DNA of 64,000 bases from Heteronotia binoei (taxonomy: Eukaryota). Numbering within the stretch: the stretch's first letter is position 1; each line of letters opens with the position of its first letter. The notes under the pieces were generated by a model. It searched no databases and was not told where the DNA came from. It was given only the letters and a program-made list of their open reading frames with translations. Below are positions 1-64,000 of the stretch, piece by piece. Made by a program: the position numbers and the translations under genes. The DNA is taken from NCBI RefSeq assembly GCF_032191835.1, contig NC_083237.1, positions 23,312,001-23,376,000 of the forward strand, given 5' to 3'.

Positions 1-2939
1 AGTATTGAAACCTGAATCAATAATAAAACCTATAGATACCAATAAATTTGACAGCAGCATTATGGAACAGAAAATATTTTCCCTGCTCTTTAAGACCCTA
101 ATAATTGGATGCTGGCACCTTAAAGTGTGGAATATTTTGACCTAACAATCACTCCCCATCCCATCCCCCGCAATTTCACTCTCCTAGTTCACCGGGTTAA
201 TTAAACCAGAAAAAGGTGTTTATCTGCTTGCTCTTTTTAAGCAGTAATTAACATGTTGAGTTCAATGGGCCTTCTTCCTAAAATTATAGCATTAATCACA
301 TTTGTGTTCAGAGTTGCCACTAACAGTGTGTAAAGGTAGATTTTCCCCATTCATTCAATATATGCTCCCACGATCCTGTGATGATCTTGGGTTTTCTGCT
401 CAATACTGAATTAACTAGAAGTGTTTTCACTTCAAAATGTAGCCATATCTCTACCACTCCACTTACTAAACCCTTTGACTAAGGAAAAATCCACCCATTT
501 GTTGTAAACCACCCGGGTAATATGAACTTGGGGGGGGGGGACAATTGAAGAGTGTTAATTAAAATAACAATTCATTGGTCATAGGTGAGTTTAACAAAAA
601 TAGGAGGCTTAAGTATTTAACACTAATTTGTGTTAAATCAATCCTGTCAGCAAAACTGGGTGGCTACAGTGTGCTAAAGAGGCAACAGATTTGTGTTGTA
701 AGATCTTGTGGAGGAAAAGGAGAGTTGAAAACACCTCAGGGAAGTCATAATGTGCGTTAAGTGATTTTTGTGAATGCCAGCCTCCCTCCTCCCTTGTTTT
801 ACTGCAGAAGGCTGCGTCACTTAGCTCCATATTTTACACATTAAGCTTAGCCTTGGTGCTGGGAGGGGGGCAAATGTGCACGGGGAGGGGGGGGGTGTTG
901 GGAACATGCCTGCGGCTAAGATGCAGGGTGCTGGCTGAAGGATGCTGGCAGCCGCTAAAAGGCAGCTCTGGGGTGGGACAGGAGGGGAGTCTGCAACTGA
1001 ATGGCTGAAAGGTCTAGATGAGATGGGCACATCACTCGCATAGCCTTGATGTGACAAGTTCCTCAGTGACAGCCGTGGCCGCCACAGGCGACTGCCAGCG
1101 TGTGAGATCCTGGCAGCTGCTGGCGAGCCATTAATTGCTCTGAACTCGCTCCATTAAGAAGGCCAGCTGCCTCGTAGGCCTTGTGGGCCCAGCCATTCAC
1201 CACCACCACCACTCCATGTAAAACAGCAAATTTCTACCCCCACTGAATAGAAAGCCTTGCTGAACCAACTATTTCTGAATGTTCCCACCCAACCCCTCAT
1301 CCACTCAACCAGCCAGCAGCTCAAAATTTAAAAAACAGCTGTCTCTGGGGTGGGGCAGCCGCCCCCTCGTGAAATGGCAAAAGAGACACGTTTGTGGAAA
1401 ATATCACTATGATCTCACAGCACACGTTCCGCATGTCCTTGGGACCTGCACGCACGTGCGTGTATGTGTGTGTGGGGTATGTTGCTTACTTTCCCCCTAA
1501 ATTAAAGGGGGGGCACACTTTCAAAATGGGACAGGAGGGGGGCACAGTAAGCTCCAAACCCCAGGAAGATCTGGAAAAATTCCTCCCTCTCATTTTGTCA
1601 GTTCCTGCAGGGACATTCTTTGTTTATAACTCCTCTGCTGCTTAATTCTCTTCTAGGCCCAGCCTTCCACACAACCCTCCACCACCATTCTGCCCCACGG
1701 CATCTTTGTCACCCCATGTCTTCCTTCTCTGCTCCCACAATACTTTATTGCCTGATGGGCCTTGAGCCTGCAGCCTCCTGCCCACCCCCACCCCGGCACC
1801 TCAAAATATGCCCAGGCTTTTGCACCTCAAAATATGCCCACCCCCATCATACCACACCAGCAAGCACATTTGCAAAGCTTCACTAGAGTGATTATGTGAT
1901 AGCATCTCCTTCCCATCCATTCCCTTCTTGTCATTCGGAGCAGCTCTCTCCTTCCTTTTGTAACCTTGCATTCTACCCTCCCCCAAAGCATAGGATGCTG
2001 CACACTTATCATGAGCCCATCTCTTTCAATTGGGCATCTCCTTTTCCTAATCCTGTACCAAAAAACCCACCTTCTTTTATTAATGGCCAGTTCTCTTGGG
2101 CTGGGATTCTATGCTGCACAGAATTATGCCTCCTTTAAATGTGTGATTCCTGAATCTTTTTCCCTTTGCATACACCCACATTTTCGACAGCTCCTTTTCT
2201 CCGTGGCACCCAGTAACATCTCTTTGCACCCTGATTCTGTGACCTCCATGTTGCAAAATCCATCACCACTTTCCTCCCAATCCATGTGTGGTACTCATAT
2301 CAATAAACCCCCCTTCCCACCCTAGGATGAGCTCCTCATTTCTGCTTCTCTGGCAACATATTCTGCGACAGTATGACTGACAACCCCTACTTTCTCAGCC
2401 ATCTCTCCTTTTCAAATCTGTTTCCCTTCACAGGGTTGAAGGGAAACATACTAAGAAGCAAAATTAAAGATCACGCTCTCTACACCACCTCTGTCATCTT
2501 TTTAAACCTCATCACCGTTTTTCCTCCTAGCAGCACCCCAGATTGGCGCATTCAGCTCCTCTGGTCTCTCCTCCCTGCTACGCATTTTCAAAAAGGGTAC
2601 CCCCCCCCCCCTCAGCCCTGGGCACCCAATTTTCCATCCCCTCATCTTTAAAACATCACTGGCAAGCACCTCCAATCCTGACACCCTTACCCTCTCTCCC
2701 CAACCTCGTTGCCATTGCTGTATTAAAACAGATTGGTCCTCATGCAGTGAAGACAATATATATATGTATGTATTATTTCCAAATGGCACATTCAGAAATG
2801 CATGTTTCAAAGTCTGCAACACCAGGTCCACCACATACCCAACCTGCCATTTACTCTGTGCCTGGGAGTGGGAAATGTATTTGCTTTCACCATTCCCCCC
2901 CTCCCCCCGCCTCCAGCGCTAAAAACACTCTCTATTTTG

Positions 2940-4300
2940 CAAGCAAAATGCAACAAGCCCGTTCCGTTTCGGGAGCCACCCCAGCCCCTTTGCCCGCTTA
3001 CCTTGGAGCGGAGGAACGGAACAAAGCAACAGAAGGACGAGCATTTTGGACGCGGCTTTTTCCCAACAGCCCATTTTGGATTTCTTCTAGACCTGCAGAA
3101 TACCTCGCCTGGCTATTTCCTTCTCCTGCCAGGCAAGGGAGCCGTGGAGTCAGGAGTCTGCTTTGCAAATGAAAACGCAGTAGATTCCTTTGCAGCGGCT
3201 CTGCCTGTATTTTTTTTTGTCCCCCTCACCCCACTTTGGAAAGGATTTTTGGAGGCTATATTTCAGAAATATGCAACTGACTGTCTCTGGAGAACAAAGC
3301 CCTGCTGCGTATGAATTCTTGCTCTTTTGCAAAACCTACAACACTTAATCTTTCTCTCTCTCTCTTCAATGAAAAATGCTATAGATCTCTTTCTTCATAT
3401 AAAATTCTCCCCCCCCCCTTTTTTTAAGACGAGGCAGCAAGACCCCGCTTCATTTTTGCGTCGAGGCCCCCCTTTCGCAGTCTCTCTTCCCCTCTCTCAC
3501 GGCTGGTCAAAAGGATCCAACCACCTAAGCTCACTTGGACAGAGGAAATATACGGTGAAGAGACTGGGGGGTGGGAGCGCTTTGCATATCAAAAAAGGCA
3601 CCGGCTCTGGGGTCTCTCGCCAGGAGGAACGAGCTGTCTTTCCGCAAAACAAAATGTGCTACCTAGAAACTCGCCGGCAGGACCTGTAGGCAAGCTCCCC
3701 CCCCACCCCGGCTTCTATTCGCCCACTTTAAATAAAAGTCACCTATAGATTCCTGTCGTTCCAAGGAGTGTTCAATGTATTGTCCCTAGCCCGCAATTTC
3801 TCCCGCCCCAGCTTTGCCAAAGCAATACGTCTGCTCCTTTGCAAAGAATAAAACAGGAATCATTCCAATAAGCTGGAAACTGTCGTTTTAAAAAAATAAA
3901 TAAATGGGGGGAAACCTGGTCTCTTTCTCTCTCTCCCTCTCTATATCTAGCCAGCCTTGACAAACGCAAGGCAAGTGACGGCAGCGTGTGCCTGGGCAAA
4001 ACCTACGCAGCTGGGCGCTGGGCTCTGGGCTCCTCGGCTAGCCTTTTTGCAGAATGTCGACTGTGGGTTCCCCACCCCCACCCGAGCTCGGTACGATTTG
4101 CCAAGGCAGCCAAGGAAAACCCGTTACTTGCCCTGAACACAAAACCTCTGTCTGGCATGTACCACAGCCCTGAGGTAAAAAGGCAAGCTTTTCAATTTAC
4201 AAAACAACAACTTAGCACTCTCAGTTTCCTCGCACAACCTGAGCACGAAGGCTTTTGTTTGAGGGGAGAAAAACCTGCCAATGGAGTCATTTGCAAATCC
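2940..4300. promoter_or_regulatory. SEZ6L2 5' UTR/promoter region, possibly bidirectional towards ASPHD1
   Basis: Locally CpG-enriched sequence around and upstream of SEZ6L2 exon 1, with repeated TTTGCA(AA) motifs and a candidate + strand donor GAG|gtaaaa at 4174/4175. Confidence 0.4.
3002..3074 (-). CDS. SEZ6L2: SEZ6L2 coding exon 1 (signal peptide); remaining exons lie left of or outside the window
   Basis: Minus strand ATG at 3074 reads MGCWEKAASKMLVLLLLCSVPPLQ+G, then donor CAAG|gtaagc (phase 1). It resembles human SEZ6L2 exon 1 (...QLLFLILLSCPWIQG) and is head-to-head with ASPHD1 as in human. Confidence 0.75.
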
Positions 4301-4642
4301 CCTGAGGACTAGAATTTGGAGAGGAAACAAATGAAAAGAAGCCCATTTTGCTTGATTGCACAAAAGTTAATGGTGAGCGCTTAGGCGGTGTTTGGAGCTG
4401 CAAAATGTCTGGGTTCCAAACACAACAGGGCCCCTAGCTTCATCCATTTGTTGAAAAGCAATGTGGCACCTGCCAAGTATGGAAGAAGTCATCACCTTGC
4501 AAATTCAGGGCAAGCATCCAAGCCAAAGCAAAGGGCTTTAGTCAGCACACACCGTTCTCTCTGGGCCAGCTTAAGAGCAGGCCTCAGACCTTGCAGGCGT
4601 AGTCCAGGCCCCCAAATCTTGATACACTTTCGCCATCTAGGC

Positions 4643-5035
4643 CACGGGTGGCCAAACTTGCGTAATGTAAGAACCACTCAGAATAAATGTTAGATGTTTG
4701 AGAGCNNNNNNNNNNNNNNNNNNNNNNNNNNNNNNNNNNNNNNNNNNNNNNNNNNNNNNNNNNNNNNNNNNNNNNNNNNNNNNNNNNNNNNNNNNNNNNN
4801 NNNNNNNNNNNNNNNNNNNNNNNNNNNNNNNNNNNNNNNNNNNNNNNNNAGTGGAAAGAAATCAATTTAACTTTAAATGCATTCTCCAAGTTGCCACTGG
4901 CCTGGCTTGGATAAGTGATTTAAAGAGAGAAATGCTTTCTCCAAGCTGACTGACAGGGCAGTGGGGGCTTTGAAAGCCACACAATATGTGTGAAAGAACC
5001 ACATGTGGCTCCCACGCCATAGTTTGGCCACCCCG
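4643..5035. mobile_element. Non-autonomous hAT element (MITE), TIR ~CAGGGGTGGCCAAACT
   Basis: TIRs at both ends; 8-bp TSD ATCTAGGC at 4635-4642 and 5036-5043; contains the N gap. Confidence 0.85.
4706..4849. other. Assembly gap (144 N)
   Basis: Run of N in the sequence. Confidence 1.
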
Positions 5036-5111
5036 ATCTAGGCCAAAGCACGCCTGCATATTGTGCAATGCTCCAGGGTTTCTTTTTCTTGTTTTAAAGC
5101 CCAGATTCTTT

Positions 5112-5345
5112 TAAGACATAAGAACATAAGAAAAGGCATGTTGGATCAGGCCAATGGCCCATTCAATCCAACACTCTGTTCCACACAGTGGCCAAAAAAA
5201 ACAGGTGCCATCAGGAGGTCCATCTGTGGGGCCAGGACACTAGAAGCCCTCCCACTGTGCTCCCCCCCCCCCCCGCCCCAGCACCAAAAATACAGAGCAT
5301 CACTGCCCCAGACAGAGAGTTCCAACAATATGCTGTACAGGAAAA
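5112..5345 (-). mobile_element. CR1 LINE 3' end fragment
   Basis: Starts with (A)CATAAGAACATAAGAA, the reverse complement of the CR1 TTCTTATG tail, followed by typical CR1 3' UTR sequence. Confidence 0.7.
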
Positions 5346-6443
5346 ATACAGCCTTAGTTATTGTCTGTTGTTTACCAAGCTGTTTTTACTTTTGCCTTCC
5401 TTTCTATCATTTCTAGTGGCCATTTTCCCCTCAACCCCACACCCATATGTCTCTCCTCATTGCAGTGAGACCTCCCTTCCATCTATAACATCTAGGTAAG
5501 ATCTCACACTCACACACACACACACACACACACACAGAGCCCTCAGCAAGGAGCTGCCCTCTTTCCTCCAGGGATGTTCAAGATGCTGAACAAGAAAGAG
5601 GATCAGGGCAAAAAAGCCTGGCAGTTCCTGACATGGATGGATTGAGGAGGGAAGAGAATTTGTGCAAAGGGCTATGGACAAGGGGGTTTGGGGATGGAGC
5701 GATAGAGGAAGGGGAGGGTTACTGTGGACATAGCAGAAAGGCTCCAGCAACCTTCCTTCACAACAGTTGCTATGGGAGGGTGGTTGCTAAGGGAGGCACT
5801 GTGGTTGCCAGGCAGTTGCTACGCAAGGTACCAGAAGCTGGCAGGGAAGTCGCTAAGGGCAATTCACAGGGAGGTGGCTATGTTTGGGGTTGTGTTGGTG
5901 GAGAGTTTTGGGGCTGGGTGCTGTGCAAGAGGTCCTGGGAAGGGTAATGTGGGTTTTCTTTCATGCTCTGTCCCAGGGAACTTGGAGTTTCTGTAGAAGT
6001 CTATCAGCAGTTCCACAAGGTGAAAGCAGCAAGAGAGCAGAAGCTCCTGCCAAGCACCCCTTGTCTACCATGACAAGCATTGCCCCTACCTCATGCCACT
6101 ATGCGAGTGTGGGGTGGGTTCCTGGCTTGCATGAGGCAGCAGTGAGTCCCTAATGGCATGTCAGCTTGAAGCCAGATTCACACATGCAAACCAGCAAGGT
6201 GGGGATAAGGTGGTTACAATATTCCCTCTAAGCTGTGGAGTCTTGGGAGCAAAAACTCTTCTTCATGAGCTACTGCCATTAAAGCTGTGAGAAAGCAATT
6301 TGGCTACTGCATAAATTAGTTTGCTCTGGGGCCATTCTTCCTGAGCTAAGGCAAAAATGTGTGAGCTGGAGGTTAAAACACTGTGAGCTAGTTCACATTA
6401 ATAGAGGGATCCAAGAGGGCAGCCGTCTTGGTCTGAAGCAGTT

Positions 6444-6660
6444 GAACAAAGCAGGAGTCAAGTTTCACCTTTAAGACCAACCAAGTTTTATTGAGAACGT
6501 AAGCTTTCGTGTACTCTCTAAGCACACTTCATCAGATAAGGGGATCAGACAATACCTGATCCCCTCGTCTGATGAAGTGTGCTTAGAGAGCACACGAAAG
6601 CTTACGTTCGCAATAAAACTTGGTTGGTTTTAAAGGTGAAACTTGACTCCTGCTTTGTTC
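6444..6660. mobile_element. Penelope-like element terminal fragments in inverted (fold-back) arrangement, with hammerhead-like motif
   Basis: Near-perfect 105-nt inverted arms 6444-6548 and 6556-6660. The right arm has CTGATGA-A-stem-GAAA. Related fragments at ~12688-12829, ~20625-20750, ~23750-23830, ~24595-24710, ~39770-39850, ~41005-41080. Confidence 0.65.
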
Positions 6661-6983
6661 ATCTTAGAGGGAACACTGGTTACAAGGCTGAGGAGGTAGA
6701 ACAGACTGTACCACTCAGACTAGGGGATTCCAGCTATGAATGTTGCTTCATTTTTACAACCCCCCCAAAAATCCATGAAAACAAAATACCTCACAGGAAG
6801 GAGAATATTCTACCCCCACTCTTACTCTGCTGGTTTTCTGTTTGGAAGGAAGATTTAGCAGAGGAGAGCATTCCAAAATCTGTTTGACAGCCTGAGGTGG
6901 TACAGTCCTTCCTAATCCCTGCCCCATCAGCAGATTTCTACCATCTCATCCCTATCTCACTCGCTTGCTAGATAAGCCTGGCC

Positions 6984-7976
6984 CAGGAGTGGCCAAACTG
7001 TGGCTTGGGAGTCACATGCAGCTCTTTCATACATATTATGTGACTCCCAAAGGTCAAGGAGAAACTTAATGCAGGTTTACTTTCAAGTAAGCATATTTAG
7101 CATCAGCCAGCCTCTGAGCTCTGACCCATAGGCAGAAGAAAAAGATGATACTGGATTTATATCCCGCCCTCCACTCTGAAGCTCAGAGTCTCAGAGCAGC
7201 TCACAGTCTCCTTTATCTTCCTCCCGCACAACAGACACCCTGTGAGGTGGGTGGGGCTCAGAGGACTCTCACAGCAGCTGCCCTTTCAAGGACAACCTCT
7301 GCCAGAGCTATGACTGACCCAAGGCCATTCCAGCAGGTGCAAGTGGAGGAGTGGGGAATCAAACCTAGTTCTCCCAGATAAGAGTCTGCACACTTAACTA
7401 CTACACCAAACTGGCACCAAATAGGCAACTATTTTAGCCATGTGCGAAACAGGGAAGGAGCGAATGTAGGGAGGCTTGCAAGCTCTTCTCCTCTACCACA
7501 GAAGTCACCTGGAGACAGAGAAAGAGAGGGCAAGAGCTGAGGGAGCCACTGGAAGGAGGGACAGAATTAAGGAGGGTGGCGCAAGGTTTTCCCTTCGTTT
7601 CTTAGCTCTTGTAGGAGCTGCATTTACTAACTTTGGTGTCAAGGCAAAGAGAGATGCATAATGATGCAAACGGTGATCAGTCATTTATATGGTACGTGTG
7701 TGTTTCTTTTTCCCATGTGCCAAAAAATAATTCCCTAACCTTTCCCTGTGCTGGTCTTGTGGGGACTGTTATTCCCAGAATTTGTTTTTTTTAAGTTTCC
7801 TTCTAGCATGGTTGTGTTGTAAAGTGCATAAATATGTATTTTATCTTTCAGTGCAAAGAAAATATTAAGAGTTTTAATAAAGACATGTGCGTAATATTTG
7901 TTCATACCTTGCAGCTCTCAGACATCTTACATTTATTCTGCATGGCTCTTACGTTAAGGAAGTTTGGCCACCCCTG
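6984..7976. mobile_element. ~1-kb non-autonomous hAT element with nested SINE
   Basis: TIRs CAGGAGTGGCCAAACT / AGTTTGGCCACCCCTG; 8-bp TSD GCCTGGCC at 6976-6983 and 7977-7984. Confidence 0.85.
7136..7415 (-). mobile_element. tRNA-derived squamate SINE (Squam3-like) with L2-type tail
   Basis: Reverse complement begins GCCAGTTTGGTGTAGTAGTTAAGTG and ends ...GGGCGGGATATAAATCC. Homologous to copies at 15700, 21652 and 51922. Confidence 0.75.
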
Positions 7977-8042
7977 GCCTGGCCTAAGTACGCACCCTAG
8001 GAAACTTCCCCCAGTCCTCTGGCATACAGAAAGGATTCCCTC

Positions 8043-8489
8043 AAGGGGTAATTTTGTAGAAAAAGAGGTGCTGGAGCTCATTTGCACAACTCATTTGCAT
8101 ATGCCACTCATCCCTGACATCACCAGAAGGTGTACTTAAAAATTATATCAGCTCAGCATTTACCTTCAAATGCTTCTTGAATTATAATTGTCATAATAAA
8201 ACCTTATGTCCATCATGCTTTCAAATTTACTTTCTCCTATGTGGCCACAGTGGCATGATGAAGATTTCTATCTGGCAGCTTTATATGTTTTGGTTATTTC
8301 CCCTTTTTTGTGGGGGGGGGGGGAAATGTTAGAAAGTTTGTCAAATCTGAAGAGTTCAGCAAAATTCTCACAGGGGGTTTGAACAATGGAAGCAAGTATC
8401 TGGGGGGGGGGCGCGGAAAGAAAGAGCACAATTAAATTTAGAGGTTCTGGAGCTCTGCTTCTGTGAGCTCCTGCCCATAATGAGGCCTA
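8043..8489. mobile_element. hAT-like MITE (second family)
   Basis: Highly similar to the TSD-flanked copy at 18205-18654. Confidence 0.7.
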
Positions 8490-9493
8490 CTGAAGGCAAA
8501 GAGTTTGAAAACCACTGATTTTTCAAGATGCAGTTTGCTACAGTGGTTCTGTCCCTATAGGCTAGCCGGCCAGCCAGTACCTAAAAGCTTTTGCGGATTG
8601 CTGGAAATATTTCTACACAAACTTCTGAAAGTACCTTAATGTTACGCCCCAACTTAATAGAGTTGCCAGCTGGGGAAATTCTTGGAGATTTGAGAGTAGA
8701 TGCTTTGGGAAAGGGAAAGAACTCATTGGAGTATAATGCCATACAGTTTGCCCTCCAAAACACCCACTTTCTCCACAAGAACTGATCAAGAGATTAGTTG
8801 TAATTTGGTGAGATCACGAGGCCCCACCGAGAGGTTGGCAACCCTAGAAGATATATTTTCCTCCTCTCTCCCCCTTTTTGTCTTTAACATCTAGACTGAT
8901 TAAGAGTTCTGAAGAACTCAAAGGCTTGTACGCTGTGCTGAGTTACATTTTAATTCAACTTAATACAAGGCATTACATGGCTTTTGTTTTTGGATTTTGC
9001 TATGAAAATGACCCCCAGTTCTGGTTCCCCCCACCTAAAATGGTGACTATTTTTTTAAAGTTGTGTAGAGTGGTTATTACAGGCAAGACACTACAATATT
9101 TGCTAAAGTACAGACTGTAAAGTTGGTGGGGGTGGGAACTGGCAGCAAAGCTGTCGCAGAAAGGATTTATTTGGGGAGCGTCGTTAGGGAATTAGACAGG
9201 ATTTTTACAAATGTAACTGGGAGTTCCTGTGGACCAACATGGCTACATACTTTGATTTTTATTTATTTATTTAATTAGTTATTATTCAAATTTGCATTCA
9301 GCCCTCCCTGCAAGTGGGCTCAGAGCAGATCACAACAGAATGTAAAAACAAATAATAAAATGTAAGAGAAAAAAAAATTAAAACAGTTTAAAAACAGCAT
9401 AAATACATGCAAGAAGGAATTTCCAGCTCGTGCCATTGGTCTCCAAATCTCTTTAGTCTGGGCCGCATGCAGATGTTAGGATTGAGATGAAGT

Positions 9494-9712
9494 TAGGGTT
9501 GCCAGCCTCCAGGTGGGGCCTGGAGACCTCCTGCTTTTCCAACTGATCTCTAGCTGTCAGAGATCAGCTCCCCTGGAGAAAACAGCTGCTTGGAAGGGTG
9601 GACTCTACGGCATTGTACTATGCTGTGACCCCTCCCCTCCCCAAACCCTACCCTCTTCCGGCTCCACCCCCAAAGTCTCCAGATATCTCCCATTGCAGAC
9701 CTGGCAACCTTA
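9494..9712. mobile_element. MITE with TAGGGTTGCCA...TGGCAACCCTA termini (hAT/Blackjack-like)
   Basis: Terminal inverted repeats. Related copies at ~9938-10148, ~14540-14760, 25733-25941, ~51353+, ~57430-57645, ~59282-59500, ~63965-end. Confidence 0.65.
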
Positions 9713-11405
9713 AGCAAAAGATGTGGTCAGTGACTCAAGATGGGTGGGTACCCACTGAGAGAGAGGCAAAAGTTACTTGAGGAAGATCATGGGCGGGCCT
9801 AGAGTTATGGTTGTTCATGCAGTCCTGGGAAACTGCGAGGACTCCTGTGAGTGGCCCCTCTTCCTCTGCGAGATTATTTGGATGGCTCCTTGCTGGGGGC
9901 AGAAGGGGGTTAGAGGAGGGAGTTGGGAGCAATAGGTAGAGTTGCCAACTCCAGGTTGGGAAATTCCTGGAGATTCCGGGGGTGGATACTGAGGAAGGCA
10001 GGGTTTGGGGGGGGAAGAGACCTCAGTGGGGCATAATGTCATAGGGTCCCTCCAAAGAACCATTTTCTCCAGGGGAACTGATCTCTATCACCTGGAGATC
10101 AATTTAATACTAAGAGATCTCCAGACCCTACCTGAAGATTGGCAGTTCTAGTTATCAGGAAAAACCTGGGAAGCGGTAGCAACAATAACTGATGGAGACA
10201 GAGGCTTCAAGGTTACTGTTTGGGTGGAGCTGTTGCTAGATGCGGGGTTGCTAGGCCAGTTGCTAAGGAAGGCGGTTGCTAGGGGGCAGGGATTGCCTCC
10301 TAGATATCGGTGGAAGAGGTGGAGCTGATGAGAGAGCCCATGCTTGCTGCAGCCTGGAGTTGGGGGGGGGGGGTGAGGTTGCCCAAGACTGGCCCTGCCT
10401 GGCAGCACTTCCCCTGCAGGCAGCAGGATCGGTTCTGCAGTTCAGGCCCCCACCAGACATGCAGAAGGGTGGGACACTTTCTCTGTCCTTTGCGGACAAG
10501 TCCCATTTCTGATGTGTTTTAATCCACTCACTTCTGAGTTTTTTTTTGGGGGGGGGAGCAGCTGTTTATCCAAGGTTTCTGTGCCCAGGGGGCTGAGATG
10601 CAGCATCTCTCTGTGGTGGGGGTGGCTCTAGATGCAGCAAGGCCTCTACGGGTGCTGATACGAGGAAGGAGTCTGACGACATCAAAGGGAGGGATGATGA
10701 AGTCGGTGGTGGATGGGAGTGTGTGCGTTGGGGAAGGGGGGGGTCATCCTAATCTTTTCCGGATGACTCTGGCAGGAATACATGCACTGAAAAGCTACGG
10801 AGCAATAGAAGAGGAGAGAGAGGTGGACCAGGGGATAAACAGAGAAGAGGGGGACCATCAGCAGCAAAGAGACAACCTGGCAACGTGGAAGGCAGACCAA
10901 AGTATCAGAAGATGGAGTCCCTGGGAAAGCAGACGAGGAAAGAGGTTGGGACAGATTAGGGATAACATGGGATGGAGGGAATGAAAGCCTAGAGGGAAGC
11001 GGGTACCATTGGGTGGGGGGGGGAGAAAAACTGGGAGAGCAAGTAGGAAAGAGGGAACCCCTGGGATAGAGGAAAGAGGACTGGAAAAATCAGATGAGTG
11101 GAAATGGCTGGATCAGCAGGGGGAAATAGGGAGAGAGAGGAGCTTTGGCAACAGAATACGGCAATGGAGCAGAGAGAACAGGGCGACCGGGGAATGTGGT
11201 GGCAGTGAAAATGACCAAGGAGAGACTGAATTGATGGTGCTTGAAGCCAGAAACAAAACCGTGCTAGAGATGTGAGGAGGAATCGGTGCAGCGGCTGAGC
11301 AAAGTGCAGAGAGAACAACACCCATCCTAGCGCGCTGGGTTAAAAGGGCAAAGAGGGTCAGAAGGGTGCACAGATGCTCATGGAGTGCTCTAAGCCTGCC
11401 TGAAG

Positions 11406-12162
11406 ATGCCCTGTATCATGTCCGACTGGGGTCTCCACGGCCTCCTCTCACCACTCCTCCCTGACACATCATCTTGGAGGCCCCGGCCAGAACCCACCAT
11501 AGCAGTTCTGGGTTCCCTGGTCTTGCTGTTTATTTGGTATTGCTACCGTGTAGGGAGTGGGCAAGCAGCCCCCACATCCCACCAGCAGGGAGTGCCAGCA
11601 GAGGAACGATGCCCTCGCCGTGCCCTCCAGAGCGATGCCGTGAACCAGCGCCTCTATCGCAGCCTGCGAGACTATGCCAAGCGCTACTCGTGGTCTGGCA
11701 TGAACCGGCTGCACAAAGGCATCCGAGACCAGGCCCATTACCAGCTGGGGGAACGGCCCGCTATCCAGAAGCCCAGCGCCTTCTATCTCCCGGATTTGCC
11801 CTCTGCCCCCTACTTCCCCCGAGAGTCCCAGCGCCACGATGTAGAGATCCTCGAACTGAGTTATGCAGCCATCTTGCGCGAATTCGAGAGCATCGCGTGG
11901 GACTTTGCATCCGGAACACCGATACCACGGGGATGGACAGCCAATGCAACCTCTGGCTGGCATAGCTATTACCTCTACCGGCAGGGGGAGTGCATGGCAC
12001 AGAACTGCCGCAGCTGCCCATGGACCTACAGGGCACTCAGTGCCCTACGCACCTTTGTAAGCGCCAATCGCTTTGGAAATGCTTGCTTTAGCGTCCTGCA
12101 ACCGGGAACCGTACTGCCAGGAACGTATGGGCCAACCAACACCAGAGTGCGGTGCCATCTAG
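11406..12162 (+). CDS. ASPHD1: ASPHD1 coding exon 1 (aspartate beta-hydroxylase domain-containing 1; TM anchor and start of catalytic-like domain)
   Basis: Motifs LLFIWYCYRVG, YAKRYSWSGM, LPDLPSAPYFPRESQRHDVEILE, GPTNTRVRCHLG match ASPHD1. In-frame TAA upstream at 11391; donor CTAG|gtgagc, phase 1. Confidence 0.92.
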
Positions 12163-13583
12163 GTGAGCAGACTCTGGGGAGGGACAGTGAGGTGGGGGGA
12201 ACCTGGCGGGGAGATGGCATGAGTGTGTATGTGAATGCTAGAAGTACAAATGTCTTCCTTCCTGGGTGTGTCTGTGGTCTAGTTGTTGACCTTTTCCTTA
12301 AGCAGAAGACTTAAAGAACAGAAACGAGGACTCCCCTTAGGCCATTAGTCTCCTGCCTAATCTCATCAGCTCTCAAAAGCTAAGCAGCATCAGCTCCAGT
12401 TACAATTTGGATGGGAAACCACCAAGGAAGCCCAGAGTTGTTATGAAGAGGCAGGCAACAGCAAACCACCTCTGAATGTCTCTTGCCTTGAAGACTCTAT
12501 TGGGTTATCTTAAGTTGGTTGCCATTTGACAGCACTTTCCATCACCACCAAGCTGCCTATCTATCTTTAAATCTGGGAAACTTAGGCTTGAGTATCCCCT
12601 TAGTTCCTCTTCTGCAAAACAGGTATAGGAATGACCTTCACAGTGCTGCTGGGAAGATGCATTCATCCAGTGTCAGAAAATAGTTTAGAGTCCAGTAGAA
12701 CCTTTAAGACTAACACATTTTATTGTAGCATCAGCTTTCAAGAAACACAGCCCTCTTCGTCAGAGAGCTGTGTTCTTCGAAAGCTTATGCTACAATAAAA
12801 TGTGTTGTCTTAAAGGTGCTACTGGACTCTTTACTATTTTGCAGCAACAGACTAACATGGCTTCCTCCTCCACAAAATAGTTTGCAAATGAAAAGTGTGG
12901 TAGCATTGATTAGGAGTAGTAGTTTGGATGGATGAGTGAACGAATAGACCTTCTTTGCTTTCTGCAGTTCCACAACATTTCTTCCACAGGGTGGCCTCTG
13001 CAATTCTGTCGACCAGCTGATGATGCCCACCGTACTTCCAATGAAGCAGATTCTGATCCATAAAAGTTTATATCCCAACAAACCTATTTGTCTTTCAGGT
13101 GACAAAAAGATTCCTTGATGGTCTCATGCAGATTTTGAAATCCTTTCGTCCTTTTAAAACAAATTGTTACTCTTCAGATGCATGAAAAAACATGCAATAG
13201 CCACAAAAGGTTGCAGTATACAGAAAGCTCCTACACCCTGTGGGAGGTACCTGTCCTCTCTTTCCTAGTTTCCAGTCAGGCAGTCTCCTCACCAGCACAT
13301 TTCTTTCCTGCCTGGACATTTTTAAGTAAGAGCAAGATAATCCCCTTCCTTCTCTCTTCCTACAAAGTCAGAGGATCACCATACAGTGTGCAAAACTGAG
13401 CATATTCATGCATGCACAATAAATCTCCATGTATTGCCTGCCTTTGAACAATTTGGCTTTCCCTCATTTAAAAACTGTGTTTATCTTTCTACCCTGTTCA
13501 TTTTGTGAGGAGGTCTGAAAGAAATGGCCATTCTGACCCCGCCCCCCTCCTTCTAAACGCCACCCTTTTGCTCCCCCTTCCAG

Positions 13584-13697
13584 GGCTGAAGGTGCCTCCC
13601 AGTTGTGAGCTGGTAGTGGGTGGTGAGCCCCAGTGCTGGTCTGAAGGCTACTGCCTCCTCGTAGATGACTCCTTCTTGCACACAACGGCACACAATG
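13584..13697 (+). CDS. ASPHD1: ASPHD1 coding exon 2
   Basis: Acceptor cttccag|; (G)[37 protein letters not shown]; donor |gtaaga; 114 nt. Confidence 0.95.
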
Positions 13698-15699
13698 GTA
13701 AGACACAGCAGGCAACAGGCTTTGAAAGCCCCAACTGCATTGTTAAGAAACCTGGAGGGGAAGCGGTGTCACCCAACAGGGGCCTAGGAGGGCCTTCTAC
13801 TGGCTGCCACCACTCTGGTAAGGGTCTACATGGGAGGGCCCAGAGCACCCAACCACGCGTTTTCCTTATTAGTAAATACCTCTTAACTGTGACCAAGGAG
13901 ACGTGAGGACCAAAGCAGTATAACAAGTTTATTTGCAGTGCTGAAATAAGTGGGTAAAAACAGTAAAATATATATTCAGTAAAGGTGGATGCAAATAAAC
14001 AGAAGCCCTGACACATTTAGCTAGACATTCCCTTCCTCTAATACCAAACTCACCACTTTGGGTAAGGGATCTCTCCTGCTTCCTCCTCTCCTTCAGCCTT
14101 TTCCAAAGAAAACACACTCTCTTGCCCTTTCCTAGGTCCTACCCCGCTTTGGGCCAGTTTCCCTTCAAAACCTTGCCACCCAATCAAAGGGACAGAGGGG
14201 ATCCTGGGAGATGTAGGCTTTCTGTAGTAACTCCTAGGCAGGCTTCTCTGGAGCCTGTAGGCCTCACTAGGCCCAGGATCATGACAGGAGGGTTCAAGTT
14301 TCATTTGCAGGGGTAACAAGTTGTCCTTTGGCAGCCTCAGTTCCCCAGTTTGTAATATAGGGAAAACATATGACCACCTCAATCATGACAGTCATCAGGA
14401 TCCAACTCCCTTGTTGGGAGTCCAGAACTGCTGCATCCTTTCAAGGTGGGCCTTTGGTAATCCCTCAATGGATGGAAAGAAGGGGGGGCATGTTCAGCCT
14501 CACCGATATCCTCTTTCCTGCCAAGCTTCGTCCATCTGACCTAGGGTTGCTAGGTCCCCCCCAGTCACTAGCAGGGGATCACACTTGGGAAGCTCCTGGA
14601 GATTTGGGAGCCTGGGGAGGACAGGAATTTCAATGGGGCACAATGTCGTAGAGGCCACCCTCCAAAGCGTTTTCTCCTGGAGAACAGAGCTCTGCAGTCT
14701 AGAGATGAACTGTAAATCTGGGGGGAATCTGCAGGCCCCACCTAGAGGCTGGCATCCCTACTCCTGACCACATGGGAGAGGCCTAGCCTGCACAGCCAGA
14801 TTAACAATTAGGCCAAGAAGGCACTGGCCTATGGATCCCGCCTTTAGGAGCCCTGGGCCAGCTCCCCCCCCCCCCCCGTTTCTCCCCTGCTTGCAGCCAG
14901 CAACTGAGCTGCACTTTGCTCAACTTGCCTTGTGAGGCTGCTGCTGGTGTCGTTGCCAAGTTCCTCTGCCTCTCCCTTGCAGCTTAGTAAAAGCGACTTT
15001 TAAAAATGTGCCTGCAGGCTGCAGCAGGGGACATGGGTGGTGGGGTGGGTGCTCAGACTCAAGATAATTTGTGAGGGGGGCCTCCACAGGGATTAATCTG
15101 GCACTGCTAGTCTGCCTTTGAAAGGAGCACCCAGGGGACAGGCAGGACTCGGCTTCTGGACTACAGCAAAAAAAACCCAAGAGAAATTTGTGCACTGGGA
15201 GGGTTAATTTTAATTTGCTCTGAAAGCCCCTAGGTGCTCTGAATCAGGGGGACCTGTAAAATGTAGTGTGACCACTCCCCACAGCAACCCTGTTTGATAT
15301 TTTACAAATCCCTCTGATGACATGCATACAAAATGCAGTGAGGTTCTCAACTGCACCAATTGCTTTTTTTTTTTTGCTCTGTGCTTGGCCTCCTGACTAT
15401 TGGACAGCAAGGGTTTAGTCAGTAATGGAGATGAGGGATAATCATCCCTTGCTCTGCTTCACCTATGGGGTTTTCCTTTAATCTTCCAAGGCTAGAACGG
15501 ACCACAGGCGTAGCTGTTTATCACAGGTGCACGGTTGCTCGATCAACTGGCATTCATCGCAGGTGACCAGGCAAGCATTGTTGCAAGAATGGACATAACC
15601 CTACCTAGATTTTGTAAGGCTACCTCAAGATGAAGATTATGAAGTATGCCACACAAGTTGTGCTGCGTATACATGATAATTCTAGCAATGCTCATGAGA

Positions 15700-15948
15700 G
15701 CCAGTGTGTTGCAGTGGTTGAGTGGGGCTCCAGTCTGGGAGAACTGGGTTTGATTCCCCACTCTTCACATGTAGCTGCTGGGTGACCTTGGGTCAGTCAC
15801 AGCTTCTCAAGAGCAATTCTCTCAGAGCACTCTCGGCCTAATCTACCTCATAGGGTGTCTGTTGTGGGGAGGGGAAGGGACGGAGATTGTAAATTGCTCT
15901 GAGACCCCAAGTGAAGGGTGGGGTTATAAATCCACTCTGTTCTTCTTG
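15700..15948 (+). mobile_element. tRNA-derived SINE (Squam3-like) abutting the ASPHD1 last-exon acceptor
   Basis: GCCAGTGTGTTGCAGTGGTT... head, body shared with other copies, tail GGGGTTATAAATCCACTCTGTTCTTCTT running into the acceptor GCAG. Confidence 0.7.
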
Positions 15949-15951
15949 CAG

Positions 15952-16061
15952 GCTCCCCCTCCGATGGGCCACGGGTGGTTTTTATCGTCGACCTCTGGCA
16001 TCCCAATGTGGCAGGCCCTGAGCGGCAGGCTCTAGACTATATCTTTGCTCCTGGCCGATAG
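15952..16061 (+). CDS. ASPHD1: ASPHD1 coding exon 3 (last)
   Basis: (G)[35 protein letters not shown]; spliced CDS 981 nt = 326 aa. Confidence 0.95.
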
Positions 16062-16680
16062 GCGCCAAGAAAATGCCCTCAACGCTGCCCTTATCTACTG
16101 GTGTTTGCTGCTCCTCACACTCATCAAACCCTCTGCTGTTACTGTCTTGGTATGAATATTTTCACCATTGTGCATACTGAGCTAGGGAGGGAGGAACCTT
16201 AGTGCGTCTCTAAGACCAGCACAGGGAAGTATTGTGAAATGAGCCATTGATGTGTGTGTTCCTATCTCAAGATGATGCTATGACTTGTCCTGCAGCTCTT
16301 TTGGATCTGGTGTCTCCGGGTTGCTTTCCACTTTTGGTGCACCAACCTGGGATGGGTCCGTTATGCCCAGTTCTCTTCTCCTCTAGGTCTAATCTAATCT
16401 GAGACTGCTTTGGCAGGGAGGGCGGGACATAAATTGAATAAATACATAACCTTTCAGATGTGGACGCTGCCAAAGTCCATCAAAGCCCCATAAGCCTATG
16501 GTTTCAGTGTCGTGGACTTCTCTGTGTTGGGGCGGGGGGAATGGTGAGGGAGAAGCAAAACCAGTTCAACAGTTTCAACCTGTCTGTGATCCTTCATTAA
16601 TCTCCTATCCTGTGTCTGTGTTGCAAAGTTTGTGTGGTGGGACTTAGTCCCCCAGATTCCTGCTAATTAACCTATACTCC

Positions 16681-16686
16681 AATAAA
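16681..16686 (+). terminator. Candidate ASPHD1 poly(A) signal
   Basis: AATAAA ~620 nt downstream of the stop; another at 16437-16442. Confidence 0.35.
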
Positions 16687-17569
16687 AATCATTAGATTCC
16701 CTCCCCCCAACCTCTCTGTCCCACTTTTGTTTTGTTGCAAGCGTTCAGACTCCTTTGGATCATCATCATGAACCTGATGTGTTTTATTAGAGCAGAACCA
16801 TGGCCCCTGAAACAAAACAAATAACTGTTTGTCCAACAAACCTCAATATGGCCAAAATTTTATCATCCAAACCACCAGAAGATCCAAGATATCTCATCTC
16901 TAGGAGGTTAATACAAGCTGAAAAAATCCTGCCTCAGGATAGGCTTCCGAAGAGAATGAAGAGGTCAGTAGCATCAAGGAAAGACACACCCACAGAGGTG
17001 TATGGAGTGTCATGAACAAGATGGCTTTGTGTAGGGGGAAAGAGGAGGCATCAAGAGACTGTGTCGCCCCTCCCCAGTGCTGCTGTACAAAGGGGGACAA
17101 GTCTTTCTGCCTACCTTTTGCACCTATTAGGTTGCCCTGACACCCTTTTTGCTGCTGGTGACATTAACAAAACTGAGCACCTTATGATTTACACAGTCTC
17201 CCAAGTCGTTTCTATGCCTTTTGCCAATTCCTGCTACAATTTAGGGCCATAAGAAATGCATCTTGTTAAAAATTTCTCAGCTTCCTGAATTCAAGTGTCA
17301 GCGCTTGATGTACCCAGCTTCCTTCCTGCTCTTCCCAGCCCTGGGTCTTCCAAGCACTCTTTCTGTGCCAACTGAAAGAGAGGTTTTCTGGCATCTGCTG
17401 TTCCCACCGACATGAGATAAATTTGACAGTCCCTCCTTTTCAACCTGGGATGGCCAGGAGAGGGAGAAAGGCAGGAAAATTAGCCCACCGATTTATTGGG
17501 GGGGGGGGGGCGGGGAACAACCAACCCAAAATCTAGACATTAGTAAGTCAATAAACAAACTCATGGAGT

Positions 17570-17575
17570 TTTATT
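17570..17575 (-). terminator. Candidate PAGR1 poly(A) signal
   Basis: TTTATT on + (AATAAA on -) ~170 nt downstream of the PAGR1 stop. Confidence 0.45.
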
Positions 17576-17744
17576 ATTCCTGAATAACTCCAAGTAAATA
17601 CCTCCTGCAGCAGGTGCAGGATCTGTGCCGAAGTCCAAGACGCTGCCTGACTTAAGATGGCAGAGAATTCATCTGCTTTTAACCCAAAAGCCCTTTCTTC
17701 AACCCACTTCCCAAAGGTCAAAAAGCCCATCTTCATCACTGCTG

Positions 17745-17929
17745 TCAGTATTTGCGCTGGCGCAAGAAAAGGCCGGGGGGCCGTTTTGGAGTGGGCACGT
17801 CATCAGAGTCCAGGTCAAAGAGGTCCCTGCCGGTCTTCAAAATCTGCTCCTCTAAGACTTTGTGGCGCTTCATGTCCGACAGCACCTTATCCAGGCGCGC
17901 TTCCCGCTTCTGGCTCTTAGCAGAAGACC
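17745..17929 (-). CDS. PAGR1: PAGR1 coding exon 3 (last)
   Basis: (G)[43 protein letters not shown]...RQRKY*, matching the human PAGR1 C-terminus; acceptor ttttcag|. Confidence 0.95.
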
Positions 17930-18204
17930 CTGAAAAATTGAATTTTTTAAAATTAGAATTTGAGAACTTCAGGTGATGGGAGCAAGCAGAGGACCAAAGT
18001 TTCCAAAACTGAGAGGTGGACCCTCATCCCAAAGGACTGCTAGGAAACCACCCCACTCAGGCCATGCCTTCCATCCCGGTCTATATGATGGTGGTATAGG
18101 AGCATCTCCCCGCGCAGTCCAGTTGACCAGATTAGGGCCAGTGGGACATATTCTTACAGTCTTCTGCATAAGCCTGGCAAATTTCCCTTTTGGTGACCTG
18201 AAAG

Positions 18205-18654
18205 CAGGGTCATTTTGTAGAAAGAGAGGTGCCGGAGCTCATTAGCACAACTCATTTGCATATGCCACACGCAGCCCGACATCACCAGAAGGTGTACTAC
18301 ATTATATCAGTTCAGCATCTACCTTCAAATGCTTCTGGAATTATAATTGCCATAAGAAAACCTTACTCCCACCATACTTTTAAAATTGCTTTCTCTTATG
18401 TGGCCCCAGCAGCATGATGAAAATTTCCATCTGCTTTATATGTTTGGGTTATTTTGCCCTTTTTTCATGGGGAAAAAATATTAGAAAGTATGTCAAATCT
18501 TAAGAGTTCAGCAAAATTCTCACAGGGGGTTTGAACAATGGAGCCCAGAAGCAAGTATTTGCGGGGGGGGGGGGGGGGGGGGGCGGGGGAGCACAATAAA
18601 ATTTAGAGGTTCTGGGGCTCCACTCCTGTGAGCTCCTGCCCAAAATGAGGCCTG
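18205..18654. mobile_element. hAT-like MITE in a PAGR1 intron
   Basis: TIRs CAGGGTCATTTTG / CAAAATGAGGCCTG; 8-bp TSD CCTGAAAG / CCTAAAAG (7/8). Confidence 0.8.
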
Positions 18655-19030
18655 CCTAAAAGTATGCCACACAGACCCAGGTACTCCTGCCTTCCTCCCT
18701 TTTCTACTCTATGACATCTAAAAGCAGCAAACTCTTGCCATCCAAGCTTTCCTCTGGGTAACTTGAGCAGCCAACTCCAGTGTGGAGAAGCAAGGCTTCA
18801 CCTAGGATTTCAGGGATATCGACGGGTGAAGGGATGGCGAAGGGCAGGACCTATGAACAGGACCATGGAACAGAAACAAGGACAAGGAGATTAGCACAGG
18901 ATGAATCAGGGTGAGGATGGAAGGGGGGGGCCCTGGGATACTGCAAAGAGAGGCAAAGACCAAGTTTTATGGAAAGAGTAGGAGTATGGGGGGTTAGTAC
19001 AGGGAAGCACGGCTTTCCTCGGTCACATAC

Positions 19031-19113
19031 CAGGGGTTCTCCGGCGATCGATCAAGGAGCTTTTGGGTGAGATAGGCTCATCATCAAAGTCAAACTCTGT
19101 TGGCACATGAGGC
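19031..19113 (-). CDS. PAGR1: PAGR1 coding exon 2
   Basis: [27 protein letters not shown]; AG/GT boundaries, 83 nt, phases 2 and 1 consistent. Confidence 0.95.
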
Positions 19114-19240
19114 CTGGAAACAAACAGAGAAAATTAGAATTGACACAGCCCAGCCTGACAATGGCTCCTTACCCCCTTCCCTCCCACACACAGATCCTTC
19201 CTCCTGTCCCCTAATTCCAATGTCAGGCCCCTGCTCTCAC

Positions 19241-19635
19241 TTTTCTTCCTCCTCTTCTTCCTGATTGTCAGGCTGTCCCTCAGATTTATCCTCATCTTCA
19301 CTGCCGACCTCTGGGGTAGGGTTGCGTCGGGGCAAAATTTCTGCCTGGATCTCCAGAGTCCCCTGCGCAGCGATGAGTTCATAGAGACGTCGGATCTCCT
19401 TGGGGGGAGGCATCCAGGTGTCTGGGGAGTCCAGCTCCTCATCACTGCAGGGCACATCCCAGTCCTCCTCAGCAGACTCGCCTCCCTCTCCTGCCTGCTC
19501 CCCCTCTGCTTCTCCCGGCACCTCCTCTTGCTCCTCCATGGGGGTGGCTCGCTCTGAGGCCGGCCCGTCTTCCACCGCCAAGGACTGCATCCCCGAGGTC
19601 ACTTCCCCTTCCTCCACAGTGCTGGCCTCCTCCAT
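19241..19635 (-). CDS. PAGR1: PAGR1 coding exon 1 (PAXIP1-associated glutamate-rich protein 1)
   Basis: MEEASTVEEGEVTSGMQSLAVED...DWDVPCSDEE...WMPPPKEIRRLYELIAAQGTLEIQAEILPRR. Acceptor ttgcag| lies 2 nt before the ATG, implying an upstream non-coding exon. Spliced CDS 663 nt = 220 aa. Confidence 0.93.
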
Positions 19636-19974
19636 TGCTGCAACAGATGGAGACCACAAAAGTGAAAGTGAGGCTTTTAAGTCCCAAATGCAGCCAGGCT
19701 GAGGCTGGCCTGGAGCCACACAGCAGCTGTTCTGAAGTAGGCCCATGGCAAAACAGCAGTAGGCATGGGAGAGTGGGGGAAAGGGTGGGATCAGAACTGG
19801 TGAGGTCTCAAATCTCCTTGGAACTGCAGAACAGCCACACTCCAGTCCAGCAGTACCTTAGAAACGAACAAGATTTTTAGCGGTATAAGCTTTTGAGCAC
19901 CAAAGCTCAGGGAAGATGAGGTCAGGTAGTTGATACGGGATTGGATAAGGTAGGGGATTGGAGGCCAGGTAGGA

Positions 19975-20275
19975 GATTGGATAAACATATGGAGCAGAGG
20001 TCCATCAGTGGCTATTAGCAGCAGTGTATTGTTGGAACTGTCTGAGGCAGTGATGCTCTGTATTCTGGGTACTTGGGGGGGGCACAGTGTGAGGACATAG
20101 CCAGCTTCAAGAGGGGGTTAGATAAAAATATGGAGCAGAGGTCCATCAGTGGCTATTAGCCAGTGTATATATATGTGTGTGTATATATATTTTGGCCACT
20201 GTGTGACACAGTGTTGGACTGGATGGGCCAGTGACCTGATCCAACATGGCTTCTCTTATGTTCTTATGTTCTCTT
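19975..20275 (+). mobile_element. Two tandem CR1 3' fragments
   Basis: 33-nt segment ATATGGAGCAGAGGTCCATCAGTGGCTATTAGC at 19987-20019 and 20128-20160; ends with the (CTTATGTT)n CR1 tail. Confidence 0.65.
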
Positions 20276-21651
20276 ATGATAGGATTCAGTCCAGGTGGGC
20301 CAGGTTAGTTCTGGGGTGAAGCAGCCTGTCTTTGGAAGCCTGCTTTTGTCCACTTCTGCACACCTTAGGCTGGGAAAGGCTCAGCCCCCTTGACATTACA
20401 CCTTCTGGAATCTGTGCCGGGACATGTCTGTGAGGCCTGATATCCGTCCTGTGTACTTTCTGATCAGATTGGCTGTGTGCTATGGATGACTCCGGGTGCT
20501 GTTAAAAGAAGGGCTCTTGCATGCAGACTACCTCTCATTAAGAGGAGAGGGTCTGTCTGCTTACAGTTGGTGGGATTTGAACTGGTGAGATCTGTCTCCT
20601 CTGACCTAGAAAACTGCTAGATTCAAGTCCAGGAGCATCTTAGAGACCAACTAGAACTTTGGGGGTATCAGCTTTTCAATGCCAAAACAGCCTTCCTTCG
20701 ATACTGAAACCAAATTTAGTTTTTCTACTGCAGACCAACATGGCTGCTCTCTGAACCTCCTCTCTTAGCTATGAAGCTCCTTGGGTGACATTGTGACAGT
20801 CACTGTCTCTCAGCCCAACCTGCCCTAGAGGATTACCGAGGGAGGGAGGGAGGGGTCAGAATCTACACACTCTACCCTCAATTTCTTAGAGAAAGGAGGG
20901 AGAATGCAGAGGAAGCAGAGATAATGTAACCTATTTGTTATGCTAATACAGTGCATTTTGGCAGGCTTACATCACCTCTACTGCCACTGTGAGTTTCACC
21001 TTCACTCTTGCATTGTCCCTCCAACAGCCAAATGAGAGCCATGTTGACATCCTCAGAGGAAAGCTTCAAAATCAAGTAAGTCAAACTAAGAGTAGGGAGA
21101 CAGAGCAGCTTTTATAATGATAAAAGGAATGGAGCTGCTCATCAGGGATGGTCTCCACTTGGTATTTGTTTTAGGTCTCCTGCCTTCAAAGGCTGAGTCA
21201 AAACAAGGCTGCTGTTGTTCAGTCGCACAGTCGAGTCCAACTTTTTGTGACCCCCATGGACAAAGTCATGCCAGGCCCACCATCCTCTGAAGTCTGCTCA
21301 AAAATAAGACTAGAATTGATATAAAACCCACCCCACACTATTCACAGCAGCTTTAATAGTCTCATCTTGAATCTCATATTCTGGGCTGCAGTAGCAATAG
21401 CACCACCCATTCTACAGCCTGATCCATTGGTCATTTTTAAGCCACACCACTGCTGGGCAAGCCATGAATTGTTCTGGCACACACCCACCCACCTCATCAA
21501 CACAGGACTAAGAGGGGAATACTCTGTCTCTTTCACCCTTGCTCCATATTCCACCTACAGTGCAATCCTGTGTATTGTTGTCCCACTTTAAATCCATTTA
21601 AATCAATGGGTTTAGATTAGAGTAACTCAGCAGAGAATCACACAGTTAATA

Positions 21652-21917
21652 CATTGGATTTCAATTTATATCCCACCCTTCACTCTGAATCTCAGAGCAG
21701 TCACAATAACCTTTCCTTACCTCCCCCCTACAACAGACACCCTGTGAGGTAGGTGGGGCTGAGAGAGCTCTTACAGCAGCTGCCCTTTCAAGGACAATTC
21801 CTACAAGAGCTATGGCTGACCCAAGGCCATTCCAGCAGCTGCAAGTGGAGGAGTGGGGAATCAAACCCATTTCTCCCAGATAAGAGTTCTCGCACTTAAC
21901 CACTACACCAAATTGGC
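21652..21917 (-). mobile_element. tRNA-derived SINE (Squam3-like)
   Basis: Homologous to 7136-7415. Confidence 0.75.
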
Positions 21918-22304
21918 TCTCAGGGAGAAATTTTTCTCTCTGTCCCAAACAGTTAAGAGTATCAAATCCTCCTATCCATGCTACCCTGTTCTACAGCACA
22001 TCAAGCCAGGGGGGCTATATCTTGCCTTCAGAGCAAGTCTTGGCAGGCATTGCACAACAGCTGCAAGACTGAGCTGCCAGTCAGGAAAGGCTCGGCCATG
22101 GTTTGAGTTTGGAGGTGGCTCTTAAGAAAGCCACAGCCTGCAGTATGGGGATAATATTCCCTCTGCATTATGAAGCTGCAAGGATTATAACCACTCCAAA
22201 GACACAACACAAATGGTACATATTATTGTTTTAAAAGGCTGCTTTGTGGCTCAATGAAAGAAGGGGGGTGGTGCCAGCTCTTGTCCATGTTGTCAAGAAA
22301 CAGT

Positions 22305-22883
22305 CATCTTGCTAGGAAAGTTGGAGCACCTTTCCAATGAGGGAAGGCTGAAGAGCCTGGGACTTTCCAGTTTAGAAAAGACAACTAAGGGAGGACATGA
22401 CCAGGTTTACAAAATTATGTATTGGGGAGGGGAGAGAGAGTTGACAAAGAGAAATTTTTCTCCCTGTCCCAAAATACTGGAACTCAAGTGCATCCAATGA
22501 AGTTGATGGGCAGTAGATTCAGGACGGACAAAAGGAAATACTTTTCTACGCACAATTTTCACCGTTACGTCCCATTAAAATGTGGAATTCACTGCCAGAG
22601 GATGTAACAACAGCCATAGGAATGAACAGCTTTAAAAGGGGATCAAATTCATGGAGGGTAAGTCTATCAATGGCTACTAGCCATGGCGACTGAGGGGAAC
22701 TTCAATGACATTCAGAGACACTAAACCTCTGAATCCTAGTGCCAGAAGGCAACACCAGGAAGGCCTTGGCCATCCATTTCCTCTGTTGGCCCTCCAGAGG
22801 AAATGGATGGCCACTGTGTGAGACAGGATGCTGGACTAGATGGACCACTGGTCTGATCCAGCAGGGCTCTCTTATGTTCTTAA
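22305..22883 (+). mobile_element. CR1 LINE 3' fragment (decayed ORF2 C-terminus and 3' UTR)
   Basis: LEHLSNEGRLKSLGLSSLEK-type CR1 ORF2 remnant; ends CTCTTATGTTCTTAA. Confidence 0.75.
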
Positions 22884-24929
22884 AGTTGACTTTCCCTCTG
22901 GTCCTTGACGCTTGATAAGTACTTACCCAAGGAGTTTTTCTCAACTTAAAATTATCCAGCAAGGGATATAATCAGCCCTTATTCTCTCAAAGTTTAGAAT
23001 CTAAACTTGGCTTTTTAAACTTCCCCAAGGTCTGATGGATGAGAATAACAGAGATCCTTCTACATGGCCACTTACATACAACCAACTTGCCCACATCTGA
23101 GGCCTACTTTATTTATTTAGCTTATTTATATAGCCTGCCTTCCTCATAGAGATTGAAGATGGATTAGAAAAGAAAAATGCACTCATAATACATAAGACAT
23201 CCAATGAGCAAGGCAAAGACAATGGAAGCAATAAGAAGAGCATCCTGCCTAAGGTAAAGGTATTGTGTGAGTTTAATGCACTCATAGCTTATTGTGGCCC
23301 AGCAGACCAAAAAATGATGCCAGCAGGAAAATACCTTTTATTAGGAGGCCTCAAAATTACAGAGAGATGAAATCTGTACACATAGAAGCAGACTTTATGG
23401 ATTTGGCTTCCTAGAGGGTGATCTCAGCCCAAGCCTAGAATTATTGAGAATACAAAGTCATTACTTTTCAAGAAACATCTGAAAGATGACACATAGTGGC
23501 AAATCCATGGTCTAATGACCGGAGTGGATGTGATGCTGGGAGCAGTGTGAAAGAGTGGCTAAGACTTTTTTTTTTAATTTTAAAAAGCATATGCACCTTA
23601 TTTTTAAAAACACACAGAGAAAAACTTAGGAATTTATTCACAGTTGTCAGCATCACATCTCATTTGGCCGTTATTGTTATTTCTACTCACTAAATGAAGT
23701 CTAATTCTATTACTTGGCTGAGTTTTATCAATGTAAAGTTTGAACATACAGGAGTCCAGGGGCATGTTAAAGACTAACCAAATTTATTCCAAGGCAAGCT
23801 TTTGTAAGTCAGCTAATTTCTTCAAATGTCAATTTACTTTTATTTCCTATTGTCCCTCTTGAACCTATTTCCCAATGACTTTGCTGGATGCTCCCAAGTC
23901 CTAGTATTATAGGAGAGGGAGAAAAAGCTCTCCACTCACTTTCTCCAGCCCATGCACCATTTCATAAATCTCTATCATATGTCTTCACTTAGCTGCCTTT
24001 CTTCTTGACTGATATATCCTGGAGTCTCCAGCTCATTTTTCAGAAACATAAGAGGAAAGGCAAGGGAAACCACCAGAGTTATATTTAAGTACCTAATGGG
24101 TGCACACTTCATTCATCTGAAAAATGAGCTCTGACTCACAAAAGCTTATACTATTATAAAATTGCATTAGTTTTTAAGGACTCCTGTGTACTTTTGCTGT
24201 TACAGACCAACCTGACTACTCGTCTGGAATTTTAATGTACACAAGCCACGTTTCAGCTATACCACAACAGAAATATGAACTGCATTATTAATAAAAATGC
24301 ATAGTAACTTATTGTTTCAAATGGCACAAGCAGATTTTCAAATTATACACAAGTCTCCCTTTAAACTGCACAATTTTTTCTCATACTAATAGAAAAAACC
24401 TGCACTCAAGTGTAAACAGGGGCAGTTAACATCCCAAACTAAAATTTTAGTTTTTCATTTAAAACATAAAAAAACAAAAAAAACACCAGCCTTAAGAATT
24501 GCACAACTATCTGAAAAATCAGCCACAGCACCACAGCTCTGTACAGCCAATCCAGCCACCATTAAGCACATCTCAGACCTTAAGGGAAAGATCCAGATGG
24601 GCAGCCGTGTTGGTCTGAAGCAGTAGAACAAAGCAGGACTCAAGCATCACTTTTAAGACCAAATAAAACTTTGTTGGTCTTAAAGGTGCTACTGGACTCC
24701 TGCTTTATCCTAAGGGGAAAAGTTAATGCGGGAGCTTCACGGCTGTCCTCTTAGGCACCCTTACTTAAAAACAAGCTCCACTGAACTAGGGATTTACTCT
24801 TGAGTAGGAAAAGGAGGCTTTTTTAAGGAAAATCTTTTTATTGATTAAAAAAAGCTCTTACTACAAAGTCTTACCTCGAACAAATACATACACAATACTT
24901 TGAACACTATTAATGATGGTTAAACATAC

Positions 24930-25660
24930 TTCTGAGCAGGGCCGAGCTGGCATTGCAGGATGCGAGTTTCCGAGCTCGCCACCCAGCCCTTCTTCAAGTA
25001 AGCCGTTCAAGAAATGAAACCGTTTTTAAAAACCCGTCTCCGCCACTGAATTCAGCCCCCGAGGAGGCTTCTAGTGCTTAAGGCCTCCTCTTGCTGGGAG
25101 CCAATCCCGGCTAACAGAGGCCTGGCTGCACTCGAGGGGCTTCTCCCTTCACCCCCCCGAAAAGCGCCGAGGCGAGGACAAGTGGCAGCAGCGACCACTC
25201 TACCCCGTGCCCCTTCACCCCGCAACTAGCCAGCACAAGCCGAAAACAGCGCAATCGAGCGTCCGTTCCTCTTCCCCAGCTATAACCATCCTTTGCTCAG
25301 CGATTACGGAAAATAGGAAATGTCTGCTCCCCAGGCGCATGCGCCACTTTTTTGAAACTTCCGTACGCCCTCTTGCTGTCTTCTAAGAGCGCTCTACCCC
25401 CCGCCCTCTATTTGAAGCCTATGGTTTGTTTCCCCAACACCTTCCCGCTTCAGTACGTATGCGTGCGACGCTATGGAGGCCACTGGCTACCCACGCGCAA
25501 GCGCATCTGGCGGGTGGCACTGCGCACGCGCTTTCCTTGTCCATTGGCTGGCTGCGGGTGGATAGGGCGGGCTTAGCGCCAAATACAAACGGAGCTTGAA
25601 GAGTTTCTCAACGTTTCTTTGTGCGTCAGTCTCTTTGGGTCGACGAAGCTGGTGAGTGGC
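24930..25660. promoter_or_regulatory. CpG-island bidirectional promoter for PAGR1 (-) and KIF22 (+), including KIF22 non-coding exon 1 (donor at 25651|25652)
   Basis: NRF1-type GGCGCATGCGCC 25334-25345 and TGCGCACGCGC 25521-25531; CHR-type TTTGAA 25351 and 25411, CTTGAA 25595; ETS ACTTCCG 25357; inverted CCAAT 25543; GC box 25565; E2F-like GCGCCAAA 25576; donor CTG|gtgagt. Confidence 0.7.
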
Positions 25661-27265
25661 TGCATGGAGGGATCTAGAGGGATTTACATCCTCCTGCCTT
25701 CCTCGCGGCAGTCAGCTCTGTTGAGCTAAAAGTAGGGTTGTCAACCTCCAGGGAGGGGGACTGGCGATCTCCCGGAATTGCAACTGATCTCCAAACCCCG
25801 CAGGATCAGTTCCCCTGGAGAAACGGACACCTTGAGAGGCCATTATATTCCACTGAGGTTCTTTCCTTTTCCAAACCCCGCCCTCCCAAGGCTCCACCCC
25901 AAAATCTTCATTAATTTCCCAAAGTGGAGATTGCAACCCTAGAGCCTAAAAGGACTTTGCTTCCGAGTAGTAACTGTATCTAGGTGCTACCTGTGGGATG
26001 GTAAGGGTTGGTATCTGAAGGAATGGCTTAGATCCTTCGGATTCCTCTACAGAAAAGGAAAATGGATGTTCACTCTATGCTAAACAATGTGTTTTGCAAC
26101 TGGATTCTTACTATGTAAGTAGCAAAAAAATCCAGTTGCAAAACGTATTATTTAGTGTAGTATGAACGTGCCCAATGTGTATCTGTAAATGGCTCTGGGT
26201 GTTGGAAGCACTATATAGATGGGGCTGGTGTTGTTTGCTGATCATAGGGACATCCAGGTTAAGATTTGCCACTCTGATGCAAAAGCTGCCAGGGGGATTT
26301 TGAGCCAGTCACTCACTTGGCCTGATCTAGCTCGCAGGGTGGTTGTGAAGCCAAAATGGAGAAAAGAACACTGTTGTAAGCTATTTTGGGTTCCCACTGT
26401 GGGGTATAAATATTTAAGTGGGTATTACTATTGAATAGTGAATATTGTGGCTCTTGTATGAGTGAAGAGAGCCATGTAACAGGGCTATTCATAGACAGGT
26501 CAGGGGTCTCCACCTACTTGGGGAACTCTCTAGGTAGCCAGGAAAATACTACTTAGTAAATCGATTAAAACTAGACTGAACACAGGATACTGCATGAATC
26601 AAACATTTGCTAACTCCTACCCTGGCAGTGACTGGAGATCTTTCACATCACCAGCTCTGCGGCCCTTTCTTCAGGGAGGATGCCAGGGATTGAAACTGGG
26701 ACCTTCTGAGACCTACGATCTCACTGCAAACTGATGTGACTCCAGAATGGGAGGGGATTTGGACAGCAGTGGGGTGCCAGTGATTCTTTCCAACCACATT
26801 CTTTCTCCCTTGGTTTAATGTGGTTGGAAAGAATCACTGGCACCCAGTGATTCTTTCCAACCACAGTTTCTCCCAGTCTCTTGGTGACTAATATCTTTTA
26901 TATTCTACGTTTCCTCCATTATGGAATTCAGTGTGATTTAGGGCAGTGTGATTTAGGGCTCACATATAAGTACTGAGCAGTATCAGACCTTTGTTATACC
27001 ATATTCTTTTCAATCGGCACCTCAGGCTAGTTGAGCCACCCCCAGTCTCATTTGGCGCTTGTGGGGAGAGTGGGGTAAAAAATCCAATAAATAAATAATA
27101 TATAAATTCAATCCAAATGATCAAATGCAAAGCAATTATTTTTTTTCCTGTTTCACTATAATAAACTAAGTTTTAGAGGTCTGTTGCCTAGGGATATGAA
27201 GGTTGCCTTTAGTCATCATGGCAAGTACTGACTGCTGGATCTTTCCTCCATGAATCTGTCTAATC

Positions 27266-27479
27266 CAGGGCTGGCTAAACTTGCTTAATGTAAGAGCTGC
27301 ATATAATAAATGTCAGATGTTTGAGAGCTGGGAGGAAGGCAAATAGATTTGGGGGAGGGAGAGGTGGAAAGAAAGCAACTTTAAATGCCTTCTCCAAGCC
27401 AGCTGACGGTGGTGGGGGCTTTGAGAATATGTGTGAAAGAGCCTTGTGTGGCTCTTGAGCCACAGTTTGGCCATCCTTG
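27266..27479. mobile_element. hAT MITE (same family as 4643)
   Basis: 8-bp TSD GTCTAATC at 27258-27265 and 27480-27487. Confidence 0.85.
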
Positions 27480-27530
27480 GTCTAATCCCTTTGTAAAATA
27501 AACAAAACCAATAGTATCTTCACTATATAC

Positions 27531-27841
27531 CAGGGGTGGCCAAACTGTGGCTCAGGAGCCACATGTGGCTCTTTCACACATATTGTGTGGCTCTCAAAGC
27601 CACCACCACGCCATCGGCCAGCTTGGAGAAGGCATTTCTCTCTTTAAATCACTTCTCTGAGCCAGCCTGCCGGCGGCCTGGAAAATACATTTATGTTATA
27701 ACTGTTGTTTTACATTTTCCCTCGCTTCCCTTCCCTCCTGTCTTGCAGCTCTCAAACATCTGATGTTCATGACTTGAGGCTCGCAAGCATCTGATGTTTA
27801 TTCTACTTGGCTCTTATGTTAAGCAAGTTTGGCCACCCCTG
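27531..27841. mobile_element. hAT MITE (same family, opposite orientation)
   Basis: Perfect TIRs CAGGGGTGGCCAAACT; TSD CTATATAC / CTGTATAC (7/8). Confidence 0.85.
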
Positions 27842-28582
27842 CTGTATACCCTGACAGCAAATCTCACAGTTTCCATATTTTGAACTTCAAAGGTGCTTTT
27901 TAATCATTGTTGACTATATGCATTTTTATGGTAGTATGGTTGTTTTGCCTGTCTGCTTACTCTAATGACTTCATGTCTATTTATGCCCCTAAGTAAGCTA
28001 GTGACTTGGATCGGGCACCTAATGTGTGAATCAGTGTGTTGTATCAGCTTAGTTTTATCTGTAAATAGTTTTATGTTATAACTGTTATTTTACATAAGCC
28101 ATAATATGCCCAGAGGGAACCTTTTCATGCTGAAAAGTGGCATAAAATCCAAATTAAGAAGATTTTCCTGTCAAAATAAAATTACATTTCGGTTGTGGTA
28201 CCATACCTCATGAGGTATGATAGGAGGTTTATCTTAGGTATGCCCCTAAGTAAGCTAGTGACTTGGATCGGGCACCTAGCTTTGATACCTCTTGATTAGC
28301 AAGTGATTTGAATACGATTGGGAATGTGTGGATGGAGACTGAGTCTGGATGAGGCTAGAGCATATATCTATTATCCTAGTATCTGGCTAGTTATAAACAG
28401 CAGGGCTGTGAAACTCCAAATGGCTGCTGGTACTTCCCAAGTCTAACATTGACAGAAGTTTCCAGTTTCACAGAAATGTAGAGATCACAATTGAAAACCC
28501 ATTAAATGTTTCTTTGGGCACAGGGCTGGGTTGACAGTTGCCATTCTGTCTAACCGCGGACTTTTTCTCATCATAGGTATTC

Positions 28583-28782
28583 ATGACGACCAGCCAACGA
28601 CTAAGTCAAGCTGAGTTCCGCCGAGTTCCTGTTAAAGGACACACCCGAGTGCGGGTTTGTGTGCGACTGCGGCCTGGCGTGGGAACTGGGCAGGGTCAGG
28701 ATGCCCCCTGTGTACGAGGTGTGGATTCCCACTCACTGGAGATCCTCAACTGGAGAAATGAGATGGAGACGATGAAGTACCG
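28583..28782 (+). CDS. KIF22: KIF22 coding exon 1 (kinesin-10 family, Kid)
   Basis: Acceptor catag| at 28576, ATG 6 nt later; [10 protein letters not shown]...[16 protein letters not shown]; donor CG|gtgagt. Confidence 0.9.
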
Positions 28783-29280
28783 GTGAGTTGGGCAGAGGAG
28801 TCAGGAGGACTGGAGACCCAAGTGAAGGCTGGCAAGGTGTTCCCACTAGATTACCCTGGAGGTCCCTTCCAACTCTATGATTCACTCAAGGGCTCTTCAG
28901 TGCTCTTGTGCCACCCACCCAGTGAAAGCAGGGCCATGGACCCATGCCCCGTTAGGTACTTTCCTGCTTGCAACCATTTGCCTCTGTCTTGTTTTACACA
29001 TGAATGAGTAACATAAGGGAAGAACTCTCCCAGGACCTCTGTTGCTATTTGCACTGTGAGTGAGGAACCCCAAAGAGTCATTTGCTGTATCTGGGTTTGG
29101 GAGAAAGTGCCAAAGTGCACAATGGTGTCTCTCTGCAGGGGAAGATTCTTTAGATGTTACGGCTATTCTGGGGAAGCACTTGAGGGCTGGATGTGACCTC
29201 AAGTTGCCTCTCCCTATTGTAGAAACAACTGGTTTTCCAGAAAAGTCAGTGGCCTGCAAGCATGCCTTCTTTTTGGTCAG

Positions 29281-29408
29281 GTTCGATGCCTTTTATGGTG
29301 AAAAAGCCACTCAATGGGATATCTACATGGGATCAGTTCAGCCTATCCTGTGCCATCTGCTGGAGGGGCAGAATGCCAGCATCCTGGCTTACGGGCCTAC
29401 TGGAGCAG
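29281..29408 (+). CDS. KIF22: KIF22 coding exon 2
   Basis: [15 protein letters not shown]...[12 protein letters not shown] (first half of P-loop); 128 nt. Confidence 0.95.
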
Positions 29409-29540
29409 GTGAATATTGAAAAGGGGGCAAATGGACACAACCAACCTGGAGGAGAAGTGGGCTGGGACTGGGAACTGACCCAGAATTCTTCTTTGAATTT
29501 TTCTCTCCTCCCCCCACCTCTTTTTTCATCAAAACGGCAG

Positions 29541-29689
29541 GTAAAACACACACCATGTTGGGGACTCCAGATCAGCCTGGGGTAATACCACGAGCGCTTC
29601 GGGATCTCTTGCAGATGACGAGGAATGCCACGGGGGACGAGTGGAACTACTCTGTTTCCATGTCCTACCTGGAAATCTACCAAGAGAAG
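29541..29689 (+). CDS. KIF22: KIF22 coding exon 3
   Basis: GKTHTMLG...GVIPRAL...[11 protein letters not shown]; completes P-loop GPTGAGKT. Confidence 0.95.
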
Positions 29690-29958
29690 GTAATTGATGA
29701 TGAACTAGAGCTATATGAGCGAGAAGTGAAGCATAGAGGGGAGGAAGAACTGGGAGAGGAGGTTTGGGGAGAAGCTGGCGTAGAACAAGATGGGGGAGGG
29801 AGGAGCTGGGCATTATGGGAAAAGCATTGTCTTTTGGCTTGCAACAAGAGATGCCAGCATCACTTCTGGTCGAGCTCTCCTGTTAGTGCTTTGTCAAAGG
29901 CTGCTGATGCGACTGGCGCTCCCTCCTGGGACTAGCTATCCATGTTGTCGTTCTTCAG

Positions 29959-30399
29959 GTGCTTGATCTCCTAGAGCCCTCCCGCCGCGACCTGCCAATC
30001 CGGGAGGACCACAACCACCACATCCTGGTGCCTGGCCTGACACAGAAGGAGATCACCAGCTTCTCTGACTTCGAGAGCTTCTTTCTGCCCGCCAGCGCCA
30101 ACAGGACAGTGGCATCCACACAGCTGAACCAGCGTTCCAGCCGCAGCCATGCTGTGCTGCTGGTTTGGGTGAGACAGACCCAGGGCTGGCCCCCCTACGC
30201 ACGCAGGGCAGCCAAATTGTGCCTTATTGACTTGGCTGGATCGGAGGATAACCGGCGGACGGGAAACAAAGGCGTGCGCCTGAAGGAGAGCGGAGCCATC
30301 AACACTTCGCTCTTCGTGCTTAGCAAGGTGGTGGATGCCCTCAACCAGGGGCTGCCTCGGGTGCCCTACAGAGACAGCAAACTTACTCGCCTGTTGCAG
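29959..30399 (+). CDS. KIF22: KIF22 coding exon 4 (441 nt; switch I and II)
   Basis: VLDLLEP...NQRSSRSH...[15 protein letters not shown]...[13 protein letters not shown]; donor CAG|gtagtt. Confidence 0.95.
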
Positions 30400-30495
30400 G
30401 TAGTTGGGTTCTCTGGAAGGCTAGTGCATCTTATTGTCATTGGGGCAAGGAAGTGGCAAGTTTCGCCTAGATACATGCTCTTTCTGTCTCTCTAG

Positions 30496-30649
30496 GATTC
30501 CCTGGGTGGCAGTGCACACAGCATGATCATAACGAACATCGCCCCTGAGAAGAGATTCTACTTTGACACCCTCACGAGCCTCAACTTTGCTGCCAAGTCA
30601 AAGCAAGTGGTGAATAAGCCCTTCACACAGGAAACCCTGCCAGATATGG
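30496..30649 (+). CDS. KIF22: KIF22 coding exon 5
   Basis: [43 protein letters not shown]; 154 nt. Confidence 0.95.
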
Positions 30650-31791
30650 GTAAGGAAAAGTGGGACCTATTAAGTTTTAACAGAAGTCCTGCAGAGAGGA
30701 AGCTAAAATTATTGGGTTCCCTAGAGCAAAAAAAAAAGGGGGGGGAGAATTCAAAGAGTTTGAGAATATAGTACATAAGAAATATATAATAAATAAATTA
30801 AGGAAAGGAATTGCCGTATATGGCTGTTTATCTCTGGTTCTGGAAATATCAAAATGTAATTTTGCAAATAAATGGCAACAGATGATTGGTGAAGTAATTA
30901 ATGAAAAAGAATGGCAAGCATTTTCTCCTCTTCTGCTGCTACAGCAATATATATAAGGAAGGGAATGATGCTTAACAAGATCATCTGTAACTAGTACTTG
31001 AGGGTGAGGGCGGGATATACATCTCATAAAGTAAATAAATAAAAATATTTATCATCACATATAAGATGTATCTTACGTAGCAATCTGCATCTTAGAAATG
31101 TGGAGAAAAGGCAGCTGAACTTACACATTTTGGAAATGTCCAATGATGAAAACATTTTGGTCTAAGATTCTTAACAGAAATTTATCATATAATGAGAAGT
31201 GTCTTCCCTTTAGATCTCAAGGGGTTATTACTTGGACTCATTAATGCCTATTGTCCAGAAGTCAGGATAAAGATGATACTTGATATGGCAGTTGCAAAAT
31301 TGCCATTAGTGCAAAACTGGAAATCTAGGAAACATTTCACAATCAAATCTTGGATTCAAAAAGTATGATGTGTTGCAAAACTATCAAAATTGTCAAAACT
31401 TTATTTGTGAAACAGTAGTACTAAAAGAGCATATGTTTTCTGCTAATGCCTGGAAGTCTTGTTTTGAATTTTGGAGACAGGACTTAAATACATCAGACTT
31501 GTACAATTGTGCCTCACTTTTACATTAAATAGGAGGATGGAAATGAGTAATGGTCAAGAGGCAATGTTAATTAAGCAATATATATCAGCAAATTTTAACT
31601 TTTTTATTTATAACATTGTACCGATGATCAGGGTCACTGAGGGTGTTGTTTGAAAATGAGAAAAATGTGATTTAACATTGTATTGTGCATTTAAAAAAAT
31701 AAAAATTATGTTAAAGCAGGAGAGGTTCAGGGTAAAGATGAAACGATGGTCCTAGAATCTTCCACATTCAGCCCTTTCTCGCCCTCTGCAG

Positions 31792-31894
31792 CAGCCAAGA
31801 GACCTCGTGCAGACTCCAAGGATGCTGAGCCAGAGGCAAAGAGACCCTGCCTCGAAGAGGACCATCAACCCCAACTGGAAGAGAAGCCACTCAG
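31792..31894 (+). CDS. KIF22: KIF22 coding exon 6
   Basis: AKRPRADSKDAEPEAKRPCLEED (basic NLS-like); NAGNAG acceptor (31792 or 31795); frame-consistent. Confidence 0.75.
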
Positions 31895-32075
31895 GTCAGG
31901 CGCCAGGTCTTTTAGCAAAGAGGGTTGTGTTTGCAGCGTGATCGGAGTCTGGCTGCTTCAGGAGGGCACCATTTAACTGAGAAGGAACATGGCTTTGGCT
32001 GGTGTGGTAGAAGTTGTGGCCGAGGCATGATAAAGAACCTGTGAGTCTTCTCCCTCCCCCCCCCCCCCCCACCAG

Positions 32076-32253
32076 TGCCTTGATACCTCTGGAGAATCTG
32101 AAGCCGGCTGTGGCCAAACGGCTCTTGCACCTGGAGGCCTTGGAGAAAGAGCATGCAAGTCATGGGAGTTTCGGGCCGCCCCTTCTCAACACTCCCCGCA
32201 GGGAGCGGCAGCGCCTTGTGAAGCAGCTGGAGGAGACAAAGCAGAAACTGAAG
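32076..32253 (+). CDS. KIF22: KIF22 coding exon 7
   Basis: LAVAKRLLHLE-type segment and PLLNTPRRERQRLVKQLEE (CDK TP site, coiled coil); poly-C acceptor, donor |gtgagg. Confidence 0.88.
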
Positions 32254-32700
32254 GTGAGGCTCTTTCCTTTCCTTCTACAGGAGCGTGTATTAGTGTAGCT
32301 CAGAGATCTCCTTTCTCCTCAGTGTTCCATCATGGGTTTTTTTTGCAATAATTATCTCATGTGTGTATGTCATAAAATCACATTCCCGTCGATATATTAC
32401 TCTGTTTAACCAATTTTTAAAAACTAAATTATAACTTTGTGTTTTCATGGAAGCACTTCCAAAACCTGCAGCCTGAACCCCTCATCATAGTGTGCAGGGC
32501 TGTTAACAAGTAAAAATCAATGCCAATGTATTTTCCAAGGTCCTTGCTAGTCTCTGGCACCTTCCACCTTACCCACACAAAAGGATGAGGTGGGGGACAG
32601 GTGGGTTTAATCTCTGGATCATCACAGCACACTAGGATGTGAACCTGCTGGAAGCATCCCTGATTCTACTTGACCTCTCTCTCTCTCTCTCTCTCTGCAG

Positions 32701-32809
32701 GCTCTCCAGGAGATGGAGGCCAAAGCTGCTCAGAATATAAAGCCTGGACCTGCTCCCCAGTTAGTTGCCAACCCCCCCAAAAAGGCTGTGGTATTGCCCC
32801 TCCAGAGAG
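32701..32809 (+). CDS. KIF22: KIF22 coding exon 8
   Basis: ALQEMEAK...KKAVVLPLQR; (CT)n acceptor, donor |gtaagc. Confidence 0.85.
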
Positions 32810-32894
32810 GTAAGCATACTTGAAAGTCCTGCATCTAGATCCTTTCTCCTCTTTCTTACAAGATCCAAGCTCCATCCCCTCTTTTTCTGTCCAG

Positions 32895-32971
32895 TGCAGA
32901 CACCTGAGAAGACTCAAGAAGACGTCACTGTGACCATCATACAACAGAAGAAGAGAGGACAGAAGAGGAAG
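32895..32971 (+). CDS. KIF22: KIF22 coding exon 9
   Basis: QTPEKTQEDVTVTIIQQKKRGQKRK; phases 1 and 0 consistent. Confidence 0.85.
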
Positions 32972-33958
32972 GTCTGTGTGCATGAGGGGGTATGGGGAGG
33001 TTGGGACAGTTGTGGTAAGCAGAATGAAATGCTTAAAGCTGAGGCTGGGTGGAAAACAAAGCCAGGAAGAAGGATAGTTTGGGAAATGTCAAACCAAAGC
33101 AGAACAGATGCTAATCAAAGCCAATCATGCCCCTTGCTCAGCTATCTGACACCTTTTTAATAGAGACTGGATTTAGTGCTCCATACATGGGAAGGGAGTT
33201 CTGAACCAGTAGTTTTTGAGCCCTGTACGTTGTCTTGCTGACAGAGCCAGCGTGCTGCAGAGAATCTGGAGGTGTGGTCTAGCCCGTGTTCGTAATACAG
33301 AGTGTTCACCAGCACGGCGGAGCAGCCTCCTCTTTCTGCATGAATGAGGAACATGCCCTCAAACACCCCTAACAACAGGAAAGACCATTTGTTTACTTTT
33401 GTGTGTTTATGGGCTGCTTTGGAACTAAACAGTCTCCAGTGTGGTTTATGACAAAAATAAAATACAGCAGTGGTGGCAAGAGCCATCAAGTTGCAGCCGA
33501 CTGATGGCAACCCCACAGGGTTTTCAAGGCAAGAGATGACCAGAGGTGCTTTGCCATTGCCTGCTTCTACACAGTAACCTTGGACTTCCTTGGCAGCCTC
33601 CCATCCAAATCCTAGCCAGAGTTGATCCTGCTTAGGTTCCAAGATCTGCCAAGATCAGGCTAGCCTGGGCCATCCAGGTCGGGGCAATATGGTATGGATC
33701 AATCCAAAGCCAATAAAATGCAATCAGAAGCGGGGAGTTAGTTCCCAATAGTGCCATTTGCCCTGCCATACCATACCTTACAGATCTAACTCCAAGACCC
33801 TCCAGTTAAAAAAAAAAAAAAGTCTTTCAGGGAAGTTTTTTTCCAGCACTCCTCATTGGTGTAAATCCATTCACGAGTTTCTGAGATGTGTAGCAAGAGG
33901 TCAGCTCAGGAAGTGATCCAAAGAAGACAGTGTAACATCTCACTACCTTCTCCTTTAG

Positions 33959-34174
33959 CTGATTGAACAGACTTCGGTCTCTGGCTGTGAAAATGAGGCT
34001 CCCGCTGAATGGGAGATGGCTTTGCGTCCTGATTTGCTGGCTCGTGGCAAAGAAAACATCTTGGCCCTCCTGAACACGGGCTCAGAAAAAGACCTTATGG
34101 CTCTGCACCGGATTGGCAAAAAGAAGGCTCGGGACATTGTGGCCTGGAGAAAACTCCATGGGTCATTTCAGAAG
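33959..34174 (+). CDS. KIF22: KIF22 coding exon 10 (helix-hairpin-helix DNA-binding domain)
   Basis: ILALLNTGSEKDLMALHRIGKKKARDIVAWRKLHGSFQK; 216 nt. Confidence 0.92.
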
Positions 34175-34906
34175 GTGAGTAGATGCTGCAGAGAGTGTGC
34201 ATCCTTTCTCCTGACAATTAAGCTGTTGTGTTGGGAGGAGAATAGCTGTTCCCACAGAAAACATTATGTGGACTTTGGTCTGTTGCCATAACAGGTAATA
34301 CGGTCCTGACTCACTGCTTTGAAAGCTGGTGTGGTACAGTAGGAGGAAAGTATTAGATCAGCAAGACCTGGGTTCAGAACTTCAATTCATTGGGTGACCC
34401 TGATTTAGTTACTTTTTCTAACCTAACACCTCACAGGTTGTGAAAACAGAGAACTACGTACACTGCCCTGAGATCCATTGAGGAAGGGGGTGGGATAGAA
34501 GATATAGCCCAAAACTAGGGAGCCAGCGTGGTCTGATAGGCAGAGCTGGTCTTGATCAAGGGAGAACTGGATTCAACTCAATCTTCTGGGCAGCCTTGAA
34601 TATGTTGACTCATGCTCAGCTGTGGAAGAAATTAGATGCTTGTTCCAGAACGGTTTCTTCCATTTAGAGGAGATTTATAACTGTTAAAGTTGTCCAGTTC
34701 AATGAGTTCTGGGACGACAATGGACCTTCATACCCACAGCCTTTTGCATGAGATCATATTCTTCACTTTCCGGTAGTGTCACTGATCCAAACCCAATTGT
34801 ATGTTCTAGGTGTGCCTCATTCTGTGTTCTTATGCCTTGCTTGGTTTTTAGATATGTCCATCTCTGTGATTTGGCAGCTGTATCATGCCATTGCATCTCT
34901 CCCTAG

Positions 34907-34966
34907 GTAGAAGACTTTGAAAAAGTTGAAGGGGTCTCTGCCAAGCAAGCAGTTTCCTTTATAAAG
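34907..34966 (+). CDS. KIF22: KIF22 coding exon 11
   Basis: VEDFEKVEGVSAKQAVSFIK; 60 nt with AG/GT. Confidence 0.9.
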
Positions 34967-35690
34967 GTGTGTATTTGGTTCTGTTTATATGAATGGTTAA
35001 GGGGGTGGGGGGGAAGGCAGCGCTGTGTTTGAGTACATCATATTATGTATAAGCAATTTGTTCGACTTAAGAAATAGATTTTGAAGGCAGTATCCCTTGG
35101 GTTCAGTCCTGTTCTGTGGAAATATACGTTTTTTCCCCAGGAATTTTCGATAGAATCTAGATTGCACCATTGTTCACATTTTACTTTTTCTTGTCCCAGC
35201 AACCCCTATGTAGTTCTGACAACTGGAATGCTCTTACAGCTGCAAAATGAGTGGGCTAATTTGGGGTCCCCAAAGGAGTATGTTGCAACCTGGATAATCC
35301 TGGGTAGGAAAGGCTAAACAGGCTGGAGTTCCCTCATCAACCTCTTTGTCCCTTCCGAGACGTCCTGTAGCAGAGAGGCTAGCACAAAGAGGTCATAAGT
35401 GGCACATCTGACAGCCTGAAAGCAGAAATGGGCAATAAGTTCCAATTTACACACTGCACCACCAGGATGCAGTTTGTACTGGCCCCTCCTGAGTCGCCAC
35501 TTACATTGCTGCTCCAAAACAGCTTGAGGATTTGTATTAGAAGATGAAGGGGAGTTCAGAAATGGGAGCTGGGGAGGATCACTTTGCATTAGAAGTCATG
35601 TGACATGTACATGAGAAGTTCTGAAAGAATAAGAAACTATTTTAACATCCCTGTTTTCCTTTCCTCTTTCTTTCCACCCTTCTTTTCCAG

Positions 35691-35735
35691 GCAAACATCC
35701 TGAGCAGCCTAGGTGACCTTCAGTCGCTAAACTGA
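35691..35735 (+). CDS. KIF22: KIF22 coding exon 12 (last)
   Basis: ANILSSLGDLQSLN*; spliced CDS 1860 nt = 619 aa. Confidence 0.88.
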   Translation, partial: ANILSSLGDLQSLN

Positions 35736-38700
35736 TTGTGCAATCCAGTACTTCTGCGCCTTGATTTTTATTAATAATGTACTGGGTTTAAATTAATGTT
35801 CGTGCATTTAAATGAATCAAAGTGAAATACAAAATTCTTATACATTTATCATCTCATCCTCCAGTCCCTTCTATATGTAATTCAAAACAGTATTCATTAC
35901 TATAAAAACATAAAACTCAATACAAAAGGGGGGAAACATAGCCTAAAGTAACATTCTCTGACCTTATCAGCTAGCTGTTTAACCATGCAAAGTAAATAAA
36001 TCCTTGTTGATTTCCATAAGGAATACTGTAACCAAAGACGAGCAGTTGTGGTATCAACTACACAGTCTGAGATCTGGCAAAGTTAAATGTTTAGGACAAA
36101 AGTGAGCTCCTGTTCTACTTCCTTCAGTAGCTGAAAGAAAAATAATAGAATACCGTAATGGGGGAGGCAGATGGAGAAGAGGGGATCTGCTTTTACAAGA
36201 AGAAAAGCTTGTAAAGTAACAGTGTGAATGGTCTTCAAAAGGATAAGTGGACACTTCATCACTCCTAGATATTTAGATCAGGATACTTAGCATGGCAAGC
36301 ATGTTTGTAACCATTTAGGCCCAAGCATGGGCTGCATCATGTATAGTTCAAGGGTGTCTAGGATGTTTTTAATTTATTTCATTTATACACCACCTTTATA
36401 GCTTCTTGATTTATTCCAACAACTTTGTCAGGAAGGTTAGGCTGAAAGAGTTCAACTGGCCCAAAGTGACTCAGCAATTTCCCAAAGCAGTGTAGAGATT
36501 CAAATGTGGGTCTCTCAGATCCTAGCCTGCCACTAGAACCATTACAGCCCACTGGCTTTTGGCTGTAACAAACTCAGGTTGATATAGATTCTTGTATATG
36601 CATATACAGTGACAAGTTTTGCTGCTGCCAACTTGGTAATTCTACACCCTGCTCGCATCGCTCTCTGCAAAGGGACAGGAAAGGATTTATTGGAAACAGC
36701 CTGGACTTCCAAAACTGCACCAAAAACCATTACATAACAAACCAATGTAGGAGTGCAGTTAGTGTGTCCAGGACCAGGATTCAGATGCTCCTGATGCTCA
36801 CTGGGTGGCTTTGGGCCTGTCACTCTCAGTCTAACCTGCCTCACAGGCTTGTGAGGGTAAAGCAGATCTCTTGGAGGTACGGTAGAATAAAAATGCAAGA
36901 TGGCTGTTTCATGGAGAACACATGGCTGTCAGCCAGAATGACAACATGCAGAAGCAGTACGAGCATCACTTTTATGGGCAAATTTAATAGGGCCATTCTC
37001 ATCCTGTTGAAAAGTGAATGCTAATCCATGAATACTTGTGCCACAGTACATCTAATTCATCTCAGGCATCGTATGAATATGAGGAGAGGCCTTTAAAAGG
37101 CTGAGAAAGGTGTGGCTTAAATTTCTTAGTGGTGCAGGACTTCATCTGTAACGGTATTGTGTGTGTGTGCAAAGTGCCATCAAGTCACAGCCAAGTTATG
37201 GTGACACCGTAAGGTTTTCAAAGCAAGAGATGTTCAGAAATGATTTTACTGCCTTCATTCACAAAATGCCTCCATTTGATGGTCTCCCATCCAAATTCTT
37301 AACCAGGGGCAAACTGCTTAGCTTCAGAGATGGGGCTAGCCTGAGCTACTACCAACGGATTAAAATGTTAATTGTTATTTTTTATTAGATTTATGTCACG
37401 CCCTCCCCATAGTGGGCTGGAATAAAACACTGAACTGACATTATAATAACTACTACAAGCAGTATGGATTGAAAACATTCCACAAAACGTAATGAGATTT
37501 AGCATGGACTTTGGAAACCACCAAATATCAGTTTTATCAGTTCCTCCACATACAAAATACCAGCTGAGTCTCACCCTGAAAACTCAAGCCCCTCCCACAG
37601 ATAGAAACAATGAAGAGTACAGTATTCTAAGGAATCAATTCAGAATCTTTCCAAAGAAGATGCATTCTGACAAATACAAACACTCTTCCAAACAGTAAGC
37701 TACAAATTTAAGATATTAAGTCCTACTAAAGTTATGTGCAGGGGGGGTAGCTGAAGGAATCAGAAAACTACTAAGTCTTCCTTAGAATCTGAAGAGGTGG
37801 TCCACAAGCATTTATGCTGGAATGAAGGTTCTTTAATCATTAAAGCACCATCTCTATTCCTGAAGATTAGTGACTGCATTCTTATGGCCTAAGATACTTG
37901 GGTTATAGGGTGAGGGATTGCAGACTATACCACTGCTTATAGTATCTGTTGCTATAAGCTGATTTTCTATGTAATTGTAAATTCAGGGGTCCCCAACTTT
38001 TTTGAGCCTGTGGTGAGCACAGCCAACCAGAAGCCATGCTGGGCAAAAGCCTCACCTAAACTGCACCCACTCATTTTCAAAAAATACTTGTCAAAAAACA
38101 CTCAAGTCCCTAGGTTCCTTCAAATAAAGAGACTCTCCATACTTTCAGATGAGCTTTTAATAGGAGGTCATACTAGATGCTCACAACACTGGGCCAGTGT
38201 TGAAATGAACTTGGTTCAAAATGGCAAAGGTTATATAGTTCACTACAAGCAGTTAAAAGCACGCCTCATTTTGGGTGAACAAACAATTCAAACTCGGGTT
38301 ACAAATCATGACTCTCACCATTACTACAAAGCCCAACCAGTAGATAACATTCTCAGGTAGGAGGCATGACCTTGCGGCTTGTTGGACCTTGTTTCCCACT
38401 CCCAGAAGACACAGAAGCTTAGCTTTCAATTCTATCCACACATTCCTTCAGATACATACACTAGGCATAGACAGTAAATAATAGGCAGTAAAAAAGACTT
38501 GACATTGGGTACCAGTAAAGGTTTTGGCAGGCACCATGGTGTCCAAGGGCATCACATTAGAGACTGCGGATTTAATGTGTCATATTTGCATGGTTATGCT
38601 GTACTTCACCTCTGGTTGGTTTCCAGATTTCTACATCACGCTTGTTCTGCTTGCTGCAGTGGTTCCCAGCGTTTTCGGTATGGTAGCCTACAAGTCTGGA

Positions 38701-39849
38701 TGTATTTAATATGGCAAAACTAACATTCCACTTGCACATTAGACCAGAGAATTTCAAGAAAAATTTAATGTATTTTTTGCCTATATAGATCAAAACCAGG
38801 GTTGAATAGTTTAAGGATTATAAGAAGAGATGAATGATAAAGTACAGAATGATCAAATTGTATAACTAAGCTATGCATACTCATAGTGATGAGATATTAG
38901 AAAAGAAGAGATGAAAAAATAATAGAATATAAATTAAAAGTATATATTTGTAACATGTATGTAATAAAGATAGGCTCAAGAATTTTGACAGAAAATGCAG
39001 TTAGTTATAACATAATATAGATATGAATGATGGTCTATCTTCCTATTTAGATTCATGTTCTACACCAAACATGATTGTGTGAAACTGCAGTAATGCAGAA
39101 TTTCTATCTTTTTTTTTGTTGTGAATGAAAAATGTATTTTAAAAATTTGAAATGGTGACCTATATGGGCCCAAAGATTTATGGTGCCCTGGGCAAACTAT
39201 GACCTTGGCACCCATCTAGTTCCCTATTCTATTTTCTGTAGAACCCAACCAGATGTTTTGGAGAAACTGAGCATCACATTAAAAGGGGCAAATGGCATTC
39301 CTACATCCTGCATACTGAGATTACATTCCAGCCTTTGAAGCACACACCCAGTTTCCTTCCAATCCATTTTTGGTTCTAAGAAAATTCACTCTAGTTAAAA
39401 AAATACCAAGCATGTCCTGATGTCTACTAATCAATGCGCATAGATGGGGGGGGGGGCAGAATGCCAACCAATGTATGACACGGAAGATACTATTTCTAGG
39501 GTCAGTAAGTTTCCAAAATGTGCAAGAGCAATAGAAAAGGCAGGGGTGGTCAGAAGGAAGGAGTGGCCCCGCAGCCTCTTGGGTCCTTACCGGGAATCCC
39601 TGGTCTACTGGACGTCCCACTCTATTGGCTGTATTTATTTATTCTGTGTAGTCCGCCTTGAGTCGTGAGAAAGTCGGGCTATAAATATGATTTTTTTTGG
39701 GGGGGGGAGAGATTCTACACAGGTATCTTGTCAAAGCATCAATTCCAACAAACTACCAGATCACACAGATTCGAGTCCAGTAGCACCTTAGAGACCAACA
39801 AGACTTGGGAATGATATATAAGCTTTCGACAGTCTGTCTTTTAAAAGGG

Positions 39850-40480
39850 CTCTTTGGCTTTCCCTCCAAAGACTCTGAACCGCCTTCTACAACAAGGAAA
39901 CCAGGAGCACCGGAGGCAGCGCGGCGGGGCTTGTTGGCTGCTCGCCAAAATGATGCCTCTGGAGAGACACGTCGAAGGTAGGGGCAGAAAAAGGTGCCCA
40001 TCCAAACCCGACTCCGGTTTCTTCTTCTGCAGCAGCGCCTCCACCCCTCACGCCCGGTTTTAATAATCCCCTAAGGCCTTCTAGGAGCGGGACCACCCCA
40101 CAAGTTTACGGCAGACCAACCGTCGGTCTTAAAGGCTTATGCGCGCGCGCTTTTCCTTGAACTCTCCCCCTCGCTTCCCGCCTCGCATCCTTTCCTGCAG
40201 GACCTGCGCAGGCGCCAGCCTGATGTCCGCTCTCACCCCTCCCCTGGGGAGGAGGAGGAAGACTTGTCGGTGCGTTGTCTTGCTTAAGGCGGGCGGGTAC
40301 CCGGATATTGCTGGTACCCGTACGGCGGGGCTGAGGGCTGGGAAGCGCATGCGTAGTAACTCGGTGCCTCTTTCTCTTGAGCTTCGACGTCCTAGCGGGT
40401 CGCTGGGCCCTGGGTCCAGGCGGGGCTAAAGGGGAGGGGCTTGGGCTGAGCCCACCCCACCCCCTTTGGGGAGGTGAGTA
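39850..40480. promoter_or_regulatory. CpG-island promoter of KCTD13 with non-coding first exon (candidate donor 40473|40474)
   Basis: CpG-rich; NRF1-like TGCGCAGGCGC (~40205) and GCGCATGCG (~40345); donor GAG|gtgagt; next acceptor at 41614. Confidence 0.6.
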
Positions 40481-41187
40481 CATTGAGGGGGGATGGGCGG
40501 GGGGGGCAAAGGGCTGTGAGAAACTAGCCTCGAAGGGGGGGGTAGCTCAGAAGACGGGGGGGGGGGGAGGAGGATAAAAAGCTATGAGTGAGGGGGGAAA
40601 GAAAGGTCCAAGGGGACTCTGAACTTAAAAAGGGAGCCTCGGATAAGAGCTCAGGTGGAACTGATTTGGGTACTGGGGTGGGATTCTTATCAGCCATTTG
40701 GGTGGTGTTGGTAGCGAAAGCTGGTGTACAAACATTGCAGTAACTGTAAATTTGGGTACCACTAGCTGGAGGTGAGAAAGATGGGGAAACATCCTTGGGC
40801 TAGAAGCACAAAGGAAGAGCTGCGGGTGACTGGGCTGGAGTAGGAGGAAATGATCACCAAGGATAAGTTTGCAGGGGAGAGGCAGAAAGTGTGGAAGTGA
40901 ATACAAGTGCTGGTCTCTTGCTTGGATCATGTTAGTAGTATTCTACCAATATTACTGCTGTCTTACTAGCTCCCAGTGTCAATTGTGTGTGTAAAAACTA
41001 AACAGTGCTCCAGCGGCACCTTAGAGGCAAATGAAAGTTATTCTAGCGTGGCATTTTGTGAGTTAGAATTCTGATCTCGGACTTATGAAAGTTATTACTA
41101 ACATGACTGCCCCTCTGGATTGAATTTAGGGTTAGGGGATGTACAGAATATGGAAGTGATCCTGTTCATGTTTAGGGGGTTTAAAAC

Positions 41188-41372
41188 CGGGGCTTTTTTT
41201 GGTAGCAGGAGCTCCTTTGCATATTAGGCCACACACCCCTGATGTAGCCAATCCTCTTAAGAGCTTACAAGTAGGCTCTGTTAGAAGAGCCCTGTAAGCT
41301 CTTGGAGGATTGGCTACATAAGAGGAGTGTGGCCTAATATGCAGAGGAGTTCCTGCTACACAAAAAGCCCAA
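41188..41372. mobile_element. Palindromic (fold-back) hAT MITE
   Basis: The two halves are long imperfect inverted repeats; 8-bp TSD TTTAAAAC at 41180-41187 and 41373-41380. Confidence 0.85.
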
Positions 41373-41620
41373 TTTAAAACAGAAGACTGGATGTGATAAG
41401 AAGATAGGGTTGTGTGTGTGGGGGGGATGCCATTGAAACAGCAACAGAAGATTAAATCATTATGAAATTGCCCCAGATGCTTCAAGTACTTTTTTAGATT
41501 CCCCCCCTCCAATTTTTGAAAATTTTTGACTCAGAAGAGTCTCTGAGGCAAAAGGCCCTGCATTCTGTAGAAAGCCTGATACTGAAGATCGCTCTGTCTT
41601 TTCTCTTTCCACAGGTGGTG

Positions 41621-41882
41621 ATGTCAGCCGAAGCCACAGCAGACTCGGTCCCACCTCCTGAGGCCTGTGCTCCACTGGTCCCAACCCAGCAGCGCCGGGA
41701 TGGCGGGGGTGGGGTAGCAGGTGCAACCTTTGATCTCAAACCTCTGAACCCCAGCAGCAAGTATGTGAAACTGAACGTAGGAGGGTCCCTCCATTACACC
41801 ACCGTGCAGACCCTCACCAAGCAAGACACCATGCTGAAGGCCATGTTCAGTGGCAGGATGGAAGTGCTGACGGATAGTGAAG
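41621..41882 (+). CDS. KCTD13: KCTD13 coding exon 1 (BTB/POZ, BACURD1)
   Basis: MSAEA...[43 protein letters not shown]; LHYTTV and the 16p11.2 neighbours favour KCTD13 over TNFAIP1/KCTD10. Confidence 0.92.
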
Positions 41883-43066
41883 GTATTTCTTAATTGTTTG
41901 TTTGCTCCACCCTGTAGCTGGTTTGTGGGACAGGAAAGCCAGTAAGCTATCTTAAGTAAATAAAGTGTAGAGGCCAGGCAGGAACTCCACTTAGTTGCAA
42001 AATGGAGCCCGCTCTGTGAATCACATCTGCTGTCCAGTATGGCAGAGGGAGAACTATAAACATTTCAGGTTTTAACCAAACAACTTCTGGGTTCTCTGCA
42101 CACACATGAAAGCTTTGATGGGTTGGAGAAATTTTTTCTTATAAACTTCCACTATTCATTTTACATATTCAGATGTAACTCTGAACTGTTTCCCATCTAG
42201 ATGGGTTAAGTAAATATTTATAGCTTCAAATTCATAAAGTTAAAGATTGTTGGGTAATGTTGTTCCCTGATTTTTTCAAATAACCATGAAGATTTTGAAG
42301 CTGAAATCTAGGTAAGAGCACAAGGGTTTTTGTGACAAGTCGCCTCCTGATATTTTTGAAGTCTTTTTGGTATGTGATTGTTGCTGAAATATTTCAGTGG
42401 GTGATTTTTTAAATAATGGATTTGTTTTACATTCTTTGTGGGTATTGTAAGGCTGTTCTGAGAAGTCTTATATGGAATATCTGGATGAAAATAAGATGAG
42501 AAAAATCAAGAAAAATATTTCCCCCCTGAATACCCAAGAAGCAATCTTGGCTGTTGATGCCTTGTTCCAGTGACCAAAAGACCAGCTGACCATCTTTGAC
42601 ATGGCTCTTGTTGGAAATTAGGTCCTAATTATCCAGCGAATGGCAGGAAGCCTGGCTTAATTTTTTCCTTTACTGATCAGTCTTTTTCTGAGAGGCAGGA
42701 AGGGCTCAGCCGCTGTTCCTTTCCTCTTGTCTCTTACCAGCTGGTTTCCCTCTGTCCCATGGCATTCCTTTATTTTAATTTATAGCCTATGCAGTCCCGA
42801 AGGCTTGTAATTATTTACAATGAGTCATCTGTGTACTTAGCACTTCATAGAGCAATGCACACAGGACCCAGAATAACTAGGAAAAAAACATAAACAAAAC
42901 CTTGATACATTCCCTGAGCATTCAGTTTAAATTTTGCCAGTGGGAATATGAGCATTGGCTTTTTTAAGAGGTCATATTTAGAGGACAAGATCTGAAGATC
43001 ACATTGGCTGTGTATGGCATTCTGGCAGTATTGCAGTTCATAAAGTTCAGGAGCAGACATTAATCA

Positions 43067-43263
43067 GGGGAGGGGCTCTGGCTCAGTGGAAGGACCTCTG
43101 CTTTGCATGCAGAAGGTACCCAGCATCTCCAGTGTAAAAAAAGAACTAGCTACAAGGTGATGTGAAACCTTTGCCTGAGAACCTGGAAAGCCACTGCCAG
43201 CCTGAGTAGACAATAATGACTTTTATAGGCTGGTGGTCTGATTCGGAGTAAGGTAGTTTCATG
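43067..43263 (+). mobile_element. tRNA-derived SINE of a second family
   Basis: GGGGCTCTGGCTCAGTGG (A-box-like) head; tail ...GGTCTGATTCGGAGTAAGGTAGTTTCATG. Confidence 0.55.
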
Positions 43264-44150
43264 GTTACAGAAGCAAGTAGGTTTAGCAAAGCTAAATGAA
43301 ACCAAAGGTCCATTTTGTTCAACATGATTTTTCATACAGTGGCCAGCTCCAGTAACCCAGGAAGGACCACAGGTTTAATGCTAAGGCCTAGGCTTCCCCT
43401 TCGTCCCCACCCCACCAGTGACTGGTATTCAGAGGTCTACTGGCTCTGAACATGGAGCCTTTGGCCATTATGGCAGATAGCCATTGATAGAACTGTCCTC
43501 GATGAATATTTCCAATCCATGTGTTGGGGAATTTTAAAACTCCCTAAGCTAGTGCTCCTCACTGTTTTGTGTTAGTGAATGTTGGATGAAGGAGTTGTTT
43601 CTTCTGCCTATCCTGAATCTCCTGCCTGTTGATTTCACTGACAAATTTATGCAGGCAAACGCTAGTCTTATGTTCAGCTATTTTGAAAAACAGAATTATC
43701 CCTTGAACTTCATAGCAGAAGCTCTGTAACAAAGAGATTCTTCCTATCATAGTTCAAATGCAGTTGAAATTTTGTATTTCAGAGACGAAAGGTCAGGTAC
43801 TTCTTTAAATCCACCCCCCCCCACCAAGTTCTGTGCCAGTTTTATCATTTGCCCTTCAGAATGTCATTCTTAATGGTACAAGCCAAAAACTGTGGCAACA
43901 GACACACAGAATGTAACTATGACTAATAATATAAAACAGTTAACTGGAGTATTGCTAGTTATATGTAGGATTGTTTTTGCAACATCATAAGCAGAATTAA
44001 CTATAGAAATAGTAATATTTGAGTTTTCTTTCTCTTAGTCTACTACAAAACCAAGCAATCTTAAGCCGGATGTGAAACAGGGATGCCTTCTTGTTGCTGT
44101 TCTCCACTCCTCTTCTGGTGGGTCTATAAACATCCATTTGCTCTTGCCAG

Positions 44151-44320
44151 GCTGGATCTTGATTGATAGAAGTGGGCGCCATTTTGGAACCATCCTGAAT
44201 TACTTGCGAGACGGTTCAGTGTCTCTCCCCGAGTCCCAGCGGGAGTTGGAAGAGGTGCTGTCTGAGGCCCGCTACTACCTGATTCAAGGCTTAGTGGAGG
44301 ACTGCCAGCTGGCACTCCAG
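44151..44320 (+). CDS. KCTD13: KCTD13 coding exon 2
   Basis: [23 protein letters not shown]...[16 protein letters not shown]; 170 nt. Confidence 0.95.
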
Positions 44321-44467
44321 GTGAGCATCTCCCTGCTAAGAAATCACAGGAAGTTTAGAATCTCATGCTGTGTTTTTAAAGGGCAGAACAGCAGCTTCTG
44401 AGTCGCCTAATGAGGCTGCAGTGCGCAACTTGCATGTCTTTCTCTTTTTTCCCCCTTCCCTGCTCAG

Positions 44468-44557
44468 CAAAAGAGCGAAGCCTTTGACCCTCTCTGCCAC
44501 ATCCCCATGGTGACGTCTCCAAAGGAAGAGCAGCAGATCATCTCAAGTTGTTCCAAG
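44468..44557 (+). CDS. KCTD13: KCTD13 coding exon 3
   Basis: QKSEAFDPLCHIPMVTSPKEEQQIISSCSK; 90 nt. Confidence 0.95.
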
Positions 44558-45363
44558 GTAAAGCAGTTGTGGAATTGTGTGGGGTGGAGTCCCAGGAAGG
44601 TTGTGTTTGTCAGTGCAGAGAAGGGGAGCTTGCTGGGCTTGTATATTCGGGACCAACACAGCAGTTTTGCTGAAGAACAGATAGCATGGGAAGCTGTCCA
44701 ATATGTCTCCATCCATTTAGGCATAGCTTAGGGGTCCCCAATGTAGCACCCACTGACACCTTTCCTGGGGCCTGCTAAAAAGTGGGTGGGACAGGTGTGC
44801 ATTTGTACAGCTGGGCTTCTGATTGCCCATTAGAAATCTGATTGGCTACAGAGACTTCTAAGATGATATTTTGGTGGCGCCTGCCACCACAACTCAAGGA
44901 TCTTCACCGTGTGACTGAAGGTAAGCTGTGTGCATGCAAGAAAATATTTTTAATTGTATGCTCATTTTAAATGATGTCCTGTTAAGCAGAGCTTCTGCCA
45001 AAAATGTTAAAGAGTTACTACTAATGTTACTGACATTTTCTGGCTGGCTCTGCCTCATTTGGCATCCATTGCCTGGTTGTGCCCACCACTGTATTTCAGA
45101 ATTGCATAGTTGCCCTCAGGCTCAGAAAGGTGGGGGACTCCTGCAGTGGTGTATCCCTTGCCTTGAAGAGTGGGCAAGGTGCAGGTTTTGTGAGACCCCA
45201 GCAGCTTGGCTGGTTAGCAAAACAGGAGGCTAAAAAACAACTTGCATGCAGCAAGCTCAAAACACAGCAGTAGTAAAGGAACAGAAACCACTCTCCTTTG
45301 CTTTCTTTTAGGAAACGTCTGCTGTGTTTCCTTTATCTGTGTGTTTTTCTCTCCTTTGCTTAG

Positions 45364-45416
45364 CCTGTGGTGAAATTGCTGCATAACAGAAGCAACAACA
45401 AGTATTCGTATACAAG
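45364..45416 (+). CDS. KCTD13: KCTD13 coding exon 4
   Basis: PVVKLLHNRSNNKYSYT; 53 nt. Confidence 0.95.
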
Positions 45417-46139
45417 GTAAGGCACATTTTTATTTACATTATTTATAGTCCAACTTTTGCACTGGGGCTCAAGACAGATTATACAGAGTGGTTCATTACA
45501 ATCAACAAAATGTAGCTTTCAAGAAACAATGTAGGACTATTAAGGTTGTAGAAGTCCGGAACCAACCAAAAAAATCTAAAAGATAGAACTGAAGTAAAGC
45601 ACAGTATAAATATTAATATATTTATTTATTTAGGCAATTTATATTTTACCCTTTCCCAAAACGGGCTCAGGGTAGATCACACCATTCTAAAAACAGTATA
45701 AAACAACAGTTAAAAACCAAATCAATGTAATCAATACAATTTGTTAAAGCGTAATAAGTTATAAATAGCGGCTCAGTTGGGCACGTTATATAAACTGAGA
45801 GTCTAAAACAGGAGATAGAGTAAAATTCATATTACAGCAGAGATGGTACCATAGCATAGGGCCAGCCAATGGAATATTAAGTGACATGTTAAGTGATGCA
45901 AAGATTACATGGCAGGAGCCAACTTAGAGCACACAATTGCACGCAGTAGTGCAGACCACAGTCCCTAGTCATTTATCCGAGTAATTTTGTTTTGTGGGAG
46001 AATTTGGTGTATTTCTTGCATCTCCTGTTTATCCACAGCAGATATTCTCACGTTTTTGCTGGTAATGGTGCAGCTTGGAGACTTACCAAGAAATTTTCTG
46101 CCCTCATCCCTGTTCTCTCTCTTCCTCACCCTCATCTAG

Positions 46140-46335
46140 TAACTCCGATGACAACTTGCTGAAGAACATTGAACTCTTTGACAAACTCGCTCTGCGGTTC
46201 AACGGACGGGTGCTCTTCATCAAAGATGTCCTGGGAGACGAGATCTGCTGCTGGTCTTTCTATGGGCAGGGCCGCAAGATCGCCGAAGTCTGTTGCACCT
46301 CTATCGTGTACGCCACTGAGAAGAAACAGACTAAG
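46140..46335 (+). CDS. KCTD13: KCTD13 coding exon 5
   Basis: [65 protein letters not shown]; 196 nt. Confidence 0.95.
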
Positions 46336-46820
46336 GTAACTCACCGTGTATTGTTCCTTGCCATCTCAAGTACTCAGTTTGTAGTAAGAGAGAGCACTTG
46401 CTTTTCCAGTTGATAACTGGAACTCTTAATAGGACCCCTCTCTTTATTTGAATTAGTGTTGGGTAGATTAAAGCTTTATAAGCTGTCCCACAAATCCATG
46501 AGTAGGTACAAAAAGCAAACCTTTTGAAGAGATCAGCATTTTTAAAAAACAGTTTAAATTTAGTTAATGTATTCCAAGAAATGTACAATCTCTTAGTTTA
46601 TTTTGTCTGCCTGCAACCATGTCAAATTTTATGAGGCCTCCACCCCAGTTGATGGACTTGCTATGGTCCATCGTTTTTGTTGTTTGGCTTGTTGCAGTAT
46701 TGAGGTGTGGATGATTTTGCTTTTTAGACTTTCCATGCAGCTAGAATTATTTCTGTATTCCTATTTATAAGGATTAGGATAAATGTTCTCATTTTCTTTG
46801 GGTTGGTATTGGTATTGGGG

Positions 46821-48260
46821 TGGGACAGAAACAGTCCTGGTCGCCCTCATGGATGACCTCCGACGACAACTGGATCGAGGCGGCTCGGCGGTATTGCTGT
46901 TGCTAGACCTATCGGCTGCGTTCGATATGGTCGACCATCGGCTGCTGACCCGCCGCCTCGCCGACGCAGGAATTCGGGGGCTAGCCTTACAGTGGCTCTC
47001 CTCCTTTCTTGATGGTCGGGGACAAAGGGTGGCAATTGGGGGGGAGCTGTCTCAGAGGTACCCACTTCATTGTGGAGTGCCTCAGGGAGCAGTTCTCTCC
47101 CCGATGCTGTTTAACATCTTTATGCGCCCCCTTGCCCAGATTGCACGGAGGTACGGGCTGGGTTGTCATCAATATGCGGATGACACCCAGCTCTATCTAC
47201 TGATGGGCGACCGGGCTGGTGATGTCCCTGCAAATTTGGACCGGGCATTACAAGCCGTGGCTGACTGGCTCAGGCTGAGCGGGCTGAAGTTGAATCCGGC
47301 GAAGACTGAGGTCCTTTGCGTGGGCCGCGGTGGACCAGGAGGGGAGATTACTTTACCGGCCTTTGACGGTGCGCCACTGGTACCAGTGCGCAAAGTCAAG
47401 AGCCTGGGAGTGCTACTGGAGTCCTCCTTATCAATGGAGGCCCAGGTGGCCGCCACTGCTAGATCTGCCTTCTTCCATCTTAAGAGGGCGAGGCAGTTGG
47501 CTCCCTTCTTGGAGCGCACCAACCTAGCAACTGTGATCCACGCAACGGTCACTTCGAGGTTAGACTACTGCAATGCCCTCTACATGGGGCTGCCCTTGTA
47601 CCGAACACGGAGACTTCAGGTAGTCCAGAACGCGGCGGCCAGGCTGCTGGAGGGACTACCATGGTGGGAGCCTGCGCGGCCTGGGCTGCGGAATCTGCAT
47701 TGGCTGCCGGTTGTATACCGTGTTTGCTATAAGGTGCTGGTTATCACCTTTAAAGCCCTATATGGCCGAGGACCTGCCTACCTAAAGGACCGCCTCTCCC
47801 CATATGTGCCCCAGAGAGCACTGAGGTCTAGTTCTCAGAACTTACTAACAATCCCTGGGCCAAGAGAAGTTAGGTTGAAGGCTACTAGGGAGCAGGCCTT
47901 CTCGGTGATAGCCCCTCGTTGGTGGAACGACCTTCCAGAGATGGTGCGAGCCCTGCGGGACCTGAACCAATTCCGCAGGGCTTGCAAAACATTTCTTTTC
48001 CAGCTGGCTTTCGAGATAGAACCTGATTAACCCAACGAGCGGACATCTAGCCGTCTTGTGTACATTATGATTACAGCATTTTAGCACCTATTTTATATAT
48101 TTTACCTATTTTAAATAACTTATTTGTAATTGATATATTTAAATTGTTCATGTTGTTTTATGTGAATCATGGGACTCCCATGTCTGTTAGCCGCCCTGAG
48201 CCCGCCTGGCGGGGAGGGCGGGATATAAAAATAAAATATTATTATTATTATTATTATTAC
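46821..48260 (+). mobile_element. Young 5'-truncated L2-clade LINE (RT domain and 3' UTR) in KCTD13 intron 5
   Basis: Uninterrupted ORF to 48030 with LLLDLSAAFDMVDH, GVPQGAVLSP, YADDTQLY, WLPV motifs; CpGs intact; (ATT)n tail 48237-48258. Confidence 0.92.
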
Positions 48261-48607
48261 TACTACCATTTCCTAGTTGGGCTTGGGGAATGTGCCTGAA
48301 CTACTTGTGCCAGGTCACACAATGATAAGATGGAATTCAAGCTCAGGTCTCCTAGGCCCAATTCCAGTCCTTCCACCTAGCTTAAACTAGCTCCGTTTCA
48401 TTTTATTTTGTCAAATCTTCCCTTTCTCCAGAGTTTGTCAGTGGTTTGTTTGTTTTTTAATATCTTCACATCTAGTATTTGAGGTTAAACAGAATATCAA
48501 TGACATGGCCCAAGCCTTAGTGAATCTGTGTTAGGATTTTACCCTGGAATTCCATGTCAAATCTGACCACTCACACCTTGTGTAACTTCACATTCTCTTG
48601 TGTACAG

Positions 48608-48850
48608 GTGGAGTTCCCTGAGGCAAGGATCTTTGAGGAGACCCTGAACATCCTGATCTATGAGACACCAAGGGTGCCGGATAAGGCCCTGCTGGAAGCA
48701 ACAGGCGGGGTGGCAGGTGGAGGCGGAGGCCTCCTCCGCGCAGGTGATGACGAAGACGGGCGGGAGCACCGTGTCCGGCGCATTCATGTCCGCAGGCATA
48801 TTATGCACGACGAGCGTCCTCATGGTCACCAGGCTGTTTTCAAGGACTGA
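48608..48850 (+). CDS. KCTD13: KCTD13 coding exon 6 (last)
   Basis: VEFPEARIFEETLNILIYETPRVPDKALLEATGG...HRVRRIHVRRHIMHDERPHGHQAVFKD*; spliced CDS 1014 nt = 337 aa. Confidence 0.95.
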   Translation: MEFPEARIFEETLNILIYETPRVPDKALLEATGGVAGGGGGLLRAGDDEDGREHRVRRIHVRRHIMHDERPHGHQAVFKD

Positions 48851-50540
48851 TTGTCACTTGATCCCACTGTTGTCACTCCGCCCATCTAGTGCCAAAAGAG
48901 GCCCTGTTTTCCTCCTTTTGACCTCTTGCCCCACGGTCTTCTCAAGAGTGTTTGCAACCTTTCTAGCCCTTGCCTCTCTTCTCCTCGGCCTTGCCTTTCT
49001 CCTCTTGACTTTGCGCCCCTCCTGAGCCCCTCACTGACTTTATTGTGACAATTGACACCTTTGTCCACCTTGCTTTTTCCAACTTTACTTTTTCTGCCCT
49101 TAATATGAGTCTTAAATGCCTGACCTTTTTCTCTTGCTGTTTACTCTCCCTTATATGCACCAGTCCTCTTCTTGTCTCATAATCCTTGAGATGCCTCTCA
49201 AGTCTGGATAGTGACCTGTTTGTTATTCATAATGTCTTAGACCCAGAATATTGCCCTGTCAGACTAGAGACAGTCTGATTCTTGGGATCCACAGAAAAGC
49301 ATTAATACAAAAATAGGAGTGTGTGATCAGTGTGCACAAACCAGAGGAGTCTACTTCCCATATTCCACTTGGAACATTAACCTCTAGTTTCTTGAGGGTC
49401 AGAGGCAAGCAGCTGCCTAGTCAGAGGTGTCTAGAATCTTTTTTTGTATACCTATTTTATATAACTTTCTTGTGCTCTCTGACTTCTGATCAACACCTCA
49501 TAATAGATTTTTTTTATTCTGTCCTCCCCTAAAGAACACACATGTTTGTTTGTTTGTTGTTCATCTGGTTTTAACTTATAGGTGTTCCCAGTGTGGATGA
49601 AGCCACCTGGGTTTAAGATAAAGGACCTAAATTGTTCTAGGGGGAGTCATTTTTAGTTTTTTTAACATAGAATGGGGCTGGAATAACTGGGACTATAAAA
49701 CTTACCTCATTTGAGTCTGTCAGCCAAGGAGGATAAATCCTCTTTGAAATCATCCAGAAAGAAATCCTCATGTTGGTACACTCCAGACACAGATTCAGTC
49801 TTCCCACTAGAGTAGGGCTAATCAGAAGCTTCCAGAAAGCTGTTCTTAACTTGCTGGGTTAATATAAACTGCTCTGGGTCAAATATATGTTCTCCCTTGA
49901 CCCTCCCTCAGTGGATGTTGTATGAGCTGAACCCTACTGCCCTCTGCATGTGTCTCTCCTGTCCTCTCTAGTACAAGGTATGGCTGGGCTTCAAAAGAGA
50001 TAGAATGCTTTGAGCCCAGAGTTCAGTAGACATCTTTGCATCATTTCCAAACACTGCAACATGGTCGAACAGTTTGTTCCCACAGTGTATTGGGGCATAG
50101 AGTTATTCTGCCGTTCATTTCCACACACACCCTGTCACATGCTCCTAATGTTCCATCTGGGGGAATATTTACTCCTGCAGCTTACTCTAGGAATGCTTTC
50201 CCTTCTCTGTTTTCCTTTGGGAATAGGATATTCCTTCATGGGGGGGGGGGGGAACCTTTGGAGAGTTCTAGCTGGCCCTTTAGTCAGTTCCCTTGGATGG
50301 GAATGGTTTGTTCTACTTATTGATGGGTGGGGAGGTGTAGTGAACCATTGCATTTCACTTCAAGGCTGTGAAGGTACTTCTGTGGGGAAGATGGTACTGT
50401 TATTTTCCTTTCCCTGTTGTCTCCTTCTGTACATCCTCTCCTCCCTGGAGGAGGTAATCTTGCATTAATTATTGTATTTTTTTGTATTTGTATAATTTAT
50501 TTAAAAAACAACAACTTTGTTTTTTCTATTAAATTATTGT

Positions 50541-50546
50541 AATAAA
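50541..50546 (+). terminator. Candidate KCTD13 poly(A) signal
   Basis: AATAAA after a U-rich stretch ~1.7 kb downstream of the stop, followed by a GT/T-rich element. Confidence 0.5.
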
Positions 50547-51921
50547 GGCTTCTGCTTAAAAGAGTACTTACTGTTCCTGTTCTGTACTGCAAAGAGAGAT
50601 CTAGATACGGGATTCTGATCTTTAGTGCTTTTCCATGAACCTCAACAGCTTCTGAAAACATCTTTTGTGGGTTACAGACCATCTTTTGCTTTAGCCCTCT
50701 CCGCTAGCAGACAACTAAATGCGAGAAGAGAACCATGTAGCTGTGCCTAGCAACCCATGAGCCAAATCCTTCCCAATAAAAGCTTGCGAGCCGTTCATCT
50801 CCTTGCTTTCTTCTCTCCATGTCCATGGACTCTTCCAGGGAAGGAAAGGAAATGGTGACCATATAGGCATGCTTTCATTAGGGTCTAGAAAGCTCAGACC
50901 CCTTGTTTAAAGTGTTAGATTGTTGGTTCCCTCCAGCTCTGCCTTATATCAGTGAAGAGCGGTACCACCCTCCTTGTGTGCATCTTTTGGATCCCATGAA
51001 GTACAGTGAGAATGTCTATGGGTGTGGAGGAGGGGTGGCTGTCTGGGAAGTGCTGCACTTAAGGGAAGAAAAGCAGAAAGCCCAATGCTCTAATTGAGTT
51101 AAATTGGCCTTGTCTTGTTGCTGTCCGCTGATACTTCACAGCAGATTAGCATGCATTTCAGAAAGCCTTGAATGAAGCTGTTGCTGTTTGAAGATGGGCA
51201 TTCACATGGCACTTGATCTGAGGGACCTGGCACAGAAATGAGTAGAAAATGTCTTGAAAAGAATATAGGGCAATGCACAGTGATTTACGGCAGTGCGTGG
51301 TTTGTTTTTACTTTGTTGGCTCAATATCTCTGTTTTGATGGTGGCTTAACTCTAGGGTTGCCAGGTCTGACTCAGGAAAAATCTGGGGACTTTAGGGGTC
51401 GAGACAGGAGCAAGGATGTGACAAGCATGACAGAACTCCCAAAGGGTGTCCTGGCCATCACAGTTAAAGGGATCATGTGCCTTTTAAATGCCTTCCCTCC
51501 ATTAGAAAAAATGGAGACTGAGGGCACCTTATTTGAAGCTCAGAATTGAACTTCCTGGTCCATTTTTTTTTAAACTTGGGTTTTTTTAGGAGGGTCACCA
51601 GATGCTATGCTGAAAATTTGGTGCCTCTACCTCAAAAAACAGCCCCCCTCCAGATACCCATGGATCGATTCTCCATTATACCCTAAGGGGACTGGTCTCC
51701 ATAGGGTATAATGGACTGACCAGCAAACTTATCCCTGTATATTTGTGTGTGCGTGCACAAACCTGAAAGTCATGTTGACCTCCGGTGACTGACCCCTACC
51801 AGGGGCCAGGAGGATATTCAGAGAGGCAGCTGAATAAAACCTGCCCCTGTCCTCCTGACTGGGTATTTCAGGGAAGTCTCGCATCCAAGTACTAACTAGA
51901 GTTGACCCTCTTTAGCTTCCA

Positions 51922-52176
51922 AGCCAGTTAAGTGTGCAGACTCTTATCTGGGAGAACCTGGTTTGATTTCCCACTCCTCCATTTATAGCTGCTGGAATGG
52001 CCTTGGGTTAGCCATAGCTATCATAGGAGTTGTCCTTGAAAGGGCAGCTGCTGTGAGAGCCCTCTCAGCCCCACCCACCTCACAGGGTGTCTGTTGTGGG
52101 GGGAAAAGATAGGCGATTGTATGCCGCTCTGAGTCTGGTTCAGAGAGAAGGGTGGGGTATAAAGCTGCAGTCTTCT
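51922..52176 (+). mobile_element. tRNA-derived SINE (Squam3-like), head partly deleted
   Basis: Body matches the 7136 and 21652 copies; tail GGGTGGGGTATAAA...TCTTCT. Confidence 0.75.
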
Positions 52177-52279
52177 GAGACACTGATGAGATCAGCTTTG
52201 CCTGGGCTATCCAGCTCAGGGCGGTCTACACTGCCTCTTAAGATTGAGACTTAAAGGAAGATAATTTAAAACGAATCAC

Positions 52280-52990
52280 TCTCCTCTTTAACGACGTCAC
52301 CCAAACCACTCTCTCTAACCTCAGGATGGGAGGGGGGAGGGAGGGTCCCGTTGCCCACATGATCCCGGCGAGGTCACATGACGGACGCCATATCATGTGC
52401 GAGGGTGCCCTCCCCGGAAGCCGCGGCGCTCAGCGAGTCACATGACCCGAGGAGGCCAAAGGGGGGAACGGTCACGTGGCGGGGGCTGGCTGGCTGGGTG
52501 AATGTGCCGGGCGGGCTTGGGGGCAGCCTGGGCCTGAGAGCGGCGGAGGGCGGGTGCGAGGTCGGAGCCGAGGGGGCCGCAGTGCAGCCGGAGGGGCGAG
52601 CGGGCGTGCTTGGGGCCTGGGGCAGAAGGTGGGGGCCGCCGCCGTTTGGGGCCTTCCTCGGGACGTGCGCTGTTGGCGGAGGAGCTCCCTGGTCGCGTCG
52701 AGGGGTGCCGGGCTGGGCCAGGAGGGCGCACGTTGGCGCGGAAGGGCTCTGGGCGGGACGCAGCCTCGCTTGAAGCGAAGGGCTGAGACGGCTGGGAGGG
52801 ACGTCGGTGACCCACCCCGCGGGCTCCGAAAGCGCTCTGTTTGCCTAGAGCCTCTTGGCAAAGATTGGGGAGGAGCACAAGGAAGTGTCCCTGCCGCGAA
52901 CGGAGAGCTCTTCTGGGGGCTGCAGGGAAGGAAGCCCCTCTAAGGTGTGGGTCCGTGGAAGCTGGAGTAGCGGAGGGCACTTATAGGGAA
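52280..52990 (+). promoter_or_regulatory. CpG-island promoter of the NUFIP2-like gene with E-box cluster; candidate non-coding exon donor 52497|52498
   Basis: GTCACATGAC at 52373 and 52437, GTCACGTGG at 52471, CACATG 52356, CATGTG 52394, GACGTCAC 52293, CCGGAAG 52414; donor TGG|gtgaat. Confidence 0.65.
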
Positions 52991-53409
52991 GGCAGGCACC
53001 TGAGGGGAGGTTGAGGGGCAACTTTTAATTTAATTTTTATTCGCTTCATACATTAGGCTGTAAACGGCGTGTCTGTTGAGAGTTAGTTTAGGTAACTGAA
53101 ACTTAAGCTACAGCAGAGGGAAAGGAGTCTCCATCCCGGCACTAGAGATTTCCCTTTCTTCCTTTGAAGTGTGGTCGCAAGGCTTCGTAGGAGAAATCTG
53201 TGGAGTCGAACTGACATCTGCTTTGTGTGTGTTTGTGTTTCGGTCTGGCCTTGCCACTTCTAGAAACAGGCTACTAGATTTTAGGGCGGGGGGAGATTGG
53301 CTAGTCACTGTTTCTTAACAGGGTCAGGCTTGAACCAGTGTTGTAGTCAGGCCTTTTGCATCCTTGGGGCTCCTCTGCTGTCACCTGCATCCAAGACTAG
53401 CTTTAGACC

Positions 53410-53521
53410 ATGCAGAAAGAGGAATTGGGCATGGATGAGAACCGCAACCCTGAGGAAGAGCTGCGTCTTCTGGGGGGAAAGAAGGAGAAATGCCATAGCC
53501 TCAGCAACCGCATCCGGACAG
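53410..53521 (+). CDS. NUFIP2-like gene, coding exon 1
   Basis: MQKEELGMDENRNPEEELRLLGGKKEKCHSLSNRIRT+G; donor CAG|gtaaca, phase 1, joins exon 2 in frame (cf. NUFIP2 ...KKKT|GYGELNG). Confidence 0.6.
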
Positions 53522-55485
53522 GTAACAGAAATCCTGGCATTCTGTGCTTGGTCTTTGATGGCATAGAATTTGTTAGATTGATTTTAAAAATCCAGGTTCC
53601 TGCGCATTCAGAGTCTAGCAATTTGCCATTGATAAAGATTTTATTCTTAAAAAATTGCTTTACTCCAGAGAGTAAAGAGTTCTTACTTTCCCTTGTACCC
53701 TTCCATTCTTACCCACCTAGATATCCTTATTTACTTTTAAAATTTATTATACATGCCCTGCTTTTTACTGCAGTGGGGACCCAAAGTGACTTGCATCATT
53801 TTCCTCTCCATTTTATCATCATCAACCCTGTGAGGGAGATTAGGCCGGGAGTCACTCAGCAAGCTTCCATGGCATGAGTGAAGATTTGAGCCTGGATTTC
53901 CCAGATCCTAGTCTGATACATTAACCACTACACCATACTGTCTCCCCATGCAGCCTCCAAATTCATAGTACAAGAGTTTTCTCAGCACATGAAGATGTGC
54001 CACTCTCCTTTTCCTGAGAAAGAGAAATGGGCATCTGGAATGCATTCATCTCTCACCCCATGCCAACTATATTTGAGATAAGATTAGCATGGCTGCAGAT
54101 TCCCGCCCCCCCCCCCCCCCCCCCCAGTACAGCCGGACTGCCTAGTACAAAAAACCCTGCTGTTATCACTAGCCACACTAACCCTTCCACAGAATCCAGG
54201 CATCCACAGTCCTTTTCTCCTCCTTGGTAACTCTGAGTTCACCATGCTACATTTTAGTCCCAGAGAATTAGTTTCTCACTAAGGAAAGTTCAGTCCAGTT
54301 GCTCCAGTTTGAGTTACTGCCCCTTGTAATGTACATCTACGTTATAGCTGTCCTTAATGCCTGTCACTGTTAAGTAAAACCTTCTTTCTGTCATGCAGGA
54401 GCTGGAGCAGAGCTGGGCTACAGGCCAAGCCAGGGCTCCAGAGAAGGTGAATTGGGGACTGGGGCTTTCCCCTTCTGTCATGTTGTTTTGTGTGTGTTTC
54501 TTTCCCAGAAAGCAGCCATGCCTTAGTGCTGGAACAATCATGCACCTCCTAATTCAGTCGGTCTGATCATCTCAACAACTGCTGTTGAGGAATATACATT
54601 GCCCTCTTTCCCATGTACATCTTTGGTGCATGACCCACATCCCCCTCTATACCTTTCACCAGGAATGGTATCTTTAGATTTGATGATTTTCTAAGCCAGT
54701 GTCAAGAGGGAGAAGGCTCATGACATCTGGAAAGCCCTAATTTGCCAAATCATGTAAAGGTGATCCTTTCTGTTGTTTGGATCAGTTTTAGACTCTTCAG
54801 TGGTGGCAGCATTGAAGTATTTGGTTTAAAACACTTGACAAGAAGATTTTGGCCAGTGAAGGAGGGGATCCTTCTGGGTACATGGCTGTAATAGGCACCG
54901 TATGTTCATGTAGCTCCACTCAATTTATTTTTAATCAGTGGTCCCAGTGTCCCCTCTAAGCTGAGTTAGTGTGAGCTAGCTCACAGTTTTTGAGCCTCTG
55001 GCTCACACATTTCTGTCTTGGCTCAGGAAAAAATGGCCCCAGAGCAAACTAGTTTATGCAGTAGCTCACAAAGTAGAATTTTTGTTCACAAGGCTCCACA
55101 ACTTAGAGGGAGTGTTGGTAGGGAGAAATGGATATATATTCTCACCTTTTAAAAAATATGCTCCCCTTCTCTACTTAAAAGGTGCCAGCATTAAGTGCTT
55201 AGATACTGTGGTGACTGGGCATTTAGCATTTTCCGAACCCAGCCCCTGAACGGTACTTGAGCAGTCTGCCTAGTTTTGTTGTATTACAGGAAGAGAGACT
55301 GATAAATCAGCAACAAAAATGGTGCTATACAGGTTTCCCTAAGGGGGCAGTTCCCTGCTTTATGGGTTTACAATCTAAATTTCACAAAAAGGAGGAAGGA
55401 AACCTACAGTCATGTATGGGGGTAGGGTTGGGATATCTGTTATCCATCCAGATGTTGAGTTCACTCCAAAGTCCTTCCACTCTAG

Positions 55486-56325
55486 GTTCCTGGGAGTCCA
55501 ATGGCTATTCTGCATCCTCAGAGATCGCCGATGAGCCCAGTGTTCCCTTGAGCCCGTCTAACAGCCTTAACATCCGCAACCTCCAGTTGTCTGAGCGGGA
55601 CCCTCCAGTTACCCACCACCCCCACCGCTATCCCCATCGCTTCTACCACAGCCGGCCCTTCCACGCAGCTGCCTACCGCAAGACCTACCGAGGCAGCCCC
55701 TCTGACCGCAAAGAATGGGGACCCAGCACCAACGGCTACCACTGTGCTCCTGAAAGCATTTCTAATGGGCGGTGGCAGCACCGGCGCCGTGGCTATTCTG
55801 ACCCACCATCTCCATCGTCATCTCCAGAATCCGAACGAGACAGCACCATCAAAGTCGGAGAGAAGCCTGCCGTTACATCAAATGCCACCAATGCAGCCAA
55901 TGAGGATTCTGGGAAGGAAACATGGTCGCTTTTCCGGCCACTTCCTGCTTTCCCAGTTGATAGCAGCAGTGCCCGAATCATTCCTAAGATCTCTTATGCT
56001 AGCAAGCTGAAAGAGAACTTGGATCAACCAGGGAAAGCCTGCCATGTTCCCGCCTCGGCCGTCCGCACCACCAATAGCCTCCCCAACTGTGTCCTGGCGC
56101 CACCCCCAAGCAGCCCCCCACCATCTGACAGCAGCCGGCAGCAGCACCTGGGAGCCATCTTTCAGAATGAGTGGGGCTTGTCCTTCATCAATGAGCCAGG
56201 AGCAGGGCATGGAGGGGGTGGTGGGACTGCGCCAGAAAAAGATGTGGAGGATGCAAACACTGGAGCGTGCTGGGAGAAAATGGAAGCCAATGACTGGCAA
56301 GCCGCAAGAAATTATCACCTGGAAG
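55486..56325 (+). CDS. NUFIP2-like gene, coding exon 2
   Basis: ETWSLFRPLPAFPVDSSSARIIPKISYASKLKENL and HLGAIFQNEWGLSFINEP match recalled NUFIP2 blocks (WTLFKPPPVFPVDNSSAKIVPKISYASKVKENL; NLGDIFQNQWGLSFINEP). Acceptor ctctag|, donor GAAG|gtaagc. Confidence 0.88.
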
Positions 56326-57046
56326 GTAAGCTGGATAAAAGATCTTGATGTTGCCATCTAGGATGGGCAAGCATGGATGTATGGATTTGAGGGTAGAAGT
56401 AGGAAAATGAATGGGATGTATCAATCTTTTGGGTAGAGTATGTGGGATTGTAGGTGATACGCAAAGATGCTGGGGGCAGAAATGTTCCCGGGGTCAGAAC
56501 AGTGGTTGCAACAAGTAATGGAAGAGATGGTAGAGGAGACAATTCTTGTGATGTCTAAGAACTTGTAAGGAACAAGGGACCAGTGCCAGGCATTCACTGT
56601 TGGCATTTCTCAGCTTTTCATTGTTTAGTATGTGAAAAAGTCTGAGGGTGCCTAGAAACTAGCAAGATTGTAGCATTGGCTTTTGAGGGTTTAGCTAACA
56701 TTTTACACCTCTGGGCTGTATAAAATAGGTTCTGTGTTCTCTAATTCTACAACTTCCCCTGTTTTCTACAGTCAGTACAAATCCCAATGGCCACTTTTAC
56801 ACCGGTTGAATGAAAGCAGTTTGAAGGGCTTTTTCTCCCCCCCCCCCTCCTTTGGGGCGCACAGGAATTGGCATCTGAATCCCAACTCTTAGAACCATTG
56901 AAATGTAGGGACTTCATTTGAGGAGTGAGCTGCCTAAATGTAGCCAAGAGACTAGGAGGGGTAGGTTCTGGGACACACTTTTTGGCACTGGGTACAGCAG
57001 TGCCTGGCTTCTAATTTTCTTCTTTCCTCTCTTCTCCTAATTACAG

Positions 57047-57079
57047 AATGGACTCATATATGGGAGCTACACAGTCAAG
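57047..57079 (+). CDS. NUFIP2-like gene, coding exon 3 (33-nt micro-exon)
   Basis: (E)WTHIWELHSQ vs NUFIP2 EMESIWNLQKQ; long polypyrimidine acceptor, donor AAG|gtaagg. Confidence 0.85.
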
Positions 57080-58170
57080 GTAAGGAATCCCAGACCATCT
57101 TGCTCAGTTATGGCCCCAGTTAACTGCAGATCTCAAACCCTGTGCCATATACCTTGTGCATCTACTTTGTGAAATGATGCCCTATAGTTTCAATAAAAGG
57201 TGTACGGTTGGGCAAACTTGAAGGAATGTCGGGATGTAAAAAATACAATTGGCTATCCCAATCCTAGGACAGAGTGGCCAATTTGCAGCTATCCAAGCAA
57301 TTTTATTTGCGTACCTATGTGCTTTAAAAAAACAACAGCCCTAAAAAGTCATGTTGCTTTTGTTTAAAAAGTATCATTTTCTCCAGTTCTGCTATACTGA
57401 TTTAACATTCCTTCCTTACTTTGGGATGACAGCTTCAGGTTGGGAAATACCTGGAGATTTTGAGGGAGGAACCTGAGGAGGGCAGTGTTTGGGAAGGGGG
57501 GGGGGGGGACTTCAATGGCGTATAATGCCATAGAGTTCACTTTCCAAAGCAGCCATTTTCTCCAGGTGAATGATCTCTGTTGCCTGGAGATCAGTTGTAA
57601 TCCCATGAGATCTCCAGCCACCACCTGAAAATTGGAAACCCTATGCCGCAGCCTTGCACAGACGTAATAAGCTCCATAACAGTGGGATCCTTACTGCTGG
57701 GTGGTGCTGGCTTTATTCTAGAATCTGATCAGCCTTTGCTGGACTGTATATTACAGTACTTCTAGTGCCCCAAGGGGACCCCCCCCCCCACCTCCCAATA
57801 GAGTGGATCCTGAGAATACAGACATTAATTATAGCCCCTTGAGGTTTCTGTCTCTGCAATTTGCAGGTTAAGAGAGTATGGGGAGGGGGGGTTAGATGAA
57901 GAAACTATACATCAGGAAGACCTAGAGCTACTGGCGTCATTATCTAGCTTGTGGGGAAAGGGGTGAGGATGAGGTTGCTTAAGATTAATTCAGCCAAGCC
58001 ATGTGAGAACTGCATCTAGGGAAATAATAAGGCAGCATATGTTGACCATTTTAATACAGTATGAGAATGGAGGTGGGAAGTGAGAATAGATATTGGAATG
58101 TGCACACTGCCTATAGCCCCTCTCTTGTTGTTCTACTGCATTATCAGTTTCTGTTCTTTTCTCCGTACAG

Positions 58171-58220
58171 CTCCTAGCAAAGTGACGGTCTATATGGACA
58201 CCTTGGATGGGAAGGGTTAA
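58171..58220 (+). CDS. NUFIP2-like gene, coding exon 4 (last)
   Basis: (A)PSKVTVYMDTLDGKG* vs NUFIP2 DPKRIITYNEAMDSPDQ*; strong acceptor ttttctccgtacag|; AATAAA at 58507; spliced CDS 1035 nt = 344 aa. Confidence 0.8.
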
Positions 58221-59614
58221 CACCAAGGATTCCTTGGGGAAGCACTGCTAAGATCCGGGGGGTGGGGGGGGCACAGGGGGAGAGGCAAGGCACCCCCCCC
58301 CACCCCACGAAGACTGGAGAAGCCCAGGCATCTTGAAAGGGGAAGCTACGCCACCTGCCTCCCTTCCTCCCTCTCTCATCCTAATGCTGTTATAGCCCAA
58401 ATTGTCCTGGATGGGGCTGATGTCTCACCCTCCCCGCCCCCTCTGATTTAATGCTCTGGTTTTTAATTTCTTCAGATGGTTTTTAATTTCTCTGGATTCC
58501 CCTGAAAATAAAAGTGAAAAAAAGAATTTATTTAAATTCACCTCTCTGTTTGTATGTGTTTTTGTTTCTTATCCAGTGTACTCTGGGATGATCAGGACAA
58601 CTCATGCAGTTAGGGAAGGAGAGAGATGAAAATCTAATCGGAATTCCTAGTAGCAGAGAAAAGATCATGGGCATCACTAGGAGGAAGCAAAAATATTTGA
58701 TTTAGAAACCAGGTTGTTGTTTGAATATCTGATTACTACTAGATGTTGAGGAGGTTCCTTGACATCTACAGGGGCAAAGTTTTCCTTTCTGTTCAGGTGT
58801 ACTCCTTTTCCCAGTGAGGGGAGAAGCCAATGTGTCTTTTCCCTCAGTGATTCTTTTGAAGGTACACATTTACAACCTGGAAGCCAACTGGGTTACCTAG
58901 AATAGGGGATATGGAACCTTTTGGGCCCAAGTGCTGGAACATCCGTGTTGGTGCACCATCAAAATAAAAGCATGGAATGTGTGTGTGAGATACTAAACAG
59001 CCTGTTGGACTGACTCCTTTTAAACGCATATCATTCTTTTATTTAAAAAAAAACAAACAAACCTGGGAGTTGGTGCTGGCAGTCAGTTGCTATAATAAGA
59101 GCAGTCAGTTGATACTGGGTGTGCCTGGATTGGTTTATGTTAGGAAACAACAGAAGTAACTTGCTGTATCCTGGGGAAGACTGGCCATGGCAACGCAAAT
59201 AGCTCCTTGCTGTGGTGAGGGAGAGTTCTGTAGTAATAATGATCATTTTCTGGGTCTTGAATTAACCTAAACAACTACCACTAGGGTCACCAGGTCCTTG
59301 TTGAAAATACCTGGAGACTTGGGAAGTCAAGCCAGGAAAGGGTGGGGTTTCAGGAGGGGAGGGTCCTCAGCATGGTACAGTGCCATAGAGCCCATCCTTC
59401 AAAGCAGCCATATTCTCCAAGAGAGCTGATCTCTGCCAGCTGTAGATCAGTTGTAAAAGCGGGAGATCTCCAGGCCCCACCTGGAGGCTGGAAACCCTAA
59501 CTTCCATTCAGAGCGAATATTCCATAGGAGCAACATGATGGCTCTACAGCTTCATTTCAGTCTGGGTTTGGGGATGGAAACCATCTTGTTTGTCCTGACT
59601 GATGTCCTTTGTCA

Positions 59615-59673
59615 GAAGAATGATGGGAAGCTGATGCTCCTGGACCTCTCAGCAGCTTTTGATGCCATCAACC
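59615..59673 (+). mobile_element. Old L2 RT fragment, left part (interrupted by Copia)
   Basis: Reads LDLSAAFDAIN| and continues as HGLLEKL at 63399 after removing the insertion and one TSD copy. Confidence 0.75.
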
Positions 59674-60071
59674 TGTTGGAGCAAGAATCTACATAAACCC
59701 AGTCTGACAGCCACAGTATGACAGCTGGCGATCTAGCTGCCAGGCTAGGTCACAGTGACCTGATCAGCAGACCGGCTTGAGCCGGCAGAAGCCAAGTGAT
59801 GCAATCTGCTGAGTCAGCATGGCCAGGATTGGCTGCTTGGACTATATATGATCTGTGTGTGCATCACACAGGTCTCTCCCTGTGAGATGGTGGTTAGGCG
59901 AAGCACTTTGTCCGTGGAGGTGATATTGTATAGACTGCACAAGAGAGCACTTGTTGTGTATATATGTTAATACACCTTTTGGCACTAGTTGCACGTGTCT
60001 GCCTGATTTTCTTTCCTGAAGCCCTGTGTCGGGCAAGTCATCTCCCTCACTCTGCTACTCCCGCTCCGACG
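59674..60071 (+). repeat. 5' LTR
   Basis: Begins TGTTGG; by eye identical to 62996-63393 except the last 2 nt; contains TGAGTCA (AP-1-like), inverted CCAAT and TATATA. Confidence 0.95.
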
Positions 60072-60102
60072 GGGTTATGGGCCCAGGGCGCTTCCGCTGC
60101 GC
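60072..60102 (+). other. Primer-binding site complementary to tRNA-iMet 5' half (nt ~10-40)
   Basis: GGGTTATGGGCCCAGGGCGCTTCCGCTGCGC vs reverse complement of recalled vertebrate tRNA-iMet GGGTTATGGGCCCAGCACGCTTCCGCTGCGC. Confidence 0.85.
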
Positions 60103-60248
60103 GGAGGAGAGAGTTGAGAGTTGAGCTGACTGTGAGTTTGGAAAGAGCCGGAGGCGGGGAACGCCGGTGAAGGACACAGAAGCACCACCGTTCTCTGTTT
60201 GAGAGCCAGAGGGACGTCGGCAGCCAGCCGTGAGGAGGAGTCGGCACG

Positions 60249-62909
60249 ATGGCTCAGCAACAGCTTGGAGTAGCCGTTGAGAAGCTCACCTCAGCCAACT
60301 ACGCGGTGTGGAGCCTGAGAATGCAACACTACCTCAAGCGTGAAGGGCAATGGCTGTTCGTGAGTAACCCCCCTGCTGACTTATCTCCTGCCGAGACTGT
60401 GTTATCGGATAAGGCACTGGCCAACATAGTGCTATCTATAGGAGATGACCAGCTGGTTTATGTGCGAGGGAAGGACACTCCCAAGGCTGCCTGGGACGCG
60501 TTGAGTGCGGTGCATGTTAGCACCACTGCTGGTTCCCTCATGGCCTTGACAAGGAGGATGTTCCGCACCGTTATGCCGGCTGGAGGGTGTGTGAAAGATC
60601 ACATCAAACGGCTAACGGACTGTTTCGTTGAGCTGGAGGGAAGAGGCAAGACTGTAGCTCCAGACGACAGAGTGTACGTTTTGCTGTCGTCGTTGCCACC
60701 TGAGTACACTCCCCTGATAACTTCTCTGGAGACGGTGGACGTAGCGACCCTGACCATGGAATACGTCTGTGCCCACCTGCTTGACTTCCAAGAGAGAATT
60801 GCGGCCGTGAGCTGTCCGGGGGTGTCGGCCAGGCAGCGTGCTGTTATCGGTGTGTCCGGGAAGACAGCCAAGAATGAGCCAGCTTCTGCTGCTGGCAGGC
60901 GTCCGAAGGTGGAGGAAGTGGAGCCGACTGCGTTTGCAGTCCGTCGCTGCTATGGATGCGGGTCGTCGCAGCACCTGCTCCGAGCTTGCCCTGAGAGGGA
61001 GAAGAGGCGGGGGCGTGTGCGGCGAGAGCGGAGGACCGCCAGCCCGTGTGAGGAAGCAACCCGGCTGGTCACGTCTGCAGTAGAGAGCACAGGGTCTGCT
61101 TGGATTTTAGACTCCGGGGCAACGAGCCATCTCTGCTGCGAGAAGGAGTTGTTGAAAAACATTGACAGTCCTGAGCATAAGTATGTGAGATTGGCTGATG
61201 GGACCACTGCCAATTCTGTTTGCTCAGGCAATGTGGAATTTCCTGCACTGAAATGTATGTTGCAAAATGTGTTGTATGTACCCTCACTGCAGTCTAACCT
61301 GTTGAGTGTTAGCACACTGTTTGACCAGGGATACCAGGTGAGATTTGAGAAAACCTGCTGCAAAATCCTGGGAGGTGGGGGAAAGTTGCTTGTGACAGGA
61401 AAGAGGGAAGGTAAACTGTATGTGGTCCAGAGTGATTGTGCCCAGGTGGCTCAGGTGTCGAATGAGCCTGTGCACAATAATTGTATACATTTGCTCCATA
61501 GGAGACTTGGGCACTGCGGATTTAGGGCGTTAAAGAAAACCCTGGAGCTTGTGCCTAGTTTGAAAGTAAATCCTTGCAAATGTTACTTGGATTGCCAGGT
61601 CTGCAAGAAGACCAAAAGCAAGGCGTGTGCTGTTGCTAAAGAAAGCTCAAGGGAAAGCACACGAGCCCTGGAACTAGTCCATTTAGACGTTATTGGCCCA
61701 TTGCCAAAGAGTCTGTCGGGGAGGAGATACTGCTTGGTGGCCACCGACGACCACACGAGGTACGCGTGGGTTTTCACCATGGTGCATAAGTCTGAGGTGT
61801 ATAAGACATTCACCAAGTGGGTCAAAGCAGTGGAGAGACAATTAGGGGTTAATCTCCTAGCTGTACAAACCGACAGAGGGGGGGAATTCTTATCTAACCA
61901 GATGAAACGTTGGCTGGAAAACAAGGGCATTGCCCACCGTCTGACGAACCCAGCAACGCCCCGAGAAAATGGGCATGGGGCTGTATTGCAGAATGTGATG
62001 TATTGCATGTTAGAGGATGCACAACTGCCAATGACCTATTGGGCAGAAACCATACATGCAGCTGTTTTTTTGCAAAACAGGGTTTGGTGTAATACTGTGA
62101 AAAATGTGCCTTACAGGTTACTGTTGAACAAGACCCCAGATTTGAGTTCTTTAAAAGTCTTTGGGTCACGGGCTCGGGTTGGCATCCACTCCACGAGTAG
62201 CGGGGAGGGGGATGTCCGGGCAGAGAGCCTAATTTTTCTGGGCTACAAGCCAAGGGCCAGGTGTTATCGTTTCTGCAATAGCAAAAGCAAGATAACACTT
62301 AATAAGAGTGCCCAGTTCAATGAAGAAAGCAGCTGGCCAAGGTTGCACTCCTTGCAGAAACAATTTGTCCTGCTGCCAAGTAGCGATAACGATGTTGGAG
62401 CGCAGCCCAGAACTCCAGCCCAGGAGGTGGCACCCAGTGGGGCTGGAGAAGGTGAGCCGAATGCTGGCACAGAGCCTGACGAGCAGAGTCAGGAGGCAGA
62501 GCCTCAAATGCAGGAACTGGAGGTAAAGTGTGAGAGTCAGGAGGTTCAACACCCAATTACAGGGGCAGAGCAACCAGCCCAGGAGGTGGGAACAGAGCAA
62601 CCCGAAGAAGACAAAGCTGGTCCAAGCACAGGGCCACGGGTGTCTGCCAGGTCCACCAAAGGCCAACGTCCCGCTAGGTACAAGTGTCCCTATGTCACTC
62701 TGACTGTCAATCCAGACCCACCCGGATTTGAGGAAATGTTAAAAGAAAAGGCTAAGAAATGGAAAGCCTGGGTGGCAGAGTGCGAGGCAAGGGAGAAGGA
62801 GGCTGAAGCCAAGCGTCTGAAAGAGCTGGCTGAACAGGAACACGATGATGTGTTTTACAATCATGATGAGTTCCTGAACGAATTCCGGAAAGGGTTCCGA
62901 GCTACGTAA
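60249..62909 (+). CDS. Copia Gag-protease-integrase polyprotein (886 aa), no RT/RNase H
   Basis: KLTSANYAVWS (Gag N-term), CYGCGSSQHLLRAC zinc knuckle (60948-60989), WILDSGATSH protease (61110), HRRLGH...CQVC HHCC, LVHLDVIGP and QTDRGGEF integrase core. Confidence 0.95.
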   Translation: MAQQQLGVAVEKLTSANYAVWSLRMQHYLKREGQWLFVSNPPADLSPAETVLSDKALANIVLSIGDDQLVYVRGKDTPKAAWDALSAVHVSTTAGSLMALTRRMFRTVMPAGGCVKDHIKRLTDCFVELEGRGKTVAPDDRVYVLLSSLPPEYTPLITSLETVDVATLTMEYVCAHLLDFQERIAAVSCPGVSARQRAVIGVSGKTAKNEPASAAGRRPKVEEVEPTAFAVRRCYGCGSSQHLLRACPEREKRRGRVRRERRTASPCEEATRLVTSAVESTGSAWILDSGATSHLCCEKELLKNIDSPEHKYVRLADGTTANSVCSGNVEFPALKCMLQNVLYVPSLQSNLLSVSTLFDQGYQVRFEKTCCKILGGGGKLLVTGKREGKLYVVQSDCAQVAQVSNEPVHNNCIHLLHRRLGHCGFRALKKTLELVPSLKVNPCKCYLDCQVCKKTKSKACAVAKESSRESTRALELVHLDVIGPLPKSLSGRRYCLVATDDHTRYAWVFTMVHKSEVYKTFTKWVKAVERQLGVNLLAVQTDRGGEFLSNQMKRWLENKGIAHRLTNPATPRENGHGAVLQNVMYCMLEDAQLPMTYWAETIHAAVFLQNRVWCNTVKNVPYRLLLNKTPDLSSLKVFGSRARVGIHSTSSGEGDVRAESLIFLGYKPRARCYRFCNSKSKITLNKSAQFNEESSWPRLHSLQKQFVLLPSSDNDVGAQPRTPAQEVAPSGAGEGEPNAGTEPDEQSQEAEPQMQELEVKCESQEVQHPITGAEQPAQEVGTEQPEEDKAGPSTGPRVSARSTKGQRPARYKCPYVTLTVNPDPPGFEEMLKEKAKKWKAWVAECEAREKEAEAKRLKELAEQEHDDVFYNHDEFLNEFRKGFRAT

Positions 62910-62979
62910 ATATGAACTGTAATGTTGCTGGTGGACATGTATGTAAACTGTGTAAAGTGTTTTGGGTATACTGGGTTTA

Positions 62980-62995
62980 AATAGATTAGGAGGTG
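62980..62995 (+). other. Polypurine tract
   Basis: AATAGATTAGGAGGTG immediately before the 3' LTR. Confidence 0.7.
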
Positions 62996-63393
62996 TGTTG
63001 GAGCAAGAATCTACATAAACCCAGTCTGACAGCCACAGTATGACAGCTGGCGATCTAGCTGCCAGGCTAGGTCACAGTGACCTGATCAGCAGACCGGCTT
63101 GAGCCGGCAGAAGCCAAGTGATGCAATCTGCTGAGTCAGCATGGCCAGGATTGGCTGCTTGGACTATATATGATCTGTGTGTGCATCACACAGGTCTCTC
63201 CCTGTGAGATGGTGGTTAGGCGAAGCACTTTGTCCGTGGAGGTGATATTGTATAGACTGCACAAGAGAGCACTTGTTGTGTATATATGTTAATACACCTT
63301 TTGGCACTAGTTGCACGTGTCTGCCTGATTTTCTTTCCTGAAGCCCTGTGTCGGGCAAGTCATCTCCCTCACTCTGCTACTCCCGCTCCGATA
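62996..63393 (+). repeat. 3' LTR
   Basis: Offset 3322 from the 5' LTR; ORF-track translations 59842-60036 and 63164-63358 are identical. Confidence 0.95.
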
Positions 63394-63650
63394 CAACCAT
63401 GGTCTCCTGGAGAAGCTGGTTGAGCTGGGAGTAGAGGAGACTGTGATTTGGTAGTTCTGCTTGTAGTTGGCCAACTGATTCCAGAAAGTGGTGCAGGGGG
63501 ACTGCTGCTCAGCCCTGTGACATTTATACCATGGTGTCCCACAGGGTTCCATCTTATCACCCATGCCATTTAACATCAACATGAAACTTCTGGGAGAGGA
63601 CATTCAGGAATTTGGAGGTGCCACCAATATGTGGATGATGCCCAGCTTTG
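63394..63650 (+). mobile_element. Old L2 RT fragment, right part
   Basis: Decayed GVPQGSILSP and HQYVDDAQL motifs with stops and frameshifts. Confidence 0.75.
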
Positions 63651-64000
63651 TTAACCCTAAACCCAGGCTTTTAATTAGGGCTTTTGTCTTGCAGCTTTTA
63701 ATGGTTTGCTCTGTTTTCTGAGTAGTTTTTAAACTGGTTATGTCTACTGGTTTGTGTTTTATACCATGGTTTCTAACTGCAAGGGATCTGAAGCAGGACT
63801 CGAGACGTGGCATATAGTTACAAGCAATATGGGAAGCCCTGGGTCTGAGTTCTTGGTTTGCTTTTCTCTGGAGGTCTGGCTCTTCTCTGTACAAACTTGA
63901 GTTTGTTTTGTTAAACGATAATAAAAGCAAAAATGACAGATGTGGCCAGTATAATGTGCCCAGGTAGGGTTACCAACCTCCCAAGTGGTGGCTGGAGATT

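Follow-up and report, generated by a model that had tools for sequence, protein, structure and literature searches.

A compact, expressed NUFIP2-like gene beside KCTD13 in Heteronotia binoei belongs to an ancient sister clade of canonical NUFIP2

The 64,000-nt window of the Heteronotia binoei genome analysed here (NC_083237.1; all coordinates are positions in this window) holds a spliced gene that resembles NUFIP2 at about half its length and lies beside a KCTD13-like gene, which raises the question of whether it is a shortened NUFIP2, a young copy of it, or a separate gene of older origin. A first-pass annotation had proposed a sister gene from whole-genome duplication, retained in squamates and lost in mammals. 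We are confident that the gene, which we call type L (NUFIP2-like), is a functional, expressed sister of canonical NUFIP2 that separated from it, most likely in the 2R duplications, before cartilaginous and bony vertebrates parted, and that its product is compact and almost wholly disordered. Gene structure, splicing, family membership, clade, synteny and purifying selection were each observed.

The four exons predicted at first pass, with GT..AG borders, join into a 1035-nt ORF encoding 344 residues and a TAA stop (Table 1). Missing from that exon list was a cassette of 48 nt which, added in phase, gives an isoform of 360 residues. Every junction is spanned by raw RNA-seq reads and by transcript contigs carrying the same species label, with the cassette in or out, exon 1 being joined in RNA either to the cassette (53521>54399) or directly to the main exon (53521>55486). 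Inclusion is represented by 4 and 6 reads at 53521>54399 and by 4 and 23 reads at 54446>55486, and skipping by 7 and 24 (read sets X21 and X22, respectively); the micro-exon junctions are covered by 10 and 23 (56325>57047) and 17 and 18 reads (57079>58171). Depth over the main exon is 15-60 reads per bin, against approximately zero in repeat-free flanking intron bins. Transcript contigs reach about 650-700 nt 5' of 53300 (two contig records cover 53300-53518/9, from record positions 650 and 698), and at the 3' end the molecule ends at 58502, one contig record running to 58509. The cassette DNA is 97.7% identical between the window gene and Rhineura, and 360-residue isoform X1 models exist also in Rhineura and Sceloporus.

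Table 1. Features of the type L gene and its upstream neighbour in the window
Feature	Position	Strand	Description
KCTD13-like BTB gene, upstream neighbour	41516..48850	+	Pfam BTB_2 on two exons; synteny anchor
5' UTR	53300..53409	+	transcribed; in-frame stop codon upstream of ATG
Coding exon 1	53410..53521	+	112 nt; ATG; GT donor; phase 1 at end; encodes MQKEELGMDENRNPEE...
Cassette exon	54399..54446	+	alternative; 48 nt = 16 aa; AG/GT borders, frame kept
Main exon	55486..56325	+	840 nt; both ends phase 1; Pfam NUFIP2 match
PLSPSNSLNIRN in main exon	55545-55595	+	translation
Block 1, WSLFRPLPAFPVDSSSARIIPKISYASKLKENL, in main exon	55923-56021	+	translation
VPASAVRTTNSLPNC in main exon	56046-56090	+	translation
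Block 2, HLGAIFQNEWGLSFINEPGAG, in main exon	56145-56207	+	translation
C-terminal helix start in main exon	from 56292	+	translation
Micro-exon	57047..57079	+	33 nt; phase 1 both sides; encodes (E)WTHIWELHSQ, mid C-terminal helix
Last coding piece	58171..58220	+	50 nt; APSKVTVYMDTLDGKG, stop TAA; ORF and RNA reads
3' UTR	58221..58509	+	transcript ends near 58502-58509; AATAAA at 58507-58512

By sequence comparison the resemblance to NUFIP2 is far above chance, the main exon alone scoring 100.2 bits against the Pfam NUFIP2 family PF15293 (cut-off 27, E = 1.8e-28). The three NUFIP2-like peptide blocks noticed earlier were all found in the translation, and the window protein holds all of the family blocks FPVD...KISYASKVKENL, IFQNxWGLSFINEP and C-terminal YH..E..IW.L...DP.R..Y. 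The likeness extends to the exon structure, for which the canonical NUFIP2 gene of Rhineura floridana (locus L007) served as reference. In this gene too a phase-1 intron interrupts the Gly codon before xxExNG, a micro-exon of 33 nt is in phase 1, and the coding sequence closes with a piece of about 50 nt; the plan common to both genes is a large central exon, the micro-exon and a short last coding exon, with all introns in phase 1. The NUFIP2-like phasing first noted, micro-exon included, is thus borne out against a canonical gene, and a homologous 33-nt exon is present in alligator type L.

An exhaustive profile search returned only 74 representatives of the family, in two classes with different N-terminal motifs. 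The split between type L and canonical sequences has an SH-aLRT support of 100 in one tree and 100/100 in another, in trees that carry no outgroup and whose root between the two clades is set by species content. The canonical clade excludes the window gene, and other species carry both genes, which agrees with the earlier view of a paralogue rather than a NUFIP2 orthologue. Within the type L clade, whose members come from shark, ray-finned fish, coelacanth, lungfish, amphibian, turtle, alligator and squamate, the window gene falls among the squamates, which are sister to turtles plus alligator; identity to the window protein falls from 78-92% (eight squamates) through 41-51% (turtles) to about 40% (amphibians). 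Named holders include a salamander, lungfish, coelacanth, sturgeon, paddlefish, Amia, teleosts and the basking shark. Both genes are present in other squamates (Rhineura, Tiliqua, a lacertid, Naja, Candoia and Salvator), turtles, frogs, caecilians, a salamander, coelacanth and paddlefish, and in Rhineura they lie on different chromosomes.

The retention in squamates proposed at first pass holds but is not specific to them, the gene ranging from sharks to reptiles. The proposed loss in mammals agrees with the exhaustive profile search, which found no placental or monotreme type L among predicted proteomes; neither was the gene found in the predicted proteomes of birds, in which genes on GC-rich microchromosomes are often missed. 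In alligator it has shrunk to 145 residues. The 74 representatives include no identified homologue from cyclostomes or invertebrates; one of them (P0079) is unplaced, and exact-sequence look-ups of it, P0002 and P0105 gave no recorded match. The marsupial proteins named 'NUFIP2-like' were considered as a mammalian type L and rejected, since they nest on a long branch in the canonical mammalian clade.

Comparison with Rhineura gives a dN/dS of 0.09 over the whole coding sequence (dS 0.48), which indicates purifying selection, and of 0.05 in the N-terminal 100 residues; block 1 shows nine synonymous changes and no nonsynonymous one. The exon 1 motif MQKEELGMDENRNPEE is N-terminal and specific to type L, with DENxNP conserved from paddlefish to alligator. 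AlphaFold2 predicts the protein to be disordered save for a helix at residues 305-328 (pLDDT >90), and no relative with a solved structure emerged when the PDB was searched by profile. Neither WGLSFI nor FPV..S.A...P..SYASK.K varies across the 56 sequences compared, type L and canonical together, in which the invariant columns are F193, P194, V195, S198, A200, P204, S207-K211, K213, G260, N265, W267-I272 and Y314. Block 1 is altered or gone in alligator and teleost type L, and so is dispensable in some members.

Type L is kept in a KCTD13 - TMEM219/TAOK2 block like that of human 16p11.2, as had been proposed. The exons of the KCTD13-like gene that adjoins it in the window are 80-98% identical to the BTB_2 gene flanking the turtle type L orthologue, and type L lies beside KCTD13 in lizard, amphisbaenian, turtle and alligator. 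TMEM219 is found downstream in turtle and Rhineura, and the alligator order is SEZ6L2-like, KCTD13, type L and then a 1234-residue TAOK2-sized gene. Downstream of type L in the window TMEM219 was not found, only a Copia-like element. Synteny was thus recovered in lizard, amphisbaenian, turtle and alligator but not in frog, teleost or paddlefish, where the 10-kb flanks of type L hold no 16p11.2-type neighbours (only an NDK gene in Xenopus tropicalis, and AIG1 and TsaD genes in Chanos). Flanks of 10 kb around the canonical gene hold no TAOK1, SEZ6 or TNFAIP1 in Rhineura (no neighbour) or a flatfish (a ligand-gated channel). Pfam scanning of the fused gene models from sturgeon, mormyrid and coelacanth revealed no neighbour domains. 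The canonical side of the comparison of putative 2R-paired blocks comes from the human 17q11.2 order, in which we take NUFIP2 to lie next to TAOK1, SEZ6 and TNFAIP1, the type L side showing SEZ6L2-like, KCTD13, TMEM219 and a TAOK2-sized gene.

Because both clades hold cartilaginous and bony vertebrates, the duplication that separated them is older than the split of those two groups, and this date fits a 2R ohnologue. The claim of an ancient sister gene is upheld by the tree, and whole-genome duplication is the likely origin of the pair. It is unlikely, if still worth some weight, that the gene arose in an early vertebrate by duplication on a small scale, segmental or tandem, and that its neighbourhood of KCTD13 and TAOK2 paralogues is secondary. 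Such an origin would be consistent with a duplication node dated by no outgroup or cyclostome sequence, with 10-kb flanks that do not recover the canonical-side synteny, and with the lack of visible type L synteny in frog, teleost and paddlefish. Against it stand the species content of both clades and the position of type L among SEZ6L2-like, KCTD13 and a TAOK2-sized gene, the paralogues of which presumably flank NUFIP2 at 17q11.2, a classic signature of ohnologue blocks.

The remaining readings can be given hardly any credence. A shortened duplicate or retrocopy of NUFIP2 arising in squamates or sauropsids would account for the half length and has a parallel in the marsupials, which have NUFIP2-like copies of their own inside the canonical clade, but it is already refuted by the 100/100 support for a canonical clade that excludes the window gene and by the occurrence, in fishes and amphibians, of orthologues that share its N-terminal motifs; nor is the gene a retrocopy, since its three introns are those of NUFIP2. 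That it might be the sole NUFIP2 of this genome, a truncated orthologue moved beside KCTD13, draws on the fact that co-existence was shown only in other squamates, yet it is scarcely conceivable given that all six of those carry both genes and that the window protein shares 92% identity with Rhineura type L but only about 30% with canonical NUFIP2. A transcribed, decaying relic devoid of protein function would be in keeping with loss in some lineages, shrinkage in alligator and predicted disorder, but is extremely improbable in view of the dN/dS values, the ORF intact in all squamates sampled, and precise splicing with a conserved alternative cassette. The preferred reading is thus of a functional gene of early vertebrate origin.

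Two of the shared blocks coincide with regions mapped in NUFIP2. Human NUFIP2 F511 mediates binding to the NTF2-like domain of G3BP1 (bioRxiv 10.1101/2025.11.30.691455), and this residue maps, in the 695-residue mammalian NUFIP2 orthologues, onto the Phe of WGLSF, which is kept in the window protein. The Roquin-binding fragment of NUFIP2 comprises residues 255-411 (PMC5775257) and includes the equivalent of block 1 at 335-367. A literature search gave no usable information on the FMRP-binding region of 82-FIP. Type L may therefore be pictured, from sequence likeness throughout as regards its partners, as a small adaptor made of short linear motifs. In this scheme G3BP1/2 would be contacted, at the NTF2-like domain, by the invariant Phe of block 2 (IFQNxWGLSFI), in the manner of human F511; block 1 (FPVDxSxA..PKISYASKxKENL) would correspond to the core of the Roquin-binding fragment; and the amphipathic C-terminal helix and the type L N-terminus (DENRNPE, SWESNG, PLSPSNSLNIRN) may bind further partners. 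The low-complexity stretches of NUFIP2, rich in His/Gln and in Ser, are missing from type L, which might therefore link the same RNP partners at a valency less prone to form condensates. Our broader reading is tentative, held at a little short of even confidence: ancestral vertebrates would have had two NUFIP2-family adaptors, of which type L still docks on G3BP through WGLSF, was lost independently in birds and mammals and was pared down to a 145-residue core in crocodilians. The lengths found in the family (approximately 700, approximately 450, 344 and 145 residues) would form a natural deletion series, on which account block 2 and the C-terminal helix would be the irreducible functional unit.

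NUFIP2, whose partners include FMRP, Roquin, G3BP, DDX6 and ATXN2L, is a hub both in stress granules and in the regulation of RNPs. As it is almost wholly disordered its important parts are hard to tell, and a half-length relative acts as an evolutionary filter: strong purifying selection has acted on this second family member for more than 400 million years, what it has in common with NUFIP2 comes down to five short blocks, two of them the mapped ones above, and the alligator version narrows the core further. The position of type L between KCTD13 and TMEM219/TAOK2 would also mean that a gene has disappeared from the human 16p11.2 neurodevelopmental interval, one which Xenopus and probably zebrafish still carry, a point of relevance when 16p11.2 is modelled in these animals.

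The gene models themselves are already in public annotation, and the finding is no new kind of biology. Type L proteins are entered as 'uncharacterized protein LOC...' in squamates and turtles, as 'FMR1-interacting protein NUFIP2-like' in frogs, salamander and lungfish, as XB5854344 in Xenopus, and as teleost relatives of zebrafish si:ch211-214j24.10. These entries are orthologues of the window gene, with the squamate ones spanning the identities given above and having the same 344- and 360-residue isoforms, but they are automatic predictions with no name, paper or function attached. Our literature searches found no paper on the type L paralogue or on a 16p11.2/17q11.2 paralogon. The models for alligator are wrongly joined and carry the erroneous names 'translation initiation factor IF-2' and 'EspI'.

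Among known systems, the short linear motifs that bind the NTF2-like domain of G3BP, such as FGDF of alphavirus nsP3 and USP10 and the peptides of Caprin1 and UBAP2L, offer one comparison, block 2 having the invariant Phe reported as the G3BP1 contact in human NUFIP2; for type L this likeness would run via homology to NUFIP2 only. The closest relative is NUFIP2 (82-FIP) itself, with the same Pfam family and exon-intron plan, a largely disordered protein by prediction, and five common blocks: GxxExNG at intron 1, W.LF.P.P.FPVD.S.A...PKISYASK.KENL, VP.SA.K/R.., LG.IFQN.WGLSFI.EP and, in the C-terminal helix region, YH..E...IW.L....P.R/K...Y. The window protein differs in having 344 or 360 residues against about 700, the half length first estimated, which places it below the 600-700 or so residues of NUFIP2 proper. 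It lacks the His/Gln-rich N-terminus, the long Ser-rich linker and the ITNGY...GSGSESGYTTPKKRK segment, the motifs ITNGY and GSGSESGYTTPKKRK being found by motif scan in canonical sequences and absent from every type L sequence. It has a conserved N-terminus of its own (MQKEELGMDENRNPEE, SWESNG, PLSPSNSLNIRNLQ), and its gene belongs to a separate clade at a 16p11.2-like locus, as opposed to what we take to be the 17q11.2-like locus of canonical NUFIP2.

The window gene reads as a four-exon ORF of 1035 nt on the + strand, joined at canonical AG/GT borders, encoding 344 aa and ending in TAA; an in-frame stop upstream is followed by the ATG at 53410 as the first start. Splice borders and translation bear out the reading frame proposed in the first-pass annotation, and all three peptide blocks it quoted are found in the product. 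To its exon list we add a conserved cassette exon, whose DNA is 97.7% identical in Rhineura. RNA evidence over 53300-58600 came from two sets of transcript contigs plus two RNA-seq runs of raw reads (X21, X22), all carrying the same species label. All modelled junctions were recovered, with GT..AG ends at every RNA-supported junction, and the check for spliced transcripts yielded both reads and contigs for every intron. The joined exons are present in contigs of 1892 and 2130 nt, which carry about 650-700 nt of additional 5' sequence ahead of the part matching from 53300; transcripts end near 58502-58509, next to an AATAAA at 58507-58512. Coverage lies on exons and is about zero in intron bins without repeats, and in X22 the isoforms with (X1) and without (X2) the cassette are at similar levels. 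Two intronic stretches, 54893-55246 and 57371-57724, reach a summed contig depth of ~30,000, against ~45 on exons, with many loose contig ends and variants; both are copies of interspersed repeats that are abundant and transcribed.

Features of the window, RNA junctions of the window gene, and gene orders around the gene and its relatives (type L)
Feature	Position	Strand	Details
Exon 1	53410-53521	+	112 nt, coding
Cassette exon	54399-54446	+	48 nt, in phase; +16 residues, giving the 360-aa isoform
Main exon	55486-56325	+	840 nt
Micro-exon	57047-57079	+	33 nt
Last coding piece	58171-58220	+	50 nt
Junction, exon 1 to cassette	53521>54399	+	reads X21 4, X22 6; contigs X1 only
Junction, cassette to main exon	54446>55486	+	reads X21 4, X22 23; contigs X1 only
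Junction, cassette skipped	53521>55486	+	reads X21 7, X22 24; contigs X2 only
Junction, main exon to micro-exon	56325>57047	+	reads X21 10, X22 23; contigs X1 and X2
Junction, micro-exon to last piece	57079>58171	+	reads X21 17, X22 18; contigs X1 and X2
Run of N	4706-4849		144 N; assembly gap or masked stretch
Reverse-transcriptase ORF	46783-48030		415 codons, RVT_1 domain (96 bits), in KCTD13-like intron; looks like a LINE-type fragment
Copia-type LTR element ORF	60249-62909		886 codons, 2 kb downstream of type L
Order, window			ASPHD1-like Asp/Arg-hydroxylase (+), PAXIP1_C = PAGR1 (-), KIF22-like kinesin (+), KCTD13-like BTB_2 (+), type L (+)
Order, turtle (L004)			C2 gene, BTB_2 (-), type L (+), TMEM219 (+)
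Order, Rhineura (L008)			BTB_2 (+), type L (+), TMEM219 (+)
Order, alligator (L009)			SEZ6L2-like Sushi/CUB (-), BTB_2 (-), type L (+), TAOK2-sized 1234-aa gene (+)

The main exon alone matches the Pfam NUFIP2 family (PF15293) at 100.2 bits (E = 1.8e-28, curated cut-off 27). A word-indexed search gave squamate orthologues 78-92% identical (Rhineura, Podarcis, Tiliqua, Salvator, Sceloporus, Candoia, Naja, Pseudonaja), their lengths of 344 and 360 aa matching isoforms X2 and X1, together with relatives in turtles (41-51%) and in frogs and caecilians (about 40%, 400-460 aa), labelled 'uncharacterized' or 'NUFIP2-like' throughout. A profile built from these proteins, run exhaustively with HMMER against 1.84 billion representatives, retrieved a family of only 74, which a motif scan divides into two classes: a compact type L, holding the window gene, with N-terminal motifs DENxNP, SWExNG and PLSPSNSLNIRN, and canonical NUFIP2, with ITNGY and GSGSESGYTTPKKRK. 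Cluster look-ups extended type L to Pleurodeles, Protopterus, Latimeria, Acipenser, Polyodon, Amia, Chanos, Thalassophryne (named there after zebrafish si:ch211-214j24.10), Paramormyrops and the basking shark. Many public genomes already contain predictions of the gene, with names that say nothing of its nature, and 8.4 million full texts gave no paper on the gene under the names searched. In the teleosts Chanos (P0080) and Thalassophryne (P0090) and the bowfin Amia (P0078) the protein has ~300 aa and its block 1 has diverged (FPVKDSPAKLQPAVSYASKVK). In caecilians each species encodes two distinct type L proteins from a single chromosome-scale contig (Rhinatrema P0026/P0033, Microcaecilia P0029/P0037), probably tandem duplicates.

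The window gene belongs to the NUFIP2 Pfam family and is not the NUFIP2 orthologue. A 68-row tree (IQ-TREE, LG+C20) places 30 rows in type L and 38 in canonical NUFIP2, the two being split at SH-aLRT 100, and in a careful 43-row tree the canonical clade, supported at 100/100, excludes the window gene, upholding the claim of paralogy. Canonical NUFIP2 coexists with type L in species that include squamates (Rhineura, Tiliqua, Lacerta/Zootoca, Naja, Candoia, Salvator), turtles (Carettochelys, Pelusios) and Xenopus, Hymenochirus, Geotrypetes, Rhinatrema, Pleurodeles, Latimeria and Polyodon, and is found in sharks and a chimaera as well. Nor is the window gene a retrocopy, since it shares all three intron positions and phases with the canonical gene of Rhineura (L007), in which intron 1 lies in phase 1 within the Gly codon just 5' of YGELNG (type L counterpart GSWESNG), the large exon terminates ...YHIQ + G before a 33-nt exon in phase 1, and the final coding piece is 53 nt, stop included. 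The NUFIP2-like phasing read from the window, micro-exon included, is thereby confirmed.

Within type L the window gene groups with squamates (94/99), whose sister group is turtles plus alligator (100/99), then amphibians (100/99), beyond which come lobe-finned fishes, ray-finned fishes and a shark. Both clades roughly match the species tree and contain cartilaginous and bony vertebrates, so the duplication is older than the split between these groups; the root was set by this species content because no outgroup sequence was found. The first-pass view of a whole-genome-duplication sister gene retained in squamates stands as to the sister gene, its retention being vertebrate-wide and not squamate-specific. 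No type L protein from birds, monotremes or placentals is among the 74 representatives. The marsupial 'NUFIP2-like' proteins (P0094 Petaurus, P0095 Vombatus, P0100 Monodelphis; 535-609 aa), products of an extra fast-evolving gene, were rejected as type L: they form a long branch inside the mammalian canonical clade of the 68-row tree, and so reflect a separate lineage-specific duplication.

The gene's placement in a 16p11.2-like block is sustained by the KCTD13-like, KIF22-like, PAGR1 and ASPHD1-like genes upstream, and by TMEM219 downstream in turtle and Rhineura; the window BTB exons match the BTB_2 gene adjoining turtle type L at 80-98% identity. This is the human 16p11.2 order with one gene added between KCTD13 and TMEM219. 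The ohnologue argument has a second half, the position of human NUFIP2 at 17q11.2 among TAOK1, SEZ6 and TNFAIP1, a neighbourhood not reproduced in the 10-kb flanks of canonical NUFIP2 in Rhineura and a flatfish. In Rhineura the two genes lie on different chromosomes. No 16p11.2-type neighbours occur within 10 kb of type L in the frog, milkfish and paddlefish loci, Chanos having AIG1 and TsaD genes there. A probable origin of the pair by whole-genome duplication, and a probable loss of type L in mammals and birds, are well-founded inferences. Gene order and orientation at 11406-48850 are unlike those of turtle, alligator and human. KCTD13 is tail-to-head with type L in the window and head-to-head in turtle and alligator; as the lizard orientation recurs in Rhineura, a squamate-wide rearrangement is probable. 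Between the gene and the window end no TMEM219 is seen. The Copia-type ORF there has gag, beta-barrel (protease-region), pre-integrase, integrase and SH3-like domains, with no reverse-transcriptase match among them.

Between the window and Rhineura the full 1083-nt type L CDS gives dS 0.48, dN 0.043 and dN/dS 0.09, falling to 0.05 over the N-terminal 100 codons; block 1 (FPVD...KISYASK) shows 9 synonymous and 0 nonsynonymous differences. Alligator mississippiensis carries an intact 145-aa mini version (L009:10001-10765), in which exons 1, 3 and 4 (112, 33 and 50 nt) have exactly the window sizes and the main exon has 243 nt versus 840 nt. Block 1 and the N-terminal half of the main exon are lost, block 2 and the C-terminal helix kept. 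Public models wrongly join this gene to downstream sequence; one name they bear is 'translation initiation factor IF-2', the other 'ESX-1 secretion-associated protein EspI'.

AlphaFold2 modelling of the Podarcis orthologue (56-sequence alignment) predicts a single helix, residues 305-328 (pLDDT 91-96), and disorder elsewhere; a profile search of the PDB found no sequence-related chain. Five short blocks are common to type L and canonical proteins, and two of these overlap mapped functions of human NUFIP2. Block 2 holds the hexapeptide WGLSFI, invariant in 56/56 sequences, and the Phe of WGLSF is residue 511 in 695-aa mammalian orthologues; F511 of human NUFIP2 is reported to mediate binding to the G3BP1 NTF2-like domain (preprint, 10.1101/2025.11.30.691455). 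Block 1, at 335-367 of NUFIP2, lies inside the Roquin-binding fragment, aa 255-411 (PMC5775257). From these overlaps we infer that type L may serve the RNP machinery of NUFIP2 as a compact adaptor built from motifs, in which block 2 would form a putative G3BP dock and block 1 a Roquin-type dock, the C-terminal helix and type L's own N-terminal motifs being further candidate parts. Type L differs from canonical NUFIP2 in lacking its low-complexity stretches, and is an unnamed new member of a known family, not a new kind of system.
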